The position numbers and the translations under genes are program-made. A stretch of DNA of 64,000 bases from a virus. Below are positions 1 to 64,000 of this stretch, piece by piece (the stretch's first letter is position 1; each line of letters begins with the position of its first letter). The notes under the pieces were generated by a model, which had not been told where the DNA came from, made no database searches, and saw nothing but the letters and a program-made list of their open reading frames with translations. The stretch covers positions 2,630-66,629 of the IMG/VR virus record IMGVR_UViG_3300021356_000014, one strand, 5' to 3'.

Positions 1-6
1 AATAAT

Positions 7-279
7 ATGGCACGTACTATAACCATCAGAGGATTTAAAGGTAAACTCACTAAGGCTACTGCAAAAGGCAAGAAATGGAAGTTCACGTATACATATAAAG
101 GCAAGAAGCGATCCGTAAGCGCAGGAGCAAAAGGGTATAGCATATCGCCAGGCACTAAGAGAGGTAATAACTACTGCGCTAGAAGTGCAGGAATACCTAG
201 AAAGAAGGGGGGTGGAGTAAGTCCTAATGATGTCGCTAGATATATGTGGAAGTGTAGAGGTAAGAAATCTGTAATATAA
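7..279 (+). CDS. small highly basic phage protein (YCARS motif)
   Basis: 90 aa, K/R/G-rich, GNNYCARSAG...WKC motif that I recall from small phage proteins. Confidence 0.6.
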   Translation: MARTITIRGFKGKLTKATAKGKKWKFTYTYKGKKRSVSAGAKGYSISPGTKRGNNYCARSAGIPRKKGGGVSPNDVARYMWKCRGKKSVI

Positions 280-518
280 TGAAAGCATATGATGAATTAG
301 AAAGGGAGGCTCTTGAATTTATTCAAAATTTAGCTGATGTAGGCATCGAAGCGTTTGACGCTGATGCCTTCAAGCTATTTTGTGAGGAGTTTTTTGAGAA
401 TAGGGAGAAAGGTTTAGGATCAAAGGGTGGAGCGTTACATCCTAAAAAACGAGATACCAAGTTGGTAGTTAATGATATACTAGCTAAAAAAATTAGAATT
501 GATGAAGGAACTGTTTGA
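279..518 (+). CDS. hypothetical protein
   Basis: 79 aa ORF coupled to the upstream stop (TAATG). Confidence 0.6.
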   Translation: MKAYDELEREALEFIQNLADVGIEAFDADAFKLFCEEFFENREKGLGSKGGALHPKKRDTKLVVNDILAKKIRIDEGTV

Positions 519-948
519 TAATATTATAAAGGAGTATGCGTTGCATGAATCTCGTCCAGAGGTAGATAAAATTATTGATAGGTTTAATAATAAGTTTGAT
601 ACAAACTTAAATCCAGATGGGGATAAGACGGCTTGGTGTTCTATCTATCTAAATATGAAAGCTTTTGATTTAGGGTATGAGCATTCTGGCTCAGCTTTAG
701 CTCGCTCATGGATGCGAGTTGGTGATGTAGTCACCGATAATTGGCGAGATTTGTCTAATACGGATATGGGAGATGTAGTTATATTATGGCGCAAGCAAAA
801 GCGGGGAACTTTTGGTCATGTAGGCTTGTTAGTTACATATACTGATAAGTATGTATATTTATTAGGGGCTAATCAGAATAATGAAGTGAATATATCAAAG
901 TATGCGAGAAATAGAATATTGAGTGTGAACCGATTAAATAAGGTATAA
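499..948 (+). CDS. TIGR02594-like NlpC/P60/CHAP cysteine peptidase, candidate endolysin
   Basis: TAWCS (Cys), SALARSW, GDVVILWR, GHVG (His), LGANQNNEV motifs. Confidence 0.75.
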   Translation: MMKELFDNIIKEYALHESRPEVDKIIDRFNNKFDTNLNPDGDKTAWCSIYLNMKAFDLGYEHSGSALARSWMRVGDVVTDNWRDLSNTDMGDVVILWRKQKRGTFGHVGLLVTYTDKYVYLLGANQNNEVNISKYARNRILSVNRLNKV

Positions 949-1262
949 TGGAAGAGAGAGATATTGATTTACAGCTTTTAGAAAGGCATATCCGCCTTAT
1001 CAGAGAAACTTTCCCAAATGCCGTTCATATAGCTACTAAGGGTTCTTGCATCCGATTTGCTCTAGTCTTAAAGAACGTATTTTCTAAAGGTAAGATATTA
1101 TACGATCAAAATCATGCTATATTTGAGTTGCATGGAAGATATTTCGATATTACAGGGGAGATATCTATATTTCATAATAAGGACAATTTTCTGGAGTTAA
1201 CTACTGATAATTTTGGGATTGAGTTGATTGATGATTTATTAAAATTAAGATATGATAAGTAA
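948..1262 (+). CDS. hypothetical protein, possible papain-like Cys-His-Asp fold
   Basis: GSCIRFA, NHAI, YFDITG; coupled TAATG start. Confidence 0.5.
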   Translation: MEERDIDLQLLERHIRLIRETFPNAVHIATKGSCIRFALVLKNVFSKGKILYDQNHAIFELHGRYFDITGEISIFHNKDNFLELTTDNFGIELIDDLLKLRYDK

Positions 1263-1602
1263 AGATACGTTAGTGAAGTTCACTACTGATTGTATAATTT
1301 TAAAAGAGTTGTGTAATGATAATAATTTGTTGCAGACTAGTGAGACAATTCTTGAAACAGATTTGGCTAAAAGATTCTACAAAGAAATCTTAACTCAAAA
1401 TGCTAAGTCTTCGGTGTTAGCAGAATACAAAGGATTAAATTGGTATGAACTACTTTCTGATATTATTGAATTTGTTAAATTTGTAATTTCTAAATTCTTT
1501 AATGATAAGTCTGGGGAATACAAAAAGCCTACTTGGAGTAGTTGGCTATCTATAGGTGTAAAGCTAATTCGATTTGTTATTTTGTTTATTAAAAAGTATT
1601 AA
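1252..1602 (+). CDS. hypothetical protein with hydrophobic C-terminus
   Basis: 116 aa ORF in the operon; C-terminal WLSIGVKLIRFVILFI. Confidence 0.55.
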   Translation: MISKDTLVKFTTDCIILKELCNDNNLLQTSETILETDLAKRFYKEILTQNAKSSVLAEYKGLNWYELLSDIIEFVKFVISKFFNDKSGEYKKPTWSSWLSIGVKLIRFVILFIKKY

Positions 1603-2246
1603 TGCACTACACAAACAGATATGGCAGAAAGCAGAGTGGGTTATTTTGGACATTAAGAGAGTTATTAAAGGAGATCATGGTAGGTAAAGCAATTATAAAA
1701 GCATTTAAGCATATATTTAAGGATAAGAAGGCCATATATAAATATCCTGACCGTATTCTAGTTGAGAAGGTTAATAAATATATAAAGGCTAACTGTAAAG
1801 GTGTAAATACTAAGTTAGGGTATACTGAGTTCAGAAGGATAAAAGATAACTATTTCTCTATGACTGCGGAGAGTGAGGAATTTATTGATAACCATTCTTT
1901 TGCTTCTGAGATTATGCAAGTGTACTCAGATGCTTTAGCTGTAAGCCTAGATCATTTATATGATATGCTAGAGAATGAGGAGTTATCTGGTACTTCTTAT
2001 AAGAAGTATGAAACACTGATTGAGAGATTACAGAAGTATATAGATTCTATAGATCGGCCAGATGATACACGCAGTGCTAACAGTATGCCTACCATCAATC
2101 TAAACTTATCTGTTCCTAAAGGATTGCAAATGGTTACTTCGGAATCTCAGATGTTAGAGATAGAGGGTAAAACGCTAGAATCACTGGAAACGCTAGAAAC
2201 GCTAGATTTAGAAACGCCAAACGGTAACGCTAACGCTAATGAATAG
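1602..2246 (+). CDS. hypothetical protein, candidate terminase small subunit
   Basis: Helical 214 aa ORF upstream of TerL; the assignment is positional only. Confidence 0.4.
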   Translation: MHYTNRYGRKQSGLFWTLRELLKEIMVGKAIIKAFKHIFKDKKAIYKYPDRILVEKVNKYIKANCKGVNTKLGYTEFRRIKDNYFSMTAESEEFIDNHSFASEIMQVYSDALAVSLDHLYDMLENEELSGTSYKKYETLIERLQKYIDSIDRPDDTRSANSMPTINLNLSVPKGLQMVTSESQMLEIEGKTLESLETLETLDLETPNGNANANE

Positions 2247-2598
2247 TAACGCTAACGAAACGGTAAATATATATAGAGGTAACGTTACTAACGTTTATGA
2301 TGCAGACAGTATAACGCTAGAATTGCGTTTAGGTTTTGGTATCGTTTTACAGAACTTTAAGTTGCGTTTAGCTAGAATAGATGCTCCTGAGATTAGAGGG
2401 TCTAGCAGAGAGCTAGGTATAATAGGTAGAGATGCTTTAAGAGCCTTAATACTAAATAAAGAGGTAGAGATACTATTTATAAAAAAGGGTAAGTATGGAA
2501 GGCATATTTGCGAGGTTATGGTAGAATATAATAATCAATTTATAAATATTTCTGATTGGTTATTAGATAATAATTTTGCGGATGAATATACATACTAG
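2239..2598 (+). CDS. thermonuclease (SNase-like) family protein
   Basis: VYDADSI, LRLARIDAPEIRG, KGKYGR motifs. Confidence 0.8.
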   Translation: MNSNANETVNIYRGNVTNVYDADSITLELRLGFGIVLQNFKLRLARIDAPEIRGSSRELGIIGRDALRALILNKEVEILFIKKGKYGRHICEVMVEYNNQFINISDWLLDNNFADEYTY

Positions 2599-2986
2599 GA
2601 TGTCGGAGGAGGATTTAAAATGGGTTAGTGCTGAGAGAGGTATCTATATATTTTGGATTGGTATTTATTTCTATATTGGACACTCTACAAATATTAGGAG
2701 GAGATTAAGAAGACATCTCTCTATGATGAAGAACGGTAAACACTATAACAGACAAATACAAAAAGCATGGGATGATGATAGGGATTTTCAGTTTAGTATT
2801 TTACACTATTTTGATTTTGAGGCAAGTAAGGAGTTGCTTTTTCATTGGGAACAAAAGTTCTTAGATTTATTCGCTTCACATATAAACTGCTTGAATGTAA
2901 GCAAGGTAGCTGATTCAATACATTATAAGATTAGAAAACAGAAAAAGGCCAGAAAAGGTATTATTGACCAGAGGGATTTTATATGA
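2576..2986 (+). CDS. GIY-YIG endonuclease (free-standing homing endonuclease-like)
   Basis: RGIY...FYIGHSTNIRRRLRRH, HYN..Q, EQKFLD, LN; adjacent to terL. Confidence 0.85.
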   Translation: MRMNIHTRMSEEDLKWVSAERGIYIFWIGIYFYIGHSTNIRRRLRRHLSMMKNGKHYNRQIQKAWDDDRDFQFSILHYFDFEASKELLFHWEQKFLDLFASHINCLNVSKVADSIHYKIRKQKKARKGIIDQRDFI

Positions 2987-4233
2987 GTACTAAAAAAGAT
3001 ATACCTATAACTACTGAAACATTAGTAGGAGAATTTTCTAAAGTGTTTTGGCAATTAACTGCAAGCAGAGATCAAGGATACCGAGTAACTGTATTACAAG
3101 GGGGTACAAGTAGCGGTAAGACTTATGCAGCTATGCAGTATATATTATTGCAGTGTATTACAAAACCTAATTATTTAGTTACAGTTGTAGCAAGTAGTTA
3201 CCCTATTTTAAGAGTAGGTGCGTTACAGGACGCTCAAACTATTGTTAGTAATAGTATACATATATCAAAGTTTATAAAACAGTTTAATAAATCTACTAAT
3301 ACCTACTTCTTTAACAACGGCTCAAAACTAGAATTTAGGTCATTAGATAGCGGAGAACACGCTAAGGCAGGTAAGCGTTCGCTTTTATTTGTCAATGAGA
3401 TTACTAGCGTACCTGAAGAGATTGTAAATGAGTTATTGATTAGAAGTAATGATGGAGCTATATTTGATTACAATCCTACGGCTCAATTTTATGTACATAC
3501 TAATTTTGTACCAAGAGAGGACACACAATTATTAATTTCTACCTACAGAGATAATCAATTTGTAAGTCAAGCAGTGGTAGAGGAAATTGAAAAACTTAGG
3601 ACTACTAATCCTAATAGGTATCGTGTATATGGGTTAGGGTTAACAGGGGCTACAGATGATGTTATATATAGTAATATAGAATGGGTATTTCCTGAAAAGT
3701 TCCCTGAAGCTTCCTTACTCGATAAATATGCATTTGCGTTAGATTACGGATTCTCAAAAGACCCTACTGCAATTTTAGAATGTGGGATATATAATAATAA
3801 ACTATTTGCTAGACTACACACGTATAGCAAGAATCTAAAATTGCAAGATATTGTAGACGAATTTAAAAGAATTGGTATAAGTAGGAGGGATGAGATAATT
3901 ATGGATTACAGTCATGCTCAGGAGCAGAAAGTTATTCTTGAAAGGCAATATGGATATAATATCATAAAGGCTCGTAGAGGTAGAGGGGATATAGTATCAG
4001 GTATATCACTACTACAAGAACAATCCCTAGTATTATGTGATGACAAAGACAAAAATCTATTAAAAGAAACTAGAAATTATACTTGGAAGAAGAGAGGAGG
4101 CATAGTAACAGATAAACCTGTAGATGATTATAATCACGCCTTAGATGCTTTAAGATACTATGCGTTAGAGAAGCTAGGTAAGCCTTCTTTAGGTAAATAC
4201 AAGTATAATGATAATCCTATATTTACATTTTAA
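2983..4233 (+). CDS. terL: terminase large subunit (PBSX-like)
   Basis: Walker A QGGTSSGKT, Walker B LFVNE, DYNP, STYRDN; nuclease domain LDYGFSKDP and DDYNHALDALRY. Confidence 0.93.
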   Translation: MSTKKDIPITTETLVGEFSKVFWQLTASRDQGYRVTVLQGGTSSGKTYAAMQYILLQCITKPNYLVTVVASSYPILRVGALQDAQTIVSNSIHISKFIKQFNKSTNTYFFNNGSKLEFRSLDSGEHAKAGKRSLLFVNEITSVPEEIVNELLIRSNDGAIFDYNPTAQFYVHTNFVPREDTQLLISTYRDNQFVSQAVVEEIEKLRTTNPNRYRVYGLGLTGATDDVIYSNIEWVFPEKFPEASLLDKYAFALDYGFSKDPTAILECGIYNNKLFARLHTYSKNLKLQDIVDEFKRIGISRRDEIIMDYSHAQEQKVILERQYGYNIIKARRGRGDIVSGISLLQEQSLVLCDDKDKNLLKETRNYTWKKRGGIVTDKPVDDYNHALDALRYYALEKLGKPSLGKYKYNDNPIFTF

Positions 4234-4253
4234 AAAATTATTTTATAATAATT

Positions 4254-4856
4254 ATGGCAAGCTTACAAAGTGTTATTGAAAAAAGTGAGAGTATGTTTAA
4301 GTATAAGCAGTTATATGAAATTGCTTTATCCTTATCAAAAATAGAATCTCATTTAGAAAGAAGAAAGCAGACTGCTGCATTAGTACAAATTTTTGCAGGT
4401 CTTAGTAGAGTATTTCCAGATGAGCAAGGGTTATTAGGCAGCCTACAAGCACATAGGGATATTAATTTAAAACATATAAATAAGTACGGTCTATTACGTG
4501 AAGACAGTAAAAAAAGACCTGTAAAATTTATATCTACAGACCCAAAAAAATTAGAGCCTCAGCATATTAGAGATGCTAAAGGTTGTGAAACTTGCGGCAC
4601 TAGGCATAAAAATAAGAAGGTAGTAGAGCCTACGAAACCTACTAAAAAATACATAGCTAAAAAGCAAGGAATTACAACTTCTTTTGAAACTTTTTCTCCT
4701 AAAAGTGAACGACAAGTTTTAGATACTTTTGGGAATAATAGTTCGGCAATGAGGGAGTTCTGTAAATTAAATGATATTCCTGTTAGGAATACTCAAGACC
4801 TAGACAAGTTAGCGTCTTTAATATTTACGTTTTATAAGAACTTAAATAAGAATTAA
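4254..4856 (+). CDS. hypothetical protein
   Basis: 200 aa ORF with a CxxC pair, AT-rich leader. Confidence 0.65.
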   Translation: MASLQSVIEKSESMFKYKQLYEIALSLSKIESHLERRKQTAALVQIFAGLSRVFPDEQGLLGSLQAHRDINLKHINKYGLLREDSKKRPVKFISTDPKKLEPQHIRDAKGCETCGTRHKNKKVVEPTKPTKKYIAKKQGITTSFETFSPKSERQVLDTFGNNSSAMREFCKLNDIPVRNTQDLDKLASLIFTFYKNLNKN

Positions 4857-5662
4857 TGTTATTTACTTTAACATACAAGGATAAGGATTATGATTTTTAT
4901 CTCCCCTATGATGCAGGGGAGATAAAATACTCTCAGTATATAGATTACATTACACTAAAGAAAAAGTATTTTTCTATTGATGAAGACACTAATGAAATGT
5001 CATTAAAAAATGATGATGAGTACATACCTTATTTGATAGAAGCTATACAAGTAATATGTGGGGAGGGAGAATATTGGAAAGATATACCTATTTCAGAGCC
5101 TTCTGATTTAGATATTATAGAAGATGTAGAATATTTCTTTGACTATGAAAGAGAGGATTTAACTATATATAAACTATACACACATATAAATAATGTACTG
5201 ACTAATCCAGATATACCAGAAGTAGATAGTACATACGGTATAAAGTATAAGGGAGAGGAATACTTCCTAAATTACAATGAGGTAGTAGGAACTTTTTTGG
5301 GAAAAGATATGAAATACAATACTGGAGAGGTATTAACAATATTAGAATCTCAAAGATTAGGGAATCAAGCTATTGAAAGACATGGAGACCCTAATGGCAG
5401 CATTGAATTTACCGTATCTCTAAATGAGATGGCGGTTCTATTACGTAAAAAGGGGGAAGTATTACCTTCTAGTAAGCAGGATAGAGATAAATTTATCAAT
5501 AGCAGGTCTGCTTTGTTTGCGGACTTGCCTATGGATGTTGTATTTATCTGTAAAGGATTTTTTTTTGCTATTTTGACAGATTATCTAACACAAACGCATA
5601 CAAGTTCTTCTTTAAAGGAAAGCCACGACAAGGTAAAAGTGCTGCGGAAAATAGAAGTATAA
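4856..5662 (+). CDS. tail assembly chaperone (gpG-like); -1 frameshift product extends to 5841
   Basis: T9 run at 5558-5566 (GGA TTT TTT TTT); the -1 frame stays open to TGA 5839-5841, which overlaps the next ATG. Confidence 0.7.
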   Translation: MLFTLTYKDKDYDFYLPYDAGEIKYSQYIDYITLKKKYFSIDEDTNEMSLKNDDEYIPYLIEAIQVICGEGEYWKDIPISEPSDLDIIEDVEYFFDYEREDLTIYKLYTHINNVLTNPDIPEVDSTYGIKYKGEEYFLNYNEVVGTFLGKDMKYNTGEVLTILESQRLGNQAIERHGDPNGSIEFTVSLNEMAVLLRKKGEVLPSSKQDRDKFINSRSALFADLPMDVVFICKGFFFAILTDYLTQTHTSSSLKESHDKVKVLRKIEV

Positions 5663-5837
5663 GAGAATCAGAGGAAGAGCAAAAACTTATTTTCAAAGAA
5701 GTAGGATGGAATATGGTATATGAAAGTATAATTGATAGTAAGTGGTTTGAAAGTTCAAAGCAAACTCCTTTTGACTCAGCATTTTACAGTAATTTTGAGG
5801 ATGCTATTTTTAATTTAAGTAACAAAATCGCTACACA

Positions 5838-6458
5838 ATGAGTTGTTTAACTTGTGATTGCAGTTCTGAATATAGTCTAACTTCTACAAGACAAATATTA
5901 ATAGAATTAAAAGATTATGTCAAAAATTTTAGGTATGACCAACTAAGAAGGTTAAATACCTTCGCAGTAATTCGAGATGGCAGTTTTTTTGATAATAACG
6001 ATAATACTAGAAATAAAGAGGCCGCCTCTGATGGAAAGTTCTGGAATAGAACATGGCATGACAACCTAAAAAACGCTAACTTCATAGATGTAGAGTATGG
6101 CCTTCTAGCAATAGAATTTGGAGATGTAATTGTAAATAATTTAGAGGAGTGTGATGGTAAACTAGAAGCATATATTATCATTGCAGATAGCCCTACTAGA
6201 GATAATGAAGTTGAGCCTGAAGTTCTGTATGAGTTTCTTCAAGATGTAGGTATTGATGTTTATAGTACATTAAAAACCAGATTCTATAATGCTATACATC
6301 CTAATACACAATTTAAAATAAGAAGGGTTGACCCTGAGATGGTGGATAATTTGGCGGCAGTAATGATAAACATAGTATTTTATTATAACATTAATAGTAG
6401 GGGTTATAGCGATTTGGATGTAAAAACCCCTATATCAACAGGATATGCAAATGGCTAA
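5838..6458 (+). CDS. hypothetical structural protein (possible tail terminator/completion)
   Basis: 206 aa ORF in the tail module; positional inference. Confidence 0.5.
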   Translation: MSCLTCDCSSEYSLTSTRQILIELKDYVKNFRYDQLRRLNTFAVIRDGSFFDNNDNTRNKEAASDGKFWNRTWHDNLKNANFIDVEYGLLAIEFGDVIVNNLEECDGKLEAYIIIADSPTRDNEVEPEVLYEFLQDVGIDVYSTLKTRFYNAIHPNTQFKIRRVDPEMVDNLAAVMINIVFYYNINSRGYSDLDVKTPISTGYANG

Positions 6459-6561
6459 AAGAAATGTAAAACCTAAAGCAGGTAAAAAAGGAGGAAAGAA
6501 ATTTATTAAAACTACTACATCCGTTAAAAAGCAGCCTAAAAAGGGGTGTGGATGTACCTAA
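6451..6561 (+). CDS. tiny Lys-rich peptide (36 aa), absent from the ORF track
   Basis: MAKRNVKPKAGKKGGKKFIKTTTSVKKQPKKGCGCT; start overlaps the upstream ORF end. Confidence 0.55.
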   Translation: MAKRNVKPKAGKKGGKKFIKTTTSVKKQPKKGCGCT

Positions 6562-6571
6562 ATTATTTATT

Positions 6572-6664
6572 ATGCCTTATCAAAGCACAAAAAAGAAGAA
6601 GAAACGATGTACTACTAATAAAAACGGTACAAAAACTTGTAAAACTAAAACAAGAAAAAGATGA
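6572..6664 (+). CDS. tiny Lys/Thr-rich peptide (30 aa), absent from the ORF track
   Basis: MPYQSTKKKKKRCTTNKNGTKTCKTKTRKR; ATGA overlap with ORF 6661. Confidence 0.55.
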   Translation: MPYQSTKKKKKRCTTNKNGTKTCKTKTRKR

Positions 6665-6843
6665 AAGTAGTAACAAAAATAAGCGCATTAATTATTACAG
6701 CCTGTATAATGGCTATAATGGCTAGATTTATTCTGATGGTAAGACCTATTGACCCTATAATTTTTTATTGCTTATCTTTCATTTGGGTATCATTTTCGAT
6801 AGCCATATTACAGAATATACCAAAAGCTTTTAAAAATGTCTAG
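6661..6843 (+). CDS. small two-TM membrane protein
   Basis: Two hydrophobic stretches in 60 aa. Confidence 0.55.
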   Translation: MKVVTKISALIITACIMAIMARFILMVRPIDPIIFYCLSFIWVSFSIAILQNIPKAFKNV

Positions 6844-7378
6844 GCTTGCTAAACGTATTTTATTAAAACGTTTAAATAGAGTAGGTAGTGATCTTGTTTC
6901 AAGGGTAAAAAACGAGTTAAAAGAACAAGGCCATGTAGCTACTGGGGATTTATTAGATAGTATAGAGTATGAGGTAAAAGTCACTAAAAATGGGTATGTC
7001 ATAAATATACTAGCAGAAGACCCTAAAGCTACTTTTATAGATGAAGGAGTAGCCGCAGATAAAATAAAAATAGGTAGAGATTACATTCAAGGGTTAACTG
7101 ATTGGTTAGAGATAGTTAAACCTTCTTTAAGTATAAAAGAAAGAACGAAAGTAGCCTTTGCTATTGCAATAACTTCTAAACGTGAAGGCACTCCTACTAT
7201 AAACGCTTTTCGATACTCGAATAATGGTCGAAGAACTGGATTTATTAGTAGATTTGAAGATGAGTTTGAGGGTAATTTGGATACCATATCTAAAGCATTA
7301 AACATAGTTGATATTGGGGAATCAATAATTAGGGATGCTTTTAAAAATCTAAAAAACCCTTTCCGAAAAAACTTTTGA
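6836..7378 (+). CDS. HK97 gp10-like tail completion protein
   Basis: ATGDLLDSIEYEV, FIDEG, AFAIA..REG motifs; directly before the tape measure gene. Confidence 0.65.
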   Translation: MSRLAKRILLKRLNRVGSDLVSRVKNELKEQGHVATGDLLDSIEYEVKVTKNGYVINILAEDPKATFIDEGVAADKIKIGRDYIQGLTDWLEIVKPSLSIKERTKVAFAIAITSKREGTPTINAFRYSNNGRRTGFISRFEDEFEGNLDTISKALNIVDIGESIIRDAFKNLKNPFRKNF

Positions 7379-7438
7379 TAATATTATCAATGTTTAAGTA
7401 AAAGGTGGTCTAGTATTGGCCACCTTTTATTATATTTG
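7375..7438 (+). promoter_or_regulatory. putative late promoter: palindromic box, hairpin and TAnnTTTG
   Basis: TTGATAATATTATCAA 7375-7390, stem-loop 7399-7429, TATATTTG at 7431. Confidence 0.6.
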
Positions 7439-7454
7439 GGTAAATTTATATATA

Positions 7455-10400
7455 ATGGCAAATGAGATAAAATTAAGGATAAATATAGAAACAAATCAAA
7501 GGTTTGGTGTTTTAGCAGAAAACTTTGATAAATTATCTAAGTCACTAAGACTTATTGGTAAAACTACAGGAACTACGGCTCAGAAGTTTAAAGATATTGA
7601 AGCTGCTTTAAATAGATACGTGTTATCTAGCAAAAACACCATTAGTTCTGCGGGGGCATTACAAGCAGCTAATACCTTATTAACTAAGTCCTTAGAACAA
7701 CAAAAACAAGAGGCTTTAAAGAGTAGTGATGCGTATACTAAGTTATCAGCATCTTTAAGAAATACTAAGCAGGAAATAAATGAGAATGTAAAGGCACAAC
7801 AACTTCAATTAAATATAAACAGAAAAGCTGACGGAAGTATAGATAAACTGAAACTACAACTAAGAAAACTTAGAGAGGAGTATAGTAAGTTAAGTACAAG
7901 TCAGAGAGAAGGGTTAGAAGGTCTTAACATAAGGGATCAAGCTAAACAGATAGGAGGAGAATTAACAGCCGCTAATACCTTATTAAATAAGTCCATAGAA
8001 GAACAAAAACAAGAGGTTTTAAAGAGTAGTGATGCTTATACTAAGTTATCAGCATCTTTAAGAAATACTAAGCAAGAAATAAATGAGAATGTAAAGGCAC
8101 AACAACTTCAATTAAATATAAACAGAAAAGCCGACGGAAGTATAGATAAACTGAAACTACAACTAAGACAACTTAGAGAAGAGTATAGTAAGTTAAGTAC
8201 CAGTCAGAGAGAGGGGTTAGAAGGCTTTGATATAAGGTTTAAAGCTAAACAGATAGGAGAAGATATAAAGAAAGCAAATGATGAGTTCACAGAAGCTACA
8301 AAAGGATTTGATGATAATTCTAAAAAATCAGTAGGTGCATTTCAAAGATTAGGGTTAGGTTCATTAGGTGCGATAGCAGCTTTTGAAGGGCTTAGAAGGT
8401 CTATTGTAAGGGTAGGAGAAACTTTAGGTGAATTTGAGCGTAACATATCTATACTTGGAGCTGTAACAGGGGAATTTGAAGATGGACTTCCAACTCAAAA
8501 ACTAACAGATTTAGAAACAACGATAAAAGATTTAGGTGCGACTACTCAATTTACGGCTTCTGATGTAGCGTCCTTAGCTACCGAGTTAGCAAGGTTAGGA
8601 TTTAATACTGAGCAAATTGATGCTACCTTAGGTAACGTATTGAACTTAGCACTTATTGCAGGCGAAAGCACGAGTAGAGCCGCAGAAGTTTTAGGTTCTA
8701 CTATAAATGCGTTCGGTTTAGAATTTACTGAGGCTACTAGGGTAGTGGATTTATTAGCTAAAGCATTTTCTAGTTCTGCATTAGATTTAACTAAATTTGA
8801 TGTAGCGGTAGGTACAGTTGGTGCGGTTGCGAAACAAGCTGGGATTGAGATTGAGGAGGTTGCAGCGGTTATGGGTGTCTTATCTAATGCGGGTTTTGAT
8901 GCTTCTATTGCGGCTACTGCGTTTAGAAATATATTAATTAGAAGTGCTGAGGCGGGTAAAGATTATAGACAAGCTTTATCTGAGGTATCAGATGCTACTA
9001 ACTCTACTTTAAAAGCCTTTGAGTTATTCGGTGTAAGGGGTGCGCCTCAAGCGACTGTAATTGCAGATGCCTTTGACTCTGGTGAAATAAATAAATTAGC
9101 CGCAGATTTTAGAAAGGCTCAAGAGGATGCGTTTAGTACTGAGGCTGTAGGATTTATAGAGCAAGATTTTCAGTCGGCTATAAATGAGTTTAAGTCTGCC
9201 TTAGAAGGTCTTACGATTACTATAGGGGAGGTCTTATCTCCTGTTATGACAGATTTACTATCATTAACTACATCAGTATTACAAGGGTTTAGAGGATTCT
9301 ATACAACTATAGGTGAAGGATTAGGCATTATAGAAAGTACATCTGATGAGGTAAAGGAATTTAATGCGGCAGTTAAAATATCAACGGTTTTAATTGGTAT
9401 ATTTAGTACTTCATTACTATTTACTACTGGCCGAGCGATTTTCCCTTTTGTTAGTTCGTTAGCTGCTAGTGTAATCAGCTTGTTCAGTATGCAAGGGGCT
9501 TTAGTAGCAACTTCTGGGGCTTTAGGCGTATTTAGATTTGCTTTGGCATCGACTGGGATTGGAGCATTAGTTATTGCGGTAGGTTTCTTGATTGCAGCAT
9601 TGATTGAAGCAGGCATAGCTTTAGCACAAGGTAAGAAAAATGTAAATATATTTGGTAAAGCACTAAGAGATGTTGGTAATGTATTAAGAGTTATATTCTT
9701 ATTTGTTGAAGGTGTTTTTAGAACTATTGGGGCAGTATTTTTAGTACTTACAGGTCAAGTTAGAAGGGCTGAAAAGTCTATGGAAAACTTTGGTAAAAAA
9801 GTTAGGGATGTAACAAATGATATAAAGGGATTAAAGGAGGAAGCAAAAATAGAAATTACCTTTGACGATAAATTACTAATTAGTAAACTTGCAGAAAGTC
9901 AGATAAAAGCAGAAATAGCTAAATTAGATGAGCAGATAGAACCCTTAAAGATAAAGGCTAGATTTGACCCTATTAATCAGACAGAAGCTAAGTCGCAATT
10001 AGAAGCACTAGATAAGCAGCGTAAATTATTTCAAGAGGAGTTAGCTAGAAGAGAGGCAGCTAGGTCTAAGCAAATAGCAGATGAAGCTTTTTCGAGAACC
10101 TTAGCAGGATTAAAGGAGGAGCAGAAAAAATTAAGAGAGGAACTAGAGCAAACTGACCCCTTGAGTGCTGCATTTGAAACCACTTTAGCTAGGCTAAGAA
10201 GAGTTGAAAGAGAAATAAAGAAAATTAATGATAGAATAGCAAATACTACTAAAACAGCATTAGAGATATTTACATCAAATTTAAAAGAGAATAAGAAAGC
10301 GTTAGATAATCTTATATTTTCTGGAGGTAATTATGATAATATCTTAAAAAAAGTTACAGAATCTCAAACAAGATATAATCAATTTCAAGCGGATTCTAAG

Positions 10401-12080
10401 GTTATCATATTAGAGGCAGCCTTAGCTAACTTTGCTAATTCTACGGCAACTGTAAGATATGCTAAAGAGTTAGAAGTTGTTAACGCTAAGTTAGCTCAAT
10501 CTATTAAAGATGGAGATAAGTATAATGAGTTTCTTAGAGAGCAAGCACAACTTACGCAAGACCTAAATAGACTTAGACAAGAGGAGGGCAGGTCTTTAGA
10601 GGCTCAAACTCCTGATGGAAGAGCCGAAAAGGAAGCAGAAATTATAAGAAAGTTAGCTGCATTAGAGAGGGAACAGTTTAGGATTACTACTAGAACTATT
10701 GAATCGGAGAGAGATAAGATTGCCCGCAATAGGCAGCAAGAGGTTATAGATTTAGCGGATTTAGAGATACAAAGAATAAAAGATAATCTTGCAGAGGAGA
10801 TAAGATTAGGTAATGAAGCAAATATTAAGGCGTTAAATAATGAGTTGGCAATAGCAACGGAGTTATTACAAATAGAGCAAATTAAGTTAGATATAATAGA
10901 GGAGGAGCAGCTTATAAGAAATCAAGTTGTAGGTATTCAAAATTCCTTACTTATTGGTGAGATAGGCAGAAATAACAAACTTCTTGACCGTATCGACTTG
11001 ATTAAGCAAGAGGGAGGCAGCCTAACTAGCCAAGAAACAAAAATAAATAAATTAAGAGATGAGTTCGCATTTAAGGCGAAGCGTAGAGAAATAAGAGATG
11101 ATATAGATATACTTGAGCAGAAGTTAAAGAATAGCCAACTAGAAGCTACTGAAGAGCTTACACTAAAAAAAGAGTTATCAGAAAAGGAATTAGAACTACA
11201 AGATTTAGTTTTTGAGCGTAGAAAGACAAAACAAGAGGAGGCAAGACAAGAACAATTAGAGATACTAAATACGTTAAGCGATAATTTGCAGTCTTCCTTC
11301 ACTAACTTAGATTCTGTATTTCAATCACTTTCTGAGAATAGACTAAAAAGGATTCAAAGAGAGGCAGACCTTCAAATTTTACTTGCAGGTAATAATAATG
11401 AGAAAATACAAAAGATTGAAGCAGCTAGAGAGAAAAAGCTAAGAGAGGAGCGTAAAAAGACATTTGAGCAGTCTAAGAAGTTGCAACTTGCTGCTCTAGC
11501 TATACAGACGGCTAGTGGTATTGTGAATATCTTATCAGCACCTACTACTATCCCAATACCTTTTGATGCTATTGTCAAAGCAGCACAAATTGCAGCATTA
11601 GTAACTCAAAGTGCCGCATCTGCCGCCTCAATCAGTAGCCAGACATTCGCAGAAGGGGGTTACACAGGTAGCAGTACAAATAAGAAAGATAAAACAGGCA
11701 GAAGACCAGCAGGAATTGTACATAATGATGAATGGGTAGCCAATACGGAAGTACTTAGACATCCTGAAGGCGCACAACTAATAGCCAAAGCAGAAATGTT
11801 AAGACGTAGAATAAAAGGAGGATCAACATTCACAAAAAATAAAGGGTACTTCGCAGAAGGTGGATTTACAGGAGCAAGCTTTGTGCCTACATTGCCCACA
11901 TTTGCAAGTAATAGCGCACCAAGTGTAGCAGGCTTTACAGACGAGCAAATTGAGGTGCTTGCAGAAACACTATCTGTAGCAGTTGCTCAAGGGTCAAGAC
12001 AAGGTCTAGTAGAAGGGAGACAAGATGAAAACAGACTCTCTGAACGATTAAATTCATTAAACAATACAATAAATAGATAA
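7455..12080 (+). CDS. tape measure protein (TP901-like core)
   Basis: LGATTQFTASDVA..LARLGF core, central hydrophobic segments, long coiled coil, C-terminal FAEGGYTG..AGIVH..EWV; ATG 7455 preferred over the track's TTG 7416, which lies in the hairpin. Confidence 0.92.
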   Translation: MANEIKLRINIETNQRFGVLAENFDKLSKSLRLIGKTTGTTAQKFKDIEAALNRYVLSSKNTISSAGALQAANTLLTKSLEQQKQEALKSSDAYTKLSASLRNTKQEINENVKAQQLQLNINRKADGSIDKLKLQLRKLREEYSKLSTSQREGLEGLNIRDQAKQIGGELTAANTLLNKSIEEQKQEVLKSSDAYTKLSASLRNTKQEINENVKAQQLQLNINRKADGSIDKLKLQLRQLREEYSKLSTSQREGLEGFDIRFKAKQIGEDIKKANDEFTEATKGFDDNSKKSVGAFQRLGLGSLGAIAAFEGLRRSIVRVGETLGEFERNISILGAVTGEFEDGLPTQKLTDLETTIKDLGATTQFTASDVASLATELARLGFNTEQIDATLGNVLNLALIAGESTSRAAEVLGSTINAFGLEFTEATRVVDLLAKAFSSSALDLTKFDVAVGTVGAVAKQAGIEIEEVAAVMGVLSNAGFDASIAATAFRNILIRSAEAGKDYRQALSEVSDATNSTLKAFELFGVRGAPQATVIADAFDSGEINKLAADFRKAQEDAFSTEAVGFIEQDFQSAINEFKSALEGLTITIGEVLSPVMTDLLSLTTSVLQGFRGFYTTIGEGLGIIESTSDEVKEFNAAVKISTVLIGIFSTSLLFTTGRAIFPFVSSLAASVISLFSMQGALVATSGALGVFRFALASTGIGALVIAVGFLIAALIEAGIALAQGKKNVNIFGKALRDVGNVLRVIFLFVEGVFRTIGAVFLVLTGQVRRAEKSMENFGKKVRDVTNDIKGLKEEAKIEITFDDKLLISKLAESQIKAEIAKLDEQIEPLKIKARFDPINQTEAKSQLEALDKQRKLFQEELARREAARSKQIADEAFSRTLAGLKEEQKKLREELEQTDPLSAAFETTLARLRRVEREIKKINDRIANTTKTALEIFTSNLKENKKALDNLIFSGGNYDNILKKVTESQTRYNQFQADSKVIILEAALANFANSTATVRYAKELEVVNAKLAQSIKDGDKYNEFLREQAQLTQDLNRLRQEEGRSLEAQTPDGRAEKEAEIIRKLAALEREQFRITTRTIESERDKIARNRQQEVIDLADLEIQRIKDNLAEEIRLGNEANIKALNNELAIATELLQIEQIKLDIIEEEQLIRNQVVGIQNSLLIGEIGRNNKLLDRIDLIKQEGGSLTSQETKINKLRDEFAFKAKRREIRDDIDILEQKLKNSQLEATEELTLKKELSEKELELQDLVFERRKTKQEEARQEQLEILNTLSDNLQSSFTNLDSVFQSLSENRLKRIQREADLQILLAGNNNEKIQKIEAAREKKLREERKKTFEQSKKLQLAALAIQTASGIVNILSAPTTIPIPFDAIVKAAQIAALVTQSAASAASISSQTFAEGGYTGSSTNKKDKTGRRPAGIVHNDEWVANTEVLRHPEGAQLIAKAEMLRRRIKGGSTFTKNKGYFAEGGFTGASFVPTLPTFASNSAPSVAGFTDEQIEVLAETLSVAVAQGSRQGLVEGRQDENRLSERLNSLNNTINR
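7665..8260 (+). repeat. 303-bp (101 aa) tandem duplication in the tape measure N-terminus
   Basis: GAGTAGTGATGC at 7721 and 8024; AANTLL...KQIG present twice. Confidence 0.95.
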
Positions 12081-13345
12081 TGCTCGCACAAATAAATAGT
12101 ACGCCAAATTATATATCAACTATTGACGAATTTGTTTTTGAAGTTGAACTTACAGGCAGCCCTACATCTGGAATTACTGAACGCTTATTTTATCAACTAA
12201 CAGATGCAGGCGGAAACGCTTTAACGCAACGCTACGCTATAGACGATATAAACGGTACTTTAACGTTGCGTTTAGGAACGCTAGTTTTACCGTTTATTGA
12301 AACGCTACTTCCCGTTTATACAAACGCTATATTAGATAGCGTTTCTGAGGGCTATGGCAAAGATGTGCGACTAATCGTGGGCAGACAAATAATTGATGAG
12401 GCAACTTGTAGTATTACTTATACAAGTGATGACTCTAGTAATACTATGTATGTAGTGAATGCATATAATTCAATAAATACTTTTGAGGATTTGTTTAGCA
12501 CCTCTACAAGTATAACAAGTGCTAAGTCTGTGATATTAACAAGCAGACCAAATACCACAACGGTAAATGTTAATACGCCAGATTTTATTCAAGTTTATAA
12601 TCCTATTGATGGTACTGCCAACACTTTAAATTATGAAGTTAAGTATTATAATTCTGAGTGCCAATTAATGAATATATTGAGTGGTACGGTTAATAAAAAT
12701 AGCACTCGTATTACAAATTTATTTTATTATACTGGCAGCAGTAATACTTTATTTTTATTGCCTGCATATAATCCATCCAATCCGACTCAAGAATATAATG
12801 GTATTGATACTGTTAATCTTGAAAATCAAGATATAGCAAAAATAGAAATTATATTTACTGGTAAAGTATCTAAAACTTATACGGTAAAGATATTAGGTTG
12901 TGATATGAAAGAGGTAGCCTACAAATCTGCAATTTACAGTTTAGATAGGTTAGGCGGATATAATTCATTACCATTCGATATTTTATATAGCTTATCAAGA
13001 AAGACAGGAACTATTCGCAGCTTTGTCGATATATCAGATAAAGGATATGGGAAATTAAGAACAGGCTTCTCGTCCTCGAATAATCAGTCATTCAGGTCTT
13101 TCAATGCCGTACATAAAATGCGTAGAAACAATTTAGAAATAATTGATTTTACGGAACAATTTTTCAATTCAAATAGTTTTTATATATATGTAGATAATAA
13201 TATAGCTACCCCAGTAGGTGCAGCTATAAATTATAAGTTTAATAAAGCTATACTAGAAAATGGAAATATAAAAATCAGCCAAGATGCGGGAGTATTAGAA
13301 GTTAAATTTAAAGGTAGAATGGGCAGTAATTTAAAAGCACAATAA
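12080..13345 (+). CDS. tail/baseplate protein (distal-tail position)
   Basis: Directly follows the tape measure gene; LDRLGGYNS motif; positional inference. Confidence 0.6.
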   Translation: MLAQINSTPNYISTIDEFVFEVELTGSPTSGITERLFYQLTDAGGNALTQRYAIDDINGTLTLRLGTLVLPFIETLLPVYTNAILDSVSEGYGKDVRLIVGRQIIDEATCSITYTSDDSSNTMYVVNAYNSINTFEDLFSTSTSITSAKSVILTSRPNTTTVNVNTPDFIQVYNPIDGTANTLNYEVKYYNSECQLMNILSGTVNKNSTRITNLFYYTGSSNTLFLLPAYNPSNPTQEYNGIDTVNLENQDIAKIEIIFTGKVSKTYTVKILGCDMKEVAYKSAIYSLDRLGGYNSLPFDILYSLSRKTGTIRSFVDISDKGYGKLRTGFSSSNNQSFRSFNAVHKMRRNNLEIIDFTEQFFNSNSFYIYVDNNIATPVGAAINYKFNKAILENGNIKISQDAGVLEVKFKGRMGSNLKAQ

Positions 13346-16300
13346 TGAAAATATTAATATACGAACATCCAGAAAATACACCAACAAAATTTTTAGATAA
13401 CGGAGAATTATATTTTGACTTAAAGGAAGACACTCGTATTAGAATAACTAAAAAAGTAAAGGATTTATACAAATATGAAGACTTAAAAGGGGAGGGTATT
13501 TTAGGATTTTCCCTTCCTAGTAGTGATAAGAACTACTTTATCTTAAATAAGTATATACACAACACATTAGATTTTAACTTTGAACCGATTACAATAAGAT
13601 TATTTGTAGACGGTGTTTATTTACCTTATACTCAGTTAAGAGTAAAATCTTATGACGATAACACTAAAGAATTTTCGGTAGAACTATCTGACCAAGAATT
13701 TAATGTGAAAGACAAAGCAAAACAGCTTACATTAAATAATATAAATCTTGGTAACTCAAGATTTGTAATGGGGAGTGTAGGAGATGCAGAAGGGGTGCTA
13801 CACTATTGGAATAGTCCTGATTATATTGATATAGCAGGATCAAACCCTGTTCGTTATGGCTTCGGCAATTTTGGTAGATACTTAGATTACTATTCTAACA
13901 AATTATGTGCAAATGATATGCGAATGTTTGTATCATTACACGCACTATTAAAGCAAGGGTTTTGTGAGTTAGGTTATTCATTCAGTACAGACTTTTATAA
14001 TTCTCAATGGTATCGCAAAATTTATCTTTACTGTATGGGTAAAGATTTTTACAAATACAATTCAGGTAATAAAATATTTTTCAAGATTAGTAAAGATAGT
14101 AATTCTTACCTTGATAACACCACTGAAAATCAAACTCAAGATGATTGGACTATCGTTCAAGATTCTAATAATATGGCCTTACCTGTTCAAACATTTGTTA
14201 ATATAAGTAATGAGTCAGGTGTGACGTGTGATCTTGGATTAAATGTAGATTTAATTTTTAGGGCTTCTGAAGTAGTAAATGGGAATGGCTCTACTAGAGG
14301 TACATTATTATCGGTTATGAATTCTGTTGATGGAGGTTATATTGTCTTAACTGTAGAGCATCTTAGAGCCTTGCCAAATCCTGACTCTATACGTTATTAT
14401 TGCAAGTCATACGAGATACCTGATAACATTACTGAATTAAACCAATTCGAGATAAATGACAATATTCAATTTGATATTATAGATTGGAGACCTGAAGATA
14501 CATTAAGAGTTAGCCTAATTGGCAGTAATGATTACTTCGATAGTTTATTAGATGGAACAGATATTAACCCTGATACACAAACGGCTATAAATAACGCATA
14601 TTTAGGTAATCTAATATTTGGTGAAGGTACAATTATAAATACATTCGCAAATGGCAGGCATTTATACCTTGGAGATGAGCATATAATAAAGAACTTTTTA
14701 TCAAGTGAATATACCTTCGATGAATTATTGAGAGGATTAAGTCATATGGGATTTCGCTTTGATTTCAATATTTTAGATAGAAAAGTCGAAATGTTTGCAG
14801 AGCAGAATACTAGCATTCATTATGAAGCGGTTGATGGGTATTTTAAACCTACTAGAGATGCCATAAACGTTTCAAATTATATCCAACCAGAATCATTAAA
14901 AGTAGAATTTAAAAGTCAAGATTTAAGTAGATATAAACAATTTCAATTCAAAAATACAAGTGATGCATATACAGATAGTTTAGATTTAAGTTTACCTTTA
15001 TATTCTCGTATTTTTGATTTTGGTAAATATGGATTTGATAATAGCGAAACCGATGAGTCTGAGAATCCATTTTTTGAGGCTACTTCAAATTCTAAATTGC
15101 AACTTTTATCATTTACAAAGGATATTAACTTACCTGCAATAACAGATAATTTAGATACAGAAGGTAATCCACATTTTACATTTGGTACACTCTCTACCGA
15201 TATACAGCCCAGAATTTTAATATTTGATAACCATTCTCATCAATACTCTCGTTTTTATAATGAATCTGAGGACTTAGTTGTATATACCAAACAAAATTTA
15301 CCTTTTGAATATCCTGACCCCTTAAATACAAGCACAAAAATTCAAGTAACCCAAACACCAAATTTCTCTCAGTGCTTTGACTTTTATACTAGTATTGAGA
15401 ATACGGGTTTCAGCGATTATGCAACTTTTACCTTTAACTTACCGAGTATATCTCAAGTAACCTTAAATGATGTTACCCTAAATGCTATTAGTTTAAGTAG
15501 TGTGGTAGGGTTCAACTTTCCGTATAATATTCCGCAAGATGCCTCAAATTTTGTGAATGACTTGCAGACATATATTGATAGTGACCCTACTTTGTCTGGG
15601 ACTGTATCATATGATGCGTCCACAATGAAATTCAGGATTAGTAATGCGTCAGATATAGGAAATAATTATACGACATATAATTATGCCTATACTGATGTAG
15701 ATGGAATTGTAGTGTCGGGAGTGGGGATTTTTTCGAGCAGTGTATCAGAACTTGTACGTATATCTGAGTACTCGGTAGTATATGGTTACAAATATGATGA
15801 TTTGTTTAACACAATGCTAAAATTTCCAATTGCTGATATACTTAAATCTAATCTACATAAATATTTATTAAATATAGATGCTAATTTATATAGGCAATTA
15901 GATTTTAGAACGCCTCTGCTCATAGAGTATGGCAGCATTGTATATCCTGCAAAACTTTTAGAAATAAATGACTACTTGTTTACGGACATCATCTCTACAC
16001 CTATTACAGTTTGCCCAATTCCTGAGAAGTTATTGGGGTGTTTTCGAACTTGTACGTACTCAATAAATCTAAAAAACAAAAATATTTTTGATATTATATT
16101 ACAAGATAATACAAGTTTAAAAGAGGCGTATTCACATATCTTCGGGTTTCCATATATTTTAGATGGTACACTCCCAGAACAAGAAGAACAAGAGTTGAGA
16201 CTGCAATCTGATATACAACAATTCTTAGAGTTGTATTTCCCTGTAGGGAGTGCATTTGTGAACTACCCAACTCTTGAGGTTGTAGCAACTGCAGCACCAT

Positions 16301-16380
16301 TTTATAGTATCTCCAGTAGTCCACAACCTAACGGAAGTATATTTCAAATTGATTTATTCACCCAAAGTAATTGCGAGTAA
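13345..16380 (+). CDS. large tail tip/baseplate hub protein
   Basis: 1011 aa; N-terminal FSLPSSDKN motif; second gene after the tape measure. Confidence 0.6.
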   Translation: MKILIYEHPENTPTKFLDNGELYFDLKEDTRIRITKKVKDLYKYEDLKGEGILGFSLPSSDKNYFILNKYIHNTLDFNFEPITIRLFVDGVYLPYTQLRVKSYDDNTKEFSVELSDQEFNVKDKAKQLTLNNINLGNSRFVMGSVGDAEGVLHYWNSPDYIDIAGSNPVRYGFGNFGRYLDYYSNKLCANDMRMFVSLHALLKQGFCELGYSFSTDFYNSQWYRKIYLYCMGKDFYKYNSGNKIFFKISKDSNSYLDNTTENQTQDDWTIVQDSNNMALPVQTFVNISNESGVTCDLGLNVDLIFRASEVVNGNGSTRGTLLSVMNSVDGGYIVLTVEHLRALPNPDSIRYYCKSYEIPDNITELNQFEINDNIQFDIIDWRPEDTLRVSLIGSNDYFDSLLDGTDINPDTQTAINNAYLGNLIFGEGTIINTFANGRHLYLGDEHIIKNFLSSEYTFDELLRGLSHMGFRFDFNILDRKVEMFAEQNTSIHYEAVDGYFKPTRDAINVSNYIQPESLKVEFKSQDLSRYKQFQFKNTSDAYTDSLDLSLPLYSRIFDFGKYGFDNSETDESENPFFEATSNSKLQLLSFTKDINLPAITDNLDTEGNPHFTFGTLSTDIQPRILIFDNHSHQYSRFYNESEDLVVYTKQNLPFEYPDPLNTSTKIQVTQTPNFSQCFDFYTSIENTGFSDYATFTFNLPSISQVTLNDVTLNAISLSSVVGFNFPYNIPQDASNFVNDLQTYIDSDPTLSGTVSYDASTMKFRISNASDIGNNYTTYNYAYTDVDGIVVSGVGIFSSSVSELVRISEYSVVYGYKYDDLFNTMLKFPIADILKSNLHKYLLNIDANLYRQLDFRTPLLIEYGSIVYPAKLLEINDYLFTDIISTPITVCPIPEKLLGCFRTCTYSINLKNKNIFDIILQDNTSLKEAYSHIFGFPYILDGTLPEQEEQELRLQSDIQQFLELYFPVGSAFVNYPTLEVVATAAPFYSISSSPQPNGSIFQIDLFTQSNCE

Positions 16381-16569
16381 ATGAAATATAATTTGTTAAA
16401 ATCGCTATCAGATGAAACTAAACATGAACTTTTATTGTTATACGAAAATAACGATCTAAAAGAATTTCGATTGAGGCTCTTTAAAATTAGGTTCTATGGT
16501 TGCACGTGTGCAGGAAAAAAAGAGCTAGAACGAGAATATAATTATATAAAAACACTTGTAGATGCCTAA
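16381..16569 (+). CDS. hypothetical protein
   Basis: 62 aa ORF abutting both neighbours. Confidence 0.5.
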   Translation: MKYNLLKSLSDETKHELLLLYENNDLKEFRLRLFKIRFYGCTCAGKKELEREYNYIKTLVDA

Positions 16570-17542
16570 AAAATTTACAACGGAAGAATGGATTGAGGCT
16601 TGTAGAGAAAAAAGGCCAGATTTTGAGGATTACGATTTTAGCAAGGTAGAATATATAAATGCTGATACAAAGGTTTTAATAATCCATAAGGATTTCCCTG
16701 AGCATCCATGGGAAGTAATACCTCCTAATTTTAAAGATAAGGGGCGGTCACATCCTATGATAAGTGGGACTTATAGATGGACAACTGAAGAATGGATTGA
16801 GGCTTGTAGAAAAAAAAGGCCAGATTTTTATGATTACGATTTTAGTAAGGTCGAATATGTGGATACTCGCACAAAAGTATTAATAAAACATAAGGAGTTT
16901 CCTGAGTATAGATGGGAAGTAATGCCTAATTGTTTTAAAGATAGGGGAATATCACATCCTATGATAAGTGGGACTTATAGATGGACAACTGAAGAATGGA
17001 TTCAGGATTGTAAAGCAAAAAGGCCAGATTTTGATGATTATATATTTGATTATGTTGAATACGTAGACTCAAGAACTAAAGTATTAATAAAGCATAAGGA
17101 TTTTCCGCAAAATGATTGGTATGTATATCCTAAACAATTTAAAGATAGGGGAGACTCACATCCTTTGCTGTATAAGCGAGGATATTCAAGAACTGATTTT
17201 AAAAATTATTGTATAAAAAACAATAAAGGTAAAGGATTCCTATACTTGATATATTTTATATGTAAAACATCTGGGGAAAAGTTCACTAAAATTGGAATCA
17301 CGAGCAGGACTGTGAAAGAAAGATTTTGTGGTATGAAATATAATCATTTAAAAATTAAAAAAACTGTTTTGTTAGAGCAAGAGCCTGATTTGATATACGA
17401 CCTAGAAAATGAAATACTAAGAGAATATAGACACTATAAATTCAATCCTACCATAACCTTTAAAGGGCAAACCGAATGCTTCACCTCTGACGCATGGCCT
17501 ATCATTTTAAAAGAAAAATTAGCAAAATACTTAATCACATAA
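16562..17542 (+). CDS. homing endonuclease-like protein: three 68-aa repeats plus a C-terminal GIY-YIG-type domain
   Basis: TTEEWI..YDFSKVEY..TKVLI repeats starting 16577, 16781, 16985 (204-bp period); C-terminal FLYLI..KIGITSRTVKERF..GQTECF. Confidence 0.75.
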   Translation: MPKKFTTEEWIEACREKRPDFEDYDFSKVEYINADTKVLIIHKDFPEHPWEVIPPNFKDKGRSHPMISGTYRWTTEEWIEACRKKRPDFYDYDFSKVEYVDTRTKVLIKHKEFPEYRWEVMPNCFKDRGISHPMISGTYRWTTEEWIQDCKAKRPDFDDYIFDYVEYVDSRTKVLIKHKDFPQNDWYVYPKQFKDRGDSHPLLYKRGYSRTDFKNYCIKNNKGKGFLYLIYFICKTSGEKFTKIGITSRTVKERFCGMKYNHLKIKKTVLLEQEPDLIYDLENEILREYRHYKFNPTITFKGQTECFTSDAWPIILKEKLAKYLIT

Positions 17543-17543
17543 T

Positions 17544-17798
17544 ATGAGTAATAATACCAAATTGCTACTTGAGTTTTACAATCGAGTAGCTGTAAATTCT
17601 AAAGTAGAAAATTTAGAAGACATCCCATTAGAAAGTTTAGAATTTCTGTCTATGCTAAACACAGCATCTTTGACTTATCCTTTTGTCATTGAGGGGTTAA
17701 GAAAAAATCAAACGGCAGCTCAGATTTCAAGAAAGACCAAACTCCCTACTCACAAAATTAGAGTTATTGGTAAAAATATCGGCAAATATAAAAAATAA
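17544..17798 (+). CDS. small HTH-like protein, candidate late regulator
   Basis: QTAAQISRKTKLPTHKIRVI resembles a helix-turn-helix; lies directly upstream of the head operon promoter. Confidence 0.5.
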   Translation: MSNNTKLLLEFYNRVAVNSKVENLEDIPLESLEFLSMLNTASLTYPFVIEGLRKNQTAAQISRKTKLPTHKIRVIGKNIGKYKK

Positions 17799-17861
17799 TG
17801 ATAAATATAACAATATATACACTTATGTAAGGTGCATAGGTATATAAATATCTTATATTTG
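17798..17861 (+). promoter_or_regulatory. putative late promoter of the head operon
   Basis: ATGATAAATATAACAA 17798-17813, hairpin, TATATTTG at 17854. Confidence 0.6.
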
Positions 17862-17865
17862 TAGC

Positions 17866-19137
17866 ATGGAAAAAAGAATCGAAAATTTAATCAATAGTTT
17901 TTCAGTTCTCGAAATTGATATAGATTTCGGGATTGCTGCTTTAAATAAGTTCTTCCATGAACTGGAACTTGTGAAAAGCGGAGTCACACTTTCCGAATTA
18001 GGAATGAGTGAACGTAGAGAAGCTTCTAAGCCTCAAGATTTAGGCAATGGCATACGAAAAGCGCACCTTGAGGGCGTTATGAGACTTCAGGACTCTCTAT
18101 CTACAAAAGGAGTTAAATCATTGATAGCTGAGTTACAAGCCCTTGATAAAGACCCAGATGTAAATGCTATCGTTTTAGAAGTAAATTCAGGAGGAGGTGA
18201 GGCAATGGCAGGAGCAGTACTCCAATCAGCAATCTCTGATATGGACACTCCTGTATATACATATGCTCACCTTCTGGGAAGTGCGGCTGTTAGGGCAACT
18301 CTCCCCTCTATGGGCGGCATATTTCTAAGTAGTGAAAGCGCAAAGATTGGAAGTATTGGCACAATGATACAGATCAATAAAGAAATGGTCGAGTACCTAA
18401 AAGAGAATGTAGACAGCCTATATTCAGATGAAAGTACTCACAAAAATAAAGGTCTGAGAGACTATCTTCTAGGGGATAACACAAAATTAATTTCTTCACT
18501 AAATGCTGAAACTGAGATATTTAAAAATCAAGTTTTAAAGTATAGAAGCATCCCTCAAGAGTTACAGGAGAGTACTTTAAATGGCGATTTATTTATAGCA
18601 AATGAAGCAAAAAAGAGAGGACTTATTGATGGGGTATTTACTGAGAAAGAATTGATAAATCATATTGTAAACGATCTAAATTTAGATAATAAAATTATTC
18701 CTAATAAAATTGAAATTGATATGAATATTTCAAATATCGTAAATTCTATTAACAAAGTGTTCGGTTGGAATTATACTGAAGACCAATCAGCCGAGTTAGA
18801 GGCGGCGTTATCAACGGTATCTTCTATGGAAGAGCTACAAGCAATGGCCGCATCTGTTAGCGAGTTGCAGTCACAAAATTCTGAACTAACAGAAAAAGTA
18901 CAAACTATAACGCAAACGCTTGAAACAGTAACGAAAACGCTAGAAACGCTAGAAAACGTAAACGCTAAAATTGAAACGCTAGAAAGTAACGTTACAAGTC
19001 TTAGCAATTTAACTGCTGAATTAGCTAATGAGCCTGCCATCGAAGGTAATTCGGATGCACCAGAGGCATTACAAGAATCAGCTAGTGTGTTTGATGCGCA
19101 AGGCAATTTAATTATTTTAAACGACTCTAAATACTAG
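17866..19137 (+). CDS. S49 (SppA-like) prohead protease with C-terminal coiled-coil scaffold
   Basis: IVLEVNSGGG, GSAA, KIGSIGT, EAKKRGLIDG; heptad-rich C-terminus. Confidence 0.85.
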   Translation: MEKRIENLINSFSVLEIDIDFGIAALNKFFHELELVKSGVTLSELGMSERREASKPQDLGNGIRKAHLEGVMRLQDSLSTKGVKSLIAELQALDKDPDVNAIVLEVNSGGGEAMAGAVLQSAISDMDTPVYTYAHLLGSAAVRATLPSMGGIFLSSESAKIGSIGTMIQINKEMVEYLKENVDSLYSDESTHKNKGLRDYLLGDNTKLISSLNAETEIFKNQVLKYRSIPQELQESTLNGDLFIANEAKKRGLIDGVFTEKELINHIVNDLNLDNKIIPNKIEIDMNISNIVNSINKVFGWNYTEDQSAELEAALSTVSSMEELQAMAASVSELQSQNSELTEKVQTITQTLETVTKTLETLENVNAKIETLESNVTSLSNLTAELANEPAIEGNSDAPEALQESASVFDAQGNLIILNDSKY

Positions 19138-19190
19138 TCCGTAGGATTAGGTATTTTATTTTTATTTAACAAACTAAATTTTAAAAGAAA

Positions 19191-20417
19191 ATGGCAACAT
19201 TGTTTGTGAAACCAAGTTTTAATAACTTGAACCAACAATTATCCTTTCCTACGGGTTCTATCAACTATTTCATGCAAGAGCAGCTTCAGGATACAATGGG
19301 ATTTTACCAACGTACCTTCGGCTTGTATTCGTATATGCGCTTGAATAAAGAGATGAAGTACGTAATCCACTCTCTAAAGGGACAACCACTTATGTGGCAA
19401 AATCATCGTTCTTGTGGATGGGATGAAACAGGGTCAATCCGTATTGGCCGTAAAGAGTTCACTCCTACGAAAGCCAAGATCAATGAATCTTATTGCTATG
19501 ATGAGCTTTTTGATTCTACATTTAAGCATTTCTTGACGTGGAATCCTAATCAGCCTGTTCAAATGGACGAAAATGCGATAGGTCAAGTGAACCGTCTTAT
19601 TCAAGTATTATCTGAGAATGCTGTTTTAGGAGCAAGAACTTCTCTAACTGTTGGTTCTCTACACGATATGACTGCACCTGAGTTTGCATATAATGCTGAA
19701 ACACCAGTTGATATCCGTTCTTTATTCGCTCGCACATCAGGCACAGTAAACGGTTGGGTATCATTAGTAGACCAACTAGCAAAGTCTGACCCAACTCTTT
19801 ATGGACACTTAAATCTTGAAGATTTAATTTCCACAACGGATATTTCTGAGAACGGAAAAGATTTTATTGGTGATGCTACAGCACTATATGATGCATTACG
19901 TGACTCTGCTCCTGCGGATTTACAGCATTTGATGGATGAGGGCGGAATTGCAGCTACAAGTGATGGTAGTTATGAGCCTTTATTCTTGGTTTCTCCATCT
20001 ATTTACAGAGCGATTGCTCGTGAGTTCCGTTTCCAGACTATTTCTTTCAATGATATTAATCCTAGATTAACTCGTAGAGAATTTTCTCGTCAAGGTATTG
20101 GAGGTTCTAAGCCGATTTACGTATATTATATTGATGATATGCCAGTAATTCCTATTTCTGACATTAATATTTTAGATCGTTATTTGACAGGAACAACTCA
20201 CTTTGCAGCTATTACTTCTTCAAGAAATATTAGTTTAGGTGCTAGTTTTGCGGATTTACCTAATTTGGATTCTCCAAATATTGGTATGATTATTCAGCGT
20301 GAAACTGATGTACGTGAATTAGGTAAGTATTACTTTGCGGCTCATGCGTTATTTGCTACGACTATTGCTGATACGGACTTCTTTGTTGGTACGCAAAGAT
20401 ATGCAGTACCTCAATAA
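19191..20417 (+). CDS. major capsid protein
   Basis: 408 aa directly after the protease/scaffold; SCGW..G and KINESYC motifs; codon usage typical of high expression (CGT, ACT). Confidence 0.7.
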   Translation: MATLFVKPSFNNLNQQLSFPTGSINYFMQEQLQDTMGFYQRTFGLYSYMRLNKEMKYVIHSLKGQPLMWQNHRSCGWDETGSIRIGRKEFTPTKAKINESYCYDELFDSTFKHFLTWNPNQPVQMDENAIGQVNRLIQVLSENAVLGARTSLTVGSLHDMTAPEFAYNAETPVDIRSLFARTSGTVNGWVSLVDQLAKSDPTLYGHLNLEDLISTTDISENGKDFIGDATALYDALRDSAPADLQHLMDEGGIAATSDGSYEPLFLVSPSIYRAIAREFRFQTISFNDINPRLTRREFSRQGIGGSKPIYVYYIDDMPVIPISDINILDRYLTGTTHFAAITSSRNISLGASFADLPNLDSPNIGMIIQRETDVRELGKYYFAAHALFATTIADTDFFVGTQRYAVPQ

Positions 20418-20444
20418 TTAATTAACTTATAAAAACTAAAAATA

Positions 20445-21029
20445 ATGGCTTGTACTGTTACAGCTACTTTAGGAAATTTGGGTCAGAGTCCTGACTGTAA
20501 TTTACGTGGTGGCCTTAAAACAATTAAGTGGATCGAAAATCAGCATATTGATTGGGATGTGATGACAACCAATACGGCGAATTCAAATGTGAATGTTGAT
20601 GGAGAAGTTATCCAATTTGCATATACTGGTTCTGAGGATGATTCTTCTTGGCATACCCTAACTTTTGAACGTAAACTTGGCTCTTACAACTTTACTTTCA
20701 CAGAAGACGCTGATGTATATGAGCAATTGATTACTGTTACTTTTGAAGGTAAATCAAAGGCAGATCGTGAAATCTTTTTGAATGCTTTATCTGTATGTAA
20801 GATTGTGGCAGTTGTCTATGACAATAACTGTCAAGCTCGGCTCATCGGGGTCGACTACGATGGAACATTTACTGAGCAGATTAAGTCTTTACGTATTGTA
20901 CGTCACTTAGATGCTTCTGGTGAATTTGGTACTTCAAAGGCTAGAGATGAGATGGATTTAGGTGGAGAAAGTTTATTTCCTCCTATGTATGTGAATACAA
21001 CCTCTATTCCTGAAACGTCTTTAGGATAA
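20445..21029 (+). CDS. major tail tube protein (probable)
   Basis: 194 aa acidic protein; MAC..C..GGLK N-terminus and VVYDNN..RLIG, as I recall for Bacteroidota phage tube proteins. Confidence 0.6.
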   Translation: MACTVTATLGNLGQSPDCNLRGGLKTIKWIENQHIDWDVMTTNTANSNVNVDGEVIQFAYTGSEDDSSWHTLTFERKLGSYNFTFTEDADVYEQLITVTFEGKSKADREIFLNALSVCKIVAVVYDNNCQARLIGVDYDGTFTEQIKSLRIVRHLDASGEFGTSKARDEMDLGGESLFPPMYVNTTSIPETSLG

Positions 21030-21036
21030 TAGCTAA

Positions 21037-21159
21037 TTGCCCGCAATGCTTGCGTATGCTTGCGTATTCTTGCGTATGCTTGCCTATGCTTGCCTATTCT
21101 TGCCTATTCTTGCGTATTCTTGCGTATGTGCGTATGTGTGTGTATGTGAGTATTGCGGG
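21037..21159. repeat. 8 x 10-bp tandem repeat KCTTGCSTAT enclosed by inverted CCCGCAAT/ATTGCGGG arms
   Basis: Units 21048-21127; arms 21037-21047 and 21152-21159. Confidence 0.9.
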
Positions 21160-21180
21160 TTAATAATATTTTAATTTTAT

Positions 21181-22605
21181 ATGCTACAATTAACTAATCC
21201 GATTCCTGAGTCCATTAGAGATTCAAAGAAGTTGGGTATATTATTTAAGAAGTATAATATAATGCCATATTATGGGACTACTGATGAGAGTAGTCACAGT
21301 ATGTTGCGTTTATTATATGATGTGAGTTCGGTAAGTCAGAGTCATGTAGCTTGTAAATTAAATATAATAAGTTATGCATTTGGCGAGCAGTTGGATATAA
21401 AGCAGCCACATATTAGTGGCTTTTATGATACTGAGAATTTGGATAACAAGTTAGATCGTTCTACTAAGGTATCATATATTGAGGCTTTGCGTGGGATGGG
21501 TTTGCGATTAACTGATATTATAAAGTACACTAAATCTGGGTATCATCATTATACTGATTCTGGGAATGCATGGTTTATAGTACGTTTAGTTAAGGCGGGA
21601 GGAGAGAGTAAGGTATATATTGAGCCTGTTCATTACACTCAAGTTGCTTTATTGGTTCCTCGCAGTGGTTCTAACAATTTAAAGAATGCGATTGTAACGG
21701 AGTATTGGGATGAGGATTATTGGAGGCAGCGTAAGCCGAAGGTATATCCTGTTACTGATATGTTTGCTGAGGAGTGGAATTGGAGAGAGCGAGGGAATGG
21801 TACTATCTTTGAGACTATTGTACATATAAAGAATAATGCGGACAAGAGCAAGTTTTATGGTAGGCCAGATACATTGAGTGTATTAAATTATATGTATAGT
21901 GAGTATGCGTTTAGTGATGTAAGTGCAAAGATAAGTGGTACTGAGTTTGTCACAAAGAAGGTATTAGCTTTTGAGGAGTTAGACCCAACACGTTATGATG
22001 GGGATGAGGAGGATAAGATTATGCAGCATCGTCGTCGTATGAATTCCTTGAGGGGATTAATGACAAGGGAGGGCGATCATTTGCAGGCTAAAAGTTTGGC
22101 GGGTATTGAGTATCCGTTTGGTCAGAAGCCTCCTATTGCTATTGATTTAGAATTGAATAGAGATTGGGCATGGAAAGATAAAGAATTAGATAGAGCTAGT
22201 TCTTATATTTATGCTATGCATGGATGGGAGAAGCAGTTAACAGGAATGAAAGAAGTAAAGAGTAATACTGGTAGTAATATTGTTATTGACTTATTTAATA
22301 TTAAGAATGTGACAACTATTACTCCTTTACAGAAATTTTGGGAAAATATATGGGGATGGATGTTAAATGAGATAGGTAGTGTATTACTGCCTAGTCAAGA
22401 GATGTATAGCATTAAGTTTCAAGATAAGATTAAGGAGTTAGTAAATATGTTAGCATTGACTCAAGATGCTGATGTAGTAGCTCAATTAAATTATAATTTG
22501 AAGAGTGGTGCGAGAGTTGATGTAAAGGATAGTAGTGCTGCTGCTAATAAAGACCTAATTAAGAACACCTTAAACGAAGATACTGATGCTGAAGCTGAAG
22601 AGTAG
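21181..22605 (+). CDS. portal protein
   Basis: 474 aa; SQSHVAC, DSGNAW, FYGRPD, IYAMHGW..LTG, TITPLQ pattern. Confidence 0.7.
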   Translation: MLQLTNPIPESIRDSKKLGILFKKYNIMPYYGTTDESSHSMLRLLYDVSSVSQSHVACKLNIISYAFGEQLDIKQPHISGFYDTENLDNKLDRSTKVSYIEALRGMGLRLTDIIKYTKSGYHHYTDSGNAWFIVRLVKAGGESKVYIEPVHYTQVALLVPRSGSNNLKNAIVTEYWDEDYWRQRKPKVYPVTDMFAEEWNWRERGNGTIFETIVHIKNNADKSKFYGRPDTLSVLNYMYSEYAFSDVSAKISGTEFVTKKVLAFEELDPTRYDGDEEDKIMQHRRRMNSLRGLMTREGDHLQAKSLAGIEYPFGQKPPIAIDLELNRDWAWKDKELDRASSYIYAMHGWEKQLTGMKEVKSNTGSNIVIDLFNIKNVTTITPLQKFWENIWGWMLNEIGSVLLPSQEMYSIKFQDKIKELVNMLALTQDADVVAQLNYNLKSGARVDVKDSSAAANKDLIKNTLNEDTDAEAEE

Positions 22606-23341
22606 AACATTGTTGACCCCTGCTGAGGTGATATATTATGCGGGCTTAGGAGGCAGTTTTCCTAGACTTACTATACGTAATATATTTACTATTGAGTATC
22701 AAGAGGCTAGGACTCTTATTGGAGAAATTTTCTATGCAGAATTGATTGCAGATTTAATAGAACATTCTGATGTACGCAACTTTACAGAATTTGTTATTGA
22801 GAGTGATGGTACTACGAATTGGGAGGTAGGTGACAACTTTGTATATAATGGGATTCTTTATACAGTAAAATTAAAGCCTGATTTTACGGATGACCAAATT
22901 CGTGCTTTTTATCATGGGCAGACTCCTGAGTTTTTAGTTGGTGAAGATAGTGGTATTTTTAAGTATGCAGATAAATTTTCTACGGAAGCATTTAGTACAC
23001 TTTGGTATGACTTTATGGCTGAATGGCTTTCATGGCAAGTTATTGCCAATTTACTTGGGGTTATGCATTCACAAATTAGACCTGAGGGTATCGTTAAAAA
23101 TTTAGGTAAGACTTACGAACACGCAAGCGATGATGAGTATCATATTTTACATAAAGCTTGTTTAGGTAATGCCGAGAGAGCTTATTTTAATATGAATCAC
23201 TTTATACTAAGTAATAATACTGATGGGGTGTATGATAATTATAAACCAATTTTAGAAGATGGTCTATCATCTATTGATGACTTATCTACTATAAATGATA
23301 AAGTAAAAGGAGCAGGATATGGTCGATATTATTTTGGATAG
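22586..23341 (+). CDS. head-tail adaptor-like protein
   Basis: LLTPAEVI..IGEIFYAEL..GIVK pattern; follows the portal. Confidence 0.5.
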   Translation: MLKLKSRTLLTPAEVIYYAGLGGSFPRLTIRNIFTIEYQEARTLIGEIFYAELIADLIEHSDVRNFTEFVIESDGTTNWEVGDNFVYNGILYTVKLKPDFTDDQIRAFYHGQTPEFLVGEDSGIFKYADKFSTEAFSTLWYDFMAEWLSWQVIANLLGVMHSQIRPEGIVKNLGKTYEHASDDEYHILHKACLGNAERAYFNMNHFILSNNTDGVYDNYKPILEDGLSSIDDLSTINDKVKGAGYGRYYFG

Positions 23342-23711
23342 TATTGAAAGATTCAAAAAGAATACGCTATTAAAGGCTGTATTTGCAGGCGTAGAACTCG
23401 CAAAAAGGGAGCATGGGGATGCTCGTGTTAAGGTATGTAGTGAGTGTCCGCTTGCAGGCAAAGTTGAGGTTATGGGTATCAAGATGGATGGATGTACTGA
23501 GTGTGGTTGTCCATTTGCTACAAAGCCTTATATGCTAAATATGCCTCGGTTAAAAGATAAGATGGATGAGCCATTATCTTTTGACGAGCTAATCAAATTA
23601 AGAACCACCAAAGAGTCTGATGACTTTGAGATGGTAAAGATAACTTGTCCTCACCCGAATGGGAATAAATGGTCACAAGTTGATAACACTTTTTTAAATT
23701 TAAAAAAATAG
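23319..23711 (+). CDS. Cys-rich (Zn-binding) hypothetical protein
   Basis: RVKVCSECP, CTECGCP, CPHP..KW. Confidence 0.65.
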   Translation: MVDIILDSIERFKKNTLLKAVFAGVELAKREHGDARVKVCSECPLAGKVEVMGIKMDGCTECGCPFATKPYMLNMPRLKDKMDEPLSFDELIKLRTTKESDDFEMVKITCPHPNGNKWSQVDNTFLNLKK

Positions 23712-23715
23712 TCAA

Positions 23716-24495
23716 ATGTTAATTAAAGACATTTCAAAATTCGGGTTATTTAGAGACAACCCTCATGCTGATCCAATCAATAACTTAAAGTTCTCTACAA
23801 AATCTCAGGAGAGTGAAACGACAAGCGTAGGTCAAGATACTATTGTTTGTGCTGGTGCGGATAGTGATACACTAGAATCTGTAACTTACACAAAAGAAGG
23901 TGTTGACTATGTTATGTATCCTGAGAATACTATCGTAGCTACTGATACGGATGCGGTATTTAATTTTATCTTCGAGAAGGTATTACGTATTTATGAAGTA
24001 GATGCTTACTTAGATGTTTCTTATGATGCAGCCTCTTCAGGTACAGTAACAGTAGTACATATTGGTGAAGGTTCAATTTCTGCTATCAAATTAGCAGGCG
24101 AAACTGAAGACACAGCTACTAGACTTACTACTGTAGAAACAGTTGCTACTTACCGTTTAGATGTTGCTTCTGTAGCAGCAACGGTAGATGCTTTCTCTGA
24201 TGGTGTTGATTCAGTTGCAGTAGGGGTAGAAATTTCTGATATTACTGCGATTACTGCGGACAATGCGAGCGAAGCAGCGCAGTTAAAATCTGCTTTAGTT
24301 TCTACTTGCTTTGCTGGCTTAACGGATACAACGCTTGCAAATAGTGCAACTGTAGAGGTTACTCCTGACATGGTTACAGGTCTTTATATCGTAAAAATCT
24401 CAGTTGCAGATACTTATGATAAGACTATGAGTTTGACATTAGGAGGTACAATCTACAATTTCGCTAAGGTAGCGTTCAGTAAAAGATTTGTATAA
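23716..24495 (+). CDS. putative virion structural protein
   Basis: 259 aa, A/T/V/D-rich, followed by a terminator. Confidence 0.55.
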   Translation: MLIKDISKFGLFRDNPHADPINNLKFSTKSQESETTSVGQDTIVCAGADSDTLESVTYTKEGVDYVMYPENTIVATDTDAVFNFIFEKVLRIYEVDAYLDVSYDAASSGTVTVVHIGEGSISAIKLAGETEDTATRLTTVETVATYRLDVASVAATVDAFSDGVDSVAVGVEISDITAITADNASEAAQLKSALVSTCFAGLTDTTLANSATVEVTPDMVTGLYIVKISVADTYDKTMSLTLGGTIYNFAKVAFSKRFV

Positions 24496-24519
24496 TCAAT
24501 TCTCTCATTCTATAATTAT

Positions 24520-24554
24520 AAGGGAAGCTTATTAATTTAGGTTTCCCTTTTTTT
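24520..24554 (+). terminator. rho-independent terminator
   Basis: AAGGGAAGCT..AGGTTTCCCTT followed by a T run. Confidence 0.75.
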
Positions 24555-24565
24555 AAATTTAAAAA

Positions 24566-26188
24566 ATGAAACCATTATTTAATATAATAGCATTATTTCT
24601 TTTAATGCTATTCAGTAATAACATAATGTCTCAATCATACTCTTTATATTGTGTGGAAGACTATTTTGTTAATGCTACTGAGTGCGACTTATGCGATGAG
24701 TATGGCTCTGGTAGGCAGTTTTTTAATGGTCTAGTACTAGATTCTAGGTCATCAGGTAAAGACATTTTAGTTCGTAGTCCTTACGATATTTTATTAAGAG
24801 GTAATACTGTTATCCTTAGAGATTGGACTATGAAAAAGGTTACTATTAATATGAGTAACATAAAAAACTTTTCAACACCTTTTAGCCTTCTCGGCTATTT
24901 AAAAGAGTGTAGCGGAGGTACAGGACAAGGCGGTGGAGGCTTATCGGACGGAGATTATGGAGACATGACAATCTCAGGAGATGGTAAAATTATCACCTTA
25001 AAAAATGATATTGTTGGTGCGGATGAACTAGAAAATACTACGGTTGTAGCAGGAACTTACAATGTATCAAATATAACTGTAGACGCTCAAGGTAGAATAA
25101 CTAGTGCGAGTGCTGCTACCGCAGATTTGATACCCTTAGCTACACCTCTTTCAGGGAATAATAATGTAGAATCCGCTTTAGTATATCTTGATAATAAACC
25201 TGCAGCAGATGGTTCTGAAACAAAAGTAAATGCAGGTACAAACGTAACTATAACTGGTTCGGGTACTATTGCTGACCCTTATGTGGTGAATGTTTCTTCA
25301 GGTACAGCTATAGTAGGTGATGGAGACTATGGGGATGTTGTAGTTTCTAGCGGTGGTTCTGTATGGACTGTTACTGGCGGCGGTGGTTCTGTTTGGACAA
25401 ATTTAGATGGTACAGGAGCCACAACTTCTTCAACAGATATAAAATACAATGGCGGTCAAGTAGGAGTAGGGTTTGAAGACAGTGAAACTTTACCTAGTAG
25501 TAAGTCTTTAGCTGTAGAAGGGGATATGTCTATACAAAGAGAAAATGGAGCAGGTTTTACTTCTCTAACTGGATATGCAGATGATGGAACTACTGTTAAT
25601 TGGCAAATTAACGATAAAAATTTAGCTATGAATTTAGGAGTTTCGGCAGGTTCTCAGGACTTAGTGATAACTTCTTCGGGGAAAGTAATTATAAATGGTA
25701 CAACTCCTATTGGTAGATTGTCCAGTCAACATGGTTCACAATGGCAATTGGCATTACAAGATGATGCCAACAAATCTACATTAGTAAGACATGAAGATAA
25801 TGGATTAACTAGAATAGCATTTACAGATGATGGAGGTTCTACAACAAAAGATTTGTTTTGGAGAGGAAACGGAAATGATATATCTACTACTAATTCTTTA
25901 ACAGGAGTCGTTGGGCATATTAACTCAATTGTAAAATTGACAGATAATATTGATGATGATACTAAAGTAGCATATACTATACCAGTTGTTTCATATAAAC
26001 ATACTGCTAGTATCTTTTTCATTTGCGATTCTTCAAGTGAAAATGACGGAGGTGATGGATGTGCAGTAGAAACTGCAAATGCTGTTTTAATAAATGGATC
26101 ATCTAATTTTATTCTTCCAGAGCTAGGTAAAGTATATGAATTAAGATACTCAGAAGATTTAGGAGAATGGTTTATAATGAATCTTTAA
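24566..26188 (+). CDS. tail-fibre-like protein with N-terminal signal peptide
   Basis: MKPLFNIIALFLLMLFSNNIMS|Q; AGTYNVSNITVDAQGRITSAS fibre motif; DGDYGD repeats. Confidence 0.65.
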   Translation: MKPLFNIIALFLLMLFSNNIMSQSYSLYCVEDYFVNATECDLCDEYGSGRQFFNGLVLDSRSSGKDILVRSPYDILLRGNTVILRDWTMKKVTINMSNIKNFSTPFSLLGYLKECSGGTGQGGGGLSDGDYGDMTISGDGKIITLKNDIVGADELENTTVVAGTYNVSNITVDAQGRITSASAATADLIPLATPLSGNNNVESALVYLDNKPAADGSETKVNAGTNVTITGSGTIADPYVVNVSSGTAIVGDGDYGDVVVSSGGSVWTVTGGGGSVWTNLDGTGATTSSTDIKYNGGQVGVGFEDSETLPSSKSLAVEGDMSIQRENGAGFTSLTGYADDGTTVNWQINDKNLAMNLGVSAGSQDLVITSSGKVIINGTTPIGRLSSQHGSQWQLALQDDANKSTLVRHEDNGLTRIAFTDDGGSTTKDLFWRGNGNDISTTNSLTGVVGHINSIVKLTDNIDDDTKVAYTIPVVSYKHTASIFFICDSSSENDGGDGCAVETANAVLINGSSNFILPELGKVYELRYSEDLGEWFIMNL

Positions 26189-26201
26189 AAATAAAAATAC
26201 A

Positions 26202-29200
26202 ATGAAAAATAACTTATTAACAATATTTTTAACAATTATATGTATTGCAGCTTATTCTCAAAGCTACAATTCTTTAGATGAATTGTTAGAAGCTGATTAT
26301 TTACCTATTAATAGGATTGTATCTGTTAAAGATGGAGAAAATAGTGCAGATTTTAAAATAGAAAAAGGACAAGGAGATAATATAACTTCTTTTAGCATCA
26401 CAGCTTCAAAAAAAGCAGTTTTAATTGGAGATATTTCTTTGGTAAATTTATCTTTTATAGGTGTAAAGTATGGGGAAGGATTAAGTAAAGCTGAGATGCA
26501 AAGCAATTGGGCAATTTTAAAATCTTTTGTTTACAATTATTCTGATACTCTAAACTTAACTGATGACTTACACATATGGGTTGAGGGAGATGATGCTCTT
26601 ACTGTAGAAAAGGATTTAACTATAAAAGGTAATAAAAATACTTTATACATACATCCAAGGAAAAAGGGATTTAGAGGTACAAGAAAAGTATTTAGACATA
26701 CTTTTGGAAACATTAATATAGATGATTTATATCTAAAAGGTTATTCCGATAGATGGTTATTAGAAACTTATGAAGTAACATTTAAGCCTTCAGGAGATCA
26801 AGACGCAGTTTTATTATCAGGAAGTCAATCTAGTGGTTTTTGGAGTAATTTAAGCACAGGCGATACTATTGCTTTTCAAGTAGATGATGCTACAGCAGGA
26901 AATGTATTTATTGTTTCAGCATTTGACGAGCCTAGTAAGACCATAAGTTTTACAAGTAATTTTGGAACAGCAGATGATTATACTGTAAGTGGGCAATCTT
27001 ATATAGGTGTTAGGTTTGAAGAAAATGCAAATAGTTCAGATATACAGACCTATGGTAAATCATGGAATGTTCAGGATAATGAAGCAAGTGCTTTATATGA
27101 GGAACTTATTTTTATTTCTTCTTTAAATACAGACACTACTGCTGCTGTTTTACAAGATAATTATAAAGAGTTTACTTTTAACAATTGTGACTTTGAAGGA
27201 ATGGACTTTAATCTTAGATTGTCTGGAACATGGTTAAATGTATATAGTAATAATGTAAAAGAACAGGCTAATGCCATTAGCAATAGTTGGGTAGGAGGTT
27301 TAGCAAATAAATTATCTAAAGTTGTAAAAAATCAAGGTGAAGTATATGATTGTGGTACTGTATGTGAAGCTAGTGTAAATGACAATGGAGTAGTTTCTAC
27401 AAATGCAATATTTGGAGGGGGTTATTATTTACACCCTGCATTTGTACCTAATTTTAATGGTGTATTATTCCGTGACAATAACACAACTTCATATAGAAAT
27501 TTCAGTAGCTCAGGTAATGATATAACAGGAGAAGGATGGATAGGATCATTTGAAAATTGTATTTGGCAATCTAATAACTTTGAGCCTTTATTGATTACAT
27601 CTAAAAGCTGGCCTACACAAATAATCAATTGTACGTTTAATGCTCCATATGACGGAGGTCAGACTACAATTCAATTAGGAAATTCTACTTCAATGATAGG
27701 ATGTATAGTAGATGCTCCTATTTATTTAGGTTTAAATAGTGAGCCTTCTAATGAAGTAGATGACAGATATTTTTTAAATTTTGAAGATTGTGTTTTCTAT
27801 CAAAATGCAAGAATAGATTTATCTCAATGGCCTAGTGCTACTGAATCAAAAGCTACTTTTACTTTTAATAACTCGACGTTTTTTCCATCTAACAATAATG
27901 CAGACTTTACAATAAAATATTCTACTGGAAATTTATTAATTAACGATTGTTTTATAGATAGAATGAATGAAGATGCGAATGGTACAATTTATAATTCTAG
28001 TACAAACTTAAACGCATTTATACAACTTGATGAGGGGGCAAGTGATTCTAATCCATTTGGTACTGTTAGTATAGATAATTTAAGAACTTTAAAAGATTTT
28101 TCTAATAATGATATGCCTATTATTAAAGGATATGATGAAAACAGTAGTACAGCAACTACAGCAGATGTATCTGGTTATGTCTTTAATATAAATGTTGTTG
28201 GTGAAAGTGGATTTACACAAGAAAATTTAAGCTCTGTCATTAATTCTAGCGGCGGCGGTGGTTCTTACCTTGTAAATAGTGAATATCCTGCTGATATGGA
28301 TTCAACTTTAGTGTTTAACACAACAGCTTCAGATGCTACTGTAACTTGTGCTGATTGTGCTTTTTCTGCTTCAGATGTGGGTAAGTTAATACAAATAAAT
28401 GGTGCAGGTCGGAGAATAATGGATGGTGATAATAGAGATTACATGGATGGTGATGAGCTTATTACTACTATTTTTTCTGTAACTAGTGCTACTGAGATTG
28501 AAGTCACTGACGCACCTACTGTTACTGTATCAAATACTACAGGATATTGGGGTACAGATATGTCGCCAATTATTAACCAATTAATTACTGATGGTCAAAA
28601 AGAAATTGTTTTTAAAGCAGAAGGTAATGGGTGGATATTTGGTCAAAGGTTAGATGCAAACCAACAAAACAATTCCTGTATTTTAGTTAATCAAAATAAC
28701 GTTACTATCAAGGGTATTGGTCTACCTAGACTAAATTGGGTGTCAACAAACCCAAATAGTTATATAACAACTAATCTTGATGATGCTGCTGAAACAGCAA
28801 ATGGTGTTAGTGATAAAACTCCTTTTGATATTCATTTGATTTATGTTGATGAATCTGATAACTTTATACTAGATGGAGTTTTAGGTTATAATATTGGACA
28901 AGATGAAAGTAGAGTAGATGCCGACCAAGAAGGTGGTAACTGGTCTAATACAACATATAATGCCGATCAAGAATTAAATAACACTGTAGTACCTTATGCT
29001 AGATGGGAAAATAAACAAGCAAATAGTGGTGCTGTAGTAAGATACAGAGGTTACTGTGTAGGAGGTGAAGTGAGGAATAATACATCTTATCGTACAGGTT
29101 TTTTTGTAAGAGTAGATAAAGGTGCAACTGATAATGATGTTAGTTACGGTTTAAAAATTTACAATAATAGGGTGAATGGTTATGGTAGCACCGCTGTAAG

Positions 29201-30815
29201 TACTGGTGAACAAACATATGTGTATAATAATATATTTGACAACTCAGACGCGGCATGGATAAATTCTGATGATAGAAGCAATTCTGGAGCAGAATATGAT
29301 AGATTTGGTACATCACATGCAATTTATGCTTATAGTGGACATAGATCAGGGCATTGGTATAATAATGAATTTATTGAAATTAAAGGTACAGTTTTACAAT
29401 GGAATACCAGTTCAAGCATTAATACTGAACAAAGCTTGTATCATATTTACGGTAACTCATTTTACGATTGTGCAGAAGTAGTTACTGCTTTAGGTAATTC
29501 TAGGGATAAAATTTACTTTAGAGATAATCAGATACAAGACAGTAAGCCATTTAATATCAATTCAAACGACGCTATAGTTTATATGTCAGGTAACGTCTGG
29601 AGAGGCTATAATTCAAATATACTAACGGACGGTACAACAAATGTTGAAACTGCATTTGGATTAAGTTTGGAAGCTTTTGATTCACTATTTATAGACGGAG
29701 ATAAGTTTTATGATTTTAATCTATCAACAACTGCACCTGCTATTAGACTAGGTACTAATTCAGCTACTACAGGCAGTAGTGTTTTATCTATTACCAATTG
29801 TTATTTTGATAAGACAAACTTAGTAGCATTAGATGTTACTGGAACTATTGCGCCAAAAGGTAATGTTAAGTTTTCTGGCAATATTGTAAATTGTGGTATT
29901 AGAATATTACAAAATCGTACAGGATTAGATGCAAGAAATGTAATTGTTAGTAATAATGAGTTTTCTATATCTAGTGGAGATCAATCTATTTCTATAGCAA
30001 ATCCAATTACATTTATAAACAATACAATAGATAAGGTTAATCCTTTTGATATACCTGTTTATGCTGATGCAACTGCTAGAGATGCTGCAATACCTTCACC
30101 TGCCTTAGGAGATTATGCGTATGTTGTGGATGTTAATCAAACACAAGAATATAATGGTAGTGCTTGGGTAGTGAGTTTTGTAACTCAGTTTTATCCTATG
30201 GTTCCGCAAGTTTTAGAAACAGCAGCAGCGAAGATGAATTTTGTTGATAATGTGTTTGTTAACAGCACTTATAATAGAACTTATTTTAGCTTAAATGTAG
30301 GTACACTTGATGAAGATGCTCTAGAGTTTCATGGCAATACGTTTTTATCTCAAAATATGAGCAAAAGCATAAATCCATTCTTTACATTTTGGAGAGGTGG
30401 GTTAAGTTTAAATAATGAAGCATTGCTTGGACAAGTTGTTAGCGCGACTGATAATAAATTCATCTACCCTAACGATGATGCTGAATATTTTGCTTATAGT
30501 GATGATAATGGTAAACCGACCTTCTCATCCCTACAAACATCTGATTTCACAGTAGCAATAGATGAATATAACTTAGTTGACCCTAATGGTGGAGCAATCA
30601 CAGCTACAGTTCCTTCAGGTGTTACACAAGTGGGAACGGAATTTTGGGTAGTAGATTCAGAAGGTACAGCAAGTGGTACAAATACTATTACAGTTGATTT
30701 CTCGACTAATGGTTATACAGTAAGTGGGCAGAATACAGCAGTCATTAATGATGCAGGAGATGGATTCAAATTTATCTACATCGGTTCTAATAAATGGATT
30801 TCAGAAAGACTATAA
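26202..30815 (+). CDS. large beta-helix (pectin-lyase-like) protein with signal peptide
   Basis: MKNNLLTIFLTIICIAAYS|Q; many xNNxF/xNCxF Asn-ladder repeats. Confidence 0.7.
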   Translation: MKNNLLTIFLTIICIAAYSQSYNSLDELLEADYLPINRIVSVKDGENSADFKIEKGQGDNITSFSITASKKAVLIGDISLVNLSFIGVKYGEGLSKAEMQSNWAILKSFVYNYSDTLNLTDDLHIWVEGDDALTVEKDLTIKGNKNTLYIHPRKKGFRGTRKVFRHTFGNINIDDLYLKGYSDRWLLETYEVTFKPSGDQDAVLLSGSQSSGFWSNLSTGDTIAFQVDDATAGNVFIVSAFDEPSKTISFTSNFGTADDYTVSGQSYIGVRFEENANSSDIQTYGKSWNVQDNEASALYEELIFISSLNTDTTAAVLQDNYKEFTFNNCDFEGMDFNLRLSGTWLNVYSNNVKEQANAISNSWVGGLANKLSKVVKNQGEVYDCGTVCEASVNDNGVVSTNAIFGGGYYLHPAFVPNFNGVLFRDNNTTSYRNFSSSGNDITGEGWIGSFENCIWQSNNFEPLLITSKSWPTQIINCTFNAPYDGGQTTIQLGNSTSMIGCIVDAPIYLGLNSEPSNEVDDRYFLNFEDCVFYQNARIDLSQWPSATESKATFTFNNSTFFPSNNNADFTIKYSTGNLLINDCFIDRMNEDANGTIYNSSTNLNAFIQLDEGASDSNPFGTVSIDNLRTLKDFSNNDMPIIKGYDENSSTATTADVSGYVFNINVVGESGFTQENLSSVINSSGGGGSYLVNSEYPADMDSTLVFNTTASDATVTCADCAFSASDVGKLIQINGAGRRIMDGDNRDYMDGDELITTIFSVTSATEIEVTDAPTVTVSNTTGYWGTDMSPIINQLITDGQKEIVFKAEGNGWIFGQRLDANQQNNSCILVNQNNVTIKGIGLPRLNWVSTNPNSYITTNLDDAAETANGVSDKTPFDIHLIYVDESDNFILDGVLGYNIGQDESRVDADQEGGNWSNTTYNADQELNNTVVPYARWENKQANSGAVVRYRGYCVGGEVRNNTSYRTGFFVRVDKGATDNDVSYGLKIYNNRVNGYGSTAVSTGEQTYVYNNIFDNSDAAWINSDDRSNSGAEYDRFGTSHAIYAYSGHRSGHWYNNEFIEIKGTVLQWNTSSSINTEQSLYHIYGNSFYDCAEVVTALGNSRDKIYFRDNQIQDSKPFNINSNDAIVYMSGNVWRGYNSNILTDGTTNVETAFGLSLEAFDSLFIDGDKFYDFNLSTTAPAIRLGTNSATTGSSVLSITNCYFDKTNLVALDVTGTIAPKGNVKFSGNIVNCGIRILQNRTGLDARNVIVSNNEFSISSGDQSISIANPITFINNTIDKVNPFDIPVYADATARDAAIPSPALGDYAYVVDVNQTQEYNGSAWVVSFVTQFYPMVPQVLETAAAKMNFVDNVFVNSTYNRTYFSLNVGTLDEDALEFHGNTFLSQNMSKSINPFFTFWRGGLSLNNEALLGQVVSATDNKFIYPNDDAEYFAYSDDNGKPTFSSLQTSDFTVAIDEYNLVDPNGGAITATVPSGVTQVGTEFWVVDSEGTASGTNTITVDFSTNGYTVSGQNTAVINDAGDGFKFIYIGSNKWISERL

Positions 30816-30826
30816 AAAATAAAACA

Positions 30827-33547
30827 ATGAAAAAAATATATTTAACATTGATGCTACTAATATCGGTAGCATCATTATTTGGGCAAAGGTTTAGTAGTCC
30901 TTTATTAATTAGTAATTTAAAGTCTGATGTTGTGCAAAAATCGGATTTTACAATAACTGGGACTACTACATTAACTTCTGCTAGTTCAACTTTTACTTCT
31001 AGTGATGTTGGTAAGACTATAAGTATATATGGAGCAGGTGATTTAGGTGCTGAACATATTACTACAATTGCATCTGTTACAAGTGCTACAGAGGTAGAGC
31101 TGACTAGTGCTGCTAGTATAAATGTAACAAGTGCTGACGGTTTTTATGCAACAAATAATTCTCCTTTGCTAGATGCTGCTATTGAAGAAAACAAAAATAT
31201 AACAGTAAGTAAAGGTACATATTACTTTGCTGATGAAATAGCAAAAAATGATGTAGATAATTTCTCAATAGATTTTCAAGGTTCGACAATTTACTTTAAC
31301 ACCTTCTTCAATTCAAGTTGGGGAGAAGGGTCTAATGATAATTTAGAGCCAAACATATTTGATTTACAAAATTGTGATAATGTAAGTTTTGAGAATGTAA
31401 CAGCAGAGTTTTTAGGTCAAACATTTGCTTTAAATGATACTGTTTCGTATTCTTCAGAATTTTCTACAACTACTGTAAGTAGTACAGAAGTTACTGTAAC
31501 AAGCGCAACAAATGTATTTACAGCAAGTGATGTAAATAAAATTATTAGACTACAAGGTGCAGGTAGTCAATATTACTATTTTTATATTTCAGAGTTTGTC
31601 TCTTCAAGTGAGGTAAGCATAAAAGATGGCGGTGGTTTTGATAACCCTAATTTAGGAACCTTACAAACAACTCTTACAAATGTAGATGGTAAGATATTCA
31701 GCGAGGATGGATATACAGGAATACTACAAGGTCAAGCTTATGATCGAAGATATAACAAACGAGGTAATACAGGTAATTTTGTTGCTTTAAATACAAGTAC
31801 TAACATTAATCTTACTAATGTAAAAACGATAGGATTAGGTCAATTGTTAGGTATAACAGGAGGTAATAATTCTAAGCTAAACATTTTTAATTGTGAGGTT
31901 GATGGTTATGGAAGTGTAGCTATTTCCCCGTGCGATTATACAACAATAAGAAATTGTATTATAGATAACCAAGAAGCACAAGCTATTACAGCAATAGATC
32001 AAGGGCAAAACTTAGGTACTTCACATGCTATCTATACTACACAAGCTTATGAAAATGTAATCATAGACAATAATGATTTAACATATATCCGAGGTGTTGC
32101 AATACAGTGGAACACAGGAAGCTCAGGTAAAAGTAAAGGGCATTTTGTGACTAACAATTACATGTTTGAAGCACAAAGAGCAGGGACTATTCAGGGGTCT
32201 GCTGAATGGCAAGTGACCTTTGAAAATAATATTTGGGAAAATTGTGGTCAATGGTCTGTAAACTCAACTAATAGTAAAGTTTATATAAAATCAGACACAT
32301 ATAAAGGTGAACCAACTGAGCAAACAGATTATTTAGGTGCATGGGGTATTGTCAATGCTGACTATTTTGAAATGAAAAACTCAACATTAAATGCGGTTTT
32401 TACAGGTGTTACTGGTACTGATGTTAGTGCATTATCATTTTCTATGCAATCATCTAGTGCAGTTAGAGATATAGACGTAAATATCGACAACAATATATTT
32501 GTCAATAATACAAATGATTTACAATTTATAAATGAACAATTCGCATTGACAGCAGGTAATGAGATTAAAATAACTAGAAATGAATTCTTAGGAAATGTGT
32601 ATCTAGTTAAAAGTAGCTCTGGTACATACCGTCAGGCAGATTTAGAAGAGTATATTTTATTTGAGAATAACAACTTCTACGGTACTACATTTATCAGGAT
32701 GGGAGCTAGTTTCTTGTATAATAACTTTACTAAAATTGGTGATTCTGATTTAGCATTAGATATTGATATGTTGTCAGATGCAGGTGCGAGTGGTGAAAGA
32801 AATTTAGTTTTAAATCATAATACTTTTGAAAGAATTAATGGTACAGATTCAGACATAGTAGAGTTAAGTGCTGCGAGTGATTTAAGGGTTGTGTTTGACA
32901 ATAATAAAGGCTTAAATCAATCTACACAAGTACAATTAAATGGAGGTTCTTTCATAAGTAGAAAAGGACTACATCAAACTAATAGTGATAACTATTTTAT
33001 AAAATCAAATAGCAATAGTATTTGGACATTAGAAAGTCCATCTTTGGCACATATTAATTTTAAACATGAAGATGCTAATCAGTGGAAAATAGGCACAGAA
33101 GATGGCGGACTTTTGGACGATAAGTTTATTATAGCATACTCTGGTAATTCATCTTTATCTAGTGGTGTTAGAATGACTATATCAACTGGAGGAAATGTTG
33201 GCATTGGTACTGATAGAGCCGTAGATGCTAGTGAAAAACTTGAAGTGCAAGGTAATATAAAGTTAAATGATGAAGGGGGTACAGTTAGATCGGACTTGAT
33301 TGGTAATGCTGATAACAGGGGAACTGTAACAATAACAGAAGCAAAAACTGGAAGTTATACTTTTAATGTTTCAAAGTCAGATGGCAACTATATTGTTGCT
33401 ACCTCAGTAGAGATAGTGTCTGGTACTCCGAGTTCGGATGAACTTATAGTTACTGTTGAAAAAACAACAAATAGTATTACTTTTACACTTTTTGAAGGTT
33501 TAGATGTAGGAGAAGCCGTAAACATAAACTGGATATTAGTACAGTAA
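30827..33547 (+). CDS. beta-helix tailspike-like protein with signal peptide
   Basis: MKKIYLTLMLLISVASLFG|Q (ATG 30827); beta-helix repeats; RMTISTGGNVGIGT..KLEVQGNI fibre motif. Confidence 0.7.
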   Translation: MKKIYLTLMLLISVASLFGQRFSSPLLISNLKSDVVQKSDFTITGTTTLTSASSTFTSSDVGKTISIYGAGDLGAEHITTIASVTSATEVELTSAASINVTSADGFYATNNSPLLDAAIEENKNITVSKGTYYFADEIAKNDVDNFSIDFQGSTIYFNTFFNSSWGEGSNDNLEPNIFDLQNCDNVSFENVTAEFLGQTFALNDTVSYSSEFSTTTVSSTEVTVTSATNVFTASDVNKIIRLQGAGSQYYYFYISEFVSSSEVSIKDGGGFDNPNLGTLQTTLTNVDGKIFSEDGYTGILQGQAYDRRYNKRGNTGNFVALNTSTNINLTNVKTIGLGQLLGITGGNNSKLNIFNCEVDGYGSVAISPCDYTTIRNCIIDNQEAQAITAIDQGQNLGTSHAIYTTQAYENVIIDNNDLTYIRGVAIQWNTGSSGKSKGHFVTNNYMFEAQRAGTIQGSAEWQVTFENNIWENCGQWSVNSTNSKVYIKSDTYKGEPTEQTDYLGAWGIVNADYFEMKNSTLNAVFTGVTGTDVSALSFSMQSSSAVRDIDVNIDNNIFVNNTNDLQFINEQFALTAGNEIKITRNEFLGNVYLVKSSSGTYRQADLEEYILFENNNFYGTTFIRMGASFLYNNFTKIGDSDLALDIDMLSDAGASGERNLVLNHNTFERINGTDSDIVELSAASDLRVVFDNNKGLNQSTQVQLNGGSFISRKGLHQTNSDNYFIKSNSNSIWTLESPSLAHINFKHEDANQWKIGTEDGGLLDDKFIIAYSGNSSLSSGVRMTISTGGNVGIGTDRAVDASEKLEVQGNIKLNDEGGTVRSDLIGNADNRGTVTITEAKTGSYTFNVSKSDGNYIVATSVEIVSGTPSSDELIVTVEKTTNSITFTLFEGLDVGEAVNINWILVQ

Positions 33548-33561
33548 AATAAACAGCAGAT

Positions 33562-33833
33562 AACTAGAGTATTGCACGCATAGTTCGCTATGCTCGCTAT
33601 GAACGCTCAGTTCGCTATGCCTGCTATGCTTGCCTTGCTCTAGTTGCGTTAAGCGTTATAGCGTTGCGTTTCTTGATGAAGCGTTGCGTTATAGCGTTGC
33701 GTTTAGGATGCGTTTAGGATGCGTTAACTAATTAATACTGAGGGGATTGTGATAGCGTTTAAGTTGCGTTTTATTGCGTGCAACTATAACGCAAAAAATA
33801 TTTTATAAATTTTAGCGTTAGCGTATAGCGTTA
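33562..33833. repeat. intergenic field of CGCTATG and GCGTT repeats
   Basis: AACTAGAG...CTCTAGTT arms enclose CGCTATG repeats, followed by about 15 CGTT/AACG sites. Confidence 0.85.
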
Positions 33834-33847
33834 TTAAATTATTGACA

Positions 33848-34852
33848 ATGGTACACATTACAGCTAGTGTTGATGACACTATGTTCAAGAAGGATGGTTA
33901 TTCATATGCTAAGAATACTTATGAGATATTTTATGAAGAGCCTTCTGGTGAAGACCCTAACTCTAATGCTTTATTGCGTATTGGTCTTAGGGATAAAATT
34001 AGTAAGGAAATTTTTGTTCCTGCAATTCCTATCAGTGAATATACTAGTGATGGTATAAATCCTATTGCGGATTATGATACTTTGATGCAGTTATTTGCTA
34101 CTCATTTAGGTTTTAATTTGGCAGGCTCGGCTGCCTTACAAACGGCTCAAGATGCGGCTACGGCTGCTTCCGCTGCGGATGTTAAGGCATTAGCAGCTCA
34201 GACAGGTTACTCTCATACGGGAGCATTTGCGGACAAACCCTTATCTAATAATTATGTATGGGAAGCAGGTGCGGGCATAAATTATACATCTGAAGATGTT
34301 AGTAATGGTACATGGAAGGTATTATCCTTGAGTAAATCAGTACATGATGCGGTGGATAATCCTTATTGGACTACTCCGACCCCGACAGGTAATGTAGGTG
34401 TAGGCTTATTTCAAGGGGCTAACCTACCAAATGGTGTATTGACATTAGTAGATTATGAGTATTCTTATGATTTGCAGTATCCTAGTTCTACAGGTACAGG
34501 CTATGAGGGTAGTACTGGTAGAATTAGATTAAATGATTGCGTTTATGGCGACCAATTAAGGGTGCGTTTTGATTTTGAGATTATACCACAGATAGCCAAT
34601 ACTACTGTAGAGCCTGCTATTTGGTATAGCAATAGAGATGACTCAAATAATATCACATTCACATTTCCTCTAACAGCTCAACCTATTTTTTATGGTGGAG
34701 GAACTGTGGCAAATACATATCTTAACAGGGTAGAAATTTCTGCTTGGATTACTAGTAATGAAGATGTAAATGCGCTTGCATTGCCAGCAATTAAGGCAGA
34801 TAATCCTATAATAGTAAGACCTTTAGGTATATTAATAACAATTTTAAGATAA
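33848..34852 (+). CDS. hypothetical virion-associated protein
   Basis: About 334 aa ORF (ATG 33848), Ala-rich linker, beta-rich C-terminus. Confidence 0.6.
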   Translation: MVHITASVDDTMFKKDGYSYAKNTYEIFYEEPSGEDPNSNALLRIGLRDKISKEIFVPAIPISEYTSDGINPIADYDTLMQLFATHLGFNLAGSAALQTAQDAATAASAADVKALAAQTGYSHTGAFADKPLSNNYVWEAGAGINYTSEDVSNGTWKVLSLSKSVHDAVDNPYWTTPTPTGNVGVGLFQGANLPNGVLTLVDYEYSYDLQYPSSTGTGYEGSTGRIRLNDCVYGDQLRVRFDFEIIPQIANTTVEPAIWYSNRDDSNNITFTFPLTAQPIFYGGGTVANTYLNRVEISAWITSNEDVNALALPAIKADNPIIVRPLGILITILR

Positions 34853-34857
34853 CAGAA

Positions 34858-36453
34858 ATGGCTATAAAGATTGTAAGAAATGAGGCAGGTAATTGTGTGA
34901 CCTTTCAAGGGTCAAGTAATCCTGTTTATTGGAACTCCTGTTTATCAGGTGAAGTAGACCCTTCAAACCCACAATTAATAAATATAAAAAATGATATAAG
35001 AAGTATTAATGAACAAAATACTATTTATGAGTTTTATAATATACCTTACACAGAATTTACTGACTCAGAGGGTAATAGTTTTGCAACACCTCAAGAGTGT
35101 GCGACTTATATAACTAATGAATGTAATGTATTAGGGAATACAGGACAACAAGTAGCATCCGATACAGATACTTTTGATTTTTATTTAGATCAAAAGGATA
35201 ATACTGTAATAATGAATACAGGTGATTACTTTCCTGTAAACACTATACAAGCAGTATTAGAATCATCTACTTTAAGCATAACATCTATAGTAGGTTCTAA
35301 AATTTACTATTCAAATATAAATTTAAGCAATGTTTCAATATTAGGTACAGAAATTACTGGAACTGATACAGAAAAGATAAACTCGCTAAACGCTCTATTT
35401 CAAAACACTGGAACATCAACAAGTAATATCCCTGCTATAACGAGTTCGTTGGCCATCTCTTTGACGCAGGGAGAAACATTGAATTATGAATTGATAGCTA
35501 ACTTCGGAGTAGGCTATGAGTGGGATTTATCAAACGTTAGTGGTGTTACGACAGTAGAGGGGAATATACGTAAGTTAATAGGCGGTTCTTCATTAGCAGT
35601 TGGTACTTATAACATACCAGTTAAAGCGATCAATTATAATGGTCAGGATAGCCAAACTATTGTACTTACAGTTTCTACACCTCCTTTTTCTAATACTAAA
35701 AGTGTTAATTTATCAAACCAAGATTGGTTAGGTGCTAATGCAGCTTTATTAGATAGCACTTTAGGTAGGACAAATAATGGTAGCGGCTCAGGAGATGCAT
35801 GGACTATAGCTTTTTATTTCAAAGGAAGTAGCGACACAAGTAACGGACAGACTATTTTTTACTTTGGCGATAATGACACAAATAATGGAGGTCATATGTA
35901 TATACGTTATCAAGGAGGTAACAACCGTTTTCGATTTAGGTATGGATCGGATAACAACCACTTAAATTTTCATTCGCCAGACAACTCAATATTAGATAAC
36001 ATTTGGTATCATATTATGATTGCATATGATGGAGGAACAACTGGTGCGAGTAGTGGAGATATTAACAGCTATTACAGTAGATTCAGTATATTTATTGACG
36101 GAGTTGACGTTACATCAAATGGTAGCTGGTCGGAAAGTAATTATGGTTGGTCTAGTGGTATAGATGCTGACAATATAAGAGTTGGTAGATATGGGTCATC
36201 ACAATATATGCAAGGAGGTTGCAAGATAGACGAACTAGCAATTTGGGACAGCGATCAAAGCGCAAATGTTTCAGACATTTACAATAGCGGTGTTCCTTTT
36301 GATTTATCTACATTGACAACACAGCCAAAACATTGGTGGCGTATGGGGGATGGCGATACGTATCCCTATCTACAAGACAACGGAACAGAAGCAAATTGCA
36401 TATTTCAAATGTACAATATGACATCAGCAGATATTGTTAGTGATGTACCTTAA
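34858..36453 (+). CDS. Ig-like plus LamG/concanavalin A-like domain protein
   Basis: PAITSSL..GTYNIPVKAIN Ig-like segment; WTIAF, WYHIMIAYDG, IFIDG, IDELAIWD, HWWRMGD LamG motifs. Confidence 0.75.
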   Translation: MAIKIVRNEAGNCVTFQGSSNPVYWNSCLSGEVDPSNPQLINIKNDIRSINEQNTIYEFYNIPYTEFTDSEGNSFATPQECATYITNECNVLGNTGQQVASDTDTFDFYLDQKDNTVIMNTGDYFPVNTIQAVLESSTLSITSIVGSKIYYSNINLSNVSILGTEITGTDTEKINSLNALFQNTGTSTSNIPAITSSLAISLTQGETLNYELIANFGVGYEWDLSNVSGVTTVEGNIRKLIGGSSLAVGTYNIPVKAINYNGQDSQTIVLTVSTPPFSNTKSVNLSNQDWLGANAALLDSTLGRTNNGSGSGDAWTIAFYFKGSSDTSNGQTIFYFGDNDTNNGGHMYIRYQGGNNRFRFRYGSDNNHLNFHSPDNSILDNIWYHIMIAYDGGTTGASSGDINSYYSRFSIFIDGVDVTSNGSWSESNYGWSSGIDADNIRVGRYGSSQYMQGGCKIDELAIWDSDQSANVSDIYNSGVPFDLSTLTTQPKHWWRMGDGDTYPYLQDNGTEANCIFQMYNMTSADIVSDVP

Positions 36454-36461
36454 ATATTTAG

Positions 36462-36525
36462 ATGATAAATATAACAAACTATACGCATTCTTATAATACA
36501 AGGGCGTATAGTTTTTGTATTTTTG
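36462..36525 (+). promoter_or_regulatory. putative late promoter of the holin/protease unit
   Basis: ATGATAAATATAACAA 36462-36477, hairpin 36476-36513, TATTTTTG at 36518. Confidence 0.6.
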
Positions 36526-36539
36526 TAAAAAGATAAGAA

Positions 36540-36788
36540 ATGACCTCTATATTATTTAAGTATATTCAGTCACATCCTATATTAGTGAGTGCGTCATCTG
36601 CTACAACTGGGTACGTGTTATCTATTGTCGAAGTATCAGAGTTAGTAGCAGCAATTTTCAGAACTACTGGTGTTATATGTGCAGCTTTTTTATCTGCCTT
36701 AACACTAGTAGTATATTTTAATAACAATTTTTATTTTGTAAATAAGTTTCCATTTATAAAAGTTAAAAAAGATGAAGAGAAAGTTTGA
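36540..36788 (+). CDS. holin-like membrane protein
   Basis: Hydrophobic segments and charged C-terminus KVKKDEEKV. Confidence 0.5.
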   Translation: MTSILFKYIQSHPILVSASSATTGYVLSIVEVSELVAAIFRTTGVICAAFLSALTLVVYFNNNFYFVNKFPFIKVKKDEEKV

Positions 36789-38175
36789 TATTCAGTTGCC
36801 CGCACTTGCCCCCGAAAAGGTGTTTAGTTCGCTATCACAGATTGATGATTGGAATTACCAGTATGTAGGCACAAAAAAATATACAAATAAGATTGATAAT
36901 CGGTGTATTGTATTTGTGTTGGATACTGCGGGCGTATTCGATCATCCAGATTTGGTTGCAAATTCATATTCAAGATATGATAAGAACTTTAGTTCCTCAA
37001 ATGTATCTGAGGACTTACAAGGGCATGGCACTCATTGCGCAGGAATTGTAGCGGCTTCCAACAATGAATTTGGGACAATCGGTATCAACTCTGATACTAT
37101 TGTTGTAGCAATAAAGGTACTAAATGATTTTGGGAGTGGCTCGATGGATGATGTTGCTGAAGGTATTAGATATGTTGCTGACTTACAGTTAGATGATGCG
37201 CATAAAGGATTTAAGAAGATTATCAGCATGAGCTTAGGCTCATCTAGTGCTTCACCTAAAGTAGAATCAGCCTTGAAGTACGCAAAATCTAAAGGTGTTA
37301 TCTCGTTTGCTGCTGCGGGCAATGCAGGCAAAGGCTCGCAAGATACGGTAGCTTATCCTGCTAAGTATGATGGACTTTGTATTTCAGTTGCTAGTCTTGA
37401 TAAAGGAGATAAATCTGCAAGCTATAGCTCGCAAGGAGATTCTGTTGATATTTCTACAGGAGGTAGCAGAATCTACTCTACCTACAAAAATAAATCTTAT
37501 GCTAGATTATCAGGAACCTCGATGGCTTGTCCCGCAGTTGCAGGCTTGGCTGCGTTAATTGTGTCATACTTCCCAGAAGTTACATGGAATCAGGTCTCAA
37601 TGGAAACATTTTTGAAAGAGAATGCAAAGGATTTAGGTACGAAAGGTATTGACCCTATCTTTGGGGCAGGCTCAATTTTAGCGGATAACTATTTGAAGGA
37701 AGCCCCAAAAAATGACTTTAAGCCTTTACCTCAAAATCGCTATTCTCCTTTTGACCCTGCTGTAGGTATTAAAACAGTAAATGTGATTTTTGATGTGGAA
37801 ACTTCGATCATGTCTAGGGAGATTGCAGTAAAAGAAGGTAATTATAAATTGCCTTTTGAGGACTTTAGAGGGCGTAAGGTAACTATTTCTATTGATTGTG
37901 ATATAGATGTATCTCGAAATGCAAATTATAGCTTAGAGGTCATTAAAAACCTCTCTCAAGCGTATGCTAATTTAGCTTCTGGTATTTATATTGGAGAGTT
38001 AGATGCAAAGATGTTAGCAGATTTTGAGGACTCCGATTATACTGTACATATATGTGATGGCTATTCTAGTTTTGTAGATATTGCATATAAAATATCTGAT
38101 ATTCTAAAAATGAACAAAGCAATCAAAATATTAGGTATCACCTTTGATTTTGATGATTTTGTAATAAATATTTAA
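36772..38175 (+). CDS. S8 subtilisin-like serine protease
   Basis: VLDT (Asp), HGTHCAG (His), AAAGN (oxyanion Asn), GTSMACP (Ser). Confidence 0.92.
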   Translation: MKRKFDIQLPALAPEKVFSSLSQIDDWNYQYVGTKKYTNKIDNRCIVFVLDTAGVFDHPDLVANSYSRYDKNFSSSNVSEDLQGHGTHCAGIVAASNNEFGTIGINSDTIVVAIKVLNDFGSGSMDDVAEGIRYVADLQLDDAHKGFKKIISMSLGSSSASPKVESALKYAKSKGVISFAAAGNAGKGSQDTVAYPAKYDGLCISVASLDKGDKSASYSSQGDSVDISTGGSRIYSTYKNKSYARLSGTSMACPAVAGLAALIVSYFPEVTWNQVSMETFLKENAKDLGTKGIDPIFGAGSILADNYLKEAPKNDFKPLPQNRYSPFDPAVGIKTVNVIFDVETSIMSREIAVKEGNYKLPFEDFRGRKVTISIDCDIDVSRNANYSLEVIKNLSQAYANLASGIYIGELDAKMLADFEDSDYTVHICDGYSSFVDIAYKISDILKMNKAIKILGITFDFDDFVINI

Positions 38176-38199
38176 TTTTTTAACTTAAAATACGATAGA

Positions 38200-38388
38200 A
38201 TGAAATTTTTGCAAAAAGATCGTAACACAACAATTTTTGGTGTACTGGGTTTTGTATCGCTCTTAGCTGAGCAAATTGCATTTTTATTTGATGATGTAGC
38301 ATCTACTAATCCAGACTACGGAATGCTAGTCTCTGCCTTGTTTGTACTTCTAGGATTTGCTTCGGCTAAGGATAATAGTGCTGAATAA
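38200..38388 (+). CDS. small two-TM holin-like protein
   Basis: TTIFGVL..LGFASAKD pattern; 62 aa. Confidence 0.55.
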   Translation: MKFLQKDRNTTIFGVLGFVSLLAEQIAFLFDDVASTNPDYGMLVSALFVLLGFASAKDNSAE

Positions 38389-38392
38389 TTAG

Positions 38393-38427
38393 AAAGAGGA
38401 TTGCCCGCATTGCGGGCAATCCTCTTA
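38393..38427. terminator. hairpin between convergent units (putative bidirectional terminator)
   Basis: AAGAGGATTGCCCGCA-T-TGCGGGCAATCCTCTT near-perfect palindrome. Confidence 0.7.
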
Positions 38428-38486
38428 TTTTAGTATCGACATATGTCTGATATTACTTGTTAGCTGCAAGTGCTACATAAGCGCAT

Positions 38487-39290
38487 TTAATCAGCTTTAT
38501 GCGTATCATCCGTAAAAGAAAAAAGCCCACGCTCTTTTGCCTTTTCAAGGCAATTTGGGTTAATATCACAACCAATAAAGTTTCGCTTCAAATCTTTGCA
38601 TACTTCTGCTGTTGTAAAGCTACCACTATAAAAATCTGCTACTAAATCACCTTCATTGCTACTTGCTTTTATTATTCGTTCAATTAATTTTATCGGCTTA
38701 TTTGTTGCATAAGCGATTCTGCCATATCTTGTAGAAAAGTTGTCTAGTATAAAACAGTCTGTATAATATCCAAGAGTATACTCTCCAATATTATCAAATT
38801 CATATTTCAAATTTGGGTCATATCCTCTACTTTTATCAATATATACTTTATTTTCTCTTGGGTTTTCAAAGTTATAGTTATTTGTTTTTGTGTAAAATAA
38901 AATACAATCGTGCTTTTTACTAAATTCTTTTCTACTAGCACCTCCTGTTTTGTATCCCCAAACTATCTCATTCCTAAAGTTTTTATACCCAAAAACATCA
39001 TCCATAATACACCTTATCCAATGGTTTATTCGCGTATCCATCTGCAAATAAATACTGCCTGTTGGCTTTAGTATTCGGTACATTTCTTTAATGCGAGGTA
39101 TGTAATGCTCTTCAATTATATCACGTTTAGGTTTTAAGTCTTGGTAGTCTTTAAACTTTCTACCAGTACCATAAAGTATATCACAATAAATTAAATCTAC
39201 TGTATTGTCTTGCATTTCTGCCATTAATTCAAGGTTGTCACAAATTCTCATATCTAAAAATTGCCCTCCCTCTTTTTCTTTTACTATCAT
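38487..39290 (-). CDS. DNA methyltransferase, N4C/N6A beta class
   Basis: DLIYCDILY (motif IV variant), RILKPTGSIY, FRNEIVW, KPIKLIERII, VADFYSGS (motif I). Confidence 0.88.
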   Translation of the reverse strand: MIVKEKEGGQFLDMRICDNLELMAEMQDNTVDLIYCDILYGTGRKFKDYQDLKPKRDIIEEHYIPRIKEMYRILKPTGSIYLQMDTRINHWIRCIMDDVFGYKNFRNEIVWGYKTGGASRKEFSKKHDCILFYTKTNNYNFENPRENKVYIDKSRGYDPNLKYEFDNIGEYTLGYYTDCFILDNFSTRYGRIAYATNKPIKLIERIIKASSNEGDLVADFYSGSFTTAEVCKDLKRNFIGCDINPNCLEKAKERGLFSFTDDTHKAD

Positions 39291-39381
39291 TCGTTTTTCA
39301 ATTAAAGTTTGTACTAAATAAGCCGCACCAGTCAGCTAACACGGTATAAAAAGCATTAAAACGCCTTTTTATACCCAACCG

Positions 39382-39912
39382 TTAGCTGTAATATTGGCTT
39401 AGGTCAATGCTATTTTCAGCTTCGTTACCCCAAGTATGCCAACCCTGCTTCTCCTCTCTACAAAACATTTCCAGTCTGGCAGCACTTGGATACCACTCTT
39501 TTATTAAGTTTCGTATAAAGTCAGGCTTTTTACTGTGCTTGCCTCGTTTCTCTTCCATTACACTACTTATTCTCATTGTGCTTGGCGGTGGGCTAAACTT
39601 ACCTTTTTTAGCAACCATAAGTAGTTCGTGCTGCCCTCTAAACCAATACCCCATACCAATCATCTTTTTATCCCAAATACCGTGTGTTACATACTTAAAC
39701 CCCCATGCTTCTATTACCTTCATTGCTTCGGGTAGTTTTGGAGCAGTAGCCCACATATACAACACAGCATTTTCGTTTGTCATATTCTTTACAGGCAAGT
39801 TGCAAATATCATCAATAGTCATTGTGGGGTATTGGTTTTCCACGTCTCTGCTTTTACTTTTACTAAAGTCATATCGCCACGCAGGGTCGGCATAAATTAC
39901 ATCATATTTCAT
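39382..39912 (-). CDS. MT-A70 family adenine methyltransferase
   Basis: VIYADPAW, YPTM, LYMWAT, AWGFKY, GMGYWFRGQHE, HSKKP, LEMFCR. Confidence 0.9.
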   Translation of the reverse strand: MKYDVIYADPAWRYDFSKSKSRDVENQYPTMTIDDICNLPVKNMTNENAVLYMWATAPKLPEAMKVIEAWGFKYVTHGIWDKKMIGMGYWFRGQHELLMVAKKGKFSPPPSTMRISSVMEEKRGKHSKKPDFIRNLIKEWYPSAARLEMFCREEKQGWHTWGNEAENSIDLSQYYS

Positions 39913-40040
39913 AAGTCTGTGCTTCTAAGTCGCCAATACATACAGCTAACAATGTGTATAAGTAATGGCACGTTAAAATTTGTGGCATAATTCAAATGGT
40001 CGGTGTATGTGCCACTACTCATACACTCGTCCGTTATCGG

Positions 40041-40262
40041 TCATTTCCTTTCGGCACTAACTGCTTTTCTAACTTCTCCAAGCAAAGCACCACTTCTATC
40101 TAATACTTCATCACACATCTTTGCAATACATACAGAGTTATCAGGGTATAACTCTACAAGTCTTTCAAATATCTTTTCTGGTGAAGACATCGGAAACGAA
40201 CTGATAACAACACCTATATTTAATGCCTCGTTTTGTGGTAAATTTGAATTTTCATTTTTCAT
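40041..40262 (-). CDS. small cassette protein whose N-terminus is encoded in the attC-like hairpin
   Basis: MKNENSNLPQNEALNIGVVISS reads through TATAGGTGTT-GTTATCAG. Confidence 0.6.
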   Translation of the reverse strand: MKNENSNLPQNEALNIGVVISSFPMSSPEKIFERLVELYPDNSVCIAKMCDEVLDRSGALLGEVRKAVSAERK

Positions 40263-40324
40263 TTTTAAAGTATTTAAGTTTATAAATATTCGTGTTCATT
40301 GGAACATAGCCAAACCGTTACCAA

Positions 40325-40690
40325 CTATTCATAAGCCTCAATATAATATTGTAATATCTTCTTGAAAATCTCAATCTGATTGATGTCAGTGGTATTGATA
40401 GCTATCCAAAATTTGTAGATAAGGTTTATATCATCCCTAGACTCCATTTCATTTATTTTGACAAAGCCTAGTATCGGATAGAAGCTGCGTTTGTCCTTAA
40501 AATTTGGAGTTAACGCACTAGCGTAGTGTAAGGATTTCTCTAAATCCTGCTTCCCATTTTTATTTCTATGCCTAATTAAATACTTAAAGATATTGCCTTC
40601 TTCAAATGACAGACCGTTATCTTTAATAAAAACGATGGGCTGATATTGCATTTGGTAATGGTTGCCTCCTATTTGAGTGGTAGTATCCAT
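40325..40690 (-). CDS. DUF3310-like protein (T7 gp1.7 nucleotide kinase-like)
   Basis: QIGGNHY..QPI..F.EGNIFKYLIR..KNGKQDLEKSLHY. Confidence 0.8.
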   Translation of the reverse strand: MDTTTQIGGNHYQMQYQPIVFIKDNGLSFEEGNIFKYLIRHRNKNGKQDLEKSLHYASALTPNFKDKRSFYPILGFVKINEMESRDDINLIYKFWIAINTTDINQIEIFKKILQYYIEAYE

Positions 40691-40815
40691 TTTATTTAGT
40701 TTTTTGATTCGAGTGTAAGATAATAGTTTATTTTGGAATATGCAAGAGATAAATAAAAAAAAATATTGACCGCACTTGCGGGCAATATTTTACAAGAAAC
40801 AACAACTATATAAAA

Positions 40816-41379
40816 TCAACTTATGTTTTTGGCATCTATCAAGTTATAAAATGATTTGTAAACCTTTGAAGTTAGATCAGTAGACTTAACCCCTAGCTTT
40901 TCATCATCCTCATATATAATATGATACTTCTGTGAGAACTTTTCTAGGTCGTTTATTGAGTTTTTAGGAATGAAAACAATAAACAAGAGGGCTTCGCCTA
41001 ATCTATTTTCTCTCACCCATAATAGCCCTACTTGTTTATTTACTGATGAAGCTCTCTCTGCATCTCTTTGGCACTGCTGCCAAAATCTCTCAACTTGCGC
41101 TAATATCTTTTTTATCTTACCCTCTGCTTCATCATAATGTCTTCGTAACCCTAAGTCTTTATAGTGCTTAACCTCTATTTGAAAGGGAAACTTATCTCTA
41201 AATTCTGCATTAGTGCAGACAACATCACCACATATTAAAGGCTGTATAGTTTTTGATACGTACCTTAGGCCGCCTGATGCGGGCACTCTAACAAACTCTT
41301 CACCAGTCCACTCCTCTAATATTGAACAGACTTTTCTTTCTGCATTTTGGCCTTTTGTTCTACTATTTCTTCTCTGCAT
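40816..41379 (-). CDS. PD-(D/E)XK nuclease, Holliday junction resolvase-like
   Basis: NSRTKG..ER, RVPASGG, GDV, IEVK. Confidence 0.8.
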   Translation of the reverse strand: MQRRNSRTKGQNAERKVCSILEEWTGEEFVRVPASGGLRYVSKTIQPLICGDVVCTNAEFRDKFPFQIEVKHYKDLGLRRHYDEAEGKIKKILAQVERFWQQCQRDAERASSVNKQVGLLWVRENRLGEALLFIVFIPKNSINDLEKFSQKYHIIYEDDEKLGVKSTDLTSKVYKSFYNLIDAKNIS

Positions 41380-41507
41380 AGAAAAATGTTACACCTCAAT
41401 GGATACTCAGAATACTAAGATTTAAAAGTGCGGTATTAGGTATCTTAGAGATGTAACAGTTATCTAACCATATTCGCCACTCTGACCAACGTACCATAAC
41501 CTTTCAA

Positions 41508-41661
41508 GACAAATATAAGCTATTTTCTACCTCTTGTCAAGTTTTAGGCCAAGTTTTTTTAATTTTTTTTTATTTTCATGGTGAAAAATAAAAAATATGT
41601 TAAAATATGTTAAAATTTTTAAATGGCCTTGACTTTAAGAAAAAAAAGCTGTAACTTTGCC
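41508..41661. promoter_or_regulatory. divergent promoter pair
   Basis: Minus strand TTGACA..TATATTTG (about 41540 to 41510); plus strand TTGACT-N17-TAACTTTG (41629-41659). Confidence 0.65.
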
Positions 41662-41993
41662 ATGCTTACATAGCATACAAGCAAGCAGCTTTCAACAAAT
41701 GCAACGCAAGCACTTAATCAGAATGTCTTTAAGAAAAGAATAAAAAATTCTTCTCTCACAAAGATAAATAGCCGCACCCTATCTCACAGCGAATGGCTGT
41801 TAAGGAAGGCTCCTTAAAATCCTCTAGTTAGATAATTAATAGAATATTTTTTTTTAAAAAGTCAAGGTATATTATAATAGTAAGCTAATGCTATAATGCT
41901 GACTAGAAAATAATATAATAATTCTGCCTCGCAAATTTGCATTTTAAAAAAACTATCCATAAATTGTGGCTATTACTAAATAAAAATAAAATT

Positions 41994-42332
41994 ATGATTT
42001 GGCCGCAAAATTACAGCGTATCCGAGAAAGGATTTTTTCAAGTATTAGATGACACTAGGTTTGATACTCAACCTGCTTCTATTGACATCCCTATTTATCA
42101 AATTCATAAGGAGTCAAATAGGGTAGTAAATATTTACAACCATCCTTCTGAAATAGATATCTTATCTAAATCTCAAATACGGGGTTTAGTACGATTTGAT
42201 GAGGATGTGGAAAAAGGTAAGCCAACAGAAGAAGTAGGTATGTTAGAAACTACTAAATATTTATACTTACATTATATGTTGGTAGATATAGATAATAGAA
42301 GACCATTTTGTAATACAAGAAATAACAAATAA
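41994..42332 (+). CDS. hypothetical protein
   Basis: ATG 41994 after an AT-rich leader; first gene of the replication operon. Confidence 0.6.
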   Translation: MIWPQNYSVSEKGFFQVLDDTRFDTQPASIDIPIYQIHKESNRVVNIYNHPSEIDILSKSQIRGLVRFDEDVEKGKPTEEVGMLETTKYLYLHYMLVDIDNRRPFCNTRNNK

Positions 42333-42337
42333 TAGAT

Positions 42338-43702
42338 ATGCACAAAGAATTTGAAAGAGATATTGTACGATATCTTGTACAAGAGAATCAAGGTATTGAG
42401 TATATAAAGCAGATCGACTCCGATTATTTTAACCATGAGGAGAATAAGTTTGCTTTTACCTACATGAAGCAGTATGTAGAGCAAAATAAATTTATACCTC
42501 CTAGAAACTCCTTCTACCGATTTGTTTATGAGGAGCTATCCTTGACCGAAGAGAATACAAAAATAGATGAGATTATAAAGGATATTTATAAGCCTTATGA
42601 ATCGGTTAGGGCTGAGTTATTTTTAACAGTAAAAGAGTATTTACAGAAGCAATCAATAATCAAGTTATTAGCTTCTATTGAAGATTTATCCTCTTTGACC
42701 GATCAAGAATATTCCAAGATTGCAAACAACCTATCTGCTATTGCGAAACTAGATTCTAATGAGAATTTATATCCTGCCGACAAGTTTGTTCGTAAGGATT
42801 TTACATCTTTAATGCCTTCTTATGAATTGAGTGTACCTTCTTTTTTAGATGGTTTAAATAGTTTAAGAACTACTGGCGGTTTTCAAAGTCCTGAGTTATC
42901 AGTAATTGTATCAGGAGCAAAAGGCTTTAAGACTGGTATGCTTCTTAATCTAGCGGTAGATTATATGTTGAAGGGTATGAATATAATTTATATAGATTGT
43001 GAGAATGGTGTAGATCAGATTAATGCCCGCATAAAGCAGATTATTGCAGGCAATTGCACCCATAAGGAGTTATATGATAAGGAGATACAAGAGAATTTGC
43101 GTAAGCGTATGCAGTTTTTAGATAGTAATTTCTTGACTGAAACTGGGGATATTGCTATCTGTTATGTCCCTAGTGGTAGTCATTTTGATGTAGTAGAAGC
43201 TAAGATTGAGGAAAAGATTAGGGATGGATTTAGGCCAGACATATTAATTTATGATTACATTGATAAGTTTACATCAGGCTCTCATAAGGGGCATGAAGAC
43301 AGTCAGAAGAATTATGATCGTGCGATTGTATTGAATAATAAGTTTAATACATTTAGTTTTACGGTATCTCAGACTAATCGTGATGGGTTAGAAGCTACTA
43401 CCTTAACTGCTGCAAATTTAGCGAAGGATTTTCAGAAGGTATCTAATGCTCATGCTGTATTTGCATTAAATCGTAATCGCTTTGAGTTAGATAATGGGCT
43501 TGCGCATTTAACTCCGCTTGCACAGCGGGCAGGTGAGAGATATATTCAAGGAAAGAATGAGGTATTTTTAAGGATAGATGAGTCTATACAGTTAGTAGAG
43601 GAGATTACTGACCCTGTGGAGAAGATAAGATTATATGAGGAAATATTTGATACTGTTGTAGAGCATGATATTGATTTATCAGATAATATTGATATAATAT
43701 GA
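42338..43702 (+). CDS. DnaB-like replicative helicase
   Basis: Walker A SGAKGFKT, YIDCEN, IYDYID, TVSQTNR. Confidence 0.85.
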   Translation: MHKEFERDIVRYLVQENQGIEYIKQIDSDYFNHEENKFAFTYMKQYVEQNKFIPPRNSFYRFVYEELSLTEENTKIDEIIKDIYKPYESVRAELFLTVKEYLQKQSIIKLLASIEDLSSLTDQEYSKIANNLSAIAKLDSNENLYPADKFVRKDFTSLMPSYELSVPSFLDGLNSLRTTGGFQSPELSVIVSGAKGFKTGMLLNLAVDYMLKGMNIIYIDCENGVDQINARIKQIIAGNCTHKELYDKEIQENLRKRMQFLDSNFLTETGDIAICYVPSGSHFDVVEAKIEEKIRDGFRPDILIYDYIDKFTSGSHKGHEDSQKNYDRAIVLNNKFNTFSFTVSQTNRDGLEATTLTAANLAKDFQKVSNAHAVFALNRNRFELDNGLAHLTPLAQRAGERYIQGKNEVFLRIDESIQLVEEITDPVEKIRLYEEIFDTVVEHDIDLSDNIDII

Positions 43703-44682
43703 CAACAAAGATATTTAATTTTCTTCAAGATAAGTTACAATTTCAATCGACGTGTACTGATTGGTACAGATTTAAGCATATAGAGTCTAAATCTTATTCT
43801 AAGAATTGTGCGTACAATCCTTCTATTGATACTGTTATAAACTTCTCTACAAAGTATAATTTTAAGTCTATGTCAGGCTTTAAGTATGCTATGCGTTATA
43901 TCACAAAGCAAGATTATAATAGTACAAAAGCTATAATTGCTAGATATGATGGTGTAGATTTTGATAGGGATAGAGCAGCTTTATATCGTTTAAATACTGC
44001 TAGTTATAAAGATAATTACGTAGGCAAGACTACAAGATACTTAAATAGTGTTTCTGAGAGTATTTTATCTAATTCAGATATTGCTATAGCTGCAAGGAAA
44101 TATCTTGAATCTAGGGGAATTAGTGATTATCAAGCTGATTTTTATGGGTTACGTGTGGGTATCAAGGATAAGTATCTTAACAGAGTTATTATACCTTTTT
44201 TTGAGGATAAAAAGATAGTCTATTTTAATGCTAGAGATTTTACTGGTACTAGTCGATTAAAGTATGTAAATCCTACTGAGGATGAAGCAGATTATAGTGC
44301 TAGAAGTTGTATTTATAATATAGACTGTTTAAATACTTATGATACTATCTATGTGGTTGAGGGAGCCTTTGATGCTATGATGGTAGGCAGTGATTGTATA
44401 GCTTTAGGTAGTTATACATTAAAGAGAGAGCAACTAGATAAGTTAATAAATACTTCAAAAAAACATTACATTTTTATTCCTGATTTTGAAGGTTATGAGC
44501 AATTTAAGAAGCAAGCTAAAAAATTGTGTGTATTTCATAAAGTATCAATGTTAGATACTAGAAATCTTGGGGAAGGTGACCCTTGCTTGTGGGGTAGAGA
44601 TAAGGTTTTATCTTGCCCGCAATTGTCTGCATTAGCTATCGAAAAAAAAGTTAAACAACAACAAAAATACTCATTTTTATGA
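43699..44682 (+). CDS. DNA primase (Toprim)
   Basis: YLESRGI, RVIIPF, YFNAR, KYVNP, VVEGAFDAM, PD, GDP. Confidence 0.85.
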   Translation: MTTKIFNFLQDKLQFQSTCTDWYRFKHIESKSYSKNCAYNPSIDTVINFSTKYNFKSMSGFKYAMRYITKQDYNSTKAIIARYDGVDFDRDRAALYRLNTASYKDNYVGKTTRYLNSVSESILSNSDIAIAARKYLESRGISDYQADFYGLRVGIKDKYLNRVIIPFFEDKKIVYFNARDFTGTSRLKYVNPTEDEADYSARSCIYNIDCLNTYDTIYVVEGAFDAMMVGSDCIALGSYTLKREQLDKLINTSKKHYIFIPDFEGYEQFKKQAKKLCVFHKVSMLDTRNLGEGDPCLWGRDKVLSCPQLSALAIEKKVKQQQKYSFL

Positions 44683-45413
44683 TTAGTATACAAGAAAGAG
44701 ATTTGAGGCTTTTATTAGTAAATAGAGGTTTCACAAAAAATGCTGCTGACAATCTTATAAAAGCGATAAAGAGGTCAGTAGATTCTAAGGTAACAAATGA
44801 GAGGTCAGATATTGAGAAGAGATATGGGATTAGTGCGGATACTATGGTTATCCATATGCTTTGGGAAAGATATTGTAAGTATATTAATATTGACCCTAAA
44901 TCAAGGTTAAGAGGTGACAGCCTTAGTTTAGTGAGGGATGCCTGCATTTGCTTGCAATATATTTGTATAGAATTAGGGATGGACTTAGATTTACAAACTA
45001 TAGACAGATTCTTAAAGTATGCACATTATATTAGTGAGAAGTCTGGCTATACTAGATTATCATTGAGAGCCTTATCTTATAATGTAGATAAGGTATTAGA
45101 ATTATTTAATAAAGCGAATATAGTAAAGGAATCTGGGGATTTCCCTTTGATACGTAGAATGCAGAGAAAATATGCAAGCTACTTAAAAATAAATATTGTG
45201 TCGGAGCTTGACAATGTAGAAAATATTTATTATTTTTATCAGGCCTTACAAAACATAAAAAGGCATACTTCCTATGATGAGAAGAGCAGCGAAAAAATTG
45301 TTGACCTGTTCATTCATAATAATATGTCTTACTGGAAGGATAAGGGGATAATACCTACTGCAAAGAATTTAGCTGATATAAAAGCATTATCATCACTAAG
45401 CAAATTAAAATAA
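44679..45413 (+). CDS. hypothetical protein
   Basis: 244 aa ORF with ATGA overlap. Confidence 0.65.
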   Translation: MISIQERDLRLLLVNRGFTKNAADNLIKAIKRSVDSKVTNERSDIEKRYGISADTMVIHMLWERYCKYINIDPKSRLRGDSLSLVRDACICLQYICIELGMDLDLQTIDRFLKYAHYISEKSGYTRLSLRALSYNVDKVLELFNKANIVKESGDFPLIRRMQRKYASYLKINIVSELDNVENIYYFYQALQNIKRHTSYDEKSSEKIVDLFIHNNMSYWKDKGIIPTAKNLADIKALSSLSKLK

Positions 45414-45752
45414 ATGATACAAAAGAAAATTAAGAGATACCAGTTTGATATTCTTCAAGAGAATATACATACCGATAATGATGCGCCTGTTGGGGCTAGT
45501 ATGAAGCAGATATATAGTCAAAAGCTAGAAAATTATCTGCATAGTAATGGTATGAGTATCGAAAATTTAAGGCAAGACTACTCGAAAGAGCGTATGTCAG
45601 ATCGTATGAGAGGAAGATTATTGACAGCTTATACTCAAGCAGTTCATATATATTCTCCAGTTGGAAGAGATGTGTTAGCAGAAGAAATAGGAAAGACTGA
45701 AAGCGAATTAAATTCCTTATTGAAGTCATTAAGAAACAGAAAAGTACAATGA
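45414..45752 (+). CDS. hypothetical protein with possible C-terminal HTH
   Basis: RDVLAEEIGKTESELNSLLK. Confidence 0.55.
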   Translation: MIQKKIKRYQFDILQENIHTDNDAPVGASMKQIYSQKLENYLHSNGMSIENLRQDYSKERMSDRMRGRLLTAYTQAVHIYSPVGRDVLAEEIGKTESELNSLLKSLRNRKVQ

Positions 45753-47140
45753 AAATAAAGATAGATAATATACAAGGCATATGTGATTATACACATCCTA
45801 AATTTAAGTCTTTGAGAGAAGAATATAAGGTAGCTAATCCTGATTATTGGAGAGCAATAAGGATGTCATCTTATGCTCAGAAGTATTATTACTTTATAAC
45901 TCAAAAAGGTAAGTTTAGTTTAGGGCATTTGCCCGCAATTGTGCGCTTATGCGATCAACTAAACATCTCTATTGAGATTGATGATACTAGATTGCATAAG
46001 ACTATATTTAAACCTTTCAGTAATCAGTTAGGTGAGTACACATTATATGAGCATCAATATAAAGCATTAGAGCGTTCTAGTAATACCCTGACTATTTCTG
46101 GTCAAGATATTCCATATAATCGAGGTATATATAAGATGGCTACTAATAGCGGTAAATCCTTTATTATTGCAAGCAAATGCGTGCATCTAAATGAAGGGCA
46201 TAAAGCTGTAATATTTGTACATACAGTAGACCTACTAAACCAGTTCTTTAAAACACTAAAGAATTTCGGATTAAATGTGGGCGCATTCGGGGGCAAACAT
46301 AAAAAGACTTCTGTATTTCTTGAGTGTGATGTAATCATATCTACCTACAAGTCTTATCTATCTTATCACACAAAATCTAAAGAGGTAAAAGCATTCACAA
46401 ATTCAGTAGATTTACTGATTGTAGATGAATGCCACAGAGCATCAGCAAAAGATTATGCTAGAACTATTAAACTTTTTAAAAATTCAACAAATGTTTATGG
46501 CTTTAGCGGGACTCCCTTCAAGAATGTGATATTAGCAGATAAAACGGTTCAAGGATTATTCGGAGATATCCTCATGGAGGTAAGTAATGAGGATATGCAA
46601 AAGATAGGTGTATCCTTAACTCCTATCGTAAAGATGTATGAAGTAGAATGCGATTATTTTTATTCTTATCAAGAATCTTATGAGCAGAATATCGTATTTT
46701 CTCAAGCTAGAGTAGATAAGATGGCTGAATATATTAAGCATAATACAAATAGGCAAATTATAATACCTGTTAAGCGTTTAGATCATGGTAAGTTTATATA
46801 CAATGCTCTACATAAAATTTGTGATTGTAGATTTGTGTCAGCTAACCATAAATTTAGAGATTATTTATTTGAGCAGTATAGTAAAAAGGAGTACCAAGTT
46901 TTGATTACTACGCTTGGTCAAGAAGGATTAAACTTACCTATTGACACCTTAATTTATGCTAGAGCAGAAGAGTCGATTGTAAGCCTTCTTCAATATATAG
47001 GCAGAATATTAAGGCTAGAGGGCAATACTAAAAATATTGAGATTGTAGATTTCTATGATAAAGACAATAATAACCTAGAGAAGCATAGCAAGAAAAGACT
47101 TGAAATATATAAAAAAGAAAAATTTAAAACTAATATATAA
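45749..47140 (+). CDS. superfamily 2 helicase (UvsW-like)
   Basis: ATNSGKS, DECH, SGT, EGLNLP, QYIGRILR. Confidence 0.9.
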   Translation: MKIKIDNIQGICDYTHPKFKSLREEYKVANPDYWRAIRMSSYAQKYYYFITQKGKFSLGHLPAIVRLCDQLNISIEIDDTRLHKTIFKPFSNQLGEYTLYEHQYKALERSSNTLTISGQDIPYNRGIYKMATNSGKSFIIASKCVHLNEGHKAVIFVHTVDLLNQFFKTLKNFGLNVGAFGGKHKKTSVFLECDVIISTYKSYLSYHTKSKEVKAFTNSVDLLIVDECHRASAKDYARTIKLFKNSTNVYGFSGTPFKNVILADKTVQGLFGDILMEVSNEDMQKIGVSLTPIVKMYEVECDYFYSYQESYEQNIVFSQARVDKMAEYIKHNTNRQIIIPVKRLDHGKFIYNALHKICDCRFVSANHKFRDYLFEQYSKKEYQVLITTLGQEGLNLPIDTLIYARAEESIVSLLQYIGRILRLEGNTKNIEIVDFYDKDNNNLEKHSKKRLEIYKKEKFKTNI

Positions 47141-47159
47141 AAAATAAAAACTTAATAAA

Positions 47160-47366
47160 ATGGAAAGATTACCTGAGGAAGAAGTAGTTGTTAAAATCAG
47201 CGTTTGTAATAAATGCAATGGTATTGTAAGAACTGCTGTAAAACATATGATGGACAGAAAAAGTAATAACGATTTTGCAAAGGAGGTAATGGAATATAAC
47301 CTAAATGTGATAGAACTACCTTTGCTTGAATACCGAAATCAAAACGCTGATTGGTGCAAATGTTAG
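47160..47366 (+). CDS. small Cys-containing hypothetical protein
   Basis: 68 aa, CNKC..WCKC. Confidence 0.6.
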   Translation: MERLPEEEVVVKISVCNKCNGIVRTAVKHMMDRKSNNDFAKEVMEYNLNVIELPLLEYRNQNADWCKC

Positions 47367-47427
47367 TAGGTTTATTACCTAGAACGTTTAGTATAGCCGA
47401 TGTGGTTTAAACGATAAATTTAAAAAT

Positions 47428-47664
47428 ATGAATACAGATACTAAAAGCTATGACGGCGATACATTGTTAGGCGCATGTGCCTTAGATGATAAAATATTAG
47501 CTGAAGCGTTTGTTTTATTATTTGACCCGACTTGGAAGCGTAATTGGACAAATAAAGATAAGGCAAAAGAAATGCGCTCAATTATAAACGGACAAACGCA
47601 AGTATGTAGACCTTTTTTTAATTACGCAGAATGTATAGATTACCTAAGTAGGTATTGCGCCTAA
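47428..47664 (+). CDS. small cassette protein
   Basis: Starts in the hairpin loop; stop TAA lies in the CCTAAC end box. Confidence 0.6.
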   Translation: MNTDTKSYDGDTLLGACALDDKILAEAFVLLFDPTWKRNWTNKDKAKEMRSIINGQTQVCRPFFNYAECIDYLSRYCA

Positions 47665-47684
47665 CAAGGTATATCAGAAATATT

Positions 47685-47764
47685 GAAGATATTTTTTAGG
47701 ATTTGCTCGCAATTGCAAGCAAATATTTTTAACTTGCCTTGATTATATAATTAAAAACTAAAAA
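47685..47764 (+). promoter_or_regulatory. repeated promoter/operator element, copy 1
   Basis: ATATTTTTTAGGA-TTTGCTCGCAATTGCAAGCAAA-TATTTTTAACTTGC. Confidence 0.7.
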
Positions 47765-47977
47765 ATGGGATACAAAATTAAAAACGCAGAATTATCTGAT
47801 TTCTTTGAGGTGATGGATAGCCTTGAAAAACTACTAACAGATAGGATAAGTGATTTACATCAGGTAAAAGGAGGTATGCAAGCAAGACACGCATATATAC
47901 TTTACAGGAAATTACTATGGGAAGCTAAGGATATAATGAGAGATAACATCGAAGAAATTAAAACGGAAAGTAAGTAG
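47765..47977 (+). CDS. hypothetical protein
   Basis: 70 aa ORF directly after the promoter element. Confidence 0.6.
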   Translation: MGYKIKNAELSDFFEVMDSLEKLLTDRISDLHQVKGGMQARHAYILYRKLLWEAKDIMRDNIEEIKTESK

Positions 47978-48067
47978 AAAGAAAATAAATTATGAACTGG
48001 CAAGTAGTTTTAAAAAGACCCGTAACACGGCTATTTGCTATATTTTGTGTTATAGGGCGTTATTATT

Positions 48068-48295
48068 ATGAACTTATAATATGTACAAAACGGAAGAGGC
48101 TTAAAATTTATCAAAAAAGGAATGAAGTGTAAAAATACCTACTTAGGTAAGGTTGGGATAGTAAAAGGTGGAAATAGTAGTGGTAACATTGATGTATTAT
48201 TTGAAGGGGAAAAGAAAGCAGAAAATTGCCACCCAACTTGGGCGATGAAGTATTTTGATGAAAACGATAATGTTATTGCAGAGTATGGGCAGTAA
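48068..48295 (+). pseudogene. cassette gene with an in-frame TAA at codon 4 (or a 57-aa product from ATG 48122)
   Basis: ATG AAC TTA TAA TAT GTA..GGA ATG AAG TGT..NCHPTW..TAA, all in one frame. Confidence 0.5.
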
Positions 48296-48327
48296 ATGCC
48301 CTATAACAAGGTATATCAGACATATGA

Positions 48328-48409
48328 AAAATATTTTTTAGGATTTGCTTGCAATTGCGGGCAAATCTTTTTAACTTGCAATCATTAACTAATTAAAATA
48401 AAAAAAAAT
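48328..48409 (+). promoter_or_regulatory. repeated promoter/operator element, copy 2
   Basis: TTTGCTTGCAATTGCGGGCAAA 48344-48365; TTGCAA-N17-TAACTT. Confidence 0.7.
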
Positions 48410-48601
48410 ATGCTACGTTTAGTTGTTTTAGTAATTTATTGTAAGTTGCAAGCATTTGCTTGCGGGAGTATTGAATCTCCTGATACGTGTATGGAGATGG
48501 TATATGATACAACTAGATATGTAGTATCAATAGATTCATTCAAGTATAATACCTATATGGAGGAAGGGGTTTGTTTTATTCAAGTTGACACTTTAAAATA
48601 A
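48410..48601 (+). CDS. hypothetical small protein with hydrophobic N-terminus
   Basis: 63 aa ORF after the promoter element. Confidence 0.5.
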   Translation: MLRLVVLVIYCKLQAFACGSIESPDTCMEMVYDTTRYVVSIDSFKYNTYMEEGVCFIQVDTLK

Positions 48602-48607
48602 AAAGAT

Positions 48608-49786
48608 ATGAAACAGGAAAAAATATTAAAGGGGATTGCTTTCATTGAGATGGCTGTAGAAATATTAAAGCCACAATCATTGGAGCAAAAATGTAAAAAA
48701 GTATATACTAGAAACACCTATATTTCTTATGTGTTTCAATTCTTATCCATTTTAACTGGCTTGAGTTTTATAGCTTATGTAGGTAAGGAAATTAATGGAG
48801 TATTGTTTATCATATCTTCTTTAGTTTTATTCATTTTGCTTGCTATGATTGAGGCAGGTAAAAGGATACTAATAAAAGATATATCTAAACTTTATTTTTC
48901 TGAAAATGAAATAAAGTATATATCTTTATTTTTGTTGGTTGTTATATTAGCTGCTTCTGCTAGTATTAGTTACGTAGGAGGAAGTAAAATACCTTCTGTG
49001 ATTGTGTCAAGCCAGTCTATTGATTCAACTCAAGTAGCTGAGGTTATTCCTTCTATTCAACTAGACTATACTAGAACTCAACTAGATTCAATAGCTAAGT
49101 CAATCAGAAAGCAAGAAGCTACTACTTACAAAGGAAGGGTAACTAGGACGGCTAATAGAAACTTAAAAATACTATATGACCAACAATCACAATATCAAAG
49201 TACTCTTTTACAGTTAGAAAAGGAGCATCAAAAAAAGGTAGATGCTAGGAATCAGGCTTTATCTGCTATAAAAGAAACTAGAGATTTAAAGATACAGGGT
49301 GTCGGATTTATCTTTGGAGGAGTAGCTGTTTTTAGTGATATTATGTTAGTGTTTCTTTTATACTTTGCGTATAATTCCTTGAGCAAAGTTTATAAAAAAC
49401 ATCAAACTAGTACAATATTAGATGCGTATAATGTAACGTTAGAAGAAACGCTAGTTTTAGCTAAAGTGCCTGAAATCAATAAGTTACCTGAGCCTAAAGT
49501 AACGTTACAAGAAACGCAAGAGGAAAAAGTAACGTTACAAGAAACGCAAGAGGAAAAAGTAACGTTACAAGAAACGCAAGAGGAAAAAGTAGCGTTACAA
49601 GAAACGCAAGAGAAGCCTAGAAAAAACGTAAAGCTGCCTAAAACTAAAAAGGTTGAAGTAGTAAACAAAGAACCTAAACACAGACGTTGCGACAACTGTG
49701 GGGCATCGTATGCCTATAAAAGACCAAGTTCTAGGTTTTGTAGTTCAAAATGCAGATTAGAAAATCATAACCAAAAAAGAAAATAA
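48608..49786 (+). CDS. multi-TM coiled-coil protein with 10-aa repeats and C-terminal Zn finger
   Basis: About 4 hydrophobic segments, VTLQETQEEK x4, CDNC..FCSSKC. Confidence 0.7.
   Translation: MKQEKILKGIAFIEMAVEILKPQSLEQKCKKVYTRNTYISYVFQFLSILTGLSFIAYVGKEINGVLFIISSLVLFILLAMIEAGKRILIKDISKLYFSENEIKYISLFLLVVILAASASISYVGGSKIPSVIVSSQSIDSTQVAEVIPSIQLDYTRTQLDSIAKSIRKQEATTYKGRVTRTANRNLKILYDQQSQYQSTLLQLEKEHQKKVDARNQALSAIKETRDLKIQGVGFIFGGVAVFSDIMLVFLLYFAYNSLSKVYKKHQTSTILDAYNVTLEETLVLAKVPEINKLPEPKVTLQETQEEKVTLQETQEEKVTLQETQEEKVALQETQEKPRKNVKLPKTKKVEVVNKEPKHRRCDNCGASYAYKRPSSRFCSSKCRLENHNQKRK
49497..49612 (+). repeat. about 4 x 30-bp tandem repeat
   Basis: AAAGTAACGTTACAAGAAACGCAAGAGGAA unit. Confidence 0.9.
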
Positions 49787-51912
49787 TGAAAGATATATCA
49801 CACATAATTTTAACAGATTTAGATGAGTTAAGTAAAGTATTAGATTCTTGTGTAAAGTCTAAGCTATTTTGTTGCGACTTTGAAACTAATACTGTAAATC
49901 CTTTTGATGAGGATGCCTTAGCTACAATACTAGGATTCACTAATAGAGAGGATTTAATTTATATTCTTCCTATTTATAATGTAGAGGGTACGGTTAGCGA
50001 AGAGTTTGTCAAAAAATCTTTTGATCTTATTGCATCAAAGATATTATCAAATCCTGATGTTAGACTAATAGCTCACAATCTACAATATGAACTGCATTTC
50101 TTTAGGTTATGTATGAATAATTATGACTTTGACTTTCAGTGTGAACTACATGACACAATGGTAATGAGTCATTTTATGAACGAGAATCGTAGGCATGGCC
50201 TAAAAGGATTGGTAAATACTTTCATAAAATCCTATGCAGGATATGAAAGCGAGTTAAGTCAGTATATGACAGAGAAGAATGATTACTATAATATAGAGTT
50301 AGAGCATCTAGCTAGATATTGTGCTATTGATGTTTATGTTACCTTAAAACTTTTTGTGATGTTCGAGAAAAGGTTGAAAGGGGATGATGAGCATAAAAGG
50401 TTGTGGGAATGTTATAGTAAAATTAAGATGCCTGCATTGCTCGCTCTTAATGATGCTACATCAAAGGGGATGCATATAGATTTAGAGTTGCTTGAGAGGT
50501 CAATAGAAAAGGTAACAAAAATACAAGAGCAGAAATATGATGCTATGCTATCTTCTAAAGTTCTTCAAGAATTTCAGTTTGCTAAACGTAAAGAGGCATA
50601 TGATGCTAGGGTATCTTTATGTAGGGCTAAAATGAAGGAGTATAAAGAGCAAGGAAAGATGGCTTTTTATAAAAGATGGTCTGAAAATTTGGATAAGGCA
50701 AATAATAAGCCTAGTGAAGAGTGGTATTCTATTAATTTGAATAGTCCTGCTCAGATGAAAGAATTAATATATACGCATAATAAAGGCTTTAAATATGCTT
50801 CTTTAGGTTTATCTAGCGAGACTACAGATTCGTATCAATTAATGGAAATATACCGAATGTTCCCAGATAACACTTTTTTAGTTAATTTACTTGCTTATAG
50901 GACAGTAAGTAAAATACTAAATACCTATCTGATCGGTATAAGAGATCGTTTAGATGGCGATAAAATACATGGTAGATTTAACATTAATGGTACAAAAACA
51001 GGCCGTATATCTAGTTCTGACCCTAATTTACAAAATTTAATTTCTCGTTCTTCTATTGATGATGCGGATGTTCAAGATACTATTAAAATAGTAAAAAAGC
51101 TATTTATTGCTCCGCAGGGGTATGATTTCATACAGATTGATTATGCAACAATGGAGTTGAGAATTGCGGCTGCTTTTGCTGATGAACATAATATGATTAA
51201 GGCCTTTGCTAATGGTGAGGATTTACACGCTAAAACGGCTGCTAATGTTCTTGAGGGGATTTCCGTAGAGGAATTTAATACTTATGAAAAGCCTAAAAGA
51301 AAAAAGATTAGATTCAAGGCGAAAGCCGTTAATTTTGGGTTTCTGTATGGTATGAGTGCAGAGTCTTTTAAGGACTATGTTAAGAATATGACAGGACAAA
51401 TTGTAAGTAGCGAAGAGGCTGTGAATATTAGAGATAAGTTTTTTGAAACTTATCCTAATCTTACCAACTGGTATGCTAAGAGTAGAGCCTTTGTAACAAA
51501 ATATGCATTTGTTAGGACATTCTTTGGTACTAAGAGAAGAGTAGGCTACTTATTTAATACTACTGAGAAGTATAAGATAAAAAGTCTATCAGTAAATGCA
51601 CCTGTTCAAGGTACTAGTGGGTTATGGACTCTAGCGGCTATTGCTGAAATATATAAAGAATTTAAAAATAATGATTCGGTGGTGATAGCTAACACTATCC
51701 ATGATAGTGTTATATTTTATGTAAAAAGAGATCAAGACTATAATAGAAATCTACTAAGGATACGTGAAATTATGGAATGGCCATCGGTAGTAGAAGATTA
51801 TCCTGCTGTAAAAATATACAAAGAAAACCTTAGAAAAATAGGATTAAAAGTAGATTTAGAGGTTTCATCAAAATCTTGGGGAGATTTAAAAGAAATTGAC
51901 TTTCCCTCTTGA
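49786..51912 (+). CDS. polA: DNA polymerase family A (3'-5' exonuclease plus polymerase)
   Basis: DFET, AHNLQYE, YCAID exonuclease motifs; TGRISSSDPNLQN, DYATMELR, KAVNFGFLYG, NAPVQGT, TIHDS. Confidence 0.95.
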   Translation: MKDISHIILTDLDELSKVLDSCVKSKLFCCDFETNTVNPFDEDALATILGFTNREDLIYILPIYNVEGTVSEEFVKKSFDLIASKILSNPDVRLIAHNLQYELHFFRLCMNNYDFDFQCELHDTMVMSHFMNENRRHGLKGLVNTFIKSYAGYESELSQYMTEKNDYYNIELEHLARYCAIDVYVTLKLFVMFEKRLKGDDEHKRLWECYSKIKMPALLALNDATSKGMHIDLELLERSIEKVTKIQEQKYDAMLSSKVLQEFQFAKRKEAYDARVSLCRAKMKEYKEQGKMAFYKRWSENLDKANNKPSEEWYSINLNSPAQMKELIYTHNKGFKYASLGLSSETTDSYQLMEIYRMFPDNTFLVNLLAYRTVSKILNTYLIGIRDRLDGDKIHGRFNINGTKTGRISSSDPNLQNLISRSSIDDADVQDTIKIVKKLFIAPQGYDFIQIDYATMELRIAAAFADEHNMIKAFANGEDLHAKTAANVLEGISVEEFNTYEKPKRKKIRFKAKAVNFGFLYGMSAESFKDYVKNMTGQIVSSEEAVNIRDKFFETYPNLTNWYAKSRAFVTKYAFVRTFFGTKRRVGYLFNTTEKYKIKSLSVNAPVQGTSGLWTLAAIAEIYKEFKNNDSVVIANTIHDSVIFYVKRDQDYNRNLLRIREIMEWPSVVEDYPAVKIYKENLRKIGLKVDLEVSSKSWGDLKEIDFPS

Positions 51913-51971
51913 CTTTTAGTATAAAATACCTTATATTTGTAATAAATTTTTTAACCAAAATAAGTATATAT

Positions 51972-52676
51972 ATGTCATTTTTAGACGCATTTCAAAACAC
52001 GCAAGAACAAGACAGAGAATTTAATTACTTAACTGGTAACAAACTGACTGAACAAGGTACTGATATTATTATTAGTAATGTTTGTGATGGCAATAAGCCT
52101 CTAAAAAAGGTGGTTTTCTGGGCTGAAAAATCTCCTTATATCAGCCAAAAAACCTTTAAGGGACAATGCCCATTAGATGATGAGTTACTTGCCTTTTACA
52201 AGGCTTATCCGAAGGATACTCCAGAAAGAGCAGCCCTCAAAAGCCAAAATAGGTCTTTTTCTAAAAAACAGCCTACTGATTTAGTTGTCTATATATTAAA
52301 TGGAGATGAGGTAGACACTACTCCTGCGGTATTAAGTTGTGGTTCCGCTTTAGCTGATGCTATCTCTTCTATTTTAAGTAGCCCTCCAAAAGGCAGTAAT
52401 GCGGAGGATTTTATTTTAAGCGAGAATGGGCAACAGGTTTATCCAATAACAATTAGTAAATCGGGGTCAGGGTTAAATACAAAATATCAAGCCCAAATGC
52501 ACCTGAGTAAATTTGAAATGGACTGTACAGAAGCCGTAGAAGCGGCAAAGGGTATAGATTTACTAGGTCTAGCTACAGCAGAATCTAATAGAAAACCTAT
52601 TGATGAGGCTTTAGCGTACTTCAAAGACACAGTTATTCCTAACTGTTTATCGAGTGAGGTAAGCGACACTATTTAG
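51972..52676 (+). CDS. probable single-stranded DNA-binding protein
   Basis: ATG 51972 after its own TATATTTG box (51932); ITISKSGSGLNTKY motif; follows the polymerase. Confidence 0.5.
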   Translation: MSFLDAFQNTQEQDREFNYLTGNKLTEQGTDIIISNVCDGNKPLKKVVFWAEKSPYISQKTFKGQCPLDDELLAFYKAYPKDTPERAALKSQNRSFSKKQPTDLVVYILNGDEVDTTPAVLSCGSALADAISSILSSPPKGSNAEDFILSENGQQVYPITISKSGSGLNTKYQAQMHLSKFEMDCTEAVEAAKGIDLLGLATAESNRKPIDEALAYFKDTVIPNCLSSEVSDTI

Positions 52677-52756
52677 TTTAATTTTTAATTAGTTAACTAT
52701 AGAGGATGGCTTTCATTTTATGTTGGTCATCCTTTTTACTTTAAATTATAATTTGT

Positions 52757-53704
52757 ATGAAAGTATTAGTTTTTTCTGACCTTCATGTGAATAAATATAA
52801 AAGATTTAGTGATGGGGATAGCAGATTAGATGACTGTTTGAATATACTTAAACAAGTATATAAAACAGCTAATGATAATAAAATTGAGAATATTTTATTT
52901 TGTGGGGATTTTTTCGATACCCAGTACGCTATTAATACTAGGGTATTGACTAAAACTCTCGAAGTAATGCAAAAAATGTCGGAGAGATACCCTGAAATTT
53001 ATATGTATGGTATTACAGGCAACCATGACCTTGCTACAAGAGAGGGGGATAAATATAGTTCTGCGATAAGTATGTTTGATACTATAAACAGTATAAATTT
53101 CATTTCTTTAGATTATAAAGCAGCAAGACTAGGAAAGGATGTTAGAGTAATAGGTATCCCATACAAAAATTCAGAAATAGAATTTAGTGATGCACTAGAT
53201 GAGATCGTAAGAAATGAGGATATATCAGATGCAATTTTATTAGTACATCAAACGCCTAAAAAGTTTCATCATACAGGTGAATGCGATGAAAAAGACTCAA
53301 GATTTGATGACTTTATTAAAGTATTTTCTGGACATATACATGATAGGGATAACTACAACTATAACTTTACGATGGTAGGAAATCCTTTGCATAGAGATTT
53401 ATCAGACGCAGGGGTAGATAAGGGGTGCTTAATCTTTGATACAGACACTAAAGAAATAGATTTTATATCTTTTGATGCTTTTTATCCTTCTTTTGTAAAA
53501 GTTGAGCAAGGGCAAGAGGATAATTATTCTGGAAGAGATTTTGTAGTTACAGTAACATCGAATATAGAGAATGAAAGATTCGATGAGGGTTTAAGTTACT
53601 CTGATACGTCTAACCTAGAAAATTTAGTCATACAGTATGTAGAAAATGAGTTACATAGAGATGACTCAGATTTAGTAATTAAAATCGGGAAAGAATGTAT
53701 ATAA
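52757..53704 (+). CDS. Mre11/SbcD-like metallophosphoesterase nuclease
   Basis: FSDLH, CGDFFD, GNHD, SGHIH. Confidence 0.88.
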   Translation: MKVLVFSDLHVNKYKRFSDGDSRLDDCLNILKQVYKTANDNKIENILFCGDFFDTQYAINTRVLTKTLEVMQKMSERYPEIYMYGITGNHDLATREGDKYSSAISMFDTINSINFISLDYKAARLGKDVRVIGIPYKNSEIEFSDALDEIVRNEDISDAILLVHQTPKKFHHTGECDEKDSRFDDFIKVFSGHIHDRDNYNYNFTMVGNPLHRDLSDAGVDKGCLIFDTDTKEIDFISFDAFYPSFVKVEQGQEDNYSGRDFVVTVTSNIENERFDEGLSYSDTSNLENLVIQYVENELHRDDSDLVIKIGKECI

Positions 53705-55461
53705 AATTTAAGGAGTTAGAACTTCTAAACTTTAGGAGTTTTAAAGGTAGGCACACTTTTACCTTTTCTGATAAAGGCATTACAATAATAAATGGCAGTA
53801 ATGGCTCAGGTAAATCCTCATTAATAGAGGCGATGTATTGGACTCTTACTGGAAAGCTAGTTAAACAAGGAAAGATAGATAGTGCTATATCAGAAGGCTG
53901 TAAAAATATGGCTACTTCTTTGTTAATTTCTAAAGGGGAAGAGCAGGTTCGTATTGTTAGGTCTTATGGCTCTAAAAAGTCGCTGCAATTATATATAAAT
54001 GATGTAGCATCAACACATCTACATAAGAAAGATATACAAGAAAGTATTTATTCATTATTGAATATTACAGAAAATAGTATATCAAATACTTTATTCTTTA
54101 ACCAGAATAGTAAAAGATTATTAGATGCTTCACAAACGGAAAGAAAAAACGTATTAAGTGAGTTATTTAACTTGCAAGTACTTGATGCCGCTAAAGATAA
54201 TGCTAGATTAATGCTAAATGAGTATCAAAAATCTTTAACAGAGAATGAATATATTATATCTTCTGTTAAAGACAAATTAGAATCTGCAAAAAGTAACCTT
54301 ATCAATACTAATAGACATAATGAACTTCTGTTAAGTCAGAAGGAAAGTAGAATTAACGATGCTATAAAAGAGCTAAATGAATTTGAGTTCGGATTAACTT
54401 CTATATTTGCTCCTGAAATGCCTAGTAAGGTTACTGCTCCAGCTTTGGATGATAATAGTACTCTTATAACTACTTATAAAGATGATATTGCATCTATAAA
54501 GGCTGAGATTAGATATGATAAAACTAATTTAGCTAGAAGGCAGCAAGAATTAGAATCTTGTGATTCTGTACAGAATTGTAATATTTGTGGTAAGCAGATT
54601 AGTAATCAAACTACTATTGATAGCATACGTAATGATATAAGTACATTAGAGCGAAAGGTACAAAACAATATAGATACTCTTAATTCTAAGGAGTTAGAAC
54701 TAACTAAAGCTTCTAATAAGCAGAAAGAGTACGACAAACAGCACTCCGAGTATCAATCCTATCTTATAAGATTAGATAGATATAATGATAAGTTAGAGAT
54801 ATACAATGATAGACTAGCTAATCAAGAGGCTAGAAGAAAAAACTTACAAGATAGGATAGAAAAGATTAAGCAAGAGGATACTTTATTGTTAGATACGGTA
54901 AAAATCAAGAATGATATTTTTGATTTAGGAAAGACGCTAGAGAATTTAGATACAAAAGCTAAAGAGATACAGTCTAATCTTGAGGCATCTGAATTTTGGG
55001 TAAAAAAAGGATTTACGGGTAATGGCTTACTTGCTTACATTTTAAAAAGTAAAGTTAATGAGTTAAATACTATAATTTCTTCATACTCTTACATTTTAGA
55101 TATTGATGTCAGATTCGAGGTTATAACTGAGGGTAAAACAAAACAGATACAGACGATTACTAGTATAAACGGTATTGATAGAGAATATGAATGGCTATCT
55201 GGAGGAGAAAAAGCTAGAGCTAACTTATTAGTATCACTTGCATTGAGTAAACTTCTTTCAGGTACTATGAATGCTAATTTGTTAATATTTGATGAAGCTT
55301 TCTCTGCTTTAGATGAAAAAGGGTACGAGGGTATAATTACGTTTATATCTGAAATAGCTAAAGATAAGGAGGTAATTATTATTACGCATAATTTAGATAT
55401 TGCAGAAGGCCGTAAAGTTCTAATTGAAAAAATTAATAATAAATCAAAAATAACTAGATAA
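53695..55461 (+). CDS. Rad50/SbcC-like ATPase
   Basis: GSNGSGKSS, coiled coil with CNIC zinc hook, LSGGE, IFDEAFSALD, ITH. Confidence 0.9.
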   Translation: MYIKFKELELLNFRSFKGRHTFTFSDKGITIINGSNGSGKSSLIEAMYWTLTGKLVKQGKIDSAISEGCKNMATSLLISKGEEQVRIVRSYGSKKSLQLYINDVASTHLHKKDIQESIYSLLNITENSISNTLFFNQNSKRLLDASQTERKNVLSELFNLQVLDAAKDNARLMLNEYQKSLTENEYIISSVKDKLESAKSNLINTNRHNELLLSQKESRINDAIKELNEFEFGLTSIFAPEMPSKVTAPALDDNSTLITTYKDDIASIKAEIRYDKTNLARRQQELESCDSVQNCNICGKQISNQTTIDSIRNDISTLERKVQNNIDTLNSKELELTKASNKQKEYDKQHSEYQSYLIRLDRYNDKLEIYNDRLANQEARRKNLQDRIEKIKQEDTLLLDTVKIKNDIFDLGKTLENLDTKAKEIQSNLEASEFWVKKGFTGNGLLAYILKSKVNELNTIISSYSYILDIDVRFEVITEGKTKQIQTITSINGIDREYEWLSGGEKARANLLVSLALSKLLSGTMNANLLIFDEAFSALDEKGYEGIITFISEIAKDKEVIIITHNLDIAEGRKVLIEKINNKSKITR

Positions 55462-56855
55462 TGAGATCGTATATCAGATTAGAAATTCAAAAAGAAGGGG
55501 AAAATGAGATAAGTATGTCAGATGTATCTTATCAGAATGAGAGATACTCAATACTATTTTTATCTAATCAGGGAGTGATAGACAATATGCTTACTAATAT
55601 AGAGGGTAGCTTCCCAGATAGTGATATAAAACGCATAGGAGAGCAAGCTATATTTGAAAATATTATAGACCAGTATGAAAACTTACCTTTACGAGAGTTC
55701 TCGACAGAAGTAACAAAGTCGTTGACTCAATTTGGGGCGGCATTAAAATGGGGTATCTTTATTATTGATGAATGGCTAGATACAGTAACAGTAGTATTAG
55801 ATGAGTTAGGAACAATCCCTGTTTATTACAGATTATCTGAGGATGTTGTAGAGTTGACTACTAGGCTATTCTTTCATAATAATGTAGAATGGTCGCATGA
55901 AGGCGTTACAGAGATTATAAATAATAATATGTCAAGAGATCACTCTTTGCTATCAAACTGGTATCCTTTGCAAGCAAATTCTTGCTACAAATTTACATTA
56001 ACCAAAGATAGCTATGAGGTAGTTAATAATTTGAACATCAGTAAATTAGGTATCCCTGTTTTGCCTAATCTAGCTAATGAGTTCGACTTCAAAAGTAGTT
56101 ATGATTCTTATGATAATGTTATAAAGACATTTGAGTATGTATTTAGTAAAACAGTAGAATATTTACCTGATAACTGCGCTTATATAGCACAAGGCTCTCC
56201 TCTTGATGTACTTATTATTGAAGAGATGTTAGATCAAAATATAAATTTTAGATTATTCTATATAAATGGGTTATCAAATAAATATGCAGACTATTATTCT
56301 AAAAAGTATAAGGCTACTGAATTAAAAGTAGATATTGAGGATAGCAGATTTAATGGAGTATTATCTAGCTTCGATTATTCGGATTACTTTATGGCAAACG
56401 CTATATCACAAATTAAAAAAGAAGGATTTGAGGAGGTATTTGGATGCTTCGCAGCAAGTTATTTCCTACATGACTGGAAAGGAGGAGAATCAGATATTGC
56501 TACACACGCACTAGAAGAATTTATAACGATGAAACAAGATTACCGACATAGAATTGGGAAAGTAATTTCGGATATATCGTTCGTTGCAGATATTGAGGTT
56601 AATGACTTACTAAGTAGCGACTTAATTACAAGTATGATGCATGGATTCTCTATAGCTAGTATGATACCCGAACTTCTTAACTCAAATATTGATGACTTCG
56701 CTAAGTTTCTTAGAAATTTGTACTTTAACTATGGAGTAAGTAAAGAAATAATAAATGAAATACCTACATTTTTATTTACCCCTCTTGGGGGCAGTTCTAT
56801 AGAGCAAAAAGAAGCATTAGCTGAAAAAATTATCTCTTCGTTTATTGAAAACTAA
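55461..56855 (+). CDS. highly diverged asparagine synthetase B-like protein
   Basis: LDELGTIPVYYR resembles the AsnB DxxGxKPLYY motif; N-terminal Cys and LSGGLDS are absent. Confidence 0.45.
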   Translation: MRSYIRLEIQKEGENEISMSDVSYQNERYSILFLSNQGVIDNMLTNIEGSFPDSDIKRIGEQAIFENIIDQYENLPLREFSTEVTKSLTQFGAALKWGIFIIDEWLDTVTVVLDELGTIPVYYRLSEDVVELTTRLFFHNNVEWSHEGVTEIINNNMSRDHSLLSNWYPLQANSCYKFTLTKDSYEVVNNLNISKLGIPVLPNLANEFDFKSSYDSYDNVIKTFEYVFSKTVEYLPDNCAYIAQGSPLDVLIIEEMLDQNINFRLFYINGLSNKYADYYSKKYKATELKVDIEDSRFNGVLSSFDYSDYFMANAISQIKKEGFEEVFGCFAASYFLHDWKGGESDIATHALEEFITMKQDYRHRIGKVISDISFVADIEVNDLLSSDLITSMMHGFSIASMIPELLNSNIDDFAKFLRNLYFNYGVSKEIINEIPTFLFTPLGGSSIEQKEALAEKIISSFIEN

Positions 56856-56930
56856 ATATTTTTTAAGATTTGCTTGCAATTGCGAGCAAATCTTTTTAAC
56901 TTGCAGTCATTAACTAATTAAAAATAAATT
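56854..56930 (+). promoter_or_regulatory. repeated promoter/operator element, copy 3
   Basis: TTTGCTTGCAATTGCGAGCAAA 56869-56890 followed by TCTTTTTAACTTGCAGTCATTAACTAATTAAAA. Confidence 0.7.
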
Positions 56931-56950
56931 AACGATAAACTTAAATTGAA

Positions 56951-57334
56951 ATGAATATAACTAATTGCGAAAAGTGCGGGTGTAAAAAGACTTGGAAGGG
57001 TGATGATATTACTTGTAGCTTCCAAGATTCTGAAAAATTTGGCGATAACTGGAAATGCGGATTGATTGGTAAGATTAGATATTTATGTGAATTAGCTATG
57101 GAGGGCAAAGACCCTAGATTACATTACCAATATTGCGAAGGCCAAAAATATGTAACAATAAAGACTGATGATATAACAGAAATGGGTCTTTGCCTTTGGG
57201 TGAGTTGGTATAAATCTCGTGGTAGAACAGAGGCTATGTGGATATTGGATGGGGATAACCAACCAAAACAGCCAAATTTTAGCGACCTAAAAGCAATTAT
57301 TGAACACTATTCTGAATTATTAGCTGAAATGTAG
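56951..57334 (+). CDS. hypothetical protein
   Basis: 127 aa, CEKC, WYKSRGRT. Confidence 0.65.
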   Translation: MNITNCEKCGCKKTWKGDDITCSFQDSEKFGDNWKCGLIGKIRYLCELAMEGKDPRLHYQYCEGQKYVTIKTDDITEMGLCLWVSWYKSRGRTEAMWILDGDNQPKQPNFSDLKAIIEHYSELLAEM

Positions 57335-57445
57335 CATTGTATATAATGTGAATGTATCTATCCCTGTACCGACCTTTTGGGAGGAATGGAGATAGATGCC
57401 CTGTTAGCCACCGTTTTTATTTTTCTAAAATTTTAAATCATTATA

Positions 57446-57913
57446 ATGTTACAAGAAGATTTCAGATTAGGGAATTACATTTTAGCTTCACAATATTTTG
57501 ATGAAGACGAAGCCCAAGACGACTTACAGGAAGATTACTCTTTTGAAAACGAATGGGATTTGTGTAAAATAACATCAATTGAAAATACTGATTTTGCTCC
57601 TTTTTCTTATGGGCTTGAATCTATCAGAAATGGGAATAAACCGAATCCAGAAATTTGGAACAGATTAGAACCTATTGAGATTAACGAAGATTATCTTATT
57701 AGATTTGGATTTGAGAAATATCCTCATGGTGGAAATGGTTTTAAGTTTGAAGGTTTTGTTGTTTATATTTTGAGAGATTCTATTGAAATAGAACACACTC
57801 CTGCAAAATTTACTGATAGGGTTCATGTTTGCAGCCATATCAAATATTTACATGAATTACAGAATCTTTATTATTTTTTAAATGGTTCTGAGTTGGTTTA
57901 TTCTCCTTGCTAA
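57446..57913 (+). CDS. hypothetical cassette protein
   Basis: FRLGNY..LEPIEINEDYLIRFGF..IKYLHELQNLYY; stop lies in GCTAAC. Confidence 0.7.
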   Translation: MLQEDFRLGNYILASQYFDEDEAQDDLQEDYSFENEWDLCKITSIENTDFAPFSYGLESIRNGNKPNPEIWNRLEPIEINEDYLIRFGFEKYPHGGNGFKFEGFVVYILRDSIEIEHTPAKFTDRVHVCSHIKYLHELQNLYYFLNGSELVYSPC

Positions 57914-58004
57914 CGTACTTGTATATGAAATGCGAAACGCAGTGTAGTTTTTTATATACTGTGTTAGCTGACGAAGTGAACTGTTAATTTTTAAATTTTA
58001 CCCG

Positions 58005-58505
58005 ATGGGAATAGACAAAATAGGAAACAAAAACAACTCTTTTGAAAGTAAGAGTATTGAGTATAGCACACCATTAGCAATAGTGAAACCCTTGATTGAG
58101 GAATTTAGTATTACCAAAGATGTTTGTGCAAGTAAGGTAAACCATAAACTACCCGATTACTGGACTAAAGAAGATGATGCCTTAACAAAAGATTGGATTG
58201 GTAATTGTTGGATGAACCCACCATTTGATAGAAACTTACAAAAATGGGTAAGGAAAGCACATAAAGAAGCTATTAAAAATGGCGGAACAAAGGTTTGCCT
58301 GATACCTGTTAGAAGTAATACAAAATGGTGGGCTGAAACGATGATAGATGCAGAAATACGGTTTATAAATGGTGAAGTAAATTTTAATGACGAACCACGA
58401 GGTTTATGGATGGGTATGTGTATTGTTGTTTTTGGCGAACAAGCGAAAGTAGGTACACATAGCATTATTGATTATAGGAAAGCAAGGGTGAAATTTAAAA
58501 ATTAA
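58005..58505 (+). CDS. phage Dam-like DNA N6-adenine methyltransferase
   Basis: YSTP, DVCAS, DDAL..W, WMNPPF, WVRKA, LIPVRSNTKWW, IRFI.G. Confidence 0.88.
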   Translation: MGIDKIGNKNNSFESKSIEYSTPLAIVKPLIEEFSITKDVCASKVNHKLPDYWTKEDDALTKDWIGNCWMNPPFDRNLQKWVRKAHKEAIKNGGTKVCLIPVRSNTKWWAETMIDAEIRFINGEVNFNDEPRGLWMGMCIVVFGEQAKVGTHSIIDYRKARVKFKN

Positions 58506-58616
58506 TTGCAGCTAACGGTTTGGCTATGCACCGTAAAGCATAGCACAATGTTTAATCTTAGCACTTACCTTAATCGCTTTATGGTGTATAGGTTGTGTTA
58601 GCAACAGTTAATTATT

Positions 58617-58850
58617 ATGACAATTTATAGAATATACTCTGATAAACAGCCTGACACTATGTTTGCAAGTAGCCTTGTGTGTAGTGTAGTGGTTGTAGCA
58701 AATAGCGAAGAAGAAGCAAAGCAGATAGTGGAAAAGAAACACGGTGATAACTTTGTATGTGATTACGAAGATGTTAAAGTAGAAGCTATTTGCGGTGATA
58801 ACCAATCAATGATTGTAAATGTGGAATACTTTAATGATAGCCACTACTAA
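58617..58850 (+). CDS. small cassette protein
   Basis: 77 aa, VVVANSEEEAKQ. Confidence 0.65.
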   Translation: MTIYRIYSDKQPDTMFASSLVCSVVVVANSEEEAKQIVEKKHGDNFVCDYEDVKVEAICGDNQSMIVNVEYFNDSHY

Positions 58851-58883
58851 TTGTTGCTAACAGGGTATATCAGAAATAAAAAA

Positions 58884-58960
58884 AAATATTTTTTAAGATT
58901 TGCTTGCAATTGCGAGCAAATCTTTTTAACTTGCAGTCATTAACTAATTAAAAACTAACT
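58884..58960 (+). promoter_or_regulatory. repeated promoter/operator element, copy 4
   Basis: About 70 bp identical to copy 3. Confidence 0.7.
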
Positions 58961-58963
58961 ATT

Positions 58964-59341
58964 ATGAATTTATCAGAAACACCTACTACAATATTAGGTA
59001 AAACAGTAAAATCTATCAGAGAACTAAGTGATTGCTGTATTTGCCTAGAATTTACTGATGGCACTAATTTTTGGCTAAATAGTTCGACAACCTTAGCTGC
59101 AATAGTTGACTGTAGCGACGATACATTATTAGGCAACAAAATTGTAGGTATAAAATTTGAATCTACTACTAGAGTAGATGAATCTTTTTATACTTGTAAT
59201 ATAGAAGTCGATAATGATGGGAAGCCTTCATACCAGATGTTTTCTATATGGATTAATGGATTAAGCGGGAAGAAAGAGGAGATGAGAAGAAACTTGAAAG
59301 CAAATCCCCTGCATTTTGTTAATGCAGATTTACCATTTTAA
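58964..59341 (+). CDS. hypothetical protein
   Basis: 125 aa ORF after the promoter element. Confidence 0.6.
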   Translation: MNLSETPTTILGKTVKSIRELSDCCICLEFTDGTNFWLNSSTTLAAIVDCSDDTLLGNKIVGIKFESTTRVDESFYTCNIEVDNDGKPSYQMFSIWINGLSGKKEEMRRNLKANPLHFVNADLPF

Positions 59342-59408
59342 ATATGAACGCTATTATTTTTATATTGCTCCTACTTGCATTGGTAGGGGTATCACAAAAT
59401 CAAGAGTA

Positions 59409-59579
59409 ATGAAAGAAGTTATTTTAGTATTTATCTTAGCAGTCATAAATTTCTTAATATTTTCATACGATATAGAAGTCGACAAAGATTTTTTCACATG
59501 GCTATGGCTCTTAAACAGCATTATATGTTTAATAGGGTCTGCGGTACTTTATACCAATCATTTAGATGAAAATCAATAA
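59409..59579 (+). CDS. small two-TM membrane protein
   Basis: MKEVILVFILAVINFLIF..WLWLLNSIICLIG; internal ATG preferred over the track start 59316. Confidence 0.5.
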   Translation: MKEVILVFILAVINFLIFSYDIEVDKDFFTWLWLLNSIICLIGSAVLYTNHLDENQ

Positions 59580-59586
59580 ATAAAAT

Positions 59587-60975
59587 ATGAAACAATATCT
59601 CGATCTGTTAGAAAAAATTGTACATTCAAGTACATACAAGGATGACCGAACAGGAACAGGAACTTTTAGTCTATTCGGACATCAAATGCGTTTTGATTTG
59701 AGTGAAGGATTCCCACTAGTCACTACAAAGAAGGTACATTTTAAAAGTATTGTACATGAGCTGCTGTGGTTTCTAAAAGGGGATACCAATATTAAATACC
59801 TACAAGAAAATGGTGTACGTATTTGGAATGAATGGAGACAACCATATTCTTTAAATCGAGATGTGGTTTTCATTGATCCTGTTAAAAGTGAATTTGATTC
59901 ACCATATTTAGGAGATTTTTCAACAAAAGGTCTTAATGCTGCGAAAAATTCAGTTGATGATAAACTGAGAAACCTATGGGTTAAGATGATGAAAAGATGT
60001 TATGATTCTTCATCTCATAACTTTCATCTATACGGTGCATTAGGTGTAAGAGTTTGCAAGGCATGGCATGATGTACAGGTTTTTGTTGATGATGTTAAGC
60101 AAATACCTCATTGGTATTATAAGCTTAATGACTGGTCAAACTTTGAATTGGATAAGGACTATTATGGCTCTAAACTATATTCAAAAGATACGTGTGTTTG
60201 GTTAAGAACTGATGAGAATAATCTATATACTAAAGCTACCAAACCACTCGAAATTACAGATGATATGGGTGTAAAGAAGTTTTACATTTCTTTAAATAAT
60301 GCTGCTTCTTCTCTGAATATACCCTCATCCACATTATCACGTTTTGTTAATGAAAATCCTAAAATCTTAAAGGGCAATAACAAACAGTTTGTTAAATGGT
60401 CCTTTCAAGTTGCTGAACTAAATGGCAAATTACCTAGATTTGAACTTATTAAAGAAGGTTCTTTAGGACCAGTTTACGGCGAACAGTGGCGTAATTTTAA
60501 CGGTATTAATCAACTAACACAAGTTATTGATCGGATTAAAAAAAACCCCGATTGTCGTCGTATTATTGTTTCTGCATGGAATCCAGCTGAGATTGACAAT
60601 ATGGCACTGCCCCCTTGTCACTGTCTGTTCCAGTTTGTTGTTATCGACGGTAAGCTGTCCTGTCAGCTCTACCAGCGTTCGGCTGATGTATTTCTTGGTG
60701 TACCCTTTAATATTGCTTCTTATTCACTACTAACCATGATGATGGCACAAGTTTGTGGCCTAGAAGCAGGAGAATTTGTCCATACTATTGGTGATGCTCA
60801 TTTGTATATAAATCATATGGAGCAAGCAAAGATTCAATTAAGCAGGCAAATGCGAGCATTGCCTACTGTAAGAATCAACCCAGATGTGAAAGACATCTTT
60901 TCGTTCCAATTTGAGGACTTTGAGTTAATAGATTATAATCCTCATCCACCTATAAAAGCAAAAGTCGCAGTCTGA
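59587..60975 (+). CDS. thyA: thymidylate synthase with an in-frame HNH-like insertion of about 207 aa
   Basis: DRTGTGT, FPLVTTKK, ELLWFL, LGPVYGEQWR, MALPPCH, YQRSADVFLGVPFN; insertion 59836-60456. Confidence 0.95.
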   Translation: MKQYLDLLEKIVHSSTYKDDRTGTGTFSLFGHQMRFDLSEGFPLVTTKKVHFKSIVHELLWFLKGDTNIKYLQENGVRIWNEWRQPYSLNRDVVFIDPVKSEFDSPYLGDFSTKGLNAAKNSVDDKLRNLWVKMMKRCYDSSSHNFHLYGALGVRVCKAWHDVQVFVDDVKQIPHWYYKLNDWSNFELDKDYYGSKLYSKDTCVWLRTDENNLYTKATKPLEITDDMGVKKFYISLNNAASSLNIPSSTLSRFVNENPKILKGNNKQFVKWSFQVAELNGKLPRFELIKEGSLGPVYGEQWRNFNGINQLTQVIDRIKKNPDCRRIIVSAWNPAEIDNMALPPCHCLFQFVVIDGKLSCQLYQRSADVFLGVPFNIASYSLLTMMMAQVCGLEAGEFVHTIGDAHLYINHMEQAKIQLSRQMRALPTVRINPDVKDIFSFQFEDFELIDYNPHPPIKAKVAV

Positions 60976-61123
60976 AAACTCAATTTAGAAAAACTCGATT
61001 ATGGAAAACTCAATTTAGAAAAACTCGATTATGGAAAACTCGATTATGGAAAACTCGATTATGGAAAACTCGATTTAGAAAAACTCGATTATGGAAAACT
61101 GGATTATGGAAAACTCAATATAA
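60974..61123 (+). repeat. 10 x 15-bp tandem repeat RAAAACTCGATTATG
   Basis: Units counted directly, starting at 60974. Confidence 0.95.
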
Positions 61124-61215
61124 TGAATAACTTTTTTAGAGCATTAGGGACAGCATTGTTTCTAATGCTTATTACTTTAATATTTATTTTATCAATACTA
61201 TTTATATACATATGA
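61123..61215 (+). CDS. 30-aa hydrophobic peptide
   Basis: MNNFFRALGTALFLMLITLIFILSILFIYI; ATGA overlap with 61212. Confidence 0.45.
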   Translation: MNNFFRALGTALFLMLITLIFILSILFIYI

Positions 61216-62309
61216 AATATTCAACATACTTTTTTGATTCGCTAGGATGGTTGCGAATGAATAGGTGGCCAGATGAGTATAAAACTTTTCAAGAACATAG
61301 AGAAGAGATTATAAATAATCCTGACTTGGCTTGGAAAGATTGTAATGCAGGCGATTCGCTTTACAGAACTTGCCTATATCTAGCACTAATCGGTAATAAC
61401 ACTCAGGCAGATAAGTTCATTACAGACTATTTAGAGGATATGATAAACTCAGGAGAGTATTACAGGCATCCTACCGATTCTAAAAAGCATATCTCAAGAG
61501 ATCAAATTATTGCTCTTTGCTTTTTCTTGTATACATTCAATAAAAAAGAATTACTTAAAAAGATTGCTAGGCAACACAGATTTAGATTTACACTAAAATC
61601 TAAGTACGGAACAGGGGCATATCAATCCATTGATTTCTATCTGTTTTTGCAAGCAATTGCTTGCAACTCGATGGCTAGTAACTCGATGGCCAGTAACTCG
61701 ATGGCCAGTAACTCGATGGCTAGTAACTCGATGGCTAACTCGATGGCCAGTTCAAGAGCTGCCCTGATAGGGCACTCGATAGCTGCCTCGATAGCTAGAG
61801 GCTCGATGTTTGGCTACTCCATAGGAGCATTTTTCGCTCGATGGATGTATATGATGCTCGATAGCTTAATATTTCCTTGCATGATGGCTTGGAATGTCAT
61901 AGTAAGAGGTATATTCAGAATGAAGTTTAGACCCTTAGAGCAAGCATTATCCTACATCCCATCACAACGAGATATAAATGGAGGTAAACTACTGTATCCA
62001 AAATATGCGCTATTCCTTAATAGCTTGCAACATTATATGCTATTCGGTAAATCCTCAATGTACGGCAAACTAAAAAGAAAACTGATTCATAAGTCTAATG
62101 TATATTGTAGATCATTAGTATATTACGATGGGTCGCCTACCTTGCATGATGTATTTACAACGCATACAGAAATACAAGGAGGTGTACATCTAAGATACCT
62201 CGATGGCTCTCAAAGACTAAAAAAGCTAAAAAAAGCTGAATTAGAAAATGATCTTCAATACTCATTAACTGTAAATTTAGGAATTTTATTGCTTCTGACA
62301 AAAGATTAA
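61212..62309 (+). CDS. hypothetical protein with an SNSMA repeat insert
   Basis: 365 aa; AGDS..T and YRHP..ISRDQII; 15-bp repeats at 61665-61751. Confidence 0.65.
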   Translation: MKYSTYFFDSLGWLRMNRWPDEYKTFQEHREEIINNPDLAWKDCNAGDSLYRTCLYLALIGNNTQADKFITDYLEDMINSGEYYRHPTDSKKHISRDQIIALCFFLYTFNKKELLKKIARQHRFRFTLKSKYGTGAYQSIDFYLFLQAIACNSMASNSMASNSMASNSMASNSMANSMASSRAALIGHSIAASIARGSMFGYSIGAFFARWMYMMLDSLIFPCMMAWNVIVRGIFRMKFRPLEQALSYIPSQRDINGGKLLYPKYALFLNSLQHYMLFGKSSMYGKLKRKLIHKSNVYCRSLVYYDGSPTLHDVFTTHTEIQGGVHLRYLDGSQRLKKLKKAELENDLQYSLTVNLGILLLLTKD

Positions 62310-62337
62310 AGTAATTAAAAAAAATTATTTTGGACGC

Positions 62338-62373
62338 AATCGCTTGCAATTCAATCAGTTACAAGCGATTTTT
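62338..62373 (+). terminator. putative terminator
   Basis: AATCGCTTGCAA..TTACAAGCGATT followed by a T run. Confidence 0.6.
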
Positions 62374-62403
62374 TATTTTATCTAAAATTTATTTTCTTAT
62401 TTA

Positions 62404-62435
62404 CTTGCGTAGTATCAAAAATTAGATTATCTTGC
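62404..62435 (+). promoter_or_regulatory. promoter of array D
   Basis: CTTGC-N18-TTATCTTGC, the same geometry as the repeated element. Confidence 0.55.
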
Positions 62436-62465
62436 AAACATATTATTAATCACTAAAATTTAATT

Positions 62466-62648
62466 ATGGAATGGCAAGAATTAAAACCTGATAATCTACC
62501 TAATCAAGGTAGTTGGATATTAATAACCGATGGAAATGATTGGAGAAGGGTTTTTGTAACTCCCCAATTTGAATTTGTAGAAAAGCCTGACGACAGGGTG
62601 GTATATAGTCAAGGTATAACTCACTGGTGTGAAGTTAAGCTTCCTTAA
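62466..62648 (+). CDS. DUF551-like small protein
   Basis: MEW..LP..ILITDG..ITHW..LP. Confidence 0.6.
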   Translation: MEWQELKPDNLPNQGSWILITDGNDWRRVFVTPQFEFVEKPDDRVVYSQGITHWCEVKLP

Positions 62649-62723
62649 ATGGGTGATAACGTTGAGCGTATGCGCCTGTTGGCGTGTTAATTAAAATTAC
62701 AAACTTTCAAAAACAGATATAAG

Positions 62724-62915
62724 ATGAGCAAAGAACAGAAATTGTTAGCTGCTGTTGCGACTGAAATGGAGTATGAACGCTATGAGTACAAAGGCGTTTT
62801 ATTACAGAGGCTAAACAAAGACTATATATGGTATGCGATTTACCAAAATCAAATAATAAACTGGAGCAAGTATAGCAACGACTTAGAAAGCTGGATTGAC
62901 AGCAATTGCAGCTAA
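62724..62915 (+). CDS. small cassette protein
   Basis: Starts upstream of GTTAGCTGC (62744); stop lies in CAGCTAAC. Confidence 0.6.
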   Translation: MSKEQKLLAAVATEMEYERYEYKGVLLQRLNKDYIWYAIYQNQIINWSKYSNDLESWIDSNCS

Positions 62916-62990
62916 CGGTTAGCATAAGAATAGTACGGGAATAACCCAAAAAAGATAAAACGGAGTACAAATTTTAAAACAAAAATAGCG

Positions 62991-63362
62991 ATGGAAAAGA
63001 TTTTAAAGATTGAAGAAACAACATTTGATGGTAAAGATGGATTTGTAATAACCACAGATGCGCAAGTAATTAAATTAGGCATTGACAACTGCCAATGCTG
63101 CTGTGAGAACTGGGGTTACTTTATGAGCGAAGATGACCTTAATGATTTTATAGGGGCTAATTTAATTACGGTTAAAGTAACAGATACAGCTTTAAAAACT
63201 TGGGAGGAAATAGAGGATATGTATGAAGGTGATGCAATGTTTGTGAACTTGGAAACAACTAACGGACTTTTACAATTTGTAGCATACAACGAACACAACG
63301 GATATTACGGACACGAAGCCTGTGTTGTTTCCAAACAAGTAAACGAAGAGGTTTATTTATAG
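62991..63362 (+). CDS. hypothetical phage protein (CCE / NGYY motifs)
   Basis: QCCCENWGY, YNEHNGYYGH. Confidence 0.75.
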   Translation: MEKILKIEETTFDGKDGFVITTDAQVIKLGIDNCQCCCENWGYFMSEDDLNDFIGANLITVKVTDTALKTWEEIEDMYEGDAMFVNLETTNGLLQFVAYNEHNGYYGHEACVVSKQVNEEVYL

Positions 63363-63622
63363 CCGTGCGAGGGCTTTTGATTTAAAATTCCTCAATAACG
63401 CACTACCGCTTATGCGAGCTACTAACGTAGTATTATTTTTATGCATTGTTAGCGGTATGTGTCTTATTTAAGAAAAAGAACGAAACCTTAAATAGCGCAC
63501 TGCCTTAATTAATATTTTGGCATTACCGCTAACGGTTTGGCTATGTGCTGAACGTAATAAAATGAAGTTTTGCATATAGCTTGTGTTATATGCTTTTTAT
63601 TAACTGATTAAAGGAAATAATT

Positions 63623-63877
63623 ATGAAAGTTACTATTGAGGATGCAATTAGATGTGCATTAGATGAAGCTAAAAGAAAAGAAGAAATGGGTTTATTAATA
63701 CCTTGTAACCACCCAAAACAAGAAGAAATATTTGAAAAGGGTGTTGAAGGTGTTGAAGGAGACCCTGAAACAGTATATTCAATAGCTTCATTATATGCTG
63801 ATGAAGAAAGTTCTGATGGAACTTGGTTAAGATGTATAGAAGGGGCGTTGGAAGAAGTTTATCCCACTTACTTCTAA
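63623..63877 (+). CDS. small acidic cassette protein
   Basis: 84 aa between GTTATATGC and GCATATAAC. Confidence 0.65.
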   Translation: MKVTIEDAIRCALDEAKRKEEMGLLIPCNHPKQEEIFEKGVEGVEGDPETVYSIASLYADEESSDGTWLRCIEGALEEVYPTYF

Positions 63878-64000
63878 TTGCATATAACGGCTCGGCGCTG
63901 ACGCAGTAGCTGCATATTATTTTAATACTGGAGTCTAATTTACCGTAAAAATCACAAAGTTGATATCTTATTTCCTAAAATTTACTAGCAGCTATTGCCG

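Follow-up and report, generated by a model that had tools for sequence, protein, structure and literature searches.

The attC sites of integrons are usually seen as short non-coding tags placed after a gene, and in the classical sites the choice of strand is set by extrahelical bases. A coding segment within an attC site is known from the IS1111-attC elements, which are self-mobile and encode their own transposase. Long-range stems are also formed by the RNase III stems around the 16S rRNA and by the intercistronic RNase III sites of T7. In the available portions of two sources (PMC5371416, PMC4889954), classical attC sites measure 57-141 bp, the same range that an earlier sequence-only reading of the present locus had given, and their loops extend from 3 to about 100 nt. 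Clusters of attC sites have also been reported in phages, including P12002L, one site of which was recombined by IntI1 in an attC x attI1 reaction, according to the accessible part of Qi et al. 2023 (PMC9892861).

In the locus described here, the tag instead encloses a gene. The window, i.e., the whole stretch of 64,000 nucleotides of DNA from a marine phage that was analysed, contains at 62911-63453 what is probably an attC-type site with a gene in its loop, where the unit C62916-A63532 would be mobile as one cassette by means of an AA|C crossover that a tyrosine recombinase performs on the strand that has folded. The hairpin and the sequence that follows it are composed of these features:

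62911..62916, plus strand: left R box GCTAAC, containing the TAA stop codon of an upstream 63-aa ORF (62724-62915)
62917..62921, plus strand: unpaired spacer GGTTA, a variant of the GGTTTG of the family
62922..62936, plus strand: left L arm GCATAAGAATAGTAC, with G's at both wobble positions, identical in contigs L192-L195
62937..62990, plus strand: conserved leader, with a GGG-AATAA-CCC mini-hairpin, one half of the middle stem and the 5' half of the inner stem
about 62969-62983, plus strand: 5' half of the inner stem, AAATTTTAAAAC..., ending a few bases before the ATG
62991..63362, plus strand: cargo gene for a 123-aa DUF7448 protein (Pfam match), with orthologues in contigs L162 and L163
63363..63429, plus strand: trailer, with the 3' half of the inner stem and then a conserved stretch up to the right arm
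about 63374-63389, plus strand: 3' half of the inner stem, ...GATTTAAAATT
63394-63409, plus strand: left half of an alternative hairpin, AATAAC GCAC TACCGC, within the trailer
63430..63444, plus strand: right L arm GTATTATTTTTATGC, with T's at both wobble positions
63445..63457, plus strand: spacer ATT (63445-63447) and right R box GTTAGC (63448-63453) with a GGTA extension
63458..63523, plus strand: linker free of ORFs of 40 aa or longer, which folds back on itself (TTATTTAAG...CTTAAATA) and holds a small TGCC...GGCA hairpin
63524..63533, plus strand: TACCGCTAAC, found in each of the five copies, where the shared unit ends; the compact hairpin that follows uses it as its left R box

The sequence-only reading had described arms paired over 15 bp with two G:T pairs, about 500 bp apart and enclosing the 123-aa ORF 62991-63362. 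The arms indeed pair at 62911-62936/63430-63453: the L stem comprises 15 of 15 possible pairs, two of them G:T, and the ORF lies between them in a loop of 493 nt, which gives an element of 543 nt. The GCTAAC and GTTAGC boxes add six further pairs, while the spacers GGTTA and ATT face each other and stay unpaired. The L stem holds no extrahelical bases, its 15 pairs being uninterrupted by any bulge, and the flanks as a whole pair in three tiers: outside is the L stem, then comes a middle stem, and the inner stem lies directly against the start and stop codons. A full 15/15 partner for the left arm occurs once on the real genome strand compared with 0.005 times per shuffled genome strand (200 mononucleotide shuffles of the 66.6-kb genome, the adjacent GTTAGC not yet being required). 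When 62908-63457 is folded as single-stranded DNA, a check proposed in the same reading, the minimum-energy structure is closed by exactly these arms. The z-score for the whole 550 nt is only -1.86, with 3 of 100 shuffles equally stable, so that the fold of this segment alone proves little. Cofolding of the arms by themselves yields -11.8 kcal/mol on the plus strand versus -9.0 on the minus strand. The 543-nt hairpin must compete with local folds, and the alternative hairpin at 63394-63469 overlaps its right arm.

The protein encoded in the loop matches the Pfam family DUF7448 with an E-value of 8e-15 and 55.5 bits, the cut-off being 27, and its orthologues in L162 and L163 share 85% and 77% amino acid identity with it, respectively. 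The sequence around the gene can be treated as a frame, whose left part covers 62922-62990 and whose right part stretches to 63533 from the TTTAAAATT within the 3' half of the inner stem. This frame recurs in the contigs L192, L193, L194, and L195, with identities of 77-92% on the left (77-83% between the window and these four) and 79-94% on the right, and is therefore known from five contigs, all of them uncultured. In L192-L195, the frame has unrelated neighbours. The genes and outer flanks are 48-73% identical across the copies, except for L192 and L195, which share one common gene at 97%. No BLASTP relation exists among the four cargo proteins (best E-value between different cargoes, 0.42); the other three have no PHROGs family, and a Pfam search with the 112-aa cargo protein returned only a sub-threshold H-NS N-terminal match. 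The AAC/GTT triplets are constant in all five frame copies and the remaining letters of the left box vary.

Since the gene varies between copies inside a constant frame, the loop seems to work as a gene slot. The idea of the loop as a place for cargo, put forward from the sequence of this single copy, is thereby supported, the arms, leader, and trailer of the window recurring in L192-L195 with three other unrelated genes. That reading also proposed a check for related hairpins that have the same arms but lack the gene; viral contigs and metagenomes yielded no empty copy of the frame. In the search for empty or further copies, no viral contig contained the exact left arm together with its R box, the right-arm, leader, and trailer patterns each matched only L192, and the metagenome scan gave three contigs, all three with a gene in the loop and none with an empty frame.

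A search for an attC-like core belonging to the 62991 gene alone gave two candidates, neither of them conserved. Both underlie the alternative of an ordinary cassette between two decayed sites, in which 62911-62923 would be a collapsed attC, 63394-63469 the gene's own attC, and the 15-bp complementarity a leftover of related sites nearby. The palindrome GCTAAC-G-GTTAGC at 62911-62923 and a 14-pair hairpin at 63394-63469 (AATAAC GCAC TACCGC...GCGGTA TGTG TCTTATT) are indeed present. However, the palindrome is absent from L162 and from four other frame copies (GCCAAC-GTTGA, GACAAC-GGTTA, TGTAAC-GACCAC, and CATAAC-GGTGA), and the 14-pair hairpin has, by eye, no counterpart in L162. In L163, no hairpin encloses the DUF7448 orthologue, which follows a right arm like that of the window and AATAGTACGG, as in the left arm of the window, an arrangement that would suit two separate sites; nonetheless, this upstream right arm is part of another long hairpin enclosing an 86-aa ORF.

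In L162, by contrast, the long-range pairing is conserved through compensating changes. Its L arms (GCAATATGAAACGTGC and GCATGTTTTATATTGC) and its inner stem (AATTAAAAAGC and GCTTTTTAATT) both have letters unlike those of the window and keep the pairing in both stems. Cofolds of the flanks place an inner stem next to the ATG and the stop codon in six of six elements; pairing was judged from such per-element cofolds, the six-element alignment having put the L162 arms one column out of register. The stretch from 63363 to the start of the right frame is specific to the DUF7448 insert and common to L162. The arms of the window are, in addition, as they should be in type: the left one carries G's and the right one T's. 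An origin from two decayed sites is accordingly very improbable, and the attC-type site with a gene in its loop can be placed among its relatives.

The same phage genome holds several further members of this hairpin family:

63528..63590, plus strand: compact member of 63 nt, GCTAAC GGTTTG GCTATGTGC...GCATATAGC TTGT GTTATA, near-identical in L008, L017, and L025
58511..58602, plus strand: compact member of 92 nt after a Dam methyltransferase gene, with nearly the same hairpin between unrelated genes in L002 and L014
57909..57968, plus strand: compact member of 60 nt, whose GCTAAC holds the stop codon of the ORF 57446-57913
39335..39386, minus strand: compact member of 52 nt in a minus-strand gene block, sense to its genes
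39945..40038, minus strand: member of 94 nt, GATAAC GGACGA GTGTATGAGTA...TACTTATACAC ATT GTTAGC
40203..40322, minus strand: member of about 120 nt, GGTAAC GGTTTG GCTATG...TATAGG TGTT GTTATC

In the last of these, an ORF appears to begin in the loop and to read through the right arm. When the hairpin scan was loosened to accept any spacer, it fared no better than on reversed sequence (7 and 9 matches versus 8 and 5 in the control), and its matches were kept only when they had the spacer and arm features of the family.

Beyond this genome, the family follows the consensus GCTAAC-GGTTTG-GCTATG...TATAGC-nnnT-GTTAGC, where the spacer GGTTTG lies opposite nnnT. Many viral contigs of marine origin hold it. 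The exact 18-mer GCTAACGGTTTGGCTATG is found in 28 IMG/VR contigs, whose flanks are unrelated and whose loops are of many lengths, and members are also held by the Polaribacter phage P12002L, where gp57 and gp41 are located in hairpins of about 200 nt. BLAST of the region and of a compact site against a phage collection returned only thyA similarity and short matches at chance level; it is a poor tool here because the family is too short and variable. A scan of viral loci gave 85 sites versus 6 in reversed-sequence controls. Among them, 27 exceed 150 nt; two wobble pairs occur, at recurrent positions, in 19 of these 27 listed sites, and in 11 of the 27 the loop contains a complete ORF of 40 aa or more. 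In bacterial genome contigs, the full hairpin accompanied 53 of the 122 matches listed in a 16-mer scan, nearly all in Bacteroidota; the 16-mer count alone means nothing, because about 280 chance matches are expected. The bacterial loci contain 155 sites, of which 135 are at most 200 nt long and 20 are longer, against a control level of 21. Long hairpins in the bacterial arrays were thus set aside as being at control level, the left arm of one near-identical site pairing there with the right arm of the next.

The bacterial arrays lie next to a recombinase. In G001, at least 38 co-oriented sites at 2594394-2626939 end about 500 nt from the gene of a 383-aa tyrosine recombinase, and G003, G004, and G007 show the same layout; in G006 and G009 the recombinase homologue stands at the contig start, so that the side of the array is missing. 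Acidiluteibacter ferrifornacis is one species with a homologue beside its array. The best family for this 383-aa protein is NF040815 (XerA / integron integrase), with a score of 192.7 against a cut-off of 220. With TIGR02249 it scores 178.5 against a cut-off of 265, in two pieces that leave model positions 181-239 unmatched, positions which presumably represent the IntI-specific insertion. A search of the viral contigs that reaches close relatives only detected no relative of this bacterial recombinase. Judging from these sequences, the attC-like family is conserved and common to Bacteroidota chromosomes and their phages, and the element at 62911-63453, though not a canonical attC site, genuinely belongs to it as a member of unusual length.

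The wobble pairs of the family are biased towards one strand. With both types of transition mismatch allowed, the 77 viral sites contain 146 G.T or T.G pairs versus 16 A.C or C.A pairs, and the 112 bacterial sites contain 221 versus 30, the favoured strand being the same. One strand is therefore favoured for folding, as in the bottom strand of attC, and would be the putative recombining strand. The orientation of the genes relative to this folding strand is cleanly reversed between phages and bacterial arrays: phage genes are sense to it in 38 of 42 sites and antisense in none, whereas genes in the bacterial contigs are antisense at 122 of 165 sites, sense at 28, and mixed at 15. No description of such a reversal, or of a gene inside an attC loop, was found in the open-access literature searched.

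Because the phage genes are on the folding strand, phage mRNA contains the same stems, and for that reason an RNA role is possible for them. They could even be RNA elements in the first place, sense-strand stems that put each small cistron of the transcript into a long imperfect duplex, the start codon directly following the inner stem and the stop codon lying within it, for RNase III-like processing, stability, or translational control, with the likeness to attC reflecting ancestry. The sense orientation in 38 of the 42 viral sites, the dominance of G.U-compatible pairs on the sense strand, and the position of the inner stem beside start and stop codons in every frame all agree with this, and some compact members allow an alternative hairpin followed by a T run. 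For instance, a terminator-scan match at 63572-63593 overlaps the compact site at 63528-63590; terminator-like sites as a whole number 5 versus 3.5 expected and promoter-like sites 33 versus 36.2, both at background, with a consensus that is that of sigma-70 and may not fit Bacteroidota. Nevertheless, the bacterial arrays favour the same strand, to which their ORFs run antisense, and the junction logic and the breakpoints at TAAC boxes, considered below, are signatures of DNA recombination. An Rfam search of 56000-64000 at E-values up to 1 returned no match. A purely RNA-based role of the element is hence unlikely, and the junctions of the proposed mobile unit bear on its alternative, a site recombined as DNA.

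Comparison with contigs of four other runs placed breakpoints at 62657-62661, 62916/62917, and 63888/63889, all of them TAAC boxes, with matches limited to single units. The first coincides with a further small hairpin:

62655..62690, plus strand: GATAAC...GTTAAT hairpin after a 60-aa ORF, the left boundary of the unit 62657-62916

The unit 62657-62916 recurs in other metagenomes. No recombination joints were listed in the contigs of the four runs, in which 62940-63480 is covered only by a trace in one bin.

The R-box junctions follow the logic of integrons. The first five letters of the left R box are different in each of the five frame copies, and the homology with L192 stops at TACCGCTAAC. 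The right R box with its extension, GTTAGCGGTA (63448-63457), is complementary to TACCGCTAAC (63524-63533) and not to the box at 62911. Across 47 adjacent site pairs in viral loci, the right box, measured over the 7 nt beyond GTT, is complementary to the next left box at 4.45 of 7 positions, compared with 2.74 for its own left box and 2.57 for random pairs; the next left box beats the own one in 35 pairs, loses to it in 7, and ties in 5. The crossover points would accordingly fall at AA|C, between 62915 and 62916 and after 63532, and recombination itself is inferred.

The same junctions help to weigh an explanation based on portable homology arms only, where small genes would be shuffled among co-infecting phages by general homologous recombination, in a manner similar to PeSL and with no site-specific recombinase. 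The swap of genes is bounded by the leader and trailer rather than by the R boxes, as expected from such arms. Also in keeping with it, neither a tyrosine recombinase (PF00589) nor a Y1 transposase was found at E-values up to 1 in the phage genome (CheckV 100% complete), and an 84-nt terminator-like repeat, 94% identical between its copies at 56848 and 58878, recurs as well. Yet homology arms leave unexplained why right boxes match the next left box, why the wobble pairs favour one strand and the bacterial arrays stand beside a recombinase, and why homology across the shared unit breaks off precisely at TACCGCTAAC, which makes them, as the sole agent, a distinctly unlikely explanation.

A gene flanked by inverted repeats, in a unit found in five different contexts, would also be compatible with a small MITE-like transposon, with imperfect terminal inverted repeats, a passenger gene, and a transposase acting in trans. 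There is little chance that this is the case, considering that the shared unit ends with TACCGCTAA, about 80 nt farther on than the right repeat, that its orientation always follows the genes, with a wobble bias marking one strand, and that no transposase was found in the phage with the two families searched.

The reading as a site-specific recombination unit would work as follows. The cassette C62916-A63532 would comprise the spacer, left arm, leader, gene, trailer, right arm, right R box, 66-nt linker, and TACCGCTAA. The complementarity of GTTAGCGGTA to TACCGCTAAC, the end of its own unit, is as left by an AA|C crossing-over on the folded strand. The phage encodes no tyrosine recombinase, and a XerA/IntI-like recombinase of the host may move the unit during infection. 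The gene in the loop, on the other hand, would be exchanged by homologous recombination through the conserved flanks of about 65 and about 150 nt; this step is assigned to homologous recombination because a crossover at the R boxes cannot perform it. The location of phage genes on the folding strand might reflect selection in phages, e.g., for greater exposure as single-stranded DNA or for a further function that the same stems have in the mRNA.

A frame that is reused for at least four unrelated genes offers a testable model of how genes become mobile cassettes or are swapped within them. If host recombinases act on the phage sites, these could be a main engine of small-gene mosaicism in marine phages, and would also connect the phages with the cassette pools of bacteria. 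It has a smaller chance of being true, and is advanced tentatively, that marine Bacteroidota phages carry an 'inside-out' class of integron-like cassettes: rod-shaped hairpin scaffolds with the gene in the apical loop, on the recombining strand, in which the scaffold instead of the gene is mobile and recognised and any small ORF fits between the inner stems. As ready-made adaptors, scaffolds of this kind would make mobile cassettes out of ordinary genes. They would thus offer a concrete answer to the old question of how integron cassettes arise, and would form a phage-specific cassette pool that is silent on landing in a bacterial array.

Among the described systems, the nearest are the PeSL cassettes of T4-type phages, the RNase III stems, the mobile elements that interrupt attC sites, and the integrons themselves. 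According to the accessible parts of PMC2839356 and PMC4122927, PeSL cassettes likewise have conserved intergenic modules flanking small variable genes and a putative modular shuffling, and the swap of genes inside the frame of the window may work in the same way. In those parts, however, the modules consist of a terminator and a promoter motif between genes instead of complementary halves around a gene, and neither recombinase-type junction logic nor strand bias is reported. The RNase III stems around the 16S rRNA resemble the window in that flanks hundreds of bases apart bracket a functional unit by means of a stem with an internal loop; in contrast to processing stems, the family keeps its strand preference in bacterial arrays, where that strand is antisense to the genes. 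In transposons with terminal inverted repeats and MITEs, the repeats stand at the very ends of the unit, whereas the shared unit of the window reaches about 80 nt beyond its right repeat.

The attC likeness claimed in the sequence-only reading extends further than the arms. As in the attC sites and CALINs (attC clusters that have no integrase) described in the available portions of PMC9892861, PMC4889954, and PMC5371416, the hairpin is imperfect and carries AAC/GTT triplets in its R boxes; its spacer stays unpaired, and an L stem leads to a variable loop. The family shares with integron sites the location at gene ends, the favoured strand, the hybrid R boxes at junctions, and, in its bacterial arrays, the adjacent tyrosine recombinase; clusters of the CALIN kind have already been reported in the Polaribacter phage that holds family members (PMC9892861, accessible part). 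Integron platforms encode IntI with an IntI-specific extra domain, while the array recombinase has no match at model positions 181-239 and the phage none to PF00589. Unlike classical attC sites, the site in the window has a coding loop of 493 nt and no evident extrahelical bases, and the spacer and first L bases of the family are strongly conserved in sequence (GGTTTG-GCTATG). Classical cassettes carry the gene on the top strand upstream of attC; here the phage genes are on the folding strand and the gene of the window is inside the site. The linker of about 66 nt at 63458-63523 sits where a classical cassette would carry its gene, and in the window this place is empty. The group IIC-attC introns also put a coding segment within an attC site but, in the part of PMC3001079 available, are self-mobile with their own reverse transcriptase, while the insert of the window is an ordinary small phage gene. 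Compared with such attC-interrupting elements, the slot type seen in the window holds four unrelated genes.

The element at 62911-63453 is made of two complementary halves that enclose a gene. The pairing claimed in the sequence-only reading was confirmed in sequence and extent: all 15 positions of the arms pair, two of them as G:T, and the outer hexamers contribute 6 further pairs, with the spacers GGTTA and ATT left unpaired.

Parts of the gene-bearing hairpin, read from the sequence:
62911-62936, + strand, left side: GCTAAC (62911-62916), then GGTTA, then the arm GCATAAGAATAGTAC (62922-62936)
63430-63453, + strand, right side: the arm GTATTATTTTTATGC (63430-63444), then ATT, then GTTAGC (63448-63453)

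The ORF 62991-63362, which that reading had also placed between the arms, is indeed enclosed by them, and its product is a DUF7448 protein (E 8e-15). Folding 62908-63457 as single-stranded DNA, the check proposed there, gives a minimum-energy structure closed by the 15-nt arms, with a z-score of just -1.86 for the whole fold. The real genome strand contains a single full 15/15 partner of the left arm; shuffled genomes give 0.005 each. The structure noted in the sequence-only reading is genuine and far from what chance would give.

The virus record of 66.6 kb, of which the window covers bases 2630-66629, is linear (IMG/VR class) and 100% complete (CheckV), with a G+C content of about 33% and genes almost exclusively on the + strand. 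Most of the window is occupied by long + strand ORFs, the largest of 1,554 aa, taken to be putative structural genes, and many small ORFs fill its last 8 kb. Neither the tyrosine recombinase family PF00589 nor Y1 transposases gave a match in the phage genome at E-values up to 1.

A repeat search placed the left arm in a family with copies at 58503, 62903, 63520, and 63875, and the window holds six compact hairpins of the same build, each beginning at, or a few bases from, the stop codon of the preceding gene.

Compact hairpins of the same build in the window:
57909-57968, + strand
58511-58602, + strand
63528-63590, + strand
39386-39335, minus strand, inside a minus-strand gene block
40038-39945, minus strand, inside a minus-strand gene block
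40322-40203, minus strand, inside a minus-strand gene block

The left half of family members reads left box (GCTAAC), spacer (GGTTTG), and an arm beginning GCTATG; after a loop of any length follow an arm ending TATAGC, a short T-ending spacer, and the right box (GTTAGC or a related sequence). Exact matches to the 18-mer GCTAACGGTTTGGCTATG are present in 28 IMG/VR contigs of 29-43% G+C, with unrelated flanks and loops from about 10 nt up to hundreds. Scanned for this build (left box, G-initial spacer, at least 12/13 pairs, short spacer, GTT), the viral loci and the genome of the window together yielded 85 sites versus 6 in reversed-sequence controls, 58 of the 85 being no longer than 150 nt. 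Of the 27 longer ones, 11 enclose a complete ORF (at least 40 aa) in the loop, including sites in the compared contigs L009 (twice), L013, L016, and L163, and in the cultured Polaribacter phage P12002L. At several other viral sites the ORF starts in the loop and runs through the right arm, giving peptides like ALHIxxV. Hairpins of about 117-120 nt with such an ORF are found in L001, L003, L004, L021, L023, L028, and at 40322-40203 (minus) of the window; their ORF is about 70 aa long, and translation of the conserved DNA GCATTACATATAGCnnnTGTTA puts (K/E)ALHIxxV close to the N-terminus. The 92-nt hairpin at 58511-58602 is nearly identical, most of the loop included, to hairpins in L002 and L014, and its neighbours in the different phages are entirely unrelated genes. 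What is conserved here is the hairpin alone and not a gene coupled to its hairpin.

Searching for exact words from the window's arms turned up one further copy in viral contigs (L192) and three in metagenome contigs (L193, L194, L195). All four carry the window's left arm and leader, its trailer, right arm and right box, and a linker of about 75 nt ending TACCGCTAAC. Identity is 77-92% across the left frame and 79-94% across the right frame. Beyond these frames it is 48-58% on the upstream side and 50-73% on the downstream side, which is the background level between unrelated AT-rich sequences; the next family hairpin begins on the downstream side.

Genes in the loop of the shared frame:
Window: DUF7448 protein, 123 aa
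L192 and L195: 112-aa CxxC protein, DNA 97% identical between the two
L193: 83-aa protein
L194: 83-aa protein, different from that of L193

BLASTP among these four kinds of loop protein detected no relation (best E-value 0.42). The variable part is bounded by an inner stem, whose half AAATTTTAAAAC lies a few bases before the ATG and pairs with GTTTTAAAATT, placed at or just past the stop; in cofolds of the flanks, the L stem formed by the arms, a middle stem, and the inner stem are present in all six elements examined. The suggestion that the loop serves as a cargo slot is supported by these independent copies with different genes, and from the compared sequences the gene-bearing hairpin is, in all likelihood, one unit with exchangeable content.

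A relative of the loop gene shows the same layout in different letters. The DUF7448 protein of L162 is 85% identical to that of the window, and its arms (left GCAATATGAAACGTGC, right GCATGTTTTATATTGC; 16 pairs, two G:T) and inner stem (AATTAAAAAGC / GCTTTTTAATT) still pair, so that pairing between segments 490 nt apart has been kept despite sequence change. In L163 (77%), the DUF7448 gene lies outside a hairpin, following a long hairpin around a different 86-aa ORF; this family is therefore not bound to the loop position.

The unit borders suggest how such elements may move. The five letters before AA|C are unique to each copy (GCTAA, GCCAA, GACAA, TGTAA, CATAA), and the unit end TACCGCTAA is constant and complementary to the unit's own right box GTTAGCGGTA. 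Exactly this pattern would result if the unit circularised and re-inserted at AA|C. For 47 adjacent viral site pairs, the 7 nt beyond GTT were compared with the 7 nt before AAC: the right box is complementary to the next site's left box at a mean of 4.45/7 positions (12 perfect), versus 2.74/7 for its own left box and 2.57/7 for random pairs. The next box matched better in 35 pairs and the own box in 7, with 5 ties; such junctions are what repeated crossover within the R box, the outer hexamer, yields in integron arrays. Contigs from 4 other public runs match single window units and then part from the window sequence at 62657-62661, 62916/62917, and 63888/63889, every one a TAAC box, so the unit 62657-62916 (small hairpin plus 63-aa ORF) recurs with other neighbours on both sides. 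At 62741, inside this ORF (62724-62915), contigs of 3 other runs have 35-38 extra letters, and the window's version may be a shortened or variant form. A recombination mechanism for these hairpins is inferred from junction patterns.

The strand of the neighbouring genes was counted for sites within 2 mismatches of the 16-mer, using ORFs of at least 80 aa within 1 kb. Relative to the GCTAAC-GGTTTG strand, viral sites have sense ORFs in 38 of 42 cases, antisense in none, and mixed or no ORFs in 4; of 165 sites on bacterial contigs, 122 are antisense, 28 sense, and 15 mixed, the sense cases including chance matches in other phyla and small, possibly viral contigs. The folding strand thus carries the phage genes, and bacterial cassette genes are on its complement. 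In phages the stop codon is frequently supplied by the TAA in the left box, immediately ahead of the inferred crossover. The reversal means that phage mRNA bears the well-pairing version of the stems, which leaves some probability to a rival reading, rated as unlikely, in which the stems serve the mRNA (processing, stability, translation) and the likeness to attC is ancestry. The strand favoured by wobble bias in the L stem is identical in viral and bacterial sites: with both kinds of transition mismatch allowed, G.T + T.G versus A.C + C.A counts were 146 versus 16 in viral stems (77 sites) and 221 versus 30 in bacterial ones (112 sites), the reversed-sequence controls giving 12 and 32 hits. 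This bias, like the junction match and the breakpoints, counts as a sign of recombination acting on DNA. For recombination, a bottom strand on the lagging-strand template leads to more folding and excision, as shown by Loot et al. 2017 (PMC5371416). The reversal would place the folding strand of phages on that template, provided that phage genes are read in the direction of replication.

On the bacterial side, the 16-mer was sought in one genome per prokaryotic species (596 Gb), where at least 120 stretches matched, a count uninformative by itself because about 280 chance matches are expected. A complete hairpin is present in 53 of the 122 matches listed, almost all in Bacteroidota, in discrete size classes of about 47, 53, 117, and 178 nt. 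The Bacteroidales chromosome G001 carries at least 38 co-oriented sites (2594394-2626939), and this array stops short of a 383-aa tyrosine recombinase encoded on the opposite strand, with about 500 nt separating it from the 3' end of the recombinase gene. Intervening ORFs in the array share the recombinase strand, so that this strand reads recombinase, then co-directional cassettes, each terminated by a hairpin ending ...CATAGCC-AAACC-GTTAGC; in integron terms, the GCTAAC-GGTTTG-GCTATG strand is the bottom strand. The layout is repeated in the bacterial genomes G003, G004, and G007; in G006 and G009 the recombinase homologue stands at the contig start and the array side is missing from the contig. 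The top profile of the recombinase is NF040815 'XerA / integron integrase' (192.7 bits, cut-off 220), and on TIGR02249 (integron integrase) it scores 178.5 (cut-off 265), the match being split in two around the unmatched model positions 181-239, where the IntI-specific insertion lies. Given the sub-cut-off scores and the skipped segment, it is named IntI-like, not IntI. The G001 protein has an N-terminal extension of about 105 aa and is without the middle of the IntI model. Array and recombinase look like an integron-like platform of which IntI-based standard searches would list the cluster of sites only. In the region C1:2594394-2628400 of G001 (stretches L157, L112, L035, L158, L153), near-identical units of 381-385 bp also follow one another in runs, and their cassette-gene strand lacks any ORF of at least 60 aa.

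The scan used for viral loci found 155 bacterial sites, 135 of them up to 200 nt; the 20 longer ones show no excess over 21 control hits. Long bacterial hairpins were rejected, being at control level and in several cases cross-pairing of neighbouring near-identical sites. Within this sample, loop genes look like a phage feature.

Other features were noticed as well. An 84-nt repeat (56848-56931 and 58878-58961, copies 94% identical) contains a terminator-like hairpin of 13 pairs, AAGATTTGCTTGC AATT GCGAGCAAATCTT, after which come T's, an AT-rich stretch, and the next gene; as a second type of recurring intergenic module in the small-gene region, it is reminiscent of PeSL-type cassettes. Two sets of 15-nt tandem repeats occupy 60944-61149 and 61641-61751: the gap from thyA to the following ORF has GAAAACTCGATTATG-like units in about 10 copies, and in-frame copies in ORF 61212-62309 give a run of NSMAS peptides. 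The thymidylate synthase ORF (59587-60975, 462 aa) aligns with phage thyA by BLAST in two pieces with the gene middle unmatched, which suggests an inserted segment of about 150-200 aa, possibly an intein, an extra domain, or an endonuclease fusion. At C1:230-460 in genome coordinates, a short way before the window begins, tandem units of about 53 nt each contain GTGCGCAC and TGTTAGAAGTGC; these repeats include GTTAGA and may be origin or iteron-like.

Known attC sites measure 57-141 bp, and their loops can be as small as three unpaired nucleotides or form branched structures (Loot et al. 2017, PMC5371416); a loop range of 20-100 nt is given by Cury et al. 2016 (PMC4889954). Clusters of attC sites without an integrase were reported in 17 phages, P12002L included, whose sites lie among methyltransferase genes, were noted for their 'divergent directions', and in one case recombined with attI1 under IntI1 (Qi et al. 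2023, PMC9892861); the accessible text of that study makes no mention of genes within a site or of an orientation rule. In P12002L, a member of the present family lies at 30957 (minus) between two methyltransferase genes, with further members elsewhere. No description of a gene inside an attC loop was found in the open-access literature searched. The element at 62911-63453 is best filed as attC-like and not as a classical attC, because extrahelical bases are not evident, its size and coding loop lie outside the attC range, the gene orientation is reversed, and no true IntI is associated.
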